A stretch of 63,090 nucleotides of DNA, filler included, from Rhabdomonas costata (taxonomy: Eukaryota), in NCBI GenBank assembly GCA_019059605.1. It is 44 parts of 44 records of this genome, joined end to end, with 100 filler letters (N's around TTAATTAATTAA, not from the genome) between each part and the next. Parts side by side here need not be neighbours in the genome. Positions count along the whole stretch, not along the records: positions 17,242 to 18,578 come from JAHMHO010018988.1; 43 more parts are not named here. The stretch is one strand, 5' to 3'. Made by a program: the position numbers and the translations under genes. The stretch's first letter is position 1; every line of letters starts with the position of its first letter. Shown here one piece after another: positions 1-63,090 of the stretch. Below the pieces are notes generated by a model that saw only the letters and a program-made list of their open reading frames with translations, was not told the DNA's origin and searched no databases.

Positions 1-305
1 TTGTTGTTGGTGAAAGGTCTCTGAAGTGGTTGGTGGGTGGGTAGCCTTTGCGCAGGAGATGCTCCTCGCCTCGGGAATCTGAACACCCGATTGCTTTCGT
101 TCGTGGAAAAAAATTTGTGCAAGCGTTGATGCGGAGCGGAACCAAGCAGAACCTCGTGATACACCTGGTTTGCTGAGCCTGCACTCACTCCATTTCTTCC
201 GAGGGGTTTACCTCAAACCCAGCAACAGCAAAACAGCCTTGCGGCTACTCATTTATATAGACGCACATTCACCGCAAACCCTTTTGTATTATGTTCCGTC
301 TCACA

Positions 306-1075
306 GAGAAAGCGGAAGTTTCGCAACAAAACAATCGAAAGAACGCACGCCACAGCTTTTCTTTCTACCTTTATAACCGAAGGGAGAAGCATTCTTGTTC
401 GGTGTGTGAGCCAAAATAATTGCCATCCCAAATGGGGACGGGGACGGTGCTGTCTCGGTATCGCCAAGCTTCCTTTCGGTATAGCTCTGTTTTGCACCAC
501 CATCTCATGCGAGACAAGCAGGAGGCAACCGTTATCCATGGAGGCCCATGAACACGTCAGCAAAAGAAATTGACTCCTCCATGACGAAGGAAAACACCAG
601 AAAAAAACATTACTTGCAGAAAAAAGAAGAGACTAACGTCCTCTCTGGCACCAACAAACATCATAAATCACGTTAAATCACTTCCTTTTCGCCACTTGGA
701 AAACATGACCCCCGAAATTCCCACGTGTTTGACCTAGAAAGCCAGGACAAGTTCGGAGAACATGGCTAGCCTTGCCAACATCCGTTGGGGATTATTTCGG
801 TGCAATGCTCGTGTCCACACACCAAAACGGGGCGGTCAAAGCTGCCGTAGCTACCACTGCCCGGTACTTGACCCAGGTTCGCTCCCAGGGTGCTCTGTAG
901 ACGTTGTGTGCTGCGGCGGGTGAGGGATTTCAACATTCCCAGCAGCAAAGGTGCAGCCGATGGTCGCGATGGTATGACCGAGAAAGCGGAAGTTCCGCAA
1001 CAAAACAATCGAAGAACGCACCTCACAGCTTTTCTTTTTACCTTTGTAAGCGAGGGTAGAAGCATTCTTACTCGG
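306..1075. repeat. Diverged ~97-bp direct repeat (306-402 and 980-1075)
   Basis: gagaaagcggaagtt(t/c)cgcaacaaaacaatcgaa...agaagcattctt(gt/ac)tcgg occurs twice with scattered substitutions. Confidence 0.9.
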
Positions 1076-1337
1076 ACAGGTTACAGATAGCAAGGAAGTA
1101 AGGTGTTGGGCATAGCTTGCACCAAACACCTCCCGAAAGGGTGTTATTTCTCCGGAAAGGGAAAGGTATTTCATCGCTGAGCCGTTATTCAGTGATTTTG
1201 TTCAAAGTGATTGTGGGTGCTAGGTGGGCTACATCTCCAGTGGGATTCAGGGTCATGACATGGGTTCTGAGTAGGGCTTTCTGTCAGGATTGAGGATAGT
1301 TCAGCGAAGCTGACAAATCGAGATGCAACAACAACAA

Positions 1338-1437
1338 NNNNNNNNNNNNNNNNNNNNNNNNNNNNNNNNNNNNNNNNNNNNTTAATTAATTAANNNNNNN
1401 NNNNNNNNNNNNNNNNNNNNNNNNNNNNNNNNNNNNN
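1338..1437. other. Artificial contig-joining spacer (N run, TTAATTAATTAA, N run); first of 43 copies
   Basis: Same spacer recurs about every 1437 nt to 61754; the 12-mer gives stops in all six frames; flanks are unrelated. Confidence 0.99.
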
Positions 1438-2889
1438 GGTTGGGTTGGTTGGTCGTGACTTCGTGTGCGTCAGCGTTCTTCTTCTAATATTCTTGAGTTC
1501 TGAGTCGGAGTATTGGTTTAGGGTTAGGTTTCGGAGTTGTATCGATGGTTCTGAGTTGGGTGGAAGGTTATGAGAAACACTTTATGTTCATCAGTTCACA
1601 ATGTCCTAGATGCTATTCACCTTCTTCAACATGCCTCCGTTACAACATAAAGTGTTTCTTATAAGTATGCCATCTGATATATCGATTTCATCACCCCAAC
1701 TTCATTGAAATGGTTCCGATACGGCTACGCCCAGACACGTTAGTGTCAATGGGGAAGTAGGTAACGACCGAGTGGTAAAAAGAAGATGCATGGTCGCATC
1801 CTCCATGGCGTTCGGATGCTCACTAGGTGTCTTAATCCCAATGCCTCACTGGCTGAGCTCGTGTGCCATGTGGCCCTCATAATGCTCATTAATTTTCCAT
1901 CGCGTTTTCAGCAATTGCTTTCAGCCCACGCAGCTAATGTTGTGCCAATAAAACCTTGCCGTCGATTTGGCATCAAAAAATATTTGACGCCAGAGATCCA
2001 CATGCCTAATCGCCTCTAGACCAATCAGCGTTTAACATAATAATGACCAGCTTCTTTCCAGAGTACACGCTTAAGCGTGACGTTCCACAAAAAAACGTTG
2101 CTACCGAGGACCGGTACGCCATATTCATGTTTTTAATGGCCACAAAGAACGCAATAATCTACATGCGTCAAAAGAAAAAACACCGTACCAGTCGTACATA
2201 AGACAGGCTAAAGCACATTTTGTTTTGCACCCGATGCCGTGAAACGGATCAGAAAGTGACAAGAAAACACGTGGAGATAGTTTTCTAGCGTAAGATGGAG
2301 CGCCATATGAAGAGATAGTCTGAGGTGGGTGGATTATCTAGCAGAACTTAACTTGAAAAATGCTACAGTGCAAAATCATAGATTTGCAAAACAATGTGCA
2401 GTGGAAAGCCCCTCGTTATCTAGTTTGTGCTCCGAGTTTGCGCCATGTCCACAGCGACAACATTTCCAACCAACTGTCTTTTAGCACCCAGCCAAGTGTC
2501 TTGTTCCCTGATCACACGCCTGATCAATGCGATGCTCACCAGTCGTCCAGTCACATCACGCAGCACAAATCGCTCCGAACAGCCCTGATGTAGACGTACG
2601 GCTAACACATACAACTAATGATTGCAGTGGCATATTAAATAAAGAACACCTGGGACGCGCACTGTAACATCAGCTGAGACTCCAGAGACACAAACAGCCA
2701 CACCAGAAGTGACAAAATCCACAACTACAATGCTGTGGGAGGAATAAAGAACAAGAACATAACCACACCTGTGTNNNNNNNNNNNNNNNNNNNNNNNNNN
2801 NNNNNNNNNNNNNNNNNNTTAATTAATTAANNNNNNNNNNNNNNNNNNNNNNNNNNNNNNNNNNNNNNNNNNNNGGTGGTGGGTGTGTT

Positions 2890-3841
2890 TGGGTGTTGGG
2901 GGTGCAGCACGAGAGGGGTCCGGCGTGGAGGTAGCTGTGCCCAGGAGCATGAGCTTGTGGTTTGGTGTGGGGCCAACAGTGGTGAACAGGCCGTCCACGG
3001 GTCGGGCCTTCAGCAGCTTGGGATGCCCTAAACACAGGAACCAACACGGAAAAGTGCATTACGAATTCGGGGTGGGGGTTCGTTCAAGTCACTTATAACT
3101 GCGACGTTTCGATTGGGAAAGCCCTCTGCTGCCTTCACCCTTCGTAAGCAAGCAATTTGATTTCCAAGCTAGCCTCTTTCCATAGGATATTTCCAGCTCT
3201 GTTCAAAGATCGGTTGCTGGCTACGAAAAAAGAGCACGCATGAGGATACAAAAAAGGTACCCATTAATGTTCAAGGGAACCGAGAACGGCAACCCACTCA
3301 AGGGAGCACATAAGGGAACAATTGTGCACTGCGCTGCACTGCACTGCACTGCACTGCATCAAACCCGAGTACCCCGGGTACACGGCCCTTCTTTCAGGCA
3401 CTAGTCTCCGAAATAATGACTCAGCATTACGCTATTCCATGCTGCCTGGATTCACCCACCCACCAGGACCGCCAATGGTCGACACAGAGTCGCGAAAAAT
3501 GGAAGTGGGAACACAGTACAAACATGTAAGTGGTCATACATGGTCTAGGAAACCTCACATGCGCCCAGCACACACACTCGCCGCGGACAACCCAAAAGGG
3601 TACAGAAAGCATGGTACTAACCGAGGACCCCCTAAGTTACACCGTGCCGGCTTTATGTGCTGCCTAACCAGGCCTCAAGTCACACACACAAACCGGCGAG
3701 GGTCTGGGCCGAAGCTGGCACTCCAGTGAGGGCCTCCAGTGCACGCTGCAGGGCCGCCACTGTGGCGTCCGGAGGCAGCGCGACAGAGTGCACGGTGCCG
3801 TTCCACTTCACGCGCAGCGGCACGGTGGCCTCTTCATCCAT
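2890..3841 (-). CDS. N-terminal ubiquitin-like domain protein (UBLCP1/USP14-type UBL), 2 exons, 3' partial
   Basis: Exons 3841-3694 and 3027-~2890 join through a phase-1 GT-AG intron: MDEEATVPLRVKWNGTVHSVALPPDATVAALQRALEALTGVPASAQTLAG-HPKLLK...KLMLLGT; VKW, LTGV and KLMLLGT are typical of this UBL subtype. Confidence 0.75.
3326..3358. repeat. (GCACT)n pentamer microsatellite in the intron
   Basis: gcactgcgctgcactgcactgcactgcactgca; a related reverse-complement tract lies near 39428-39447. Confidence 0.85.
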
Positions 3842-4369
3842 CTCACACACGTACAATAACACCCAAAAGGAAGTTCCCGGCTTTTGTTTGTCAGATGTCA
3901 GAGAAAAGGGAAAAGGGAAAACGACAGGAAAACATCAGCATACTAGAAGATCTGCAAGTTCTTCAGAGAAGCGAGGAGAGATGTTCTGTTGTCGCCAGGG
4001 GTAACACGGGATAAGCGGTGTGCAGCTAAGCTTCTTGCTCCTGCTCATCTGCTCATGGGTTCCCCCGTACTTCAAACAGTGCTAATCCAATATGGATGGT
4101 AACTGCTTATATTTTACTCCACGTGGCGACTTGGTCGCTGCTGCCGCTGTTGCGGTGTCATCCTCTTCAGGAATAGTCAGTTGTTTGACTTCCCGTCTCA
4201 GCCACAACACCNNNNNNNNNNNNNNNNNNNNNNNNNNNNNNNNNNNNNNNNNNNNTTAATTAATTAANNNNNNNNNNNNNNNNNNNNNNNNNNNNNNNNN
4301 NNNNNNNNNNNAAAAAAAAACCTTGGAGATTCGGATGCAGCCACGGAATGGGGTGCAAGGATGGCAAAC

Positions 4370-4528
4370 CTGCTGAACAACCGGGTTACCCAAAGCACGG
4401 CCTGCACAAGCGAAAGCGAATCCACCAACGAGACCAGAAGCAACAGACACACCCAAATGCCACGGCAGCACAACCTCACCAGAGCAGCCCCTTCGGACAG
4501 CACGGACGATCTCCTGGGCAACCCACTC
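4370..4528 (-). CDS. Internal exon, possibly the C-terminal part of a short-chain dehydrogenase/reductase
   Basis: AG|EWVAQEIVRAVRRGCSGEVVLPWHLG...QQ|GT resembles the SDR 'E.VA..IV.AV....EV.LP' tail; no catalytic motif visible. Confidence 0.35.
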
Positions 4529-5486
4529 CTTGCGCAGCACAGGAAAAAGCCCCCGCAGGCGAAACCGAGCGCTGTGCCAAGACAGGGAAAATGCTGCAAC
4601 CGATAGTTTCCAACACCGGAAATTCTAAAGAACACCACAACAACTCCCCCCAACAAAGCAAATAACGCTCCGAATTCTTTGCGAGTGATAACAGTCGAAG
4701 ACCCTTTACAGAGGTAGGGAATTAGGGATTTGAAAAACCCACCCCACTGCTCCTTTTTCCTCATCAAAGATTCCCTCGTGGTGTCTAACCCCGCGTTTTC
4801 GTCTCTTTCAATAAGCAGTTTCTATCATGAGCCCACACCCAGTTTGGTGCACGTCCAGAAAAAAAAATAGAAAACATGAATGCAAATCATGTGAGGGGCA
4901 AAAAGGGAAGGCAAGCTTCTTGGCTTTATGCAGTGCTGCCGGCATTGCTGAAAAAGCCTGTTTTTCTCATTAAAAAAAGAAAACGGGTATTTTTGATATT
5001 TATTGAAATTTCCATAAAAAAATCTTGGTTTTTTAAAACCTTTTTCCTTTGACGGGAAGCCAGAGGTCGATGTGCGGTCACCTCACACAAACCAACCCCT
5101 TGCTGACACGATGCAGGACGCTTAAACCCAAGTGAATCGACCTCTCCGCTCGTTCGCAGGAACCTCAAAGCAGCCGCAAGCCAACACACTGCAACACTGC
5201 AACAACCCACCCCTCCCGTTTTATATCCTGGCATCTCAAAGCTCAAACAACACACACACATACACACGTACCCCTGCCCCCGCCGCCCTCCTCATGCAAT
5301 TGAGCACGATGGAAACCTTGCGAGCACTTTATTTCGGGGGAATTTCGTTCTTTAATGTGTGTTTCAAGAAAGGGGCTCGACAGTTGCGCTTCTGCTTCGT
5401 TACGTTTCCTTATCCACGCAATGCTCATGGCCTGTTTGTCTGTCTGTCTGTCTTACTTTTTTCTTGGAGGGAAAAGTTGCCGACCG

Positions 5487-5534
5487 AGGGATGATGAGGG
5501 ATGATGTTGGAGGGATGATGAGGGATGATGTTGG
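5487..5534. repeat. 24-bp tandem duplication
   Basis: agggatgatgagggatgatgttgg x2. Confidence 0.9.
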
Positions 5535-5583
5535 AGCTTCCCGTCTAAGTTCCCCTGTGCGCTGCTTATCTGTGCGCGTGGTT

Positions 5584-5621
<38 letters not shown>

Positions 5622-7878
5622 GAAAGAGCCAGCCACGGAGCGTTTTNNNNNNNNNNNNNNNNNNNNNNNNNNNNNNNNNNNNNNNNNNNNTTAATTAATT
5701 AANNNNNNNNNNNNNNNNNNNNNNNNNNNNNNNNNNNNNNNNNNNNTTGTTGTTGTTCTTCAATTCGAAAACCCAAATGCACACACTGCAAAAAGGGCAA
5801 AGAGAAAAAGATTGGGGGCAGACCCTTACAAACCGGAAGGCGTCAGTTCCCGGACAAAGAGTACAGAGGATGGAGCCGTGCAAAAAAATCTGCTTTCTTG
5901 GTACTTTATGTCAAGCAAGGTCCACCCCCTGAAGTGCAATTCGGCATACCCTTACCTGCTCTGCAACTCTCATCACACTGCAAAATCGGCGAAAGCCTCT
6001 AGAGCAAAGAACAAAACAGCCCCACAGGGCACTCTGCAAGGAGAAATGACACAAAGGCAAACTTAAATCAACACAACCGAGCAAACACAAGAAACATAAC
6101 CACAGTTAACAGCCCGCAAAAGAATAACCGTCATGGATGACAGACAATAAGTTGACTGTCCGCATACCCGCAACACAAGCAAAAGGGATTGCCTTTGCAA
6201 TGGAAGTAGGTAAACGCACAAAACAACGAAAAAGAAAGAACTACACCAAACGCAAGCAAAGCGAGAAAAACCAGTGCAGAAGAATCAGAGAAAAAAGCAC
6301 ACTGACGGACGCCCTTCTGGTCCATACCTCCCCACCTCCCATACCGCCCCATACCTCGCAGCCCGTGTCCTCGTTTTACCCGTTTCAATTCGCTCTTTTT
6401 CGTTCCTAGCAGCAGAGCACCACATCCAAAAAACCGGGGAAAATGGAGGAGGAAAAATGGGCGGAGGCGTGGTGGGAGGCGAGAGTTGGGAGGCGAAAAC
6501 CTCTGTTAGGTGTTTGCGGTTGTGTGCGCGGAAGCGCTAATCCATGCAGGGAGCAACTTTCGTTCCCTTCGTGTGCATTGACTTTGCTCTTCGAACGGCG
6601 AAAAAAGCCTTTCCTGTGGGTACACAGTGCAATGGCTTCAGTGGACGGAAAGAGAGCCAAAGAAGAGGAGCGGCAGCAGCAACAGCGGCTGCCCAATTCA
6701 AAAGGTCCTTCCAGGGAAGAGGAGGAGTCCTCATACCAAATGAGGAGGAGGGGAGGTGTGTGTTCGTGCGTTTGAGAGAGATAGACAGAGAGCGAAAGCA
6801 ATGAGCCGTGCTTCGGGGGGGGGGCACCTCCAGCCAGGGCTTTCCAGTCCACGCACTACAATTACAACAGAAGGGACAGGAAGAGGGCAGCACCGAGCAA
6901 AACAGACAGTACATGCGCAGAGGGTAGCACAGAGGAAGAGATTGCCAAGGAACTCCGAAAATGAAAAGAGATGAAACAGCAAGCATCCCGAGACACGATC
7001 CATCGCAGAGCATACCAACGAAGCAAGCAACACAGGAAAAAAAAGACCACTAACTCGGCAACGAAAGGAGTCCACAACACAANNNNNNNNNNNNNNNNNN
7101 NNNNNNNNNNNNNNNNNNNNNNNNNNTTAATTAATTAANNNNNNNNNNNNNNNNNNNNNNNNNNNNNNNNNNNNNNNNNNNNTTGTCGTCGGGGGAAAGT
7201 TCTTCCACTGGTTAACGTGATGCGGCCGGACGTGTGTGACGTTTTTGGGATTGGTCGAAAATTGAAAACCACAATAATAAACCCAATAGAATAAACGGGG
7301 ATAATGCTACTTTGTCTTTTCTATTCCTTTTGGTAAAAAAAAATCAGCCGATCTGCCCTTATATCGCCACCAAAATATCCAACGGCAAGACAGGGCATTC
7401 CAAGAAGCTGTTGCGCAAAATCATACGCTAACACACAGACGTCTTCCGGTCCCATCTGTAGAAGGTTTGCAGGAGGTAAGGGGTGATGCACACGGTTTCG
7501 GGGTTATTTCCAGAATGTCTTTGACACACACAGCTCTGTGCAACTATTGTCTGCCTGGTCTAAGGTCGTTAAAATGCTGTCCCCACAACGGGTAATGGAC
7601 AAACTTGGCGGCATCTTTCTTACGCGTTCCACGACTAAAGCAGACCGTCGGGCAGTACAAGATGCAGGAAGCACTAGCACAGTTCAACCACAAGTACAAT
7701 GCATACGAGTACATTACAACGACAACGACACTGTCTCACAACTCGCCAAGAGCATAACAGAGGGTGGATGATTGCAGCGTGTATTTTTTCTAAGCCATAT
7801 ACACCACTCTCCAGACACACAGTGGTGCAACAGGACCCACCTTACCCTCTGAAACCCACGGGTTGTTGTCCCCCTAAA

Positions 7879-8283
7879 TCATTGGGGGACGTAGGTCAAT
7901 CCCAGGTGAATGCTGCCCTTCAGGGTGCCATCGGAGAGTCTAAGGCTGTGCCAACCTTTGAGCTGGGTCTTGGGGTGGGCCCTTAGCGGGGCCAGGGGGA
8001 TCAACACCCGCCCGATCTCGTCGTCCAGCAGGAAGTCCTTGTCCATGATCCACACCTCCAGGGAGCCGTCGGACAGGGGCGCGGTGAGGGGAAAGGTGAA
8101 GCGGGCATCCCACCGCGGATTCAGGTTGTCCTTGATGCACGGGGTTTGCAACGTCCCACTGCTGGAGATGTTGACGCGGAGCCGCACAAACGGGTCACTG
8201 ACGTCGCCGTCTTTCCCGCTGTCCGCGTTCAGCAAGTCCCGAGCCTCGATGACGTCGACCTGAAGCAGGCTCTGCGGCGGCAT
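7879..8283 (-). CDS. Small intronless C2-domain protein (134 aa, complete)
   Basis: LLQVDVIEARDLLNAD...SDPFVRL...TPCIKDNLNPRWDARFTF...LEVWIMDKDFLLDDEIGRVLIPL; Ca2+-binding aspartates retained; ATG at 8283, TGA at 7879. Confidence 0.92.
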   Translation of the reverse strand: MPPQSLLQVDVIEARDLLNADSGKDGDVSDPFVRLRVNISSSGTLQTPCIKDNLNPRWDARFTFPLTAPLSDGSLEVWIMDKDFLLDDEIGRVLIPLAPLRAHPKTQLKGWHSLRLSDGTLKGSIHLGLTYVPQ

Positions 8284-8624
8284 GGTCCCGACGGGGGACG
8301 CGTGCGGTAACCAGATGCGGCGAAAAAAAAGCTGTGCAAAAGAAAGGGGGCTCCCCCACAGCTCCAACTCAGTGAGCCATGAAGACGGTAGAACTTTGGG
8401 CTGCACCGAATACGAATGTTTGACTCTCGCATAAACTAACTCACGTAGAGGCTGCGGGGTGGAACTAGCTTGAAGAAATGCTGATTCTGGGAGATTCAAG
8501 CAATGGTCCACACCACACANNNNNNNNNNNNNNNNNNNNNNNNNNNNNNNNNNNNNNNNNNNNTTAATTAATTAANNNNNNNNNNNNNNNNNNNNNNNNN
8601 NNNNNNNNNNNNNNNNNNNGGGGG

Positions 8625-9792
8625 TGGTGGTCAATGCCGCCAAGGCTCCAGCGGCAAGGATTTTGCGAGAGCCCCTGGTGAGCTGCAGACCCTCTCGAGA
8701 TTTCAGCACAGGCAGTGCTGAGTTCGGGTAGTGAGAGATCCGCTGGTTGAGCAACGCTCGGTCGATAAAGTCGGCAACGGTCCATGACGGGTCGACGTCC
8801 AAAATCGCAGGGGCGCCTTGAGAACCAGCAAAAAAAAAAAAAGCAAGCATTCCCTTTCTCTCTGCGAAGGAATGAAAAAGGGTGCGATGTGAGGGGTTTA
8901 GGCGCGTTTCCGTTACCACCGGAGATTTTACTCACGATGGTGAAGTTGCTCTGGACTGCGTTGATTACTGATTATTGTTCGATTGAGTGCCTTGCCTTCC
9001 TTTCTGATGCAAAATGGAAGCAGAAATTCCCTCCCCGATGAGGGCTCGATCACCGGCTATTCCCTTTGGTTGCTCGATTACCGATAACCGTGGCAGCGGC
9101 GATTATAAAGCAAATTCAAAACACAATTTCCCTTGCCAGTTGCTGATACGATTCATCGATCAGTCGATTATCAATCTTATGGGAGATATCAGTCGGTTTT
9201 ACACTCCCAAACCCTCAAAATCATCTGAGTGCAGCTCAGTTTCGCTTCCCTGGATACAGACCCATCGATTACATTGGGATAACTCGTGCCCAGGTGACAT
9301 TGCTGGCACTTGAGAATTCGGCAGGCTATGATTAAACGCTCCAAAATATTGCAGCTCGAAGCCATTACAAAAACGCCAAAGTCATGTGATAGACAACGAA
9401 CGCTTTCAGGCTCTGGAAGGGGGCCAAAAACACAACCAAAAACGTCATCGGGAAAGAAACAAAGCCGGCACCAACCCCAACTGCAAATGCAGAAACTATA
9501 AACCATTTGGATTTCTACTTACTTCTTACACAGCCAGCTGAAACAACGAGGAGAGAGAGGGACGGAGGGGAAATAACAAGAAAAGGGCGAAAAAGAGGGA
9601 GCTGCGGCGTGCGGCGGACGGTTGCGTGAAACCAGCTTGCGGATCGTCGGGATCAACCGCGAGCGGGTAAGTGGCGGAGTACATCCCCTGATGAGCGGAG
9701 CTCCCGTTGAAGACTGTGAAATTGTTTATGGCACGGTTGCAGCCCGTTGCCAACTTCAGAGCCTCATTCACGCAGGCAGCCGCAACAATGGC
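8625..9792 (-). CDS. UBA3: NEDD8-activating enzyme E1 catalytic subunit-like, C-terminal part, 2 exons, partial
   Basis: Exon 9792-9633 AIVAAACVNEALKLATGCNRAINNFTVFNG...GMYSATY joins in phase 1 to exon 8816-contig end (APAILDVDPSWTVADFIDRAL..., E2-binding region). Confidence 0.75.
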
Positions 9793-11493
9793 CTGCGTGC
9801 CAGCATCCCACGCACACATCCACAAAGAGAACACGCTGGGTACCGTATTTTTCTCCCAATGGGACATCCCCAATCCCAAGCATCGGAGACGGGAGGCCCT
9901 CTGTCGAGACAAAGCCTGCGGGGCTGAAGACCTTGCATTCGGTAATTTTCAAGGAGNNNNNNNNNNNNNNNNNNNNNNNNNNNNNNNNNNNNNNNNNNNN
10001 TTAATTAATTAANNNNNNNNNNNNNNNNNNNNNNNNNNNNNNNNNNNNNNNNNNNNGTGGTGGGTGTGTTTGGGTTTTTTGTTACCCCTTGAGTAGTGTC
10101 ATTGTTCCAGTTCCTTGCCATCTTCGTTCGGGGGTCACTTTTTATTGAGTCCAATCCTAAAGTCTGAAGGGTGCTGAGTTGTGGTTTCTGGGGGAGCAGC
10201 TCAACTCCAAACAAGAGTTCTGCGTTTTCTGTTCTTCGGTTGTCTCTTACAGCTTCGGAACGAAGTTGGCCTCCGTGAAACGGCAGCAAAGTCCGCGAAT
10301 GGGAGGCTAACTTGTGTGTGTGTGTCTGTATGTGAAGGCAGTGAAGGGATGTTCTTCGTCGCCCTCTGCATTCCAGATTCTGATTCCTGTGCTACTGCCT
10401 TTTCCGTCTCTGAGCCGCGAAACGGAAATTATTGCCCTCCTGCTGCGGCCCTTCTTCTGGCTGGCTTACCGCTTCTGTGTATTGGCCGCTGCGCTGCTGT
10501 GTTTACGCGAACCCTTGGCGACGATGTATCCCGTGTCCTGTTTTCAGAGCCCGAGAGAAAAGGAAGGGAGCTGGAGTGGAAATCGGGCGGACCCGCCTGT
10601 GAATTAGTCCGTGGCCCTGGGACTCTGGGTGCATAATTTTGTCCAGCGAAATTGAGTCGATAGCCGGAGGTCGAGCGTGAGCGATCATGATTGATTGATG
10701 ACTGATGATTGATGGTCAGGGAGAGTGTTCTGCAGTCTGACGTATTGGAGTTGGAGGTGCTCAACGGTGGAGCAGTGGCTATAGTCGCGACGAAATTATG
10801 GTCAGAAATCGTTTCTGTGTCTCTCTCAGTCGCCTGGGTTTACCCATCCGAAAGAAAAGCTCCAAGGAAGGAGTGTGGAGTCGCAGAGACCTTAGCAGCA
10901 ATGGAGCAATGCAGATAGCCGCTAAAAAAAGAGCAGCAGCGGACAAAAGGCCCGGGACCCGTGGGGCTGAAGGGAGGTTACCAGATGTGGAACGTTCGGC
11001 GGTGAGCCGGTTCCGGTTCCCCACGGCACCTCTCGCGAGCACTCGTGGCCAACAGCGCGTGCGCCCTTCAGTCCACTGTGGTCACCATCAACCAAGCAAC
11101 CAGTCAACCAAGCAACAGCGAGCGCGCAATGCGCCCAACACACCCACACCCACACACACGCCGCCACCTCCTTGAAGAAAATTACGGTAGTTTACACCGT
11201 AATGAGGGGCTTTTTTTTTTTCGCAAAATGCACGCTGAAATGGCTGAGGACATCAATGGAGTACTTACCTTACAGTACGGTATAATCGATGGCATTATAT
11301 AGTTTGTGACCACTCCAGGATGAAATGCGCCACATGCGTTCCACTGCTTTTCGGAGTAGCTTAGCTCAGCATTTTGCGAAAAAAAAAAAACCCNNNNNNN
11401 NNNNNNNNNNNNNNNNNNNNNNNNNNNNNNNNNNNNNTTAATTAATTAANNNNNNNNNNNNNNNNNNNNNNNNNNNNNNNNNNNNNNNNNNNN

Positions 11494-12434
11494 GGGGTGG
11501 TGGTCAAGGAAAGTGAGGTTTGCTGGGAGATGGGTGAGGTCCACGGTGGAGTTGAGTGAATTAAGGCTGAGCGAGAGCCACTGTAGTCCCTGGGGAAGGC
11601 GGGTCATGTCCAGTCCCGAGGTGCTCCGCAAAAGATTGCTGCTGAGGTCGAGATGCTTAAGCAGGGGCGGAAGATCGCCCAGGTTCAACTGATCCTCCAA
11701 CTTGCAGCTCGAAAGCAGAAGGACCTGCAGGGATGAATGGCCGCATCTTAGGGGTTCACGGTAATTCAAGTGCGGGTTCCCGCTGAGGTCAAGGTAGGCT
11801 AGGGCCGTCCCGGTGCCACACTGGCCAATTTCCCAGTCGAGGGAGTTCAGAGACAAATCGGCGTAACTTAGCCAAGGCGGAAGCTGATCAACCGAGAAAC
11901 TCCCTTGCAACGCGTTGTAGCTAAGGTCAAGAGTTTGCAGGCGCATAGGTAGCATTGAAAAATCCGTGGTCCCGGAGAACATGTTCGAAGACAGCCTCAA
12001 GATTTGCAGCGAGTCGGGGAGATAGGTGAGGTTCACCAAGCCATAGAACTTGCAGTGGCTCAGGTCGAGAGTCTCCAGCTGAGGAGGCAGACCGGTAAGG
12101 TCAAGACTGCCCGTAAGCAACCGATTTCCAGAAAAGGACAAAAACCGAAGCTTTTGTGGCAAAAGGCTCACATCCAGGGTGCCTTGGAACCTGTTTGAGC
12201 TTAAGTTCAGTGTTCGAAGGGACAGTTGACTCAAGGGGAGGAGTGCGTTCTCGTTCAGAAATCCAAAACATTGTTTGCGAGAGAGGTCCAGGCCCACCAC
12301 AAAGCCATTCGCGTCACAGGAGACGCCCACCCATTTCCCCCCGCACGGGGTGGTGCCTGGAAGGGTCCACGAAGAGAGGTCACAAGCAGATAGCCTCGAC
12401 CGGAAATCCAAGAGGGCAATGCGAGAAACATCAC
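11494..12434 (-). CDS. Extracellular-type leucine-rich repeat protein with plant-like N-cap, single long exon, partial
   Basis: tctctag| then DVSRIALLDF...SW...PCGGKWVGVSC cap, followed by about 10 repeats LxxLxLSxNxFxGxLDLTxLP. Confidence 0.92.
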
Positions 12435-13020
12435 CTAGAGAGACGCACGCGCGGTAGAGCTATTTTACTGAAAGGCACTTCGGAAGGTGCAGCTTCCTAT
12501 ACAAAGAAGGGTGAACGCACACAAAACCTCAAAGGAAAAAGGACCCTTCTGGACCGATAGGCAGAGCCTTATCTGCCTTTTACGAAGCTTTCGTGACCCT
12601 AAGCTAATAATTCATTTTTTAAAGCTTATAGTTGCTCGCTGAACTCGTCACACGACAGAACGAAAGAACATGTCGACCACCCCGAGAAACAGGTAAATCA
12701 AGCAGACGGTTCTGACGAGACGAACGAACAGAACGCGCCATCGGGACCGCCTTGGACATTATCCGATTCCTTAGTTCTAGCATTCCTCACCTCCACTTCC
12801 CAGATGTGACCACGACCCGTCACACAACAANNNNNNNNNNNNNNNNNNNNNNNNNNNNNNNNNNNNNNNNNNNNTTAATTAATTAANNNNNNNNNNNNNN
12901 NNNNNNNNNNNNNNNNNNNNNNNNNNNNNNGGTTGTTTGCTGTGACTGTCGTGGGGTTGTTTCGTCTTCTTCCTGGGCCTGTTTAGTAAAGGTATGCCAA
13001 ATAGACTTATATACCACTGG

Positions 13021-13117
13021 AAATACTGGTTAAATACTGGTTAAATACTGGTTAAAACGTTACGGACTATGTTCTCGATTTTTACCCCAAAATCGAGAAC
13101 ATAGTCCGTAACGTTTT
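13021..13117. repeat. 11-mer x3 followed by a perfect 29-bp inverted repeat with 6-nt loop
   Basis: (aaatactggtt)3, then 13054-13082 aaaacgttacggactatgttctcgatttt and its reverse complement at 13089-13117. Confidence 0.95.
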
Positions 13118-13352
13118 GAACTGGTCTTTTTGGCCTACATTTATGCCGCTGGGCTTTGGTAGCATATGCTGTCCCTTCGTGGGTGCGCAAGGTTGTAACC
13201 TAGGTGCAGCCTGCTGTATGCATTGATACAGTGGTGGAAATGGCGACGGCGGCGTAGGGGAGAAGCTGCTTCGTGCAGCAGGGGGACCAGACCACCCATC
13301 GGGGGGACCGCAGACTGCGCAGGAAAATAGAAGAACGCACCGGAGCACACAC

Positions 13353-14010
13353 TGAGAACAGGTCCTGGGGCATCACTAAGCCCTTGAAGTAGTAGCTCCC
13401 AGCGGGATTGACAAGGACCTCCACCCGAAGACTCTCGGGCAACTGCTGCACAACCGCATCGCTGACCAGCACTTGGCCCCCGATGGCCTTGGATTCGACC
13501 CGGGCGGCATAGTTGACGGAGGGACCAAAGTAGTCAGCCTGAAAAAAACACCATGACATCGCAGTGACGCATGTGAGAGAGGCCAATTGGTTTTTTGGGG
13601 GAGGAGAGATGAACATCCACACATGCAGCGCTATACGTCGCGGTGGGGGAGCAGTGGAGGGACAAACCCGTTGTCTGCGGGCCACTCTCACAAAAAGTAT
13701 GCATGACACACATCTTCGCACCCTGCCCAAAGCGGGAAACATGATGAGAAATACGACACCCGAAGCGTCTGTGAGTTGACATCCAGCTTGGCCTCCCCAA
13801 CGTGAACCCCTACGCGGACTCGAAGTCCCTTCCACAGCAACTCCCCAGAGGCTCCGGTGACCTCCAGGCCGTCCGGAAGACTGAGCAAGGGCTCCGGCCA
13901 CGACACATGCATCAGCTCCACCTGAAGCTCCACCGCAAACCTCACCGCACGGCCGCAATCCGGGAAAGCCACGAAGAAGCTGTCGCCAATGGTCTTCACC
14001 TCGTAGCCCT
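13353..14010 (-). CDS. Class III adenylate cyclase catalytic domain (kinetoplastid/fungal receptor type), 2 exons, partial
   Basis: Exon ~14010-13760 GYEVKTIGDSFFVAF...GLRVRVGVHVG; exon 13538-13353 ADYFGPSVNYAARVESKAIGGQVLVS...YYFKG; GT-AG boundaries; catalytic K, D, N and R present. Confidence 0.93.
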
Positions 14011-16216
14011 CTGCACAGGGGTGCGCCATTTCCCCCCCACCATTTCCCGGTTGTACGTGGCAGTGGGTGCCACGAACACACACACACGCACACACACACA
14101 CACACACATTGAAATCGAAGTCACCGACCATCACCATAGCAAATGCAGAGAGCAATCGTCGCACCCCAAGCAACTCATCCACTAGCACACTGCTGTAATA
14201 ATAACCATCATGTGAGTCATCAAATTTGCACACACGAGGGTTGAAGTTGGGTTCCACCCCCCACCCCNNNNNNNNNNNNNNNNNNNNNNNNNNNNNNNNN
14301 NNNNNNNNNNNTTAATTAATTAANNNNNNNNNNNNNNNNNNNNNNNNNNNNNNNNNNNNNNNNNNNNTTTGTGTGTGCGTAGATTATGTCATGCTGTTAT
14401 TATCCGGTGGTGGTCATTAGCAGCGTACTTTATACGATGGTGATAAGGCAGTGGCTGTTTGTGTGTGATTTGTGTGTGGACGTTGTTGGTGATCATAAGG
14501 TGTTAGTGGCAATGTTGGCAACTCATCGAGGGTCCAAAATTCTACTCAGTACAAAGGTGGAGGTGTCACAACCACGTAAACCATTCTTATGTGTTTTGGT
14601 TGTGGTAGTAGTAGCATGGTGTCACATCGTCGCGTCCCACCTTGTTAGTGTCATGGAATCCTCTCCCATTGGCATCGGTGGTACCATACGGTGTGAGTCC
14701 AGTGACTGGGAGTGGATTTTGTGATGCCATTAGTGGTGTCCAACCAAGTCCCCGGGGGACCCGGTGTGTTGGCGGACCCTGACGAATTGCTCCCTCTTCT
14801 TCTGCGCCTGGTTTTGGTCATACTTTACATAGCGCCTGCAACCGTCTTACCACAGCCTCCACGTCAACACCCGCGTTGGACGCCACCACGCGCTGCATGC
14901 ACTCCAATCCCAGGTGCACCAATTTAGCTGCCCACTCCCGAGACCCGGTTGACCGCTCCACACACCTCCCCTGCGCAACAGCTGGCCATTCATGCTGGAC
15001 GACCCTACATTAAGGCGACGCTTCAGGCGACTGGCTTTTCCCTCTCTGCTTCCTGCTCAACAACCGGGTTTATCTGGATTGCTTTGTTGATGCTTTGGTG
15101 GTGCTGGTCACCTTTCATGTGGGATGCACCTGGAATGTGTCATAGTGGGTACAGGATTGCTGGGCACCACTCATTCAACTGGACATCCAGGTGGTCCCTC
15201 TCCAAGAAACCAAGCTCTCGACACTTGCACTGGAGGCAGCGCGAGGCGCACTTCGTCGCCGGAGCTGGAAGTTGCACCACGGCCACCAGGTGCCAGCCAA
15301 CAAAGCTGGCATTCACGGAGACCACTTTGTGGTGTCGGGCGGGTTGCCCAGGAGCGGATAAGCTGCAGGGAGACCAGAGAATCCGTCAGGACCCGCGGCG
15401 GCGGAGGGGAGAAGCGGGAGACCAAGACCAGTGCCACAAGTTCGCACTGGGTGAAGCTGCTGGGGTCCTGGATACGGGCGGAGTGGCAGAGCCCCGATCT
15501 CGGCTGCAGAGCGGCCGCGGGGGCGGGGCATCGTTTAATGGGGCCAGTGAGACTTCGCACTGGTAGCTGGGTTCGTGTAGTAGCTGTGGCCACAGGCTGA
15601 CGCGGGTGGAGGAGCGATTGATGCTCACGCGCCACTTGGTATGGGCGAGGGCTGCCGCCAGGGCCGGAGTGGGCTCCGTCCCTGGCGGCAGCCCTCACCT
15701 AAACNNNNNNNNNNNNNNNNNNNNNNNNNNNNNNNNNNNNNNNNNNNNTTAATTAATTAANNNNNNNNNNNNNNNNNNNNNNNNNNNNNNNNNNNNNNNN
15801 NNNNGTTTGTTGGGTCCCATGCTGTTTTGTTAATCCATTTGCAGGAGGTTGGGCTGACGATGTCTAGGTTGGAAGTCCATGTGCACCGGGGGGAGGAGGG
15901 AGGTGGATATTCCTGGGGAGGGAGAGGAGGAGGTGCATGTGGATCTGCCCGGGCAAGAGGTAAATGTGAGGAGCGACACATGCAGTCATAGTTTCACCCC
16001 CCGACCCTCAATCGATGTTCCAAGGCGCTCCAAGCAGTGTGGATGTTGAAGAAGAGGGCCATTAATTAATTAATATTTAATATTTGTCGCACGGGACAAT
16101 CACCACAAGGTCACTGGGCTCAAGATGAGTTTGAAGGACATCGACGGCTCTATCGGTTCTTGACAAGGGAATCATGAAAAGGCCCTCCAAGTGCAGCTGC
16201 GAAAAGCAGGACTGAG

Positions 16217-16897
16217 TTGGTTGAGCACAGGGGAAAAGCAGCATTCCGTTGCTCCTGCCAAGGTTGTAAACTTCGACTAGCCTGCAGTAATGGGGGGCCC
16301 TTGGTGAAGCTGAAGATAGACCTCAAGACTTGGGCAAAGTCTCTTTTATGTCCATTCAGACGATGCTTGGCATCAAGGCACTCTATTTCGCTTTATCACA
16401 TCCTTTCCGAAGCCGCGAAAAAGCACATGGACAACAACCCACCTACAATTGGTGGCCCCGGTACTGAAGTTGAATGCGACGAGGCGCAGATTGGTAGAAA
16501 GCGCAAAGGTTTCCGAGTCTTTATGTTCGTCTTATGGGTTAGGTAAACCTGCCTCCTTGTTTATATGAAATTGCTTTGGCAATTCGGCCACGACAGCAAC
16601 ATTCTGATGGATATTTGGGGTTGGTGGGACCGCTCCTCTGGGTTACTGTGCGTTTGCCAAGCTTCATCCTGATGGATCACATAGACCAGGACCAGCAGCT
16701 GCTGACGAAGTAACACCCTTCGTATCTAAGTACATTCTACCGGGGGGCCTTCTATGCACCGACTCCGTCGCGTTCGCACTAATGGCAAGGAAGGAATCTG
16801 GAAAGGCTTAAAAACCGCTTGCGCGCTTTGTCGGGGGTGACAAAGGAGCGCCTTCCTCTCCATCTGGCCTTGTTCATCTGGCACCACAACACAAAAG
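16217..16897 (+). mobile_element. Decayed Merlin/ISXO2 (IS1595-family) DDE transposase
   Basis: Ordered motifs across broken frames: IGGPGTEVECDEAQIGRKRKG, DIWGWWDRSSG, PFVSKYILPGGLLCTDS, VRTNGKEGIWKGLK, RGVTKERLPLHLALFIWHHN. Confidence 0.85.
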
Positions 16898-17241
16898 TTC
16901 AGCGTCTGTGCGTGTCTTTGATGAGCTTCTCAAGGTTTTTGCGGCCTCTGTTTGACAGTTTTCCTCTTCTTCTGTGGCTTTCGTCATTGATGTGATCCGA
17001 ATCTCTTACTCCTGTGGCTGCTCTGTTGATGCTTTCTTACGGGTTTCCAGGAAGGAGGGGGTGCACAAGGTATAGTGGTAGGGGTGGGCATGATATACTT
17101 GAAGCACCCCCACCCCTACCACTATACCTTGTGCACACCACNNNNNNNNNNNNNNNNNNNNNNNNNNNNNNNNNNNNNNNNNNNNTTAATTAATTAANNN
17201 NNNNNNNNNNNNNNNNNNNNNNNNNNNNNNNNNNNNNNNNN

Positions 17242-18576
17242 TACTGCATTCCTTAATTGCACAATGGAATTTGATAAATTCTGAGCTGGTTGTGATGATA
17301 ATAAATTATATAATTGATTATTTGCAGTTATTACAGATGTATTTGATGCTACAACATTTTGTAAATTTGCATATAACGTTTGTAAATTAGTTAAACTTGA
17401 AACAATATTTTGTGATTGAGAATCAATGAACGTCTGTAATTTACTAATTAATACAGCATCATCTGTTTCAGAATTTAACGTTTGTTGTAATTGTAATTCA
17501 TTATTATATTCTTGTTGTACAAGTGCAATTACATTATTGAAATAAGATGATGAATTATCAAACAAACTTTTCGTGTAAATTAAATTTGGGTTTTGTAAAC
17601 TATTATTGATAGTTGGTGCAACAGGCGGCACTGGTGTAACTGCTATCATCGAATTCGTGTAATCAGTTATTGCCTGTTTTACAGTATCATCAAACCAAGC
17701 AGCATTAACACACAAACGTACATCATAGCCAGTTAATTGAGATAACCAAGTACTTATTTTAGTTACGTCCGGAACATTCCAAAGAGAAGTATTTGTTGTA
17801 TCAATAGGTATGATCGTATATGTCGGTGTAAATAATGGTTTAACAGTAATAACAAGATTTGTATAAATCTGACCATTACATGATAAACTGAAATTTGAAA
17901 ATAATGAAAAATAATTTGATTTTAACCATGTCGCAAATGATAAATCTATGATTATATAACCATTATAAGCGGAATTAGTTACTGCAATATACGTATATTG
18001 ATTGTTATTTAATAAAGCATAACCAGTCGTTCCTTGTGCAAATTTTACAAGTTTAATTGTTCCATCAGAAGCGGCATCTTGATAAACTAAATTTGGTTGT
18101 TGATTTCCGGATGCATCAGTTGTTGTAGTTAAAATAATAAATGTTTGTAGTGCAGGCGCAATACTTGTAAAATCATTAGCAGTATAAATATTTCCAAGAA
18201 TAGGAACAACTTGAGTAATTTGACCAGTCTGCATATACGTCAGAATTTCTTTTTGTAATTCTCCTGTATAGAAATAAGGTGCATCAGTGAAGAAACGAAT
18301 ATCATAACCAGTTAATGCTGCTAAATAAGTTACGGTATTCAGTTCAGTATCAACAGATGGAACAGAATTCCAAACATTCTTTTCACCATCCCAAAATACA
18401 TTATAACCAGCTGGAACAAAGGAATATCCTCTCTTTTTTGTAACATATACGTAATTAAATGTTCCATTTGATAAAGTAATCGGACAATTTAATAAAACAG
18501 AACCATTTGTTGTTAACCAACTATCAAATGAAGAATGAATATCAAAAAATACAAGACAACTAACATTCGCATATGA
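17242..18576 (-). CDS. Large unknown protein, open across the whole contig (~445 aa, both ends missing); likely non-host origin
   Basis: No stop in frame from 18576 to 17242; strongly AT-rich (roughly 25-30% GC by eye), A/T-ending codons, no introns; two copies of an LTGYD[IV]R-containing unit, then an N/Q/S/L-rich helical tail. Confidence 0.85.
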
Positions 18577-18987
18577 AANNNNNNNNNNNNNNNNNNNNNN
18601 NNNNNNNNNNNNNNNNNNNNNNTTAATTAATTAANNNNNNNNNNNNNNNNNNNNNNNNNNNNNNNNNNNNNNNNNNNNTGTGTTGGGTATGTTTCCTGTC
18701 ATGCAGCCAATAAACCACGCATGTATGGCATTTGTACGTGCTTATTCGCAATGATGCGCGCTACAACATGTTATAATATGAAAAACAGCTGGCCCAGGAT
18801 TGCTTCAGTAATTCATTTCGGCATTATTTAGCCCCAAAGTATCCTTAACGTCTGCCAGACTCGTTTTGTGACGGGGACATTCAAGCGCATTCACAAAACT
18901 CATCAGTTGCACAATTTACGTATGACACTGGCCCACGCACTCAAAAGCAGAGTCAAGAAAAGTGTGCGGTGGGCAAACCGAGCACAC

Positions 18988-19621
18988 GTGCCTCCTCCTC
19001 GACTTCACCTCCGGTGATCACCTCGTCGTTCAGTGACCACGAAAACGACAGGCAGTTGCGCAGCTCTCGGATGGGGAAAACCAGCTCCGCGTCGCTAAGA
19101 GAACGGGACACACTTTGTGCGATCTAATGAGCTGTCATGAAATGAGATGAGATGAGATGTCAAAGGGCGTGATAGGTTGCAACCGCCCCCATTTTTAGGC
19201 ATTCCGTCGATTGATTAATGCAATGGCACATGCAGTGCAACCAACCATTCCTAAAGACTTGAACCACTGCTTATAAAAACATGGCTTTAAAAAGACGAAC
19301 CACAGTTTCAGCTTCCAATGAACCAACGCACTGCATTCCGGCCCATTTCTCTGAAAAGCGTTCGAATCAGTGATCTGACACTGGCAGGAAGAGTGCTAAA
19401 GATAAAAACAAAATATTTGAACACTCCGAATTGTGAGGGCTCTACCGGAAGGTATTTTGAAAGATGTAGCTCAGCTCCACCGTCGCGGTGCGGTCATCGA
19501 CCTTTGCGTGGACGGTGAGAGAGGTGCACGGGAACGGCACTCCATCATGTGTCCCCACTGGCCCCATTGCGGGAGCCGGAAGGGTCTCTCGAGGCGCCCC
19601 CGAGCGGTGCCGCAGCGCCAT
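18988..19621 (-). CDS. VIT (vault/inter-alpha-trypsin) domain protein, first 2 exons
   Basis: Exon 19621-19446 ...VPFPCTSLTVHAKVDDRTATVELSYIFQNTF joins in phase 2 to exon 19094-~18988 RDAELVFPIRE...SFSWSLNDEVITGGEVEEE. Confidence 0.75.
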
Positions 19622-20952
19622 AATCTCACCAGTCACATTCTCACTCCAACAGAAACCAATTTAACACAACGCGACTGATAACAAGAGGCCTTAGACCATG
19701 CCATGGACAGAGTTTTCACGGGCACCATAATGAAGACCAAGTTGACCAATGCAGATGCTACACCCTGTTGTCTGAGCGTTGCGGACTGCTTACTCGGTAT
19801 TGACTCCACTTTGATATTTCAAATGAAATTGTTGCCGCCTGCCAGTCCCCTCCCGTAAGCAAGCTGCTGGTACGCCATCACAAACATGGGGCACCGGAAC
19901 AAGTTCGAGGGTTCTCACATCTTACATAACAAAAGACAGGAAGAGACACGGAAAGCATTGCGCAGTTCACTACACCGCCTCCAAAAGCAGCAACAGCTTA
20001 CGCTCAGCAGCAGCANNNNNNNNNNNNNNNNNNNNNNNNNNNNNNNNNNNNNNNNNNNNTTAATTAATTAANNNNNNNNNNNNNNNNNNNNNNNNNNNNN
20101 NNNNNNNNNNNNNNNGGTGGTTGGGAAGCCAGCGTAGAAGGAGACGCACGAGGCAGCTCGAACCCAACAGTGAAACTGAAACCTGAAGAGTTCTGCGAAA
20201 GCCATAGCGAGCAGCAGAGAAGATCCAAAAAGGTCCCGAAGTCCCGTGCGCTGACGAAGAGCGCCAGGGACGGTGCTACGATTGGGGCACTCCGTGGTAT
20301 GAAGATAACGTGAGGATCCCAAGCAGACGAAGAGTCCAAGAAAGGCCTCTGCAGTTCTCTGGGCGAGCGCAGAGTGGTGGAGCTCCCAGAGTGGTGGAAC
20401 CGCGGTTTATTGCGCCATTGAGTTTTCCCATGAACCTCCACTCAGCAGCTAACGGGCGAACTGCACCCCGTAACGCGGCCAGGCAGCGAGATTTGAAAGC
20501 CCGCTGGAGGGAGAAGAGAAAAGGCCTCCACCACACCCATTCCATGATGTGGATTTTGTGTGGGTGAAAGGGACTGATGGGAAGGAGTCCTGGAGCCAAG
20601 TGAGCGCAGAGGCACGAAGAGTGCATTTCATCAGTGCCGAAGATTAGCCTTTTTGATACCGCTTCTGCTAAGCTTTCCAGTGTTCTGGTGTGGCACCTCT
20701 TAGACCAGACGTCTGATCGTCGCGGCGTGAACTTCTATACCCGGCTGGCGAAAAGCTGTCCCAGAGGCATCTTTCTGGCCCATTTTGGTTTCTTTTAGGC
20801 CTTTTAGGCGGGGAAAGGACTCTTTTCGACTATTTCCTTTGAGTCTTGCTGGCATGGAAAAAAAAGTCCTGTTAATTGGCACACGGGCAGCGCACGCAGC
20901 GTTCCAGCAACTGATCTGAGTGAGTGTGTGGTTTATGTGTGTGGTTGCGCAG

Positions 20953-21177
20953 ACCGGTGGCAACCCGCCCTCGCCGTGTGCGCACGCTGTGAAGTACGCC
21001 GACCCGAGCTGCCGGGTTTCGTCGCGGAGGGTCTCGTTCGACCCCCGGCAGGTGGGCAACGTCACCCGCCGCTCCGTGTCTGTGCTGCTGGTCGACATCG
21101 CGGGGTTCCACGTGCTCTCAGCCGAGACCGAGGCGATGGTCGCCGTGCACTCCTCGGTGGTGCAGGCCACGAGCCAG
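20953..21177 (+). CDS. Exon with the start of a class III nucleotide cyclase-like domain
   Basis: cag|...RRSVSVLLVDIAGFH...MVAVHSSVVQATSQ|gtg; matches the V.VLF.DI.GF first metal-binding motif. Confidence 0.65.
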
Positions 21178-21639
21178 GTGCCTGGCCGCCAATGGAGGCC
21201 GGAAATGCTCGCCAGGATAGACCATAATCGGCGCCATTGCTTCTGGGATTCACCCCACTCTCACACACTGTGACCGAAGAAAGCGCAAAGAGTTGCGCAT
21301 CACGCTTCCCAGGATTCGAATATAATCTTTAGGAGATCAAGATCAGCAAAGTCTCTCCTTTATACTGAATTGTGGGGGATCCAGGATGCGCCTTCCCCCC
21401 AAAGTCCAATCTGAACTTATACAAACGCTAGACTCCAACATAAAACCCACCCNNNNNNNNNNNNNNNNNNNNNNNNNNNNNNNNNNNNNNNNNNNNTTAA
21501 TTAATTAANNNNNNNNNNNNNNNNNNNNNNNNNNNNNNNNNNNNNNNNNNNNCAAATATGGAAGAGACTAATCACATGTGGAACGGCCACAACCATGGGC
21601 TCAATTCTATCTGCAACCGAAATTTATCCATCCGCATCG

Positions 21640-22500
21640 ACTCTTGGGCCATTGTGTGTCCCATACTAACTACTACTATGGATTTTTGGTGGCACAAACG
21701 CGATTATTTTTATACTTTAGAGACCTTTGGAATTGGATCAACTTCCATTCTTCATGTAATTTGGCACGCAATTTAAAAGAATCTAATGCTTGACGCCTGA
21801 ATGTTGTCATCTTTTTGCCTCCAAACATTGAAACACCTACGCTTCCACTCAACATTTGTCTGTAGCATCGGCAACAATTGATAACTTAGTACCACTTGAA
21901 TTGCCGCCTTGATTGCTCTCATAAACATCTTAATCGGTGTGGTACCAAACTTTCTTAATTTGTACAAAACTGTTTACGGAGAATCCTTCTCCATTAATTA
22001 ATATAATTGCGAGCATTTGCTGCAACTGGTACTTCTGCAATTAAATCTGTATCACGTTTGACTTATAAACAAACCTGTGGTTCCGGGACCAAATAACTGT
22101 CTTTCATGTTTAACACCAATCAGTAAACAAATAAACATCAATGGATGAGGTTTATGGATGGTATTGAAGAATAGGAATGTAACAAATCCTACCTTTACAA
22201 TTCTCTGGAATTGCAATACAAACAACGGAACTGTGGTGCTGCACGCTACTCTCCAAATAATGCTCACCGTTGTCTCTGCACTTTTTTCTGTAAACACACA
22301 TTTCTCTGTAACTACTCTGAAATATCTTACGCTACCACAATCCACTCACAGCTCTGTGTAACTTCGCGGCTCTACTTGACACTTCCACATCTATGACAAG
22401 TGTCCACGTTACTCTTAAGTAAATTTCTACTTCTTCACCAAACACCATCAATTCTTTTCGTTTTTTACCTCTCTGGATACCTACAAAAATTGGCGGTGGC
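21640..22500 (+). pseudogene. Possible highly decayed non-LTR retrotransposon RT region
   Basis: Lower-GC contig with no long ORF; scattered ordered fragments DYFYTLETFGIGST, TTLKYL, LWIPTKIGG recall L1/Tx1-type RT motifs; no YADD seen. Confidence 0.25.
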
Positions 22501-23127
22501 TCACAACATCCAACTCAGCTTTATTTGGTCGTTCTACTCAAAATCTATCCAGCAATTATCTCATGCTTCTCTTCATTATTACCCCTCTGAGATTTCGGAA
22601 CCAGTCGTTAACTCTGCTCAGTATTGAACCTGCTGTTATGATAAATTGATCACCACTAATAAGCCTCACGCTCACCTTATGTCTTGTGGAAACTTTCATG
22701 AGGCTTTGCCTCATTTGTCACCACATTTTCAAGGTTTCTACGCTTGCCTCTGTAGTGTATCTAAATCGCGTTTGGTACTGAATTCTGTGTCACTCTGCAT
22801 GGTACAGGGCTTTGGGTCTTCTGTACTAGATCAACTCATGTGGTCTCTGCAAAATTCAGTACCAAACGCGATTTAGATACACAACACAANNNNNNNNNNN
22901 NNNNNNNNNNNNNNNNNNNNNNNNNNNNNNNNNTTAATTAATTAANNNNNNNNNNNNNNNNNNNNNNNNNNNNNNNNNNNNNNNNNNNNTTTTGAGATGT
23001 CTGGGTGTGTTTTTCTTGCCTCTCACTTCTCTCCACTCGTGTCCTTACCCTCCCCCTTTGGTGTGGTATTTCGATCCATAGCGTGCGCGGCCCCCGACGG
23101 GCCCTTCCCCGCGTGGTGGGGTGCAGC

Positions 23128-23743
23128 AACAGCAGGTAGAACTTCAGCCTGGCCTCGACTCGCTGACGTTGGAAGTTACCGCTGACAGCCAGGATGACCT
23201 GGAAATCCAGGCCACCCTGGGCCCCCGGGCGGTGGCCCAGCCCTCTGCGGACATGCAACGACAGCTGGTCCTGTTTTTGAGCTGTTTTTGAGTGAGGGGG
23301 AGCGAGCGAGCCAGAGAGTTGTTTGTGCATCAGTGGATGTTATAGTGCATACCGAGCAAAAGAAAAATGACCTGAGTTTAAAGGCACAATTTTTGTGTCT
23401 CTCCGTAGCAAATGCATGCGTCGGAAAAGGCAAAGAAACATTCTGGGTAGTAAAAAGAGCGATCAAGGTGTTCCAGCTATGGGAAGGGGAGGCGATGACG
23501 ATACAAACAGAGCAAGGCAGTAGCCCTGATTTAGTCGCAATATGCCATGTACTCAAAACACGTGGATCCTGTATTCATCCATGCTCTTGACTTCTCTCTG
23601 CATTGCAACACACATTGCATCGTGCAGAACGGAGCCTTTGAGGCCCTGCGTGGGGAGGCCGAGGCCCGCAAGGCAGCGGACCACGCCCTGGCCGAGGCCA
23701 AGGTGCGAATCGCGGAGCTGGAGGCCAGGCTGGGCACCCTGCA
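23128..23743 (+). CDS. Coiled-coil hypothetical protein, 2 candidate exons (~23128-23209, 23628-23743)
   Basis: GC3-rich segments after CAG acceptors: QVELQPGLDSLTLEVTADSQDDLEIQ and NGAFEALRGEAEARKAADHALAEAKVRIAELEARLGTLQ. Confidence 0.5.
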
Positions 23744-24653
23744 GGCGGCCTCACCCCATTCCCCGGTTTGTGCGCACCTGAGGATCGGCACCAAAGTCCG
23801 CAATCATATCCACTCGGGAGCCTTTGGAACACTGAGCTGCCCCCACTATGACCTTGTGTGGGGCTTTCAGTAGTACACTGAGCTGCCTTGTGAATTTTGT
23901 CGCACACCCTACCTCTGTTTTGGTCGCGTGGGTTTCCAGGTCTGTGTGTAGACGTGTCATTGCTGTTGTGAATGTCCACACGTTGTGTTCGATTTGGCAT
24001 GGGAAATGGACCCCAGGCCTGCTTCGGCTTAGCCATCTTAGCTTGACCTGCCCATTTCGCATGGGTTAATGTCCGTCAGAGACGAGTGCTTGGGCATGCA
24101 TGGCTGAGAAGGGCTAGTTTCTTTCGCACCTTCGATTCGGAATCCTTGATATGTGATTGAGTGGGGTTCACCTGGTTCTTTTTTTTTTAAGTTTGCTCTG
24201 GTTCGTTCGAATGTTTCGGAAGTTGGACAATAGTAATGGTAGCTTCTTCAACCATCCTTTACTGCCACCCCCCCCCCAACGCCCAGCAGTGATTTCCAGT
24301 CTATGTTATAGCCCGACGGGAGTGTANNNNNNNNNNNNNNNNNNNNNNNNNNNNNNNNNNNNNNNNNNNNTTAATTAATTAANNNNNNNNNNNNNNNNNN
24401 NNNNNNNNNNNNNNNNNNNNNNNNNNGGGGGGGAGGTTGGGACGCGGTTGTTTTTTGATTCCGCTGGAATGCGGCGACATTCCAGTCCCACCGCTTCATT
24501 TCCTGACTATCCGGCTTTGTGAAATTTGGTGGTGCGAAATAGCCCTACCGGGCAAAAAAAGATTTGAGTGTACTACACACTTTCTTTTTTTGGTGGGGTG
24601 GCGGGATTTCTCAAAGACCTACTGTGGGCGTAGATGAAAAAAGGAGCACGTAC

Positions 24654-25195
24654 CCTCTTGGGCTTTAATGGCTGGGTGGCGAGGGACTGCTCTATGTACG
24701 GTTTCTTTTCCTCCGCGGAGAGCGCCTTCCACTGCTTTGCTGAGGAGAGCGTGATCAGAGAGTGGGCAAATGAGCGCGCGCGGGCGTTTGGATTGAAGTG
24801 CGTGCGGTCTGAGCACATAGCGGCCAAACACACAAAGAAATTGTGAACAGGAGCACGACACACAAGGTCCATGCAGATGCAGTGCTCAGTAGCCAATGTA
24901 AGCTTGAACAAAATAGGGATTGAACATGGAAATCCGGTATGTGCGAGTACCCCTCTTCTGGTCAGACTTTTCACCTTTTCAACTTTCCGCCGATCTTCGT
25001 TGATTACACTTGCAGCCCAGTATATGACTTGAGAAGTATCTTTCACTCTGTTCATCATGTTGAAAAAGATATGGACCAACACACACGAGTCGCAGTGACA
25101 TTCACACCGATAGCAGACATGCGCTGTGGCAGAGCAAGCGCCTTGATGCTGGGATTGCCGGAAACCTTCTTCATGAACGCATGGTAGGCGGTAAT
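24654..25195 (-). CDS. HMG-box protein resembling kinetoplast-associated proteins, 2 exons, partial
   Basis: Exons 25195-25108 and 24739-24654 join in phase 1: ITAYHAFMKKVSGNPSIKALALPQRMSAIAKQWKALSAEEKKPYIEQSLATQPLKPKR. Confidence 0.85.
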
Positions 25196-28100
25196 CTTTG
25201 AGATGCAATAAAAAACAAATGAGCGCCAAAGAAAGTACAGCGCGCCTGGAAGCCAGGAAGCTAAGAAGCTCTTTGAAAAATTCAAAGATCACAAACTGAT
25301 TGACACGGGCTCGTCCTGGGAAAGAGGAAAGGGGTCAGGCAGAGATGATCTTCAAAACTACACACTTTAGAAACTTTCATAAATCCTTGCAATCCTCCAC
25401 TGATGATGGAGACAGTGCAGCGTTGCCACAATACAATATCAGACCACACAATGCTCAGGCAAGCGAACCGGTTTTACAGGCTTTGCCGGCTTTGCTAAAG
25501 TTGCTGGGCTCTTTGAGGCCGCTGGAGCGCCCCGAGCGGCGAACTGGTGACAATGGGCAGCAGCAGGCGTGGTGGATTTGGTTGAAGGCAGGGTCTTCGT
25601 CGCCACAACCTTCTGAGCACCCTGCCCCCGTTCCCCCGATGTATTGTGCACGCATTCATAACGAACGGAGTTCCGCCGTTGAGAAGCAGAGGGAGCAACA
25701 AACATGTTCTAATAACGCAACTGTACCCCATCGGATGCGACTACCAACACACACCAAACACACNNNNNNNNNNNNNNNNNNNNNNNNNNNNNNNNNNNNN
25801 NNNNNNNTTAATTAATTAANNNNNNNNNNNNNNNNNNNNNNNNNNNNNNNNNNNNNNNNNNNNGTTTGGGACTTGTTTTATGTGCTCACGCACTTCTCAC
25901 TCTCCCTCTGCCCCCCGTGAGCCCCTTTCCAGTTACGAAAAGGGTCCGTTTGGGTCCCGTGGTTGCTCTACGGGCGGGCGGGCGGAAAGGTCCTGCAGAC
26001 ACCTTGTTTCTGTTTTCTCTCACTTCTCGTCTCGTAGAAGCTGTGTGTGGAAAACTGAACGCTCAGCCTGAGCCTTTCGGTTTTGGTGGTAATGCGCCTG
26101 CTGTTGTTCTTTCGCTTTTGGAAAGTCTTTGCGCGAAATACGGCAGCGATGGATGAATCTGTTTTTTCCTTCGTTGCTGGTTCCTTAAAACGCTTCTTCG
26201 CGAAAAAAACTAGTGTTCTGTGCTGCCGGTAGGTCCAATTATGTGTGAAGATTGTAAGTGCTCGCGACGGGAATTGTGAAAGGCAATCCGTTGGAAATGG
26301 AAAGCACTGGAAATGGGTTGTCCGCTTCCTGCATTTGGGTGGGGGTGGTGAGGTGACGACGTAAAAAGGCTGTAAGCTTCTGTGCACGGGATGCCGCAAG
26401 CTCGCTCATTTTTCTTTTCTCTAGGCACCTGCGACCAACCTTATCGTATTATGTGGTGCTAGGCTTTTCGGACCGGAGCTGGTTTCCCTGAAGAAGTACG
26501 ATTGGCAGCACGTGGTAGTGGTTGAACCTCTATTCCACCCTTGACACCCTTGAACCGAGAAGGATGCTACTGGGTCCGGCATCTCGCTCCGCCGTGGCTG
26601 CTCTGCTTCGCGGGCACTGCTTTGGCAACCCATTTCTTGGGATCGCCGTGGCGCTGGGCTACTGCAGATCTCTCCCTGGTTCCCGCCTGCTCGCCACCCG
26701 AGCGAGGGTCGCGCCCCGCGCAAGACATGCCTCTCCGCCGCGGTCCCGGAAGGCTCCGGGCGTAGACCCTGAACAGCTGACCTGGCAGTTGCACAGCCTG
26801 GTGCGGATCCCACCGTCGGAGTTGACGGATGAGGACCGAGAGATTCTGGCAGAAACTGTAAAGGTGCTTTGGGGGGGGGGTGACCCTGTGTTTTGTGGGC
26901 ATGCAGCGGGTGGAAAGGGAGGCGGGCGTTGGCTTGGTTTGTGGCACGCATGGGATATGGGATGCAGCAAACCCTGTTCTGGTGCGTTGAGGTGGAACAC
27001 TGAGGTTTCTTGTACGCTGGCAAACCGACTGCCTTGCAGGAGCTCCACCACTCCAATCCATGTCCGCTCCGGGTGTCTCTTCAAACGGCCCACATTAAAG
27101 GTAAGAATTTTCGGCATCCAACTAAAGCAAGAACGCACTAAAGCAGAGAACGTGTAGAACGCACGGGAGCAGATGTCCCATTTTAATGAACCCCAAAACN
27201 NNNNNNNNNNNNNNNNNNNNNNNNNNNNNNNNNNNNNNNNNNNTTAATTAATTAANNNNNNNNNNNNNNNNNNNNNNNNNNNNNNNNNNNNNNNNNNNNT
27301 CGCGCAGTAAAAGCAGGCTCTGCACCGGCTGTCGCGCGGAAAAAATGGGGCGACGAGCGGCGTTTGGGTTAGCCACTGTTTTTAGGGATGTTTCTCTTTC
27401 TTCGCTATTTCCTCATAAAAGTGGAACCTATGTGGTGGGGAACTTGGGGGTTGTGGGTTGCTTCGCCCAAGGTGTCCCGCCACTTTCTTGGGAGCAAACC
27501 TGATATGAACGGCCAGGACTGCACGACAAGATGGGTACGAACAGCCCGTACCAGAAGGCAAGCGCCGCCGGTCAACGGGTCCATGCGGTCTTTTTTTGGG
27601 CAAATCTTGTCTAAGAAAAGGACATCCCGTGAAAATTGTCCCCTTGTACCAACAATTTTGGGGAAACACCCCTTCAAACGTGCAAAGAACCGCGCACACT
27701 TCTGACAATGGCGGTTTTTTTGGCGGAAATTGACGCTGAAGGTGTTGGGGACACCACTTTTGTGGCAACCGCGAGCCGCCTCGCCGTATTGATGCGCACT
27801 CATGCTGGGGGATACTTTCGCCGCGGGGGATTTTTTGAGCAGTTCAAAAAGCTAGGGCGCGGCCACGAGCAAGCGGAAAAGACGGTGCACAAAAGGACGG
27901 CGAACAAAAAAAACGACCGGAAAAGCAAGCAAACAAACAAAGAAAAAGAATGCAAGCGGTGTGGGTCGGAAAAGGTGTGGGGGCGGTGAACGATCCTCCT
28001 CCCAACCATTTTGATGGAACTCGGAATTGGAATGAAGAGAAGCTGGGCAAAAGCCCGGGTACAAGGGCGATGACAACAAAAACCGGAAACAGGAAATTCC

Positions 28101-29899
28101 CCGATGGAAAATAGGCAGCAAGAACCCGGAAGCCGCGAGGGAAGACTCCGACACTCCCACGGTTGAAGGGTACAGGTTGCAGTGCCCGCTGTTTTGCTAG
28201 CGTGTGATAATCGTTGCTAAACGTGTTGAAGTGATTTTTTGATTCCAGAGACTGTTCTTTTCGACGTCTTCAATTCCCTTCATCACATAGGGTTGTCCGC
28301 TTGCACCCAGCCAATGCAGAGCGATCCTCACGAGCGGCTGAGAGGCAGCTGCCACGCGCAAACCCCTTGCCCCCGACTCAGGCAGATTTCAGTACTGGTG
28401 TCACATAAAGCTCTCAACCTGGAAACCGGAAAGACATCACAAACGGCAATTTGCGTAATCATCGAACAAGTTCTTCCTGCCAGGCACTGATGAAAAAGTC
28501 AGCACAAGGACCATAGGCATGCAAAAAAAAAGAAAGTTTATCCAAAATACGTGCATGAAAATAAGCTGAGCACATGAGCGTTAACCAGGCACACCGAAAA
28601 AAGCGAATGCCCGAACACACCGACCCACCACACANNNNNNNNNNNNNNNNNNNNNNNNNNNNNNNNNNNNNNNNNNNNTTAATTAATTAANNNNNNNNNN
28701 NNNNNNNNNNNNNNNNNNNNNNNNNNNNNNNNNNTTTTTGGTGGGTTCTGTATACTCGCTCACAACCTGAACCTGTCATTGCATATTTGCGCGAAAAAGG
28801 TTTCCCAAGGACCTATGGTCCTCTGCCCATCAGTTGAGAGGGGATTCGCGCACCCCTAGTATCGTTCAGGAAGTGAAAGTAAGACCTCAGCAATAGCAAT
28901 GCCTCGCACACGATCTGTGTGTGTAGGTAGCTGGAGACGACTCCTATCAGACTGGACTTTTGTTCCTGAGGCACTGCCATTGGAGCCGAGGGACTGAGTG
29001 TGGAAACTCGAAAGCAATCACACACTTCAGAAAGTGGAACGTTTGTTCCCAAAGGGTCACTCCCACCCGTTTTCATTGTCCACCGCATGAGTCGCACTCT
29101 CCCAAGTGAGCGTGTACGTGTTTCTTAGGGAGGGAGGGTGTTCCGCGATTATAATGCGCCAGAGAAGTTTTCCATGAATCTTCGCCCAACAAAAGTGGAA
29201 GGGTTGTCATTCCCTCATAGCGGCATCCGCGGAGGCGGGGGAAAACGCTCATGTGAAGGAGAGCGCGAAACAACTTGATTTGTTTTGTTTGTATGTGTGT
29301 TTTGCACTCCCTCGCAGCCGCTCCTGCTCTCCACGGCGGGCGGGTGTAGAAGGCTCCCCTGACGTGAGACACACTCCCCAGGCGGTACGCTGTGGCCCTC
29401 GCTGAGTGCGTTTTGTTTGACTGCGATATGGGTCTCTCTCTCTTTCCCTTGTATATGGATGGGCTTGAACTCGCATAGTTTTCTTCTCTCTTGTATACCC
29501 AGGCGTCGGAAAAAACACTGCGGCGTTGGCTCCCTATCGTGTGCCGACTTTGGCGCTGCGCCGGTCGACCTGAGGCTGTCCTCCCCTGTTAGCTCAAGTC
29601 AGACTCCAAGCTCAGACTGGTTTTCGTAAACATCGCTAGGTCTCCGGTGAAACCTCAACGAGGGTTTTGGATCGGGTAAGCGGGTTGGGCTTGTTGTTCA
29701 TGAGTTCACGAGAGACCTTTCCTCTCAGTTTTGCAGTTTATAGCCGTAATTACAGTCTACGAGGTGTCAGTTCCAGCGCATCACGATTAGTCTCGGGCAA
29801 ATTTATCGTGAAGTTCGCTGTTAAGCAAGCTTTCGCTGGGTTTCTCCCTCGTTTGTGCCCCAGTATGCCTGTCTGATATTGCTTCGTTTCTGTGACAGC

Positions 29900-30027
29900 C
29901 CCGGAGCGTTCCTCCGTGGAGCTACTGCAACGTGGTGAAGCCCGTGGACACCCCGATGTACGACCACTGCCCCCTGGAGTACCACCCCACGTTTGAGAAC
30001 CTCCATCGCAACGACAAGATTACCAAG
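29900..30027 (+). CDS. Exon of hypothetical protein
   Basis: gacag|PRSVPPWSYCNVVKPVDTPMYDHCPLEYHPTFENLHRNDKITK; very strong GC3 bias. Confidence 0.5.
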
Positions 30028-30455
30028 GCCCACACCCCGGGCAGGCCCATCTGGTCCGCGTGTCTGTCTGTNNNNNNNNNNNNNNNNNNNNNNNNNNNNN
30101 NNNNNNNNNNNNNNNTTAATTAATTAANNNNNNNNNNNNNNNNNNNNNNNNNNNNNNNNNNNNNNNNNNNNTTGGGGGACGCAAGGAAGTTCATACCACT
30201 CGTACTCTTTTTCAAATGCAAACCATTCCTTTTGAAAAAGAGTACGAGTGGTATGAACTTCCTTGCGTCCCTCAACTGCCAATTTTACAATTCTATAACG
30301 GGCTGCCCGAGGGTAGCAATGCTTGCCACAACACTGCCAAAGGGGTATATGGGACCGACGAGATAGATCGAGAGAGGTGGTGGCCTCGAAGGAAAAGGAG
30401 GCAGCATGCACTTCGTGACTCGCGTGCAGCAGGGACAGTGGAGGTAGTTCTGGGC

Positions 30456-30629
30456 CTTGGCCAGTGTGAGCTGGGCCAGCACCTCCTCCATGCTCTGCCC
30501 CGGGGCCTCGGTGCCCTCCAGCGGGGCCTTGACCTGCTTCTTGTCCAGCCCACTGCCGTACTTCTCCGTGTTCGAGATCTGCACCCCAGGGGGCTTCGCC
30601 TTCGCCAGCTCCGCTCGCAGCGCATCGAC
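30456..30629 (-). CDS. Exon of hypothetical coiled-coil protein
   Basis: cttcag|VDALRAELAKAKPPGVQISNTEKYGSGLDKKQVKAPLEGTEAPGQSMEEVLAQLTLAK; GC3-rich. Confidence 0.5.
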
Positions 30630-31607
30630 CTGAAGCCGCCGAAGAGATACCATCGCAAGGAAGGAGCAGATGAGAAGAGGATGGCCATAGATGCGCCTTT
30701 TCAAGAAAACCCATTGAAAGAAGAGTGCGTCGAAGTTCCTGAGTGGACTAAACCGTGGAATCGGTATGAACGGATTAGTATGGGGAACAAAACGAGAGAC
30801 AAACCGAGTCAGTCAAAGGTACCTCTCCAAGAAAACAAACCTCAGCGGTGGCCGCATCGAGTTTCACACGACCTTCCACAAGAAGGCCGCTCAGCTCCTC
30901 GATCTGTGTCATCCGCAGCTCCCCATTTTCCCCCAAATTCTTCATTACCCATCGATCATTCGCAAGGATCCATGCGAATTTTGAAAAACCTGCCTGCCAC
31001 AATTTACGTCGGTAAAGAAGCACACTCTAAGGACTGAGGACAAGGCAGTGGATAAGCAATCGTGGACGAAAACATTGCACCAAAACAATATTTCTTCCTA
31101 TTTAATGACTGGATCGAAAATTTAAAGATATGATGGGGGAACCGTTCTTAGCTTAGCATGGCGGCTAATGGCAAGCAGCTAAAGCGGACTATAGCCTTTT
31201 GGAAAAAACTGTCATGCAAAAAACCGCATGTGTGCCTTGACTTACCATTAGTTTCGCACTCCCCACCCCACAATTGATCACAATTAACTTTTTCCGCTTT
31301 GGTTCCATATTTTCAATCCATCTAACTCACCTGCGGCACCCCTTCACACTTTATTTCTCCACCCTTCCCTTCCCCAAAGAGTCATTATGAAATAAGACTT
31401 CCAACATCACTCCACAATCCTCCCACTATTTGACACACCCACGAAAACATACACACTCACGCACTAACTCAAAGTATACATAATAGGGTTGTCCAACCCC
31501 ACACACCNNNNNNNNNNNNNNNNNNNNNNNNNNNNNNNNNNNNNNNNNNNNTTAATTAATTAANNNNNNNNNNNNNNNNNNNNNNNNNNNNNNNNNNNNN
31601 NNNNNNN

Positions 31608-32485
31608 GTGGTGAGGTGTTGGGTGAACATGTCTTCCACGGAGGCTGGCTTGAGCAGCTTGCCATCGTTGGCAAGTAGCGAGTGTAACACCTTCAGGTAG
31701 TCCACCCCGGTCATGAACAAGCCATGCCCGCCAAAGTGCCCCTGGGCTCGTTTGTTCATCTCCCCGCCTCCCCCAAGCACGGCGCGGCCGAGGGCTTCGG
31801 GGTCGCTGGGGTTGAGGTCCACCATGCGAGCGCGCAGGTCTTCCCGGGTGACGGGGTAAAACTGAGCATCGATGATACCCAAGGGGGAGAACATCCGCTG
31901 CTGCATCCGGTCCCCAAGCGAGGACCCAGTGACCCGCTCCACAAGGCGGCCCGCCCAGTCCACCCCAGGGCCGTACATCCAGCTGCTCCCGGGGTGGAAG
32001 GCCAGCGGGTAGCGGAAGGCCACCTCCACCGGCCGTCGCTGACCTTCCTGCACAGGGTCGAACTTCTGCCGCCACCGTGCCACCATAGGCACCATGAAGT
32101 CGTAGCTCAGCCCAGAGCTATGCGTCAGCAGCATCTCCAGGGTGATGGGGCGGGCGGCTGGCTCCAGCACAGGGGTTTCTCCGTCCTCGGAGAAGCCGGT
32201 GATGACCTGTCGTGAGGCCAGCTCGGGCGCGATGGAGGAGAGGTCTCCGGTTATGCTCAGCAGGTCGTCTTCCACGCACTGCAGGGCGGCTATCGTGGTG
32301 ATCAGCTTGGTAGCCGAAGCCAAGTAGAGCACGTCGTCCAGCCGCTGTGGACACCTCTCCCCAAAGAGCAGCGTGCGCTGCCCAAGGGCTGAGTTGTATA
32401 GAAAATCGCCCTTTGTGTCGCAGGCACACAGCACCGCGCCATTGATCTTTCCACTGTCAATGGCGGCTTGGAACTCCGTTTCCAT
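31608..32485 (-). CDS. Beta-lactamase-family serine hydrolase (LovD/EstB-like), intronless, 3' partial
   Basis: METEFQAAIDSG...LASATKLIT (SxxK), ITLEMLLTHSSG, PLAFHPGSSWMYGPGVDWAGRLVERVTG, FGGHGLF. Confidence 0.95.
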
Positions 32486-34969
32486 TCGAACAGAGGACAC
32501 TGTGGCGACTAGTGAGAACGGAGTCGCAGGCTGTCCGAGGGAAAGACCAAAAATAAAAGACAACTACCCAGGCATGCAGTTACGTCTCGCAGTTTTCCAC
32601 GAACCTCAGATTTGGTCTTGAATGTTGCGATGGAAGGGCACTAGGCAGGCAACCCCATTGCACTATTCGGCTTTGAGGGCAATGCCTGGTTCATAAACAA
32701 TCAACAGAAATCAGATGAGTCGCCATATGAGGGTTCCATGAGAAGTCGCCTCTACTCAGGGAACAGCTTACAGACCTTGCAGGTCAAATATAATGCGAAC
32801 AGTGCAGTTCTTTTCGGAGTTAAGTTTGTGCTCACTGCAGAGCTGTGAAGTACAGCAAAGGAAAAGATGAAAAGATGAAAAGGAAAAGATGCAATCCAAA
32901 CCCAGTCCTTCACAGCCCGTCAAGCATAGCAAGAAACCACAAANNNNNNNNNNNNNNNNNNNNNNNNNNNNNNNNNNNNNNNNNNNNTTAATTAATTAAN
33001 NNNNNNNNNNNNNNNNNNNNNNNNNNNNNNNNNNNNNNNNNNNGGTTGTGGGGAGGCTCAGGTATTTCCCTTCCTACCGTCTCACGAAAACACGAAAATC
33101 GGAAAACGAGAAATGATAGGAAGGGAAATACCTGAGCCTCCCCATAGGTCTGCACCGAGGCGTTCTGTGCCTGCCGCACCTTCCGAAGAAACGGAAGCAG
33201 CAGCAGCTTCACTCGCTCTTGCATCTGCTGCTCTTCTGCTGCCGTGCAGTTCGCGGAGGAGTTGTTGGTGGAGGAGCACGGCTGCGGCGGAGGCGGCAAA
33301 GGTGAAGGAAGGTGAAGGCGAGGCCCCGGAGGGCGGCACGGAGTCCGCTGTGGCAGAGCCAGTATCCACAACCACTTTCACGGAAGCGGAGCTCGTGGCG
33401 GCGGTCGAGGGAGTGGAGGCGATGGAGGGGGCTGCTGTGGGAGCCTGCTGCAGCGGCTTGGACAGAGCGGCGAGGAAGTGGTGGGTGCCGATGTGGGCCT
33501 CAAAGAGGCGGCCCTTGGCGAAGCTCTGCGTCTGGGCATCCCACTGGTAAGCTGTTACTCGGGAAGCTGCACAAAAACATGTTTAGAGATGAATTTCAGC
33601 CAACGGTATCGAATAGTTATAAAAGACTGTTTGTGTTTTATGAGAGTGGATTCAACGAGGTGGTTCGTATCCGGCTGTTTAAGAGGCAAGTACAAGAGAA
33701 GACCCATACACGCGCGTATGTTTGCGTATCCATATAGAATGCAGAGAGACAGAGAGTGCAAGCCTTGGCTTCCAACTTGAAGCTTGTAGGTGAGCTTCAC
33801 AAGAGATGCCGCCAGCGGATCGGTTCCCGGAGTGCCGACGGGAGCAGGAGAGGGCGGGGCCGGGGAGGTGGGCTCCCGTCTTCCAAGCAACGCCACCAGC
33901 CCAAACAGTCCCACGGCGACCATGACCGCTGTGAGCTGGCGAGAGACCGCAGTAGGCTGCTTCCTGGATCGGCTTGGAGCTGATGGTAAGAGTGTGCGAG
34001 ATGCGGGAAGAGTGGCCAGGCACCCACCATTATCAAAAGAGGCGGTTATCACTGTAAAAGGCGTCGGCGACAATATGAAGGCAAGGGCACACCGAAAGAA
34101 GATGTCGCGCTGGTGCCCTGTGGGTCGACAGCACCGTAGTAAACACCAATCGTCATTTTCGGGTGAGAAAGAATAATATCTAGAAAAATAGCACACGACG
34201 AGTGTTACGTCGACTGCCCTGTCCAACAGGTCGGCTAAATTCTCACACCAATTACTGGGCATGGCATAAGCTGCTTCCTTCCCCGGCGAGAACACAATAA
34301 ATCGAATTCCTTTTTTCTTTCGAAAGAAAACGTTGAAACGCCGCATTGAAACACCAGTAACTGGTTCCACACACCCCNNNNNNNNNNNNNNNNNNNNNNN
34401 NNNNNNNNNNNNNNNNNNNNNTTAATTAATTAANNNNNNNNNNNNNNNNNNNNNNNNNNNNNNNNNNNNNNNNNNNNCTGCCGTTGACAGCTATCATTGA
34501 GTCTTGGGCATAGACTCTGCAGCGGAGGGTAGGGGACAATAATCGCTTTCCAAATCACCAAGCAAACAACAGCGAAGATGAGCCCATTCCCCATTCCCCA
34601 CGGAATCAGAGGCGTGAAGTTATCAAGGATCCCCATAGCACCATAAAACCTGCACTGGATGTGATGGACATGGGTTTGTACGTGTACTACTCATCGATTC
34701 CAGTTCATTTGAGAACCGCAATCGTACTCGCAATCGTTCCTGCAAAGTCTCTCGGTGCTCCTGAGCCACACGGTGGCTCTTGAAAAATGGGGACACCTGT
34801 GAATGCCCCATTGGTGCATGACATACGAGGCAGTGCTAAGCGCTAAGCAGGTTACACAAGTTGTCACTTGAGTGAAAAAACGACCATGATGTGTCTGAAC
34901 CGTGTATTCATTCTGCACATGGTTTTTCCTCAACCCCCCAAGTCATCCATTCACACAAGTTTCACATAC

Positions 34970-35764
34970 GAAGTAGAGCTGGCTGCGGTGTGGTAGGCGG
35001 AGAAGGGCATGCTCACGCGAATTCCGACCCTTTGGCCGGGGGCCAGTGTCAGGCTTGGCGTGAAGGGAAGGGAGAACTTATAGAAGCCCCGACTCAGCAC
35101 CGCGTTGGGAAGGCCCGCTGCGCGGAGAAAGGATCCAGAGCTCCAACCCCCTCGCCCCATCACTCCTCATCACATCATCACATCATCACAGTTAGGGATG
35201 GAGTAGGACGCAATGATCTTGAACCGATTGTCAAATCCAACAACTCAAACATGTGTGCGTGTGTGACTGGGGCTGCGCTGCGCGCTGTTCAGCGCTGTAG
35301 GTCCTTTATTCTGATCCAGTATAAATGCTCGAAAAACCAGGGTCGAAGCACCGCCAAAGGGAAACTGAGGCATTTTACTGGGTTTTAATGTCTTAGAGAT
35401 TCCTTCTCTGTGAACGGCTTTTGGAAACCTTGGTAAGTCAAGATGATAGATGAGTGAAATTAACGTCCATGGTAATATTAACAAGAACTTTGCCCCTCCC
35501 CCTCCCCCAGTGAAAGATCCCAAGGGATCCTCCCGAAAAGGGTGTACCCTGGATCTCCGTGGCGCCGGAGTAGACCCCACCAGGCCGGTAGGCCACAATC
35601 GGTCCGTATTCAAAGGTCTCCCGTCCCAGCTGCAACGTCATCCCGGACAGGGTAACGGCCTGCACCGCGGTGATGTCCATGTAGAAGTCCCCCAGCTCAT
35701 TCGTAACGCCGTCAGAGTTCAGGCTCAGTGTGCGCTCTGCGTGGGCCACCCAGTCACTCGTCAC
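34970..35764 (-). CDS. Hypothetical beta-rich protein, 2 exons (35764-35548, 35150-34970)
   Basis: GC3-rich frames join in phase 1 through GT-AG: ...DFYMDITAVQAVTLSGMTLQL...YRPGGVYSGATEIQG-GWSSG...FTPSLTLAPGQRVGIRV. Confidence 0.55.
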
Positions 35765-35922
35765 TTGTTTATCTCGACCCCGAGAGAGAGAGAAGAAAAG
35801 AAAGGCACGGTGNNNNNNNNNNNNNNNNNNNNNNNNNNNNNNNNNNNNNNNNNNNNTTAATTAATTAANNNNNNNNNNNNNNNNNNNNNNNNNNNNNNNN
35901 NNNNNNNNNNNNTTTGTTTGGT

Positions 35923-36882
35923 AGGAAGACCGTCCCGATCATGGCGAAGAGGTCGGAGTGGTACACTGAGGAGTTGTTCGGGTCATCGTGTGCGGCAGCG
36001 GGAGAAACCACCCAGGAGCAGGCCAGTCCAAAGTAAGCCCCAAACATGCTGTGAAAGACAAAACATACACCACCATACCGGATGAGCCCACTCACCCGCC
36101 AATCCTGGCGATTACTTGTGGTCCATCATTAGAAAGAATGACACAGCTGACGCTGAAGAACACCATGTATACTTATCCACTTATTCACATAGGTGTCATC
36201 CTCCAGGATGAACTTCTTCAAGCCAACTCTGCGATTCGTCCATGTTGCGCTTTGAAGTAATTGCGGCTTGAAAGCATGATTGGCTCAACACCTGTCATTT
36301 CACATCGTCTGGAAGCTGTCTGGAGGTCAACACAGCGATATGAAGTTGAATAAACGAATGGTGCACCAGAGAGACCGGCAGTTTGCCTTTTCCTTAGAGT
36401 CGTACACTCTGAGAACATGGACAGCGCGCATTCAAGAGCCTGTGCTACCGAGAACAAAGTATTAGAAAAAAAGTGCTGTCAATTGATTGTTTGATGTGCA
36501 TTCCACAACATCGCAGCGTAGTATCATCAAGTCTGTGAATCCTGTTCTTCCTCCCTCCCTGTCCATCTATTCGACAGAACAAAACGCCCGTCTCTCTCAC
36601 GAGGTGACGGAAGATAACATCTCTCTAGACTAGATGAGAGAGCCAACTGCGGGGGGGGGGATCTTGACACACGATCTTCAGCTCGCTAACATGCACCATA
36701 AAAACGATGCACAAGTTCGGGGCAACGGTCGATAGGAGGCACGGGGACGAGGGGGACATACTGGATCACCATTGTCCCCCCAATGTCGGTCACCTTCAGC
36801 TTCAGGGAGATCTCTTCGTTGATAGAGTACAGCATGACCTCAACGATGGTGATGATGAGTAACTGCAAATGGCTGACCTTGC
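35923..36882 (-). CDS. Rh-type ammonium transporter (Rh50/Rhp), 2 exons, partial
   Basis: Exons 36882-36762 and 36048-~35923 splice CA|C to restore the conserved His: GKVSHLQLLII...DIGGTMVIHMFGAYFGLA...SVYHSDLFAMIGTVFL. Confidence 0.93.
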
Positions 36883-37384
36883 CTGCGCAGCACGGGTTGC
36901 AAAGTTGGGGCACGGCCCTCTTACCGAAACCCCGAAACTCAGGTGATGAACAGGTGATGGTTAGTTTCTTCGACTGGATCAAAAGGTTCATTGATAAACA
37001 CCCGCTCGCGCCAAGCTAACGACGTAACAACGTAAGTCCCAATATCCCAATTATCAGTGCCCCCCCCTCAATGCACGACAAATATGAATTTAGAGTATTG
37101 AAAGTGGGGCTTAAGCCGAATCACAGGAAACGGCTGCGCGCTGGTCCTTGCACCCCAGGCCAGTCACTTCCATTTTTGGCGGCTCATATATATACTGTAC
37201 AATCGTGTGCCGCTTCTTGCCCGCTGCAGCCGGAGGGTTTGACGGGGGNNNNNNNNNNNNNNNNNNNNNNNNNNNNNNNNNNNNNNNNNNNNTTAATTAA
37301 TTAANNNNNNNNNNNNNNNNNNNNNNNNNNNNNNNNNNNNNNNNNNNNTGGTTGGAGGCCTCTGGGGAGGTCCACGTGCTCTTT

Positions 37385-38167
37385 CGGTACAGCCCGGGCT
37401 TGTCCAGGAAGAGCACGTGGACCTCCCCAGAGGCCTCCTGCCGCCACCTGACCACAACCCACCCCCACGGCATAAACATATACGCATGGGCTTCTTCTCA
37501 TACATGCCAATTGTACAATTATCAATTTTATTTTATTTTTTTTGTGTCTGTGTGTGGGGGGGGGGCGTTAGACGATTGACGGCGTCAATCATTTTCAGAC
37601 TTTGTGGATCGATTGGGTCAAAACTATTGTAGGGGAGTAGGCCAGCGCCCGCGGCGCGGCCCGAGAGGACAGATGAGGCAGGAACCGCAAACACCGCAAT
37701 ACAAAGGGGACATGTGGGGGAGGGGATCAGGTAAAATTTGAACAGTCCCCAGACAAAAGGAAACCCATTATTCACATTTTGCATATAGTCTGTTTGCTTC
37801 CCACTCTCCGCCTGACAAAGCAAGCCGCAAGACAAGCGAGCTTGCGACATGTCCACTGAAGGCTGTTGCTACTGGTGAAGACCTCGGGCATTGCGTTCGG
37901 AGAGGCAGTCATTGCATCATAGATTGAAACCATAGATCCGCCCCCACCCGACCACAACACAAAAACTTGCAAGGTTCCCCCTAACAACCTGAACTCGGCC
38001 ACCACCTCGTGCTCGGCGTGACGGGTCATCGCCTCAAAGATGGCCTCGGTGGAGCACCCTTTCTGCGGCAGCTTCTCCACACTGTGGGTGGAGGTCTGGT
38101 AGGTGAACCAGCTGTGCGCGACGAAGTGCTCATAGATGACGGTGTCCGGGAACGGCAGCAGCGAATC
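37385..38167 (-). CDS. Conserved-looking hypothetical protein, 2 exons (38167-37989, 37447-~37385)
   Basis: FPDTVIYEHFVAHSWFTY...EVVAEF(R)WRQEASGEVHVLFLDKPGLY; phase-compatible GT-AG junction, strong GC3. Confidence 0.6.
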
Positions 38168-40414
38168 CTTGGAAAGGAAAGGGCGTGACCGCATGGTACG
38201 GGATCCATAACTGAACAGAAACCAACCGCAGCATACGATACATCCTGCACTTGGTTGCAGTATTTGGGGCTTTCAATCAAGGAGGAGGAGTTGGAGGGTT
38301 CCAGGGGACAACAAGAACTCCTTTCGGTTCAAGATCTGCCCAACCCCCGCATTTCAACATTGGATACGCACCATTCGCGCAGTAAGTAGCGTTCGCTACT
38401 CAGGGGGCCAAGGCAGGGCTGAAGGCGCGAAACAGACAAACGCCTTTTCTCGGGTGGCAACCAGACACACCACATAGTTTTTTCACAAACGAGAGGAAAG
38501 GTTCTGGTGTACCCACAAGGAAGTGGGCATGAGGAAAGTCTTCCGATTCCAGGCGATTACAGGGTGGTCGCAAGTTCCGTTTCATTTTCTTTAACTAAAA
38601 GCACTTTAGGTCAGGAAAGCGTGAAAAAAAAGGGCCGGAAAGCACGCACCGGTTGGAGGCGGAGCCTGTGCGTCAACACCCAACNNNNNNNNNNNNNNNN
38701 NNNNNNNNNNNNNNNNNNNNNNNNNNNNTTAATTAATTAANNNNNNNNNNNNNNNNNNNNNNNNNNNNNNNNNNNNNNNNNNNNTTGTTTTGGTGGTCCG
38801 TGTGGGGGCCCACCTTCACTGCAGGGGGGAATCCCCCAAGGCCCACCACCCCACCCATCAAAATCACTCCGCGATAGCCCTGCTTGATCGCCGAAATGTA
38901 AGCCGTCATCGCGCTCTAAAAGAAAGAATACAGACGCTGCGCTTGGGCAAGGGGCACAGGGGTCGGAGGACGACACTCTTGCATCGATTGGAAAGAGTCC
39001 AAAAGTACGGAGCAAGAGTGGCTTGGCTCGTATCTTCACACGCACACACGCCCCCGCTATTCATTCCGTGAGGTCTTATTAACGCGCCGCTAAAAAAGCA
39101 GCATGGGAGGAGGAAGGGACGAAGCAGACAGGCCAGCAGGACGGCGGGTTCCAACCCTTAATCAGGGACTACATTATGAACGAACACGCACACTGTGCCA
39201 CAATGGTTAGTGATGGGCAGATTGAGCTACTGCATCCACTGCCCCCAACCCTGATATTAGGTGGTGTTTTTAGAAATAATCGCGCTTTCTCCGACAGAAA
39301 TCGACAAGCGTTCACAAACACCCCGATTTTTTCACTGTGGAGAAATGCGCAGTGTCCGCGCAAATCAAGTCACCCTGCTACTTCTTCTCCTTCTGGTGCG
39401 TGCGTGTGTGTGTGTGTCTGGTGTGCGTGCAGTGCAGTGCAGTGCGCTATGGAACCCCCTACACAAACGAAAGCAAATACTTAGGTGCGCAGAATACAAT
39501 CGTGGGAAGGGGGGGTCAAGCACCGAGTTGTAGGTTCGGGTACAGAGCCGTCGGCAGTGCACGGGAACCAGCACAGGGACCTCTGCCAGAACACCCCCAG
39601 AGCCACACAGCCACTCCGTGAACCTGAAGTGCGCACAACAACAACAGCACAAACCCAAACATCCCTGATTCACGATCAAACACAAATACACACACAACAC
39701 ACACAAACAGGCGGGATGTGTGTTTGTACCATTCCTCTATGTGACTGTGCAGAGTCCTTCGACGGCACGCACTCAATCCCATCAGCATCCACCCCCAGGC
39801 AACCTCAATGACATCGGCAGTCATTACAGGACACCTCAAACGGACTGTACGGCACCGGAAGTTTTCTCAGGAGAATCGATAGAGTTATAAAATTTGGGGA
39901 AGGCTAATGGTGAGAGCACGTGGGAGCGGGCGGGAAAGGAGCGGAGATGGGAAACATAAGTGCGGCAGAAATCTCCTCAACGTAAACCGCTGAAAACCAG
40001 CAGAAAAAGGCACAGGTTGTATCGCTTTCTACCCCATACACACGAAAACTAACCGACGCTTCTTTGGGTATAAATTGCATGGGTTTGTCGAGATTTCGGT
40101 TGGGAACATCACAAAAAAAANNNNNNNNNNNNNNNNNNNNNNNNNNNNNNNNNNNNNNNNNNNNTTAATTAATTAANNNNNNNNNNNNNNNNNNNNNNNN
40201 NNNNNNNNNNNNNNNNNNNNTGTGTTGTGGATCAGCAGCGCAGGCATTCGAAGAAAGAGTCGGGTTCTCAGAGCTCCGAGATGAGCGAGATGAGGTGTGC
40301 GAAGTGCGGGGTCAGGGGATTAGGGATTAGCAGGAACAAAGAAATAGGAGAGAGGAAGCGAGCGAGCGAGCGAGCGAGCGAGAGAGAGAGAGAGAGAGAG
40401 AATGCGGTGCTAAC

Positions 40415-41154
40415 CAGACTTAAGGTGAGGGCCTCAATGTAGCCCGCTTGGGCGAGTTCTTGGCGAACCATCAGGGTAAGCTTACCCAGGGGATCCTGCA
40501 CGGAAATAGAACCCCTGAATCCGCGTTCAACAGGGATGGGAAAAAAGGTAAATAGGCGAGAACTAAAAAAAATGCGATGCAAAAAATACAAAAAAAAATG
40601 CAAAAACATGCATTTCAAGCCAAAAATTTGCCCGGGTCCATTTTGTCCACAACACGTTAACTCCACAGAAAAAATGGATGGCAAAAGATGCAGCGGATCG
40701 TGGCCACCCAAGGGGTACCCACTTTGGTGCATTGCCCTTTTTATAGTGGAGGCTTCGCCAGGAGCCCTAAAACCACTGTCATTCCACAAAAACGAGTGCA
40801 AACGGCAACAACAAGTGTAAAGGCTGAAGTACAGAAAAAACCGAAGGGAGAAAAAGTCGATCAGCAGCGATGCAGCTCCGCGGAGTTTCAGCGGAATTAG
40901 GTCGAATTTCATTAAACGCCACTGCTTCTATCCCTACGAGAGGCTGTCTTCGCTGCCATACCAGCTCGTAAAAAAATACAATAAATATCGAAAGGGTGGT
41001 GGGAAACCCACTTCATCCCCAGCCCACCTAAACGGGGAAGGATTCGAGGTCACCTGTCGGCCCGCAGAGATAGTTTTCGGCGCCTCTTTCGTGATGTTGT
41101 CATAGCCATACGCAATAGCGACGTCCTCCATGATATCGCACTGGTGAAGAATAT
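40415..41154 (-). CDS. FARSB: Cytosolic phenylalanyl-tRNA synthetase beta subunit, 2 exons, partial
   Basis: Exon 41154-41054 DILHQCDIMEDVAIAYGYDNI...GRQ; exon 40495-40415 DPLGKLTLMVRQELAQAGYIEALTLSL. Confidence 0.93.
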
Positions 41155-41773
41155 CTGGGCAAGAGAGAAGAAAACACCTTATATCTATGGTCAACATGTC
41201 AGGACCAAAAGGGCCAATCCGCCTCTCTCTTGGGCTCGATATCTAACTCGTCTCGACTGGAAGGCGCGTTTCAACGTGGGATCTCTTGACGCCGAGGCCA
41301 AACGCAGGGGGCCCGATCCGCCAAAGGTCGTGAGTAAATAGATTCAACTGAAATTGATGCAAGGCTGTGTCCTTTAGAAAGATCCCAAACAGGCGAGCTA
41401 CTGAGCTACTGAGGCAAGTTACATCGCACAAACATACACAAACACGAACAAACAGACACAACTGTCCCTAAGTCAAAGAATAAAGTTTCTCCCTCAAAAC
41501 AAAACCAACTCTCAAAAGCAGTTGCTCGATTTCGTTGGCAAAGGGCAACCACAACCCNNNNNNNNNNNNNNNNNNNNNNNNNNNNNNNNNNNNNNNNNNN
41601 NTTAATTAATTAANNNNNNNNNNNNNNNNNNNNNNNNNNNNNNNNNNNNNNNNNNNNGGTTGGTGGGTTGCCTTGGCGGGCATATATGACATGGCCTCGT
41701 TCAGTGGGGAAACTCAAGATGACGGCTGAGAAAGGTAAAACACACACACACACACACACAAACACACAAACAC

Positions 41774-41968
41774 CACGACAAAGGCGTTCAACAGGACGAG
41801 CACCCCGGTGAGCATGTAGTACTCGTAGTTCTGAGGACTCCATTGCAGCAGCAGCGTGAGGTTCAGCATGGTGGCCAGCAGGCCCAGGGTTACAATGTCC
41901 AGGAGGTTGTACACGATGTCGGAGTAAGGTGACAGCACGGCGTTCACAATCAGCGCAAGGGTAAGAGC
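41774..41968 (-). CDS. Exon of a multi-pass membrane protein
   Basis: cacag|ALTLALIVNAVLSPYSDIVYNLLDIVTLGLLATMLNLTLLL...MLTGVLVLLNAFVV|gtg; PY....N.L motif between hydrophobic helices. Confidence 0.65.
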
Positions 41969-43672
41969 CTGTGAAATGGCGGGAAAGCAATGATCGCAAA
42001 AGGGGGAAGGCCGAGGCCATGTAAAGGCATATCCAACAGATCAATCTGCGGTTTTCGGTTCCACCGGCGGCAAGGCTGAAGTCAACTGACGGGCAGCATT
42101 GCATGGCAGGCAATTGCTTACGAAGGTGCGTGTTGTTGGGTGCAGGCGTTTGTCTTCTTGCTGCGGTTTTCCGTGGTCATTTCCGTGCGGAAAGGACTAT
42201 GTGTGAAGTGTACGCGTGTTATGTGTCCCACATTGTGTGGGACGCCTGTGAGCTGCGTCTGGAACCCTGATCCTGCGTGTGCCAGGGGGGGGGGGGGGGT
42301 AAGGGGCGGAAGAGTGCTTCTTTCTGTCTCCACGAAAAGCCCGTCATGGGAAAAAAAAAGCGATGCACACTGCACCGGGATTAATGGGGGACTTACAGGG
42401 GGAGCACAAGCAAAAGCATTGCGTCTCTCCGATTTGAGTCGCCGTTACTCTGGGTATCCTTCTTTTGGGATGTTTTGGCCGACAAGCCGTACGGGGGACA
42501 ATTTATCTATTTCTGCGATATCCTTTGAAATGTCCGAGTCCACATCGAAACGTGGGCAAGCGCCGCCTTGGCAACCAACGCCTGTGCGTGTGGCGGCAGA
42601 GATGATGCAACACTACACATTCCCGAGCACAACGCTCTGTTGATTGGCTAATTTTGGCTGGTCTTGAGTAGTTTCCAGGAGCATACCCACATCGCAAAAA
42701 AGATTTGCAGCATCTCGTCGCCGATGAAGTAGCCGATACAGATGATCCACGTCTTGCGGGCCAAGATTGTGACCTCCCAGAACCAGTACTCATCCCTGAG
42801 ATGATCCCCAGTCCGCGCGAAACCAAACTAACATCAGTGTGTGGTAGCGGAACGGGGGATCGAAAACCCAAACACTATTTTATCGTCCATATTTACCTTT
42901 CCTCCTGTGTGAACATTTCTGTTTGCATTTGAGCCAACTTCGCTACTCCTCTTTGCATCTTTGCTGTCCTCTGCCCCGCGTCACCCCAACAAANNNNNNN
43001 NNNNNNNNNNNNNNNNNNNNNNNNNNNNNNNNNNNNNTTAATTAATTAANNNNNNNNNNNNNNNNNNNNNNNNNNNNNNNNNNNNNNNNNNNNTTTTGTT
43101 CTGTTACGGCACATGGGACGCACAGTGGTGTGTCGGAACCTGACTTCCCAGTGCGCTCCGTGGGGTCGAGCACCCTTGGCTGACAACCCGTGCGCCGGAA
43201 TTCGACAGCAAGCGGTGACCAATATCCAGTCAGGCAACAGCACGCTATGCGCCCAACACACACACACCTCTTAGTTTTGGTGAGGCAAGGGCAAGGCGCT
43301 ATTTAATTTGAAGCAAAAGTTGACACTGTAGAGAGGTAGTGCTACCGGAAGATCACGCAAATCAACCACAGGTGGTGCGTCCCCCTCACCCTCAAAGCAG
43401 TGGTTTCTTCATCGGTGGGGGTGCCAGAATTCTACAACAGAGGCCACCGTAATAACTACTGCCACTGGACACTGTGTCAGCCCAAGCTGATACATGGCAG
43501 TGCGCTTATCACGAGCAATGAGTCCTTCCTAGAATGCCCAGTTGCGAGGTGCCGTGGTTTATTGCTTAGGCTCTGTAGCTAATGAAAATATAGTGGTTAC
43601 AACAACAGTACTGAATAATGTGCTCAGGAGGCGCCGTCGTCGCGGATAAGGCCGTGGGAGGCTGAGCTCTCC

Positions 43673-43813
43673 ATGGCGGAGTCGCCGCCGCGCGAGGGCG
43701 AGGAGGAGGAGGAGGGCGGAGGCGAGAATGTGGAGCGCCCGTGGAAGCGGCAGAGGGCAGAGCCCCTTCCGCCAACTCTTGAGCCTGCCGGGGCCACTGC
43801 CGGGGAACTGCAG
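43673..43813 (+). CDS. Probable first exon of a hypothetical protein (acidic tract, NLS-like PWKRQR)
   Basis: ccATGG start, MAESPPREGEEEEEGGGENVERPWKRQRAE...ELQ|GTACG. Confidence 0.55.
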
Positions 43814-45587
43814 GTACGCCAATCCGTGGCCCAACCTGACATGTACCCACCCATGGCCCTTCCCCTTGATGCTCATCCTTTTGGTCACGATGTGCCCTGG
43901 TAATGCCCATGCTTTTTGTATGACATCAAAGTGGAATCCAAAGCTGCCCCTTTTGGATTTCCAGGTAGACCCGACTAGATGCAGCGGTGCCAGGAATTGT
44001 TTTGCACGGCCAGTGACCTTCCGTGTAGATCGCGGCTGATCTTCGTACACCATACACATTGATTTAGAAGGGTATGCTTTTTTGAACGCAACGGAGGTAG
44101 GAAACGCCCCTTGCCTTTTGGCAGGGCAGCTGTAGTATTAGTATCCATGGGAGGTTTGCTTTATTAAACTAACATCTTCTTTTGTTGATCTACCTCTGTT
44201 TGCTTTCGCACAATGACCGGGAGTGCAGCACAAATCAAATAGAAATCTGTGGCATTTTTCAATGAAACACTCCGGTAGTATTCTGCATCGCTCGCATGAC
44301 GTGACGTCTCGCCTCTGTCACGGGCTTGCACTTCTGATGCGCCTCTCAGCCGCCCTCATCGCCTATGGAAGACGTGGTGGCTGTCCCCACGGAGCAGCTG
44401 TCACCACCCCCCCCAAACACACCCACCACNNNNNNNNNNNNNNNNNNNNNNNNNNNNNNNNNNNNNNNNNNNNTTAATTAATTAANNNNNNNNNNNNNNN
44501 NNNNNNNNNNNNNNNNNNNNNNNNNNNNNACGCGCAAGCGAAGACCATAGGTGGACGCGGATCTCAAAGCCGTGGGGCCCGGGGGCCGGGGCCGCGCGGG
44601 ACCAGAGGCACTTGGAATGGAAGGATGGAGGGGATGGTTGGGCGCTAAAGATGGTTGAAAGAGGCAATACGGGCAATCCTTGACCGTGATGGTATACCAA
44701 TCATTCATTCATGCATATCCACAACCGCCAGCCACAAGGACCCCAGCCCTGTATCGCCTAACTCCACCACAAAAATAAAATGTCACCAATATTTAACTTT
44801 CTCCGCGGCACGTTGTGAGTAGTGTTCACAATGCAGGGAGGGGAACAAAACACCAACCCTGCCATAAAAGCCCATCCTCATCCGATGGAGCATTCATGCG
44901 CAAAATGTCAACCACGGGTGAAGCCGGAAGCGCATAAGTGGGAAGCATCAGAGTAGGATGGCTGCCTAGGTTGCCCGATTAATCTGGAAACCCACAGAGA
45001 TACCCCCCTCCCCCCTCACCGTACCTCGAGGGTAGTGCTGATCGCTACAGTGGGCATCAAATGGGATGCGAGAAAACCGCGAGATGTCCTTGGTCTCCTG
45101 ACAAAACCCAAATTTCCCCACCCATCAGCAAAAAGAAAACACAAATAAGGCGTTTCCATTGCACACGCAGAACACCTTTTTTCAATTTCTATTTCTTTCA
45201 AATTCTGAACAATCGTTACCAACACTTCCTGAAGAAAAAGCTGAAGCTGAAGTTCGCTATTTTCAAACGTATAATATAAAGTAATTTTTACTTAATGCTC
45301 TGCTCAATTTCAACGTAACTCAGTTTTCAAACATATAAGGAACTTTGCAACGATTGTACGACAGGGGAATGTTTGACAAATCGCAGGCAAAGCAGGTCAC
45401 CGTCAATCTGGAAACAACTTTTATACTGTTAGCGGTGTAATCGGCTCAAAACGCGCTGAAGACAGGACACGAGTAAGAGGAGAACGCCCCTACTCAAGAG
45501 TGCTCTTGGCTCAAGACACGCAGGCAGCCACAACCACCAATCCGACCAAACTGTCGTCACGGACATACAACCATGCACGCGCGCGAG

Positions 45588-45595
<8 letters not shown>

Positions 45596-45630
<35 letters not shown>
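45596..45630. repeat. (CA)n microsatellite
   Basis: Uninterrupted CA run preceded by a short GC run. Confidence 0.95.
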
Positions 45631-45632
<2 letters not shown>

Positions 45633-46207
45633 TGTGCACTTGGCCGGGACGACTTTTTTCTGGGGAAGACTCGCGTTTCTCTTCCCCCCCGGGCTCCCCA
45701 CCCTCGATGGGGCATGGGCCCATCGGGCCTCACCCCCTTCTCGCCTCGCTGCCTCACGTTGCTCTCTCCTGCACAGTGTTCGTGTCCCCCTCGGGACGTA
45801 TGAACGTGGGTGTACGCGGGGTCTTGGGAACCCCGACTGGCTCGTTTAGAGTACTCTTCAGGGGCGCACAACACCCNNNNNNNNNNNNNNNNNNNNNNNN
45901 NNNNNNNNNNNNNNNNNNNNTTAATTAATTAANNNNNNNNNNNNNNNNNNNNNNNNNNNNNNNNNNNNNNNNNNNNTTTTTGGGTTCTTTCGATCTTTTG
46001 TCTTCTGTGAAGTCATTATTCTTCCCTTCTTGATAAAATTGCCTGTTCTGGTGCTTAACCCGCCATCCGCTGCGTGATTCATGTGTGAATGTGCCAATGA
46101 TGCACCCGTGCCTTGGAAACCTCACTTCAGGAGTAAGCACGTGGCAGAGACGTGGCAGAGAGACGGAAGGGCTGTCATGCCGTGGCTTTCGCGGGGTCGT
46201 GGTGGGC

Positions 46208-47285
46208 CTCCAGGGTGTTGCCCCACTCTAGGGACAGGAAGTCCTCCCCAGCCGCCGTGGCGGAAAGGTCAATGGAGGCCATTGTGGTGACTTCGAAGGA
46301 GGGACCCCACATCCCCCACCACTGCCCTGAGAAGCCCATCGACGGAGCGATAGGAACGGATCCCAACGCTGACATGGCTCAGAACACAGTGTTCTGTTCC
46401 GCAACGTGACGCTCAATGGCTGCGAACTCGGGACTTAGGGGTGCAGGTGACCGGAAATGAACTGGTAACCGGCGATGGTAATAAACTCTTAAAACGATAT
46501 ATATGCTTCTTCAAAATTGTCATCAGCAGCAGCAGCTGTATAAAGAACAAAAGCCAAAAACATCAACGGCCAGCAAATACATTCACACGAATGCATCAGA
46601 CGAACCCTCGTATTGTACTCTCATGGAAATGGTGTAGGCCGTGCCTTCGCTGAGGTTGGCAATGGTGTACTTGGTGGGCATCTGCAGAGAGAGCGAGAGA
46701 GAGAAAGGGTTAACAGAAAAGTGGGAGTGAGACAAGGTACAGGCCCCTTTGGCGACACCAACGACCTGAAAAGATGGGGGCTGCTACACCAGCGTTTGGA
46801 CACTTCACGCGCCCAGTAATCACTGCGTCAGCAGACGGTAAATACTCCTCTAAACCTTTATACCAAAAGAGCTTCCTATCGCTCAGGGTACTGTGGCTAC
46901 TACACTGAGATAGAGCTCCACAAGTCAATCAAACCGCACACCTTACCGCCCTATCGCTAATCTCGGACAACACAAACAGCACCCAATGCAACTCCTTTCG
47001 CGGGAAATATGGTACCACTTGCGACTATTCTGAAGGTGAGGCAGGCGTCTGGGTTTCGGGCTACCAGTCTACACCACAGGACGAATTACCAAGCGGTGCT
47101 GCCCACCAAAGCGCAAACCAGATGCGGAAGCGAGATACAAGGGAGACCTGAGCGGAGGCAGGACAGGTCAGCTCGTCGACCAGCTCGTCGTCCTTGGCCG
47201 ACTCCGCGGTGAACCGAAACTGCACTTTGGTGACCCGCCCCAGTGGAGCCTCAGGTGGGCCTCGCATCACTGCCCGAGTGGAGGC
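46208..47285 (-). CDS. Fibronectin type III repeat protein, 3 exons, partial
   Basis: Exons 47285-47148, 46681-46606 and 46326-46208 splice in frame: ...MPTKYTIANLSEGTAYTISMRVQYEGQWWGMWGPSFEVTTMASIDLSATAAGEDFLSLEW. Confidence 0.8.
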
Positions 47286-50200
47286 CTGTAACCAACAAAG
47301 ATACCAACCCCCNNNNNNNNNNNNNNNNNNNNNNNNNNNNNNNNNNNNNNNNNNNNTTAATTAATTAANNNNNNNNNNNNNNNNNNNNNNNNNNNNNNNN
47401 NNNNNNNNNNNNTTTGTGTGGTTCAGTATCGTTTGTCATGTGAGGGAAGTCCTCGAAGAGGTTCCCATCAGCGCCGCGAAGAAATGGAAGGATCCCCGCG
47501 CCTCCATAGTCTGACAGCCGGGTCTTCGCAAAGTCGATTGCGTGATTTTTAGCATCATCAGCCATTTCCAAGAGGTTCGGAAAGAAGGGAGCAAAAAGCT
47601 GTCAATGCTCAGAAGAAAGCACCGCATCACATCGTTCCAGTAATTTTTGCACAATCTTCGCCATATCCGCTTGATGCGAAGGATACAGCACCCTTACCGG
47701 GAAAAGGGATTGTGATAAATATGAGCAATGCGAGGGCAATACGAGAACAATACGTCTGAGTACACGCGTATGTGTTAGCATCAAAATTTTAGGTGACAAC
47801 ATTTGCAGGATAAATCATCGCTCCCCTCACTCACTCCAAGAAAAAATGACAAAGCTACAAATACCAGAGCAAAAACTCCTGTGATCACCCAGGACCAAGG
47901 TACGTCTTCTGGTCAGAGGTTGTTCCACACACAGCAGCACCAGAAATTTCTCAATTGTCCGCCCAATGTGGTGGATTAAATCAATTTAGACAAAAAAAAT
48001 TAGCTCATTTTTTGATCTAATCATGATTAAACCAACATTTCTGATTTTCATTTTTGGAAGGCAGGATTACCCCTCGGGGCACGGGAAAGTTACCAATGTC
48101 AGCCTAGCCCGACAGCACCTCATTGAGGACAAAGTCGAAGCAGGCCAGGGGTCATTTGTATATAGCAGGCTCTCCCGAAGCGCTGCGTGGCCAGAACTTG
48201 GGATCAGAAGTTTTGGGAATTTTTTCGCTCGGTTAGTTGTGGTGCTCACTGGCGGCTCTTCGTATACCTTGTGCACCGATTCCCGCCATACATACAGAAC
48301 ATCGTACAGAACAGGGTTTACAACACCCTCCCGAGCAAACAGGAAAAGAAAGTACTAGATCGAAGGATTTTTCACTCTTTTTCCCCCACCTAAAATTTTT
48401 TATTGCCACTTTCCCAAGCTATTTTCAGGTGTTTGGGGGTATTTTCACACCTTCCTTCATTCCACCTGATTTTTCCCACTCGAAAAAATAAGCAAAAGGA
48501 CAAAAAAACGAAAATTACGCAACAAAATGCAGTGTAATTTCGTCGTGACGATTCGTTATTGAGGGGGCAGATGATTTGAAGAACCGCCCCGACTTCGATC
48601 CCCATGTGTGGTTTTCACTGGCGGTTCACTTTCGGGGCTCTTCCTTTGCTCCAACTCGGTACTTCTGTTAATTTTTCGGCTCCTGAGAGTGAGAGGCAGT
48701 CAAACGCGGTTTTGCTGGAAGGCACACCCATTACCGTAAAGGTAAGAANNNNNNNNNNNNNNNNNNNNNNNNNNNNNNNNNNNNNNNNNNNNTTAATTAA
48801 TTAANNNNNNNNNNNNNNNNNNNNNNNNNNNNNNNNNNNNNNNNNNNNGGTTTTGGGGAGAGATAGGGTGGATGGACACAGCGGCAAACAGACGCCACAT
48901 TTTATAAGAGAACACGACTCCACCCTCCTCACACATTATGCTGAAAAAGCAGACTTCCTTTCTGTGAGTTGTCAAACGACTGCTCTGACGTCTTCTCTTA
49001 TAAAATGTGGCGTCTGTTTGCCGCTGTGTCCATCCACCCTATCTCTCCCCGAAACTTTCCATCACCGTCCTTTCCGCTTCGCATCTTCTTCAACTGTTCT
49101 CCTGTCAGCCCATACGTGTGCAATTTTGCTTCAACAATTGGTACCCGGTTATTGCGGGCATGCCCTGCAGCCACTGTGCTTTTCTATTCAAAAACATCCT
49201 CAGTCAAGGAGAATATAAGCAAAAAAAAATATCAGCCTTCTCTTCGGGTTCCTTGACAAATGTTTCCCCATCTCATTGGCATTTTCACAATCTTCCCACT
49301 CCTGCATCGCATTTACCCATTCCCTCTCCCCTTCGTTATAATATGTGCTGCCATCACCATTACACTGTATTCTTATACCAGTTCTTCCAGTTGCGTTCTC
49401 CGGTTTCATTTGCTCTCTGGAAATCGAGCACGGAGGCTTTTATTGCAGTTGGATCGTCTCTAACAAGGGCAGGTGGAAGATGACTTAGGAAGGCACAAGC
49501 AATGTGAGCACACAAAAAGTGGTTGAGGAGGGAGGCTCCTACCTGCTTCAGGCATGCAAGAACTACCGCCGTGGTGCGAATCGGGCAGAACGCCTCGCCG
49601 TCGGGGATGCCCTTCAGCCCAAAACGCACGGCGAAGGAGCCCACAAAGTTTTCCAACGCGGCAGAGCGGCGATTTCCGGACTCCTGCTGGAAGACAAGGG
49701 TGCACACTGCGCCATCCTCGGAGTACTGCAGAGCCATCCCAAGGGGTAGCTCACGATCTCACGATAGGCTTGCAATGAGAGGGGGGGAGCCCGCGAAGAG
49801 GCGAATCGGCAAAAGGGAAAGCAAATGGAAAAGAAGCTGTTTAAAGCCCTTGCACCCTGCAAGGAGAGAAGAAGAGGCGCTAAAATCAAAAGGACAAAAC
49901 AAAAGGGAAGGGGATTTATTTGACTTCCCTAATCGCATTATTTCACGAGCTGGACTCAGCCAGTATAATCATGATGTGGGTAAAGCGGCGAGGCTAAAGG
50001 AGCGAGGAGGGGGGGCGTTTAGTGAAAAGGGGCACAATTCAACGCGGGGCAAGCACGATGGCTATTTCCCCATCTTCCCACATCATCCATTTACGTGCGC
50101 GAAGCAAAGCAAGTAGCCCTACAAGGGAACCAGCGGGAAAAAAACAGCACACCTTAACGACTGTCCACAGTACCACCACCCCANNNNNNNNNNNNNNNNN

Positions 50201-50510
50201 NNNNNNNNNNNNNNNNNNNNNNNNNNNTTAATTAATTAANNNNNNNNNNNNNNNNNNNNNNNNNNNNNNNNNNNNNNNNNNNNGTTGTGGGTGATGATTG
50301 GATGACTTGTATGTTCGTGTTTGAAGCCAGGGAGATATAATGATTCCAACAATTTGACTGCCTTGATGAGTGTTTTTGTGGTTTTGCAGTCAGTGTGTGT
50401 CGAGTACTGGGTATCTGTTCTCTTCTCTGTCCATTTTGCTTCACCAACTAAGGGCAGTGTTAATTTTTTCCCACCTGGGCACCTCTCTCTCTCGTGGGGT
50501 TCTGGTGCAG

Positions 50511-50631
50511 GAGCTGTTTATTGCTGAGCTGACCGCCTCCGGGGCCCAGATAGTGGCACAGGAGAAGAAGAAAGTTGTGCAGCACGCCCACATCGCAGCG
50601 GCGGCGCGGCAGAACTACCCCTTTCTGGACG
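50511..50631 (+). CDS. Histone-fold protein exon (NF-YC/DRAP1/POLE4-CHRAC type)
   Basis: tgcag|ELFIAELTASGAQIVAQEKKKVVQHAHIAAAARQNYPFLD matches helix 2 to alpha-C of H2A-like histone folds. Confidence 0.7.
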
Positions 50632-51991
50632 GCACGAGCTCCCACCCCACCCCATCCTATCCCACTCCAATGCGAGCTGCATCTTGTGCAACTTCGGACC
50701 GCGGTTCCTTCCTTTTCTTGGGCTGTCTTTCCAGCCTTCCGAAATCGGCATCAGGCAGTCCTCTGTGTTCAGGTAGCCGACCGGGTTAGTATTTGGACCC
50801 AGAGTCCGACGTGGACGAGCCCGCTGGGTCGGCACTCGCTTCGTCGGCACCAAGGCACACCAACCCCGGAAACCGGAGCTCCTCCCAGCCCACCGAGAGG
50901 TTGAGGCGCCCACAATTTCGGGGACTTTGCATATTAGTGTTTGGTTGCTTTGGCTATTTTTTGGTTTCTGTCTTTTTGACTTGGAACAGTCTTTGTGACT
51001 TTGCTCAGAGGTATTTCCTGCGGCCACGTCGGCCCCTTCGTCCTCCTCAGTGCGCTCTGTGACGGACTTCTTCCGGAAACCCTAGCACTGCCGAGTGAAC
51101 CGCCATGCCTGCACCAGTCGCGTGTTATTGTGTGACCCCAGGCCATTGCCGCGGTCCCGCCGTGGGGGCATCATCATACCGGGCCATCAGCGGCAGCATC
51201 CTCGCCGTGGGCTTCAAGTTATTTTCAACGACTTTGCCAGTGTGCAGTGACTGGTCGCCACTCTTAATCACAACCTCTGCGGGCGATCGAACCTGTTGTA
51301 ATTTGTAAAATGCCCATGCCTTCATTTTTGGCAAAAGTGAACTGAATTGAATGGATTTTATTTTGGGAAATTTATTGCTCACAACATATTCTCAGCCGCT
51401 CTGCAAGAATCCGAAAATCTGTGCAAAACGAACTCGAGTTACCGAAAGTTTCCGTGGTTCCCGAACGTTTTTGAGGCAGAGTACAATGACATTGACTCAT
51501 TCCGTAGCACCCGACCCACCACGGACACCCCTGGGGGGCAAATGTCAGGTTGATCTCGAGGAAAAGAAGAAAGTTGAGAACCGCGAACTGGAGGCGAGGT
51601 ACACAAAAAACCCAACACANNNNNNNNNNNNNNNNNNNNNNNNNNNNNNNNNNNNNNNNNNNNTTAATTAATTAANNNNNNNNNNNNNNNNNNNNNNNNN
51701 NNNNNNNNNNNNNNNNNNNTTTTTTGGGGTTCATGCCCATCCTTTTCCTTTGACATTTCCTCCAGCATCCACCGATCTGTGACCCGCTTTCCTTTTCGAA
51801 ACTGAAAGATTTGAACCATTGGTGCCGACACAACTGTCCCTAAGTCAAAATAGAATACCATTGATGCCGCCAATGGAGCCCCAATCCCTCAATCTCTCTC
51901 GAGCGTTCGTCTCATCCCCTCCCGACATGGGATTCATTTCTTTCTACTGCGCCCTCCACACACACATACGCCCACATGCCCTCCTCCGTAG

Positions 51992-52177
51992 GACTACGCC
52001 CCGAAGGTTTTCGCGACCATCCGGGCGCTGTGCGGGTTTGACCGCGAGCGGTACAGCAACTGCTGGGTGGTGCCCACGGAGAAGATCAGCTTCACCCTGG
52101 GCGCGGGGCGCAGCGGGAGCTTCTTCTGCTTCAGCCGCGACTCCAGCTTCATCCTCAAGACCATCCCCCGCGAGGAG
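51992..52177 (+). CDS. Phosphatidylinositol phosphate kinase (PIP5K family) exon
   Basis: Frame not in the ORF track: cgtag|DYAPKVFATIRALCGFDRERY...GAGRSGSFFCFSRDSSFILKTIPREE|gtc. Confidence 0.92.
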
Positions 52178-54591
52178 GTCCCTTCTGCACAAACATCCAA
52201 CGCACGCGAGAGCGCGATTCTCACCAACACTCATGCGTGATTCAGCAGTGAAACCACACAAAGGGTGCTGGAGTCTTCCATGCAATTGCCCTCCCAGCCC
52301 TTCTCGAGGCTCGGTGTAACCGATCTTGACGTGGTTGTTGTATCACCCCAACGTCCTCCGGCGGAATACGGAAGGTGAGCGGGTTGTGCTTCGCGGTGCT
52401 GATAGGCCCACAACGGTCTCCCAGGACTACAACGCTCGGGTGTGGCTTCTGAAGGGTACCGCGCCTGCGGTAGTACTGCGAGGCCGTGAGATCTGTCTAC
52501 ACTCAGTGGAGTTCCGCGAAGGCCGGTCACGTCGGCCGCAGCGTGTCCGTACCGATGCTTGTGTAATGTCTGTGCAGCTGAGCCGGACAGCACCACAGCA
52601 AGGACTTTGGCCAGGCATGTGGTCTCACAAAGTTGAGGCTCTTTATTTAACAGGGGTTTAGATAAATTACCCCTTCCCCCGCTCGCGATGCGAAATTTAG
52701 GAACACCCCGTAAGCCAATCCGCCGACTCGCGTCGCTGAGCCCCCGCGGCACAAGGTAGCCTTTTGGTGGTGCGGCCATAGAGGCCGTGGCCATGTTCTT
52801 CTTGAGTGCATGCGTGGACTGGAGTGCCCGGTGCCCGCCGGGACGCACTACCGATTTCAGTCCTTCGGATAATGGTTCCAGGTTTTTGAAACGGGATTTT
52901 CAGAGACGGAAATTTCAAGTGGTCTTTTTTTTTGGTTGCAGCGATTCGCAGGCTTGTCATACCAACACAAATTCACAATTACGTGCCAAGGGCGGTAAGG
53001 GCGATAAGGGCTCTGAATTGTCCCGAAAGGCTTAGATTGCATTTCAGGATACATANNNNNNNNNNNNNNNNNNNNNNNNNNNNNNNNNNNNNNNNNNNNT
53101 TAATTAATTAANNNNNNNNNNNNNNNNNNNNNNNNNNNNNNNNNNNNNNNNNNNNGGGGGGGTGGTGCTTCGCGGTACTCAATGTCCGGATCAGGCACAC
53201 TTTTTGGGACGTTATTTTTAGAACCACGGGGTTAGTTCAACTCTGTCAACTACCTCTAAAAGCATTTGTTTTGGCACAATGGGAGTTAGGTATACTCCTT
53301 TTGTTGCCCCCCCCCCCCCTACAAAGACATAATTTCAGGAGGGGGGAGGGGTAAGGAAATTTGTGACCGCGTAGACAAGATGCCCGCATGCAAGCAACAG
53401 TGGTGGAGAGCATGAAGAGGCCGCGCAGCGACAAGTGTATCCAACTGGTGGACTGAGCTGATGTCTCCAAGTTCTCTGGTCATCCCTGTGGCGCCTTGCA
53501 ATCGATAATGGGCGCGTGCATCAATACCCCCTAACCCACTATCCTTACCACACCCATGTCCTTTCGTTTCTTGCCTCGTTTCCCCATATTTGGTGGACAC
53601 CCAACCACATCTCGATCTCTCTTGTCATTGAGTTTCTTTTTGGTTGCACCTTTCTCGGTTAGATTGACAATTCTATTCAGCTTGTGCTCTTTTTGTAAAT
53701 ACTTGCTGCATCGCTTCCAGCCAACACTGCTGTTATCTCCTCGTTGACGTGTGTGTGCGTGTGTACGTGTGTGTGTGCGGATGGGGTAGACCGCTCGCTT
53801 TGCCCAAAGCGGCTGACAGTCATCGTCCAGGTCACGTGAGGAGTCTGAAACCTCACTAATGGGGTGCCTGCTCCATGGTCGCCTCCAAGAGGGGTCCCCC
53901 GGGAGGCACCCTCATCGTCGGGCAGCACCGTGCCGCCGATGATAACCAAGGTCTGCCCCGCGGTGACGGGCGGGGGCAATCCAGAGGGTTGAGGTCCTGC
54001 AGGCCCCCGCATCACAAAACCGCAATGCAGCAGTTCTTCGCAAAGGCTGGAAAATACAGGAACACACTGGTTCTTTGGCCTGACTGAGGTCGGGAGGGTG
54101 GCCGTGCTCGGTCCTAAGAGCATTCCAACCAATTTCCTAGAATGGACTAACTCACACCGCTTTACAGCCTCACTTCGGAATAGTGGCAGGAAGACGAGAG
54201 TGGCTCTCACTTAGGCTAATATAAAGAGTGGTGGCTCGGTCGATCCCCGCACGAGGTGGAGGCCGTGTCCATCGTATACCGTTTTCGCTCTCCTAATCAT
54301 GAACTTAAGTGCATAACGATGGCGTAATTAGGAGTGGATTACCAAACGTCATCTCCGTTGGCTGTTTTAGTGTGCTGTGTCACACGTGGGATAGACTTTC
54401 TTCAGAGCGTGTGAGTGTTGCGGGATGCCAGTCCACTACGCAGGCATAGCGAGCAGCTGAGCCTGCGTAGTGGACTGGCATCCCACAAACANNNNNNNNN
54501 NNNNNNNNNNNNNNNNNNNNNNNNNNNNNNNNNNNTTAATTAATTAANNNNNNNNNNNNNNNNNNNNNNNNNNNNNNNNNNNNNNNNNNNN

Positions 54592-54931
54592 CTGGAAGAA
54601 CAAGAACAATGTGCGGGAGCTAATGGTAGCCCTGGACCAAGAAGTCCGCGAGCACCGCAGGGACCCAGCCAGGCCGCCATCGCCCGACGAGCGGTTCTGG
54701 GTACTGCAAACGGTGCTGTCCCCGGGGCCTTCTGACTTTGTTCAAGGCACTGTCTTGCACCCCGCTGGGCAGCCTCGCTCGTTGCTGCACTACAGTGAGA
54801 TTCTTCGGCGGCCGCTGCTGCACCACCTGCGCTCAGACTTCTGGCGCTGTGCTGAGCTGAACGTGGTGATGACGGACTTCTGCCACGAGCCGCAGGTGGC
54901 CAGTACGATAGTCCGGCTGAATGTCCGATAA
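54592..54931 (+). CDS. PI-PLC X-domain-containing protein (PLCXD-like), final exon
   Basis: WKNKNNVREL...FWVLQTVLSP...LNVVMTDFC...VASTIVRLNVR*. Confidence 0.7.
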
Positions 54932-57874
54932 GGCATCATTCCCCCAAGACTCCCATACCTTGGTTCCATTGTATCAAATCAAGCCCAATGTCTCGTTTTT
55001 TCCTCGCTTTTACTTGCAACGCAACTGTTGAATCCTCTTGTTATGCCGTTCCGGGTTCTTTTGTTGAAACACAGTTTTTGTGCTGTCGTGCTGTGTTGTG
55101 CTGCTCTGTTGCCCTGCATTGTTTCTTGGGTCGGTTGGGTATACGTCTTTCTTTCTTCTTCGCGTGATGAACGATGTTGATGGGAGGACGACATATGCAA
55201 AATCTTGACAGTCTACTGCAGGACCTGAGGCTGCTCAATTTTTTTTTGATTTAGGTTGTAAGGCTTTGCACTGTGATCATAAGTACTTTCCACTCTGGAG
55301 TGGATAAATCCCGCTGCGAGGTGCATGATGAAGCATTTCTTTTCATCGCCGGTATTGAGATTTTTGCAATTGCTGAATTGTTATTGCTGCCGCGACTCCG
55401 AACTTGCAAATGTCAGGAGATCGGAAGGAACAGCTTTCGATTTCGATATTTTAGGTCACTTCTCTACGCCCCCCTCCCCCTGCCGGCGATTGAGGTGCAA
55501 TAACGATAATTAGTGTTCCTCCTGTCCCAATCTGTGACGTACCTTGTTGGGTGGAACCCTTCGCTCCTTTTTACCTCAGCTTTTTTGCTGTGGCTCGTTT
55601 TTACCGTGTAATGTGGTTTTCGCTTTCCTGCTGATGGAGCATGTTACACTTCCGGAGCCGATCCACCCTGTGCCCTTGGAGCCCACTGTAGATACCCCAC
55701 GGCCGCTAGATGGCAGGTAATTCCAAATCTTTACCCCTCCTTTCAAATCAATTCGTTACTTGGGGTTTCCCTTCATTTCGGCTGGCTCTCCGATGCGAGG
55801 GACACATCCTTTCTATTTCCATTTTACATTCACGCTTCAGTTTCCATCTACCCTCTGTTCTTCGCCCTCTTCCAAGACAAGAACATACTTTGCATCGCCT
55901 GTTCTTCGCAGCCCCCCCCCACAAACCNNNNNNNNNNNNNNNNNNNNNNNNNNNNNNNNNNNNNNNNNNNNTTAATTAATTAANNNNNNNNNNNNNNNNN
56001 NNNNNNNNNNNNNNNNNNNNNNNNNNNGTTTTTGCTTTTATTACAACTGCAAGAATGCCGTACTTTTATAAACTTCTCGAAATCCTCGTTTCGGCGGTGT
56101 TGAAAAAAGTTGCTTCACACCAAATGACACGGCAAGATTGAAAAAGATTGAACCGTGCTATGTGACCTCGCCAGACTCCATCGAATCGGACCGCTGCGGC
56201 ACATTCTGCTTACACAATCCAAGGAAGAGCCGCTGAGGGCAAAGGAGGGGGGGCGGAGGCACCGGCTGCGGGGAGTTCGCGAGGTCGCAAAACTGGAACA
56301 CCGCCTTCTGTTTCCGGAAGAACGTCAGCCCATCCTTCGAATGGCCGCGGGTACTTTCTGGCCACCAGGCACCCTTCTCTGGCCGAGCAGGACCCTTGTG
56401 CTCCCCCGCGGCGGGCACATCGCACCGGGCAGCCCCCGCGCTCTTCCCCGGAGATCCACCTTACGGAAAACAAAGGCAAACCACCAAAGCTTGAGTCGCA
56501 CCTCCAATCACCATTCAACACCACGTGCTGTGCGCCCATTACATGCTTTCTACTTCTTTTTACTGCTGAACTCGGCTTGAGGTGATTAGCTCCAGTTCCT
56601 CCAGGGAGTTTACGTCGAGACACCATCCAACACTCATCCTCCTCCCGTTCCAGCACACTTCCACGCTGTGGCTATTGCACAAGGGCGTGCGCATTCTATC
56701 TATGGGAACAGTCTTCTCTTCCAACTCTTTCATCATACCCTTCCCCCCCCCCACTGCCAGATTTGCGCAGCCGGGGTCCTGCGCGAAGCCTGGTTCGTGC
56801 ACCGTCCGCAACCGGGTTCCAGAATCGGAAGCGATGAGGGGCATGTGCCGTGCTTTCGCCATGGTTGGGTATGATTTTCGCTCGCTGGGAGGGGCATTTC
56901 AGAAGTATGAGGTGGAGATTTGACTTCTCATCCTCCCTCTGGATCCTTCGTGCTGCGGGGTGCAGGCGATCTTGAGGCATCCCAAACAGAGAGTCATGAC
57001 AGCAGGAAAGAATTGTGTGTGTTGGGCGCACGCGCTATTAGACACGGGTGATCGCGAGAGGTACCGTGGAGAGAACGGGGTCGTGGGGAACCGGCTCACC
57101 GCCGAACCTTACACACATCGTAGCCTCCCTTCTGCCCACGGGTCCCGGAGTTTTATCTCGCAGCTGCTCTGTTCCACCGGCTACCCGCACTGCCCCATTG
57201 CCGCTCGGGTCTCTGAGGGTTCACAATCCTTTCTTTGGGGGAGGGGGGTGATGGGGCGTTCTCTCTCTCTCTCTCTGGCAGAAACAACCCTTTTCCTTCA
57301 GATTGGTACACCAGAGCAGCACCAGAATCTGCAGGCGTTGCCGTGCAGATTGCCCCACACACCNNNNNNNNNNNNNNNNNNNNNNNNNNNNNNNNNNNNN
57401 NNNNNNNTTAATTAATTAANNNNNNNNNNNNNNNNNNNNNNNNNNNNNNNNNNNNNNNNNNNNTGTTGTGTGTTTACTCCATCCACCGCCAGGACAGGGC
57501 CCGCGCTTGCCTTGATTGCTATGGTTTCGTAACTGCTTTCAGAACATAGAGACTCCCGGCAAGTTCGGGAGGTTCCCAGTGTGGCCTCGGCCGGAGCAGC
57601 TCCTCTCTATCTCTTCTGGCTATCGGCTCAGACCTGGTGACAAAAAGACAAAAGGCCCTGAGGGGAGGGCCCACATTTTGTTTTGTCGTGCTTTGTTTTC
57701 AGGAATACTACAACAGCAGGTATGTGCGCTCCGACGCCTGGGGACCGGGATTTTCTCTGTGGGATTCCTTTGCCATCCCATAATTGTGTGAGAGTGTGTT
57801 AGTGTGTTTCTTCGTTGCTCTCGTCGTAGGAGTGTGTATGTGTTTGTGTGATTTTCCTGTGTGTGACTTCGCAG

Positions 57875-58720
57875 ATGGTGCTGGCACTTCGGCAGGAGAC
57901 CCAGCTGGCGGTGCAGCTGTTCAGCCTTCTTAAGGGAGGCTACGCCATCCTGGACGAGGTGGACCTCCTGATGCACCCGCTTAAGAGCGAGCTGCACTGG
58001 CCCATTGGGGTGAAGGCCCCGCTGGACTTCACCCAAGGCAAGACCCAGGCCGCGGACGGGCTGCGGTGGCGGCTGCCCTTCCACCTCATGGATGCCCTCC
58101 TGTTTTGCGGCACCGGAGTGGCTGGGCCTAACGTCACTCGTCTGCGGGACAGTCGAGAGGCGACTCTGCTATTGGAAGACCTGAAGGCGGTGGTCCAGGT
58201 TGCCCCCCCACCACCACCACACCGGACCGTGGGCAACCTTAGCCCGTAATTGTGCTGCTGCAATACAACTGGATCCTATTGTCTGGTTTCACATCGATGA
58301 CCATTGCTCTGCGCCGTAACTCTGGAGCATAGATGATAGAATAGATGATAGAATGCCGAATGTGTTTTTGGGGTTGACATTTCATTTCATCTCTAGAGCG
58401 GCCGAGCTGCAGAGTCTAATGTTTCTGTTCCCCATATTTCAAAAGCAATCCTCAACGCAGGAGGGAGGGGACGACAATTGCCAACCCTCCCGAACCCAAC
58501 GCTTCCGTCCCGCGTTTCTTGTGCCGGTTTCCCTTGCAGGATGGCTACCGACGGAAGCTTCTGCAGAGCACCCCTCACCTGATCCTTCTCAGCCCGTACT
58601 TCTACACCACTCAGCTGAAGCCCAGACTTGCCCGCTGGATGCTGATCTGGCTCCGCGGGCAGGCTCTCCGAGGCCTCACCGACGAGGCCACGATCGCCTA
58701 CCTGCTGTCTTCCCCAAAAA
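57875..58720 (+). CDS. DUF3638/DUF3645-type giant protein fragment, 2 exons (57875-58198, 58540-58720)
   Basis: AILDEVDLLMHPLKSELHWPIG...GLRWRLPFHLMDAL and LLQSTPHLILLSPYFY; canonical GT-AG in phase 0. Confidence 0.7.
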
Positions 58721-59675
58721 GTGTGCCCCCTCCCCTCTTTCAGATGTGAAGGGGCGAACGAATCATCACAAGAAAACAAAAACCCAAACACACCACACAN
58801 NNNNNNNNNNNNNNNNNNNNNNNNNNNNNNNNNNNNNNNNNNNTTAATTAATTAANNNNNNNNNNNNNNNNNNNNNNNNNNNNNNNNNNNNNNNNNNNNT
58901 GTGGTTGGTCTCCAAACAAACTTCGACATACCGCCTTTTTAGTGTACCCCGCGCTGTGGGACCGGTTTGTGTATTGGGTTGGTGGGTTCCTCTGGTTGTG
59001 AATACTAGACCGGCTCTGCCGGATAGACCATAGATTGCCCCCCCCCAAGCGCTCACACGTAATCCTTCGGCTGGCATCCTTTGATCCATTGAAACTTTCA
59101 TCCCGCATCCAGCGCATACACCAGCTTTGCATGCCTTTCTTTTCTTTCTGAACGCATCAACTTCGCAGCAATCCAGCTCCCAGTTACTAGTCACCCTTAC
59201 ACCCTCCAGGAGTGTGCTTTCCCGCTGTCTGAGCTCTGTACCCGTTTCTGTACCTTCCGGCTTCTCATCTCTTTCTTGTTGCGTGCGTGTTGTTTGCTGT
59301 TTGCTGTTTGCAAGTGTACCTTTCACTGAACTGTGGTGTCTTGTGATTTCAAATAACATGAAAGTTTTTTCAGTTTCAGCGGAGCGGATAGAGACCACCC
59401 CAATGAAGAATTCGCGAAATGCCAAAAAGATTTATTTTCGTTCGTCCACCCGCGGGGGGCAGACTGAAGGCTTGTGAGAGATGAAGCAAAGTACCGGTAG
59501 CGCCGGAACAGGCCACGCAGGATTGCCACCGCAAAGGAACCGCAGCAGAAGTTAGCCACAACCGGAGCAAACTGCACACGCCTTCTTTGGCACAAGTGGC
59601 CCAGTACGTGGCTTTTTTGTGGGTGGGTTCATTCACAAGGTTGCACCCATCTTTTTTAACTGGAGCTGAAGAAAC

Positions 59676-59747
59676 CTGCACAGCAAGCCACTCTTCTTCG
59701 ATGGAATGTTGGGCCGCGTCCAGTGCAGCCTCCTTCAGAACAACACC
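59676..59747 (-). CDS. Short exon, possibly dynein heavy chain linker region
   Basis: ctccag|GVVLKEAALDAAQHSIEEEWLAVQ|gttt resembles 'A.KE..LE..L..I...W'; only 24 codons. Confidence 0.35.
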
Positions 59748-61407
59748 CTGGAGAGAGAAACAACAGCAGATACCAAGCAAGTTTTGGAAACGGGCGTCGT
59801 GTCCACAATCCCACGATCGAGCGTGGAATCTCCACCAAACTAAACGCTTAGCCGAAGGCTTGGCTGAAGGAACAGGGGCGGAATCCCCCAATGTTCTGCT
59901 TTGTTTTGAATAAATAATTTAAAAAAAACCGTTTTTACCGGCTCAGTGGAGTACAGTGTCTCTGCTTCCGTCCACAGCCTGTTCGGCCTGAACGGCACTG
60001 TTCTTGCAAGCAGCGTCTTCCGCGTCAGATCGCGGCCTTTCGTTTCGTTGCCATTTCTCCCCAAGGATTTGGTAGCACACTTCCCTCGCCTGGCTCTTGC
60101 TCTTGTTTTGGCGGGTCATCTGCGGTCGTGCCTGGAGACTTCCGGCTCGTTGCAGCGCCTCTTGCATCCAAAACCTCCAGCAATCCTCCTCCTATACCCA
60201 AAAAAGTTCCCACAACCCNNNNNNNNNNNNNNNNNNNNNNNNNNNNNNNNNNNNNNNNNNNNTTAATTAATTAANNNNNNNNNNNNNNNNNNNNNNNNNN
60301 NNNNNNNNNNNNNNNNNNGAAAGACTGGGCAGCGCTGGGTATGTTGTGGGTTAGAATGTCGCCCTGTGTTTGACCCTGCAGCCCTGCTGCTGTGTGTGCA
60401 TAATATGTGATGATGGGGACCACTGGTTTTGCGAGGAAGAGCTTCTCTACTCAACCTTTGTCTAGGTTGCCCTGGTGCGCAATGATGGTCCTGCGCGACC
60501 TTCTGTCTGCTATTATGTGTGCAAGGCGCTGCAGCTGGAAGGCCCTCAAGGTACGGTAAGCCTGACGCTCCCCCCCCCCTTCCGTGTGTGGTAGCCAATT
60601 TCCCCTTGTGTTTGCCCTGTCCTGTGTTTGCCCTGTCCTCCAATGAGGCCCCTTGCTGAGTTGACACCGATTGTCTCGCCATCTTTCTTCGTTGTTGACA
60701 GTGTCGAGCTCAGCACGTCAGTGTGTAATGCACTCTCTTTCACATTTCGAGGTGCCATTTTCTCGAACACCAGAAAAGGTCTCATTTTTGCTCCCTGGTT
60801 GCCCTTCCCCTCAGAATACAAAAAAAGGGAAAACGGAGCAAAATAAACTTTTGAATGTGCGGAAAACACGAAAAAGAAAAGGTGACACTTGAAACTTACA
60901 AAAACCCCCCGTTTCCGTTCTACGAGCAACCTTGGGGGGACGTAACGAGTGGCGTAATGAGCAAGCCGAATCTCCAATCAGGTCTGGTTGTTAAGCATGA
61001 AAACACGAGCATCCCTGTTTTGCGAAGCTTATCACAAAATCACTGATAACCCTTGCTGGGATGTGTGGCGTGTCAGAATACTGATGAATACCAACAACGC
61101 TCTCACTGCGGAGTGGAATTTCCAGTCATGCCACGTAATACGTCGGTGACACCCGATACTTGGTTCTTGATTTCTGCTGTCGCCAACTGCGGAAAAGCAC
61201 TCGCACGAGCTTTCCTTTCAGGTAAGCCGAAAGTATATTAGACTGCGAGGCCCACTTACTCTCCCGTTGCAGCGGGGAAGCCCTCGCTACCCCTGCATTT
61301 TCCACAAGAGTATGTCCTTTGCCTGACCTCTGCCACGTCGAACAAGCTGTGTTCCTGAGGTGGCCCTTGTGGTGCCCTCCCCAAGAAAATACAATTCTTT
61401 CGGCAGA

Positions 61408-61573
61408 TGAGTGGATGTACACCTTGGCCGCCTCCGAGCAGATCAACTCTTTGGAGCAGGGCTCCCGAGAGCAGCTGCTGATCTCGGTGTTCCAGGAGTG
61501 GAAGCGCACGGGAAGGGCGCCCAGCCAGCTGGCGCAGCTGGAAGCCCTGAGTGTGGTGGCGTCATCCTCGGAG
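61408..61573 (+). CDS. Exon of hypothetical protein
   Basis: ggcag|..EWMYTLAASEQINSLEQGSREQLLISVFQEWKRTGRAPSQLAQLEAL; GC3-rich; 3' boundary uncertain. Confidence 0.5.
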
Positions 61574-63090
61574 GCGGACCCCAACACCCCAGTGACCGCC
61601 CCACGGGATGGCTGCCGAAAGAATTGTATTTTCTTGGGGAGGGCACCACCACCCNNNNNNNNNNNNNNNNNNNNNNNNNNNNNNNNNNNNNNNNNNNNTT
61701 AATTAATTAANNNNNNNNNNNNNNNNNNNNNNNNNNNNNNNNNNNNNNNNNNNNGTGTTGTGGGTTCGGTAGCCCGAGCTTTGGCGAAAAGCCGTCTCCT
61801 GCTCGATTCCGGCCAGCATCGATCCAATGTGATGGGTTCTCAAACTTAGAATACGTGCTTTTTATCCTCACCAAAGGAAAGCGTACAAAACGTATTGCAT
61901 GCATACATACCAGCCAAGTGGCATTTTATAGCGTTCCCAGGACTTCAAATGGAAACTCCCTAACACACTAAATTCTGAGGTTCGGGATGTGTAACCTTGC
62001 CCTAAAACCCCACTTAAATCAACACAGAAGCAGCCTCGCTTTCAAAAACAAATTAGATGCGGGCTGTTGTACCTTTTGCTTTGCTGAGATTTTAGTCCAC
62101 ATAACAGAGAGCATGACACATAGCGTACACCTCGCACTTGCTCTTAGGCACAAAAAAAGGCGGATGTACAGAACCTCGATGATGCCAAAGCTATGAAGGC
62201 TCTTCGGGGAATTTAAATTTCGCAGTGAAGGCTTTCAAAGCACCACAGAGACCCCAGACAAGGACCAGACTCACATTCGCCCCTGGTGCGTATTAGCGGT
62301 TATTCGATTCACGCTCTCAACTCTTTTTCATTTTTCGTAGAAAAATAACTGGCAGTTCTAAGCCAGTGTTCCTTGCGTGCCGACCTTTGCTATTAACTCT
62401 GAACTGCGGTTCCTTTCTTGGTTATTGTCCAGAATAGATTTTCGGGGCGAGTCGCAGATACGAGGAATGACAGGAAACCCTCCTCACCCTTCCCCCCTCC
62501 CGTCGCCGCCTCCCAGGTCTCTCCTTTCAGCCTGGGATGCTCCCTCGAGGGCCCAGCACTGCCTCTTCCCCGTAGTGCTCTGAGAAGGGCAGAGTCCCGC
62601 CGCTCCTTCCCCCGGGGGGACTCCGTGGGGTCTCTGGGGCACAGCCCCTGTTCCTGCTCCACCGCTGCGCATACCCCGTGCAGCGGTGGTGAGGGGCTGC
62701 CGCAGCACAGGGTCAGCTTCACCGTTCCCGTGCCCGAGGAGCCTCCTGCTGCAGCGTCAATCAACAGCCCACGCAGGTCCCCTTCAGTGCTTGCTCTTCA
62801 GGCACTGTTCTCGGGAGGATCGCTGGTGCTTTGGAATTGGGAGACAAGGACGAAGGAAGAAAGGCTGAAAGCGGGGATCCAAAAGTTAGACAAGAAAAGA
62901 AAAGATGTACCATGCATACCAAAATCCCCGGGGAAATCCCTGCATTCCTCTTAATAGCCGCGGCTCACCGGTTCATAACAGGAAAGGAATCTCCCTACTG
63001 AACGGCTGCTGATCCGCGGGTCACACACATAGAACGCGCACATACAAAAAAGCCAAGTACAAATGCGGGCTTCCGAAATAAAAACCCCCC

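Follow-up and report, generated by a model that had tools for sequence, protein, structure and literature searches.

What kind of protein does a strongly AT-rich contig in the assembly of Rhabdomonas costata encode, and how did its gene come to be present in this cell? The contig (G000:C18988) occupies positions 17242–18578 of the window, i.e., the whole 63,090-nt stretch analyzed here, which is a chain of unrelated contigs of ~1337 bp joined by N spacers. An earlier note, made from the sequence alone, had suggested a large, possibly structural protein from a co-amplified giant virus or from an AT-rich symbiont or prey. We propose that the contig represents the central part of a giant-virus gene that codes for two domains and a helical tail, that the product is likely a particle protein, and that the contig likely belongs to a set of insertions in host chromosomes; taken as a whole, we give this reading about an even chance.

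The open frame and its tandem domain

The contig has a GC content of 0.295, which makes it the most AT-rich of the 44 contigs in the window, versus 0.395–0.575 for the remaining 43. Its minus strand reads through 445 codons from 18576 to 17242 with zero stops and a GC3 of 0.14, in agreement with the earlier description of an intronless frame, open across the whole contig, with A/T-ending codons and a composition much more AT-rich than that of the other contigs. Since the earliest ATG, GTG or TTG is codon 115, an ORF track would miss the 114 upstream codons, as had also been pointed out. The contig carries this gene alone, intact and intronless, with neither a host junction nor a lesion, and a walk upstream ends after ~170 nt. 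Within the assembly, the gene start was recovered in sister contigs L003 and L011, but not the final ~28 codons. With about 547 residues in all, the protein is not unusually large, and the word “large” has to be withdrawn; the window copy is 58% identical to the full-length relative P0002. The features of the contig are:

17242..18578, no strand: AT-rich contig G000:C18988, without host DNA (GC 0.295)
17242..18576, minus strand: 445-codon open frame, truncated on either side (codons 74–518 of the ~547-residue gene, in the numbering of sister contig L003)
18217..18576, minus strand: C-terminal two thirds of repeat 1, residues 1–120 (repeat profile E 9e-38, alignment)
18295..18315, minus strand: LTGYDIR motif of repeat 1 (sequence)
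17641..18210, minus strand: complete repeat 2, residues 123–312, a 190-residue alpha/beta domain (structure model)
17716..17736, minus strand: LTGYDVR motif of repeat 2 (sequence)
17587..17640, minus strand: Pro-rich linker of low model confidence, likely flexible (sequence; pLDDT < 50 over residues 388–404 of P0002)
17242..17586, minus strand: helical tail, starting with LIY[TA]KSL[YF] (three long helices predicted, pLDDT 45–68)

We evaluated the internal repeat by local alignment of residues 1–121 with residues 122–312, which gave a score of 81; in 2000 shuffles the mean was 33.8 (sd 6.1, maximum 64), and none reached 81. The repeat reported earlier, with LTGYDIR (18315–18295) and LTGYDVR (17736–17716) spaced 579 nt apart, is thereby confirmed, and the order of Pro-rich linker and helical tail likewise agrees with the low-confidence linker and the three long helices in the model. 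BLASTP self-comparison did not detect the repeat, either in the query or in any of the 18 full-length relatives. The tandem domain of ~193 residues claimed by the note is present in two copies, and its size can be refined: the unit is ~190 residues, the spacing is 193–197, and the protein contains exactly two units. These are ~20% identical to each other and have no strict polar residue in common.

The model of repeat 2 consists of 12 strands and 3 helices (pLDDT 96.8, pTM 0.90). A fold search with this domain matched no solved structure, and no jelly-roll or fiber entry was among the fold matches listed. BFVD contains no match to the family, no PDB sequence matched at E ≤ 1, and no Pfam family did so either, including the capsid families Capsid_NCLDV and Capsid_N. 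The statement that the protein belongs to no recognized family thus stands, as the Pfam, PDB sequence and fold searches yielded no well-characterized domain; as modeled, the repeat domain would have no structural neighbor.

Protein family and possible role

A word-indexed search returned four relatives, and a HMMER scan of 1.84 billion representatives returned 27 at E ≤ 0.001, one of which (P0030) was dropped as a low-complexity false match. The relatives (P0002–P0029, P0031–P0036 and the gene on contig L030) are 24–58% identical to the window protein, with the same domain order and tail motif, and the clade of the window protein comprises 10 rows (SH-aLRT 97, quick tree). Full-length members measure 511–560 residues. 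A repeat profile, built partly from rows that it later scored, finds two ~190-residue units in 17 of the 18 members longer than 500 residues, and a single unit in nine proteins of 339–362 residues from four lineages. All members end in a helical tail of ~140 residues; the number of domains varies and the tail stays, and its motif LIY[TA]KSL[YF] marks the best-conserved stretch of the family. None of the 24 clusters looked up is named beyond “hypothetical protein”, the Atlas has no match for P0002 and P0014, the phage collection holds no relative, and no cultured virus encoding the family was found (BFVD and the phage collection included). Judged by the Pfam, PDB, Atlas, phage and cluster-name searches, the family appears to be undescribed.

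Within the repeats, no column is invariant among 29–30 rows, and positions retained in at least 70% of the rows are mostly aromatic, Pro, Gly or aliphatic; a Y-D-x-R/K motif recurs. Acidic residues outnumber basic ones, the members are rich in Asn, Ser, Thr and Gln, and Lys plus Arg amount to 3.5–9% in 28 of 29 members (11.8% in P0021). No membrane span was found in the family, the hydropathy of every 19-residue window being ≤ 1.86.

We consider it an evenly balanced question whether the protein is a structural component of the virus particle. This reading is based on the absence of an invariant polar residue and of a membrane span, on the acidic composition rich in Asn, Ser, Thr and Gln, and on the combination of variable heads with a conserved tail. 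Head domains on a helical stalk are a common fiber layout. In such a particle protein, the conserved tail would bind a particle partner or other copies of itself, and one or two head domains, acidic and rich in Asn, Ser and Thr, would be displayed by way of the flexible linker. The double jelly-roll capsid, penton and head-plus-stalk fiber proteins of Nucleocytoviricota likewise have domains of similar size in tandem; jelly-roll capsids are all-beta, however, whereas the repeat domain is mixed alpha/beta in the model and matches no capsid family in Pfam. With lower but still considerable probability, the protein could be a host-interaction or virus-factory adaptor, with repeats that bind a protein of the host or the virus and a tail that oligomerizes. 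A patchy spread over two distant virus groups with no fixed gene neighborhood would fit an accessory gene, and the lack of a BFVD match implies that the core capsid architecture can do without it; the very uniform length and acidic, Asn/Ser/Thr-rich make-up of full-length members, as well as the location of the L030 member within a capsid/PolB/VLTF3 cluster, argue weakly in the other direction. A catalytic function of the repeat, of unknown chemistry, would be compatible with a compact, enzyme-sized alpha/beta domain of 190 residues and with the recurring Y-D-x-R/K motif, but is quite unlikely given that the repeats lack both an invariant column and a strict polar residue shared between the two units.

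Viral neighborhoods and the host assembly

Distinct relatives with readable surroundings lie among Nucleocytoviricota hallmark genes in three of three cases, most loosely on L029. On L030 (identical to L034; IMG/VR, 99.9 kb), a 560-residue member and a capsid paralog face each other head-to-head; PolB lies to one side, and VLTF3 and two further capsid genes lie to the other. Contigs L031–L033 represent one virus, where a 526-residue member is found among genes for Topo II, RPB5, an RPB10-like protein and two SNF2-type helicases. The best PDB match of this Topo II has an E value of 7e-114, versus 1e-42 for the human enzyme; the best matches of Topo II and RPB5 are entries that we take to be African swine fever virus proteins, and the virus is therefore asfarvirus-like. 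On L029 (IMG/VR, 377 kb), a one-domain member is located near a Mre11/Rad50-like fusion gene and collagen/BclA genes, with no core hallmark within 10 kb. L029 and L030 are presumably mimivirus-like, as judged by gene content and not by a tree. Two further members reside on contigs of 295 kb and 162 kb. A capsid-gene cluster is seen at only one of the three readable neighborhoods, and none of the three falls into the window protein's own clade in the quick tree.

Two further observations concern L029: a shortened, rearranged tandem paralog lies directly upstream of the intact one-domain gene (9563–10231; profile E 6e-06 and 5e-08), and the same giant-virus contig encodes, at 67–1866, a DnaE-like DNA polymerase III alpha of bacterial type.

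The host assembly comprises 104,289 contigs for 97 Mb and derives from whole-genome-amplified data, with three runs (X1–X3) from one sample. At 855–2839 of L008 (G000:C1946) lies an SSU rRNA gene that is divergent and, with large insertions, very long; by its signatures we take it to be euglenid-like. Nine matches to paraflagellar-rod proteins, in short exon-like pieces, were found in the assembly and none in 14 control genomes; as the paraflagellar rod is described as restricted to Euglenozoa (PMC8061765), the assembly is euglenozoan. A second SSU rRNA fragment with a fold-back end was noted on L009 (G000:C25815). Its sequence is presumably plant-like and thus indicates foreign DNA in the sample. 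The contig next to the AT-rich one in the window holds a broken transposase-like frame (16178–17000, motif VECDEAQIG), which we take to resemble Merlin/IS1595-type elements.

Capsid_NCLDV has five matches in the assembly, of GC 0.23–0.40, and none in the 14 control genomes. Intact capsid genes are found on L014, L016 and L018. On L016 (G000:C6785), two NCLDV capsid paralogs lie in tandem (GC 0.24), whereas L017 (G000:C6302) has a capsid pseudogene with 16 stops beside a fragment that presumably resembles a NifS-type aminotransferase; the fragments L014 and L018 are of higher GC, which suggests that several virus lineages are present. One capsid fragment shares 62% identity with the capsid gene on L030, the contig that we take to be mimivirus-like. 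Among the hallmarks proposed for a search, the capsid was thus recovered, A32 ATPase had no match in the assembly, and the best PolB match (GC 0.49) looks cellular, the other PolB matches being short exon-like pieces.

Based on the three viral neighborhoods and the five capsid matches, we conclude that the gene very probably originates from a giant virus, one of the two sources that had been suggested. For the other, an AT-rich bacterial symbiont or eukaryotic prey, one can point to the low GC, the absence of introns and the foreign, presumably plant-like rDNA, but the readable contexts are viral throughout and one pattern run against 185,579 prokaryote genomes gave nine matches with no confirmed relative, nor is there any in the phages; we give this source hardly any credence.

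Gene copies, a host element and probable integration

In the assembly, the gene has 13 matches on 10 contigs. Lineage A (the window copy, L003 and L004) is intact, with 8–10 mostly silent differences per ~150 codons, dS of 0.03–0.09 and dN/dS of 0.07–0.17 among the intact variants; codon 178 occurs in three states among these copies, and the number of real variants is therefore at least three. Lineage B (L002, L013, L005 and L007) is 82–87% identical to lineage A in DNA, and its dS of 0.44–0.58 and dN/dS of 0.10–0.16 relative to the window copy indicate that it diverged as a working gene. Because synonymous changes predominate among the differences between copies, amplification error is not their source. 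Lineage B is also damaged: L002 and L013 have a 1-nt deletion in common, L002 contains a stop, L007 has deletions of 4 and 31 nt, and frameshifts are common to several contigs and runs. Contig G000:C4128 (L013/L046, 1–600) bears the truncated, frameshifted copy that L002 has as well; beyond it, ~250 nt of unrelated AT-rich sequence lead into host-like DNA that is unique and of 50% GC. L002 and L013 diverge 30 nt upstream of the truncation.

In L005 and L007, the gene adjoins GC-rich DNA that belongs to a high-copy repeat (182 and 158 candidates). The element, with family members on L036, L039, L042 and L055, is ~940 bp long and has 15-bp subterminal inverted repeats (100% complementary in L055), a (GT)n tract and a GC hairpin that ends ~10 nt from its 3' end. 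Twelve copies were measured for the distance of the 3' inverted repeat from the end, which is 40 nt in 11 of them and 33 nt in one. The 5' flank ends in T in four of four copies, and the terminal T of the element is followed by T in 16 of 30 cases, by C in 7 and by G in 7. Its 19-nt terminus occurs 56 times in the assembly (control, 0); 30 termini were fetched, 29 with a readable flank, of which 27 are host-like (GC 0.40–0.61) and two, L007 and L050, AT-rich. Helitron-type Rep genes have 15 matches in the assembly (including L062–L067).

HINEs are described as having 12–15-bp subterminal inverted repeats, the 3' one 38–60 bp from the end, a short palindrome 8–35 bp from the 3' end, and T-rich or TT targets (PMC4067079). 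The subterminal repeats, palindrome and targets found here agree with this, and the element is HINE-like, with the anatomy of a non-autonomous Helentron; it also shares the (GT)n microsatellite of HINE/DINE-1 elements (PMC4067079). According to the same source, the 5' repeat of HINEs lies 2–4 nt inside the element, whereas here it is apparently at the terminus, and HINE/DINE-1 elements are known from mites, flies and other animals, whereas this one is in a euglenozoan genome. A literature search pairing Helentron with Euglena found nothing.

The element meets the gene at two sites, both in sister copies:

17906..17907, minus strand: L007 join site at codon 224, in a broken sister copy and not in the window copy (the exact 3' terminus of the element meets the gene)
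17814..17814, minus strand: L005 join site at codon 255, in a sister copy (internal point of the element, same orientation)

In L007, the element abuts codon 224 with its last base, within a T run. L002, which holds the upstream half, ends at the same site and runs into the 5' region of the element in inverted orientation, as a local fold-back would produce if the 5' end of the element adjoined; the internal join in L005 is what a deletion in a duplicate would produce. On L050 (1–605; G000:C50130), the 3' terminus of the same element directly adjoins AT-rich DNA (GC 0.26) in which a KilA-N gene (E 5.5e-14) is frameshifted, with a short duplication of the junction sequence. No contig with both element ends inside the gene was found.

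In amplified DNA, all joins between gene and host could be chimeras, with nothing integrated. Chimeras are indeed frequent here: adaptor-like ends and fold-back contigs are present, with fold-back chimeras visible in L011 and L012; the key L007 junction is bridged in one of three runs (a contig of X2 spans it without difference, X1 is interrupted precisely at this point, and in X3 the join is inverted); and the last 8 nt of the element match the gene at 6 of 8 positions, an imperfect, weak microhomology. A chimera is nevertheless improbable, as the join falls at the exact terminus of a ~940-bp element and at a T-rich site of the kind that HINEs are described to prefer (PMC4067079), the frameshifts recur across contigs and runs, and X1 and probably X3 contain the L005 join. 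The exact terminus, the three contigs of the decayed lineage (L002, L005 and L007) that each meet one element, and the same terminus beside a second broken viral-type gene in L050 together make a true insertion the better reading. A host element jumping into a free virus could also be the source of the junction. We consider it highly probable that the broken copy L007 resides in the host genome.

For the window copy itself the case is closer. It may derive from a free giant virus that infected the cell or was eaten, in which case only the broken sisters would be relics, carried by the host, of a related virus. In favor of this, the window copy is intact and without introns or a host junction, its CpG is not depleted (o/e 0.86), and intact capsid genes are present. 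Yet at least three intact variants coexist, which is not usual for one infection, although a virus population might supply them, and the capsid genes span GC 0.23–0.40, one of them with 16 stops; we assign the free virus an appreciable but smaller probability. Traits of endogenous elements are seen in the GC of 0.295 versus ~0.5 for the host and in the erosion of L002, L007, L013, the L017 capsid gene and the KilA-N gene beside the element. Because several variants under purifying selection coexist with relics, as in Euglena gracilis, we favor, by a small preference, integration of the window copy as well. The “co-amplified” virus of the earlier note thus remains a giant virus, but that description misses the several intact and several broken copies, one of which abuts an exact host-transposon end. 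With integration, related viruses would have entered a euglenozoan host more than once; the older copy (dS 0.44–0.58 from the window copy) would have decayed and been hit by the HINE-like element, and the younger copies (dS 0.03–0.09 apart) would still be intact.

The endogenous giant viruses reported from E. gracilis have a GC of 25–35% in a host near 50%, and occur as several related copies with duplicated genes and transposon invasion (PMC12455990). The likeness lies in this setting, i.e., a euglenozoan host with AT-rich, duplicated and transposon-invaded viral DNA; the E. gracilis elements are assembled over 86–311 kb and belong to Asfuvirales (PMC12455990), whereas here there are only amplified contigs of ~1 kb. 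What appears to be new is the protein family and its domain, in a setting that resembles these already known elements. We offer one further reading tentatively, as rather unlikely in its entirety: that a new fold defines an unrecognized virion-surface family of mimivirus-like and asfarvirus-like viruses, and that a euglenid with divergent rDNA holds a layered archive in which one virus lineage integrated repeatedly. Helentron-type elements, the first to be noted from Euglenozoa, would have disabled the oldest copies, and the youngest would be intact and possibly reactivatable. If this is true, a natural host would be known for a giant-virus lineage that has not been cultured.
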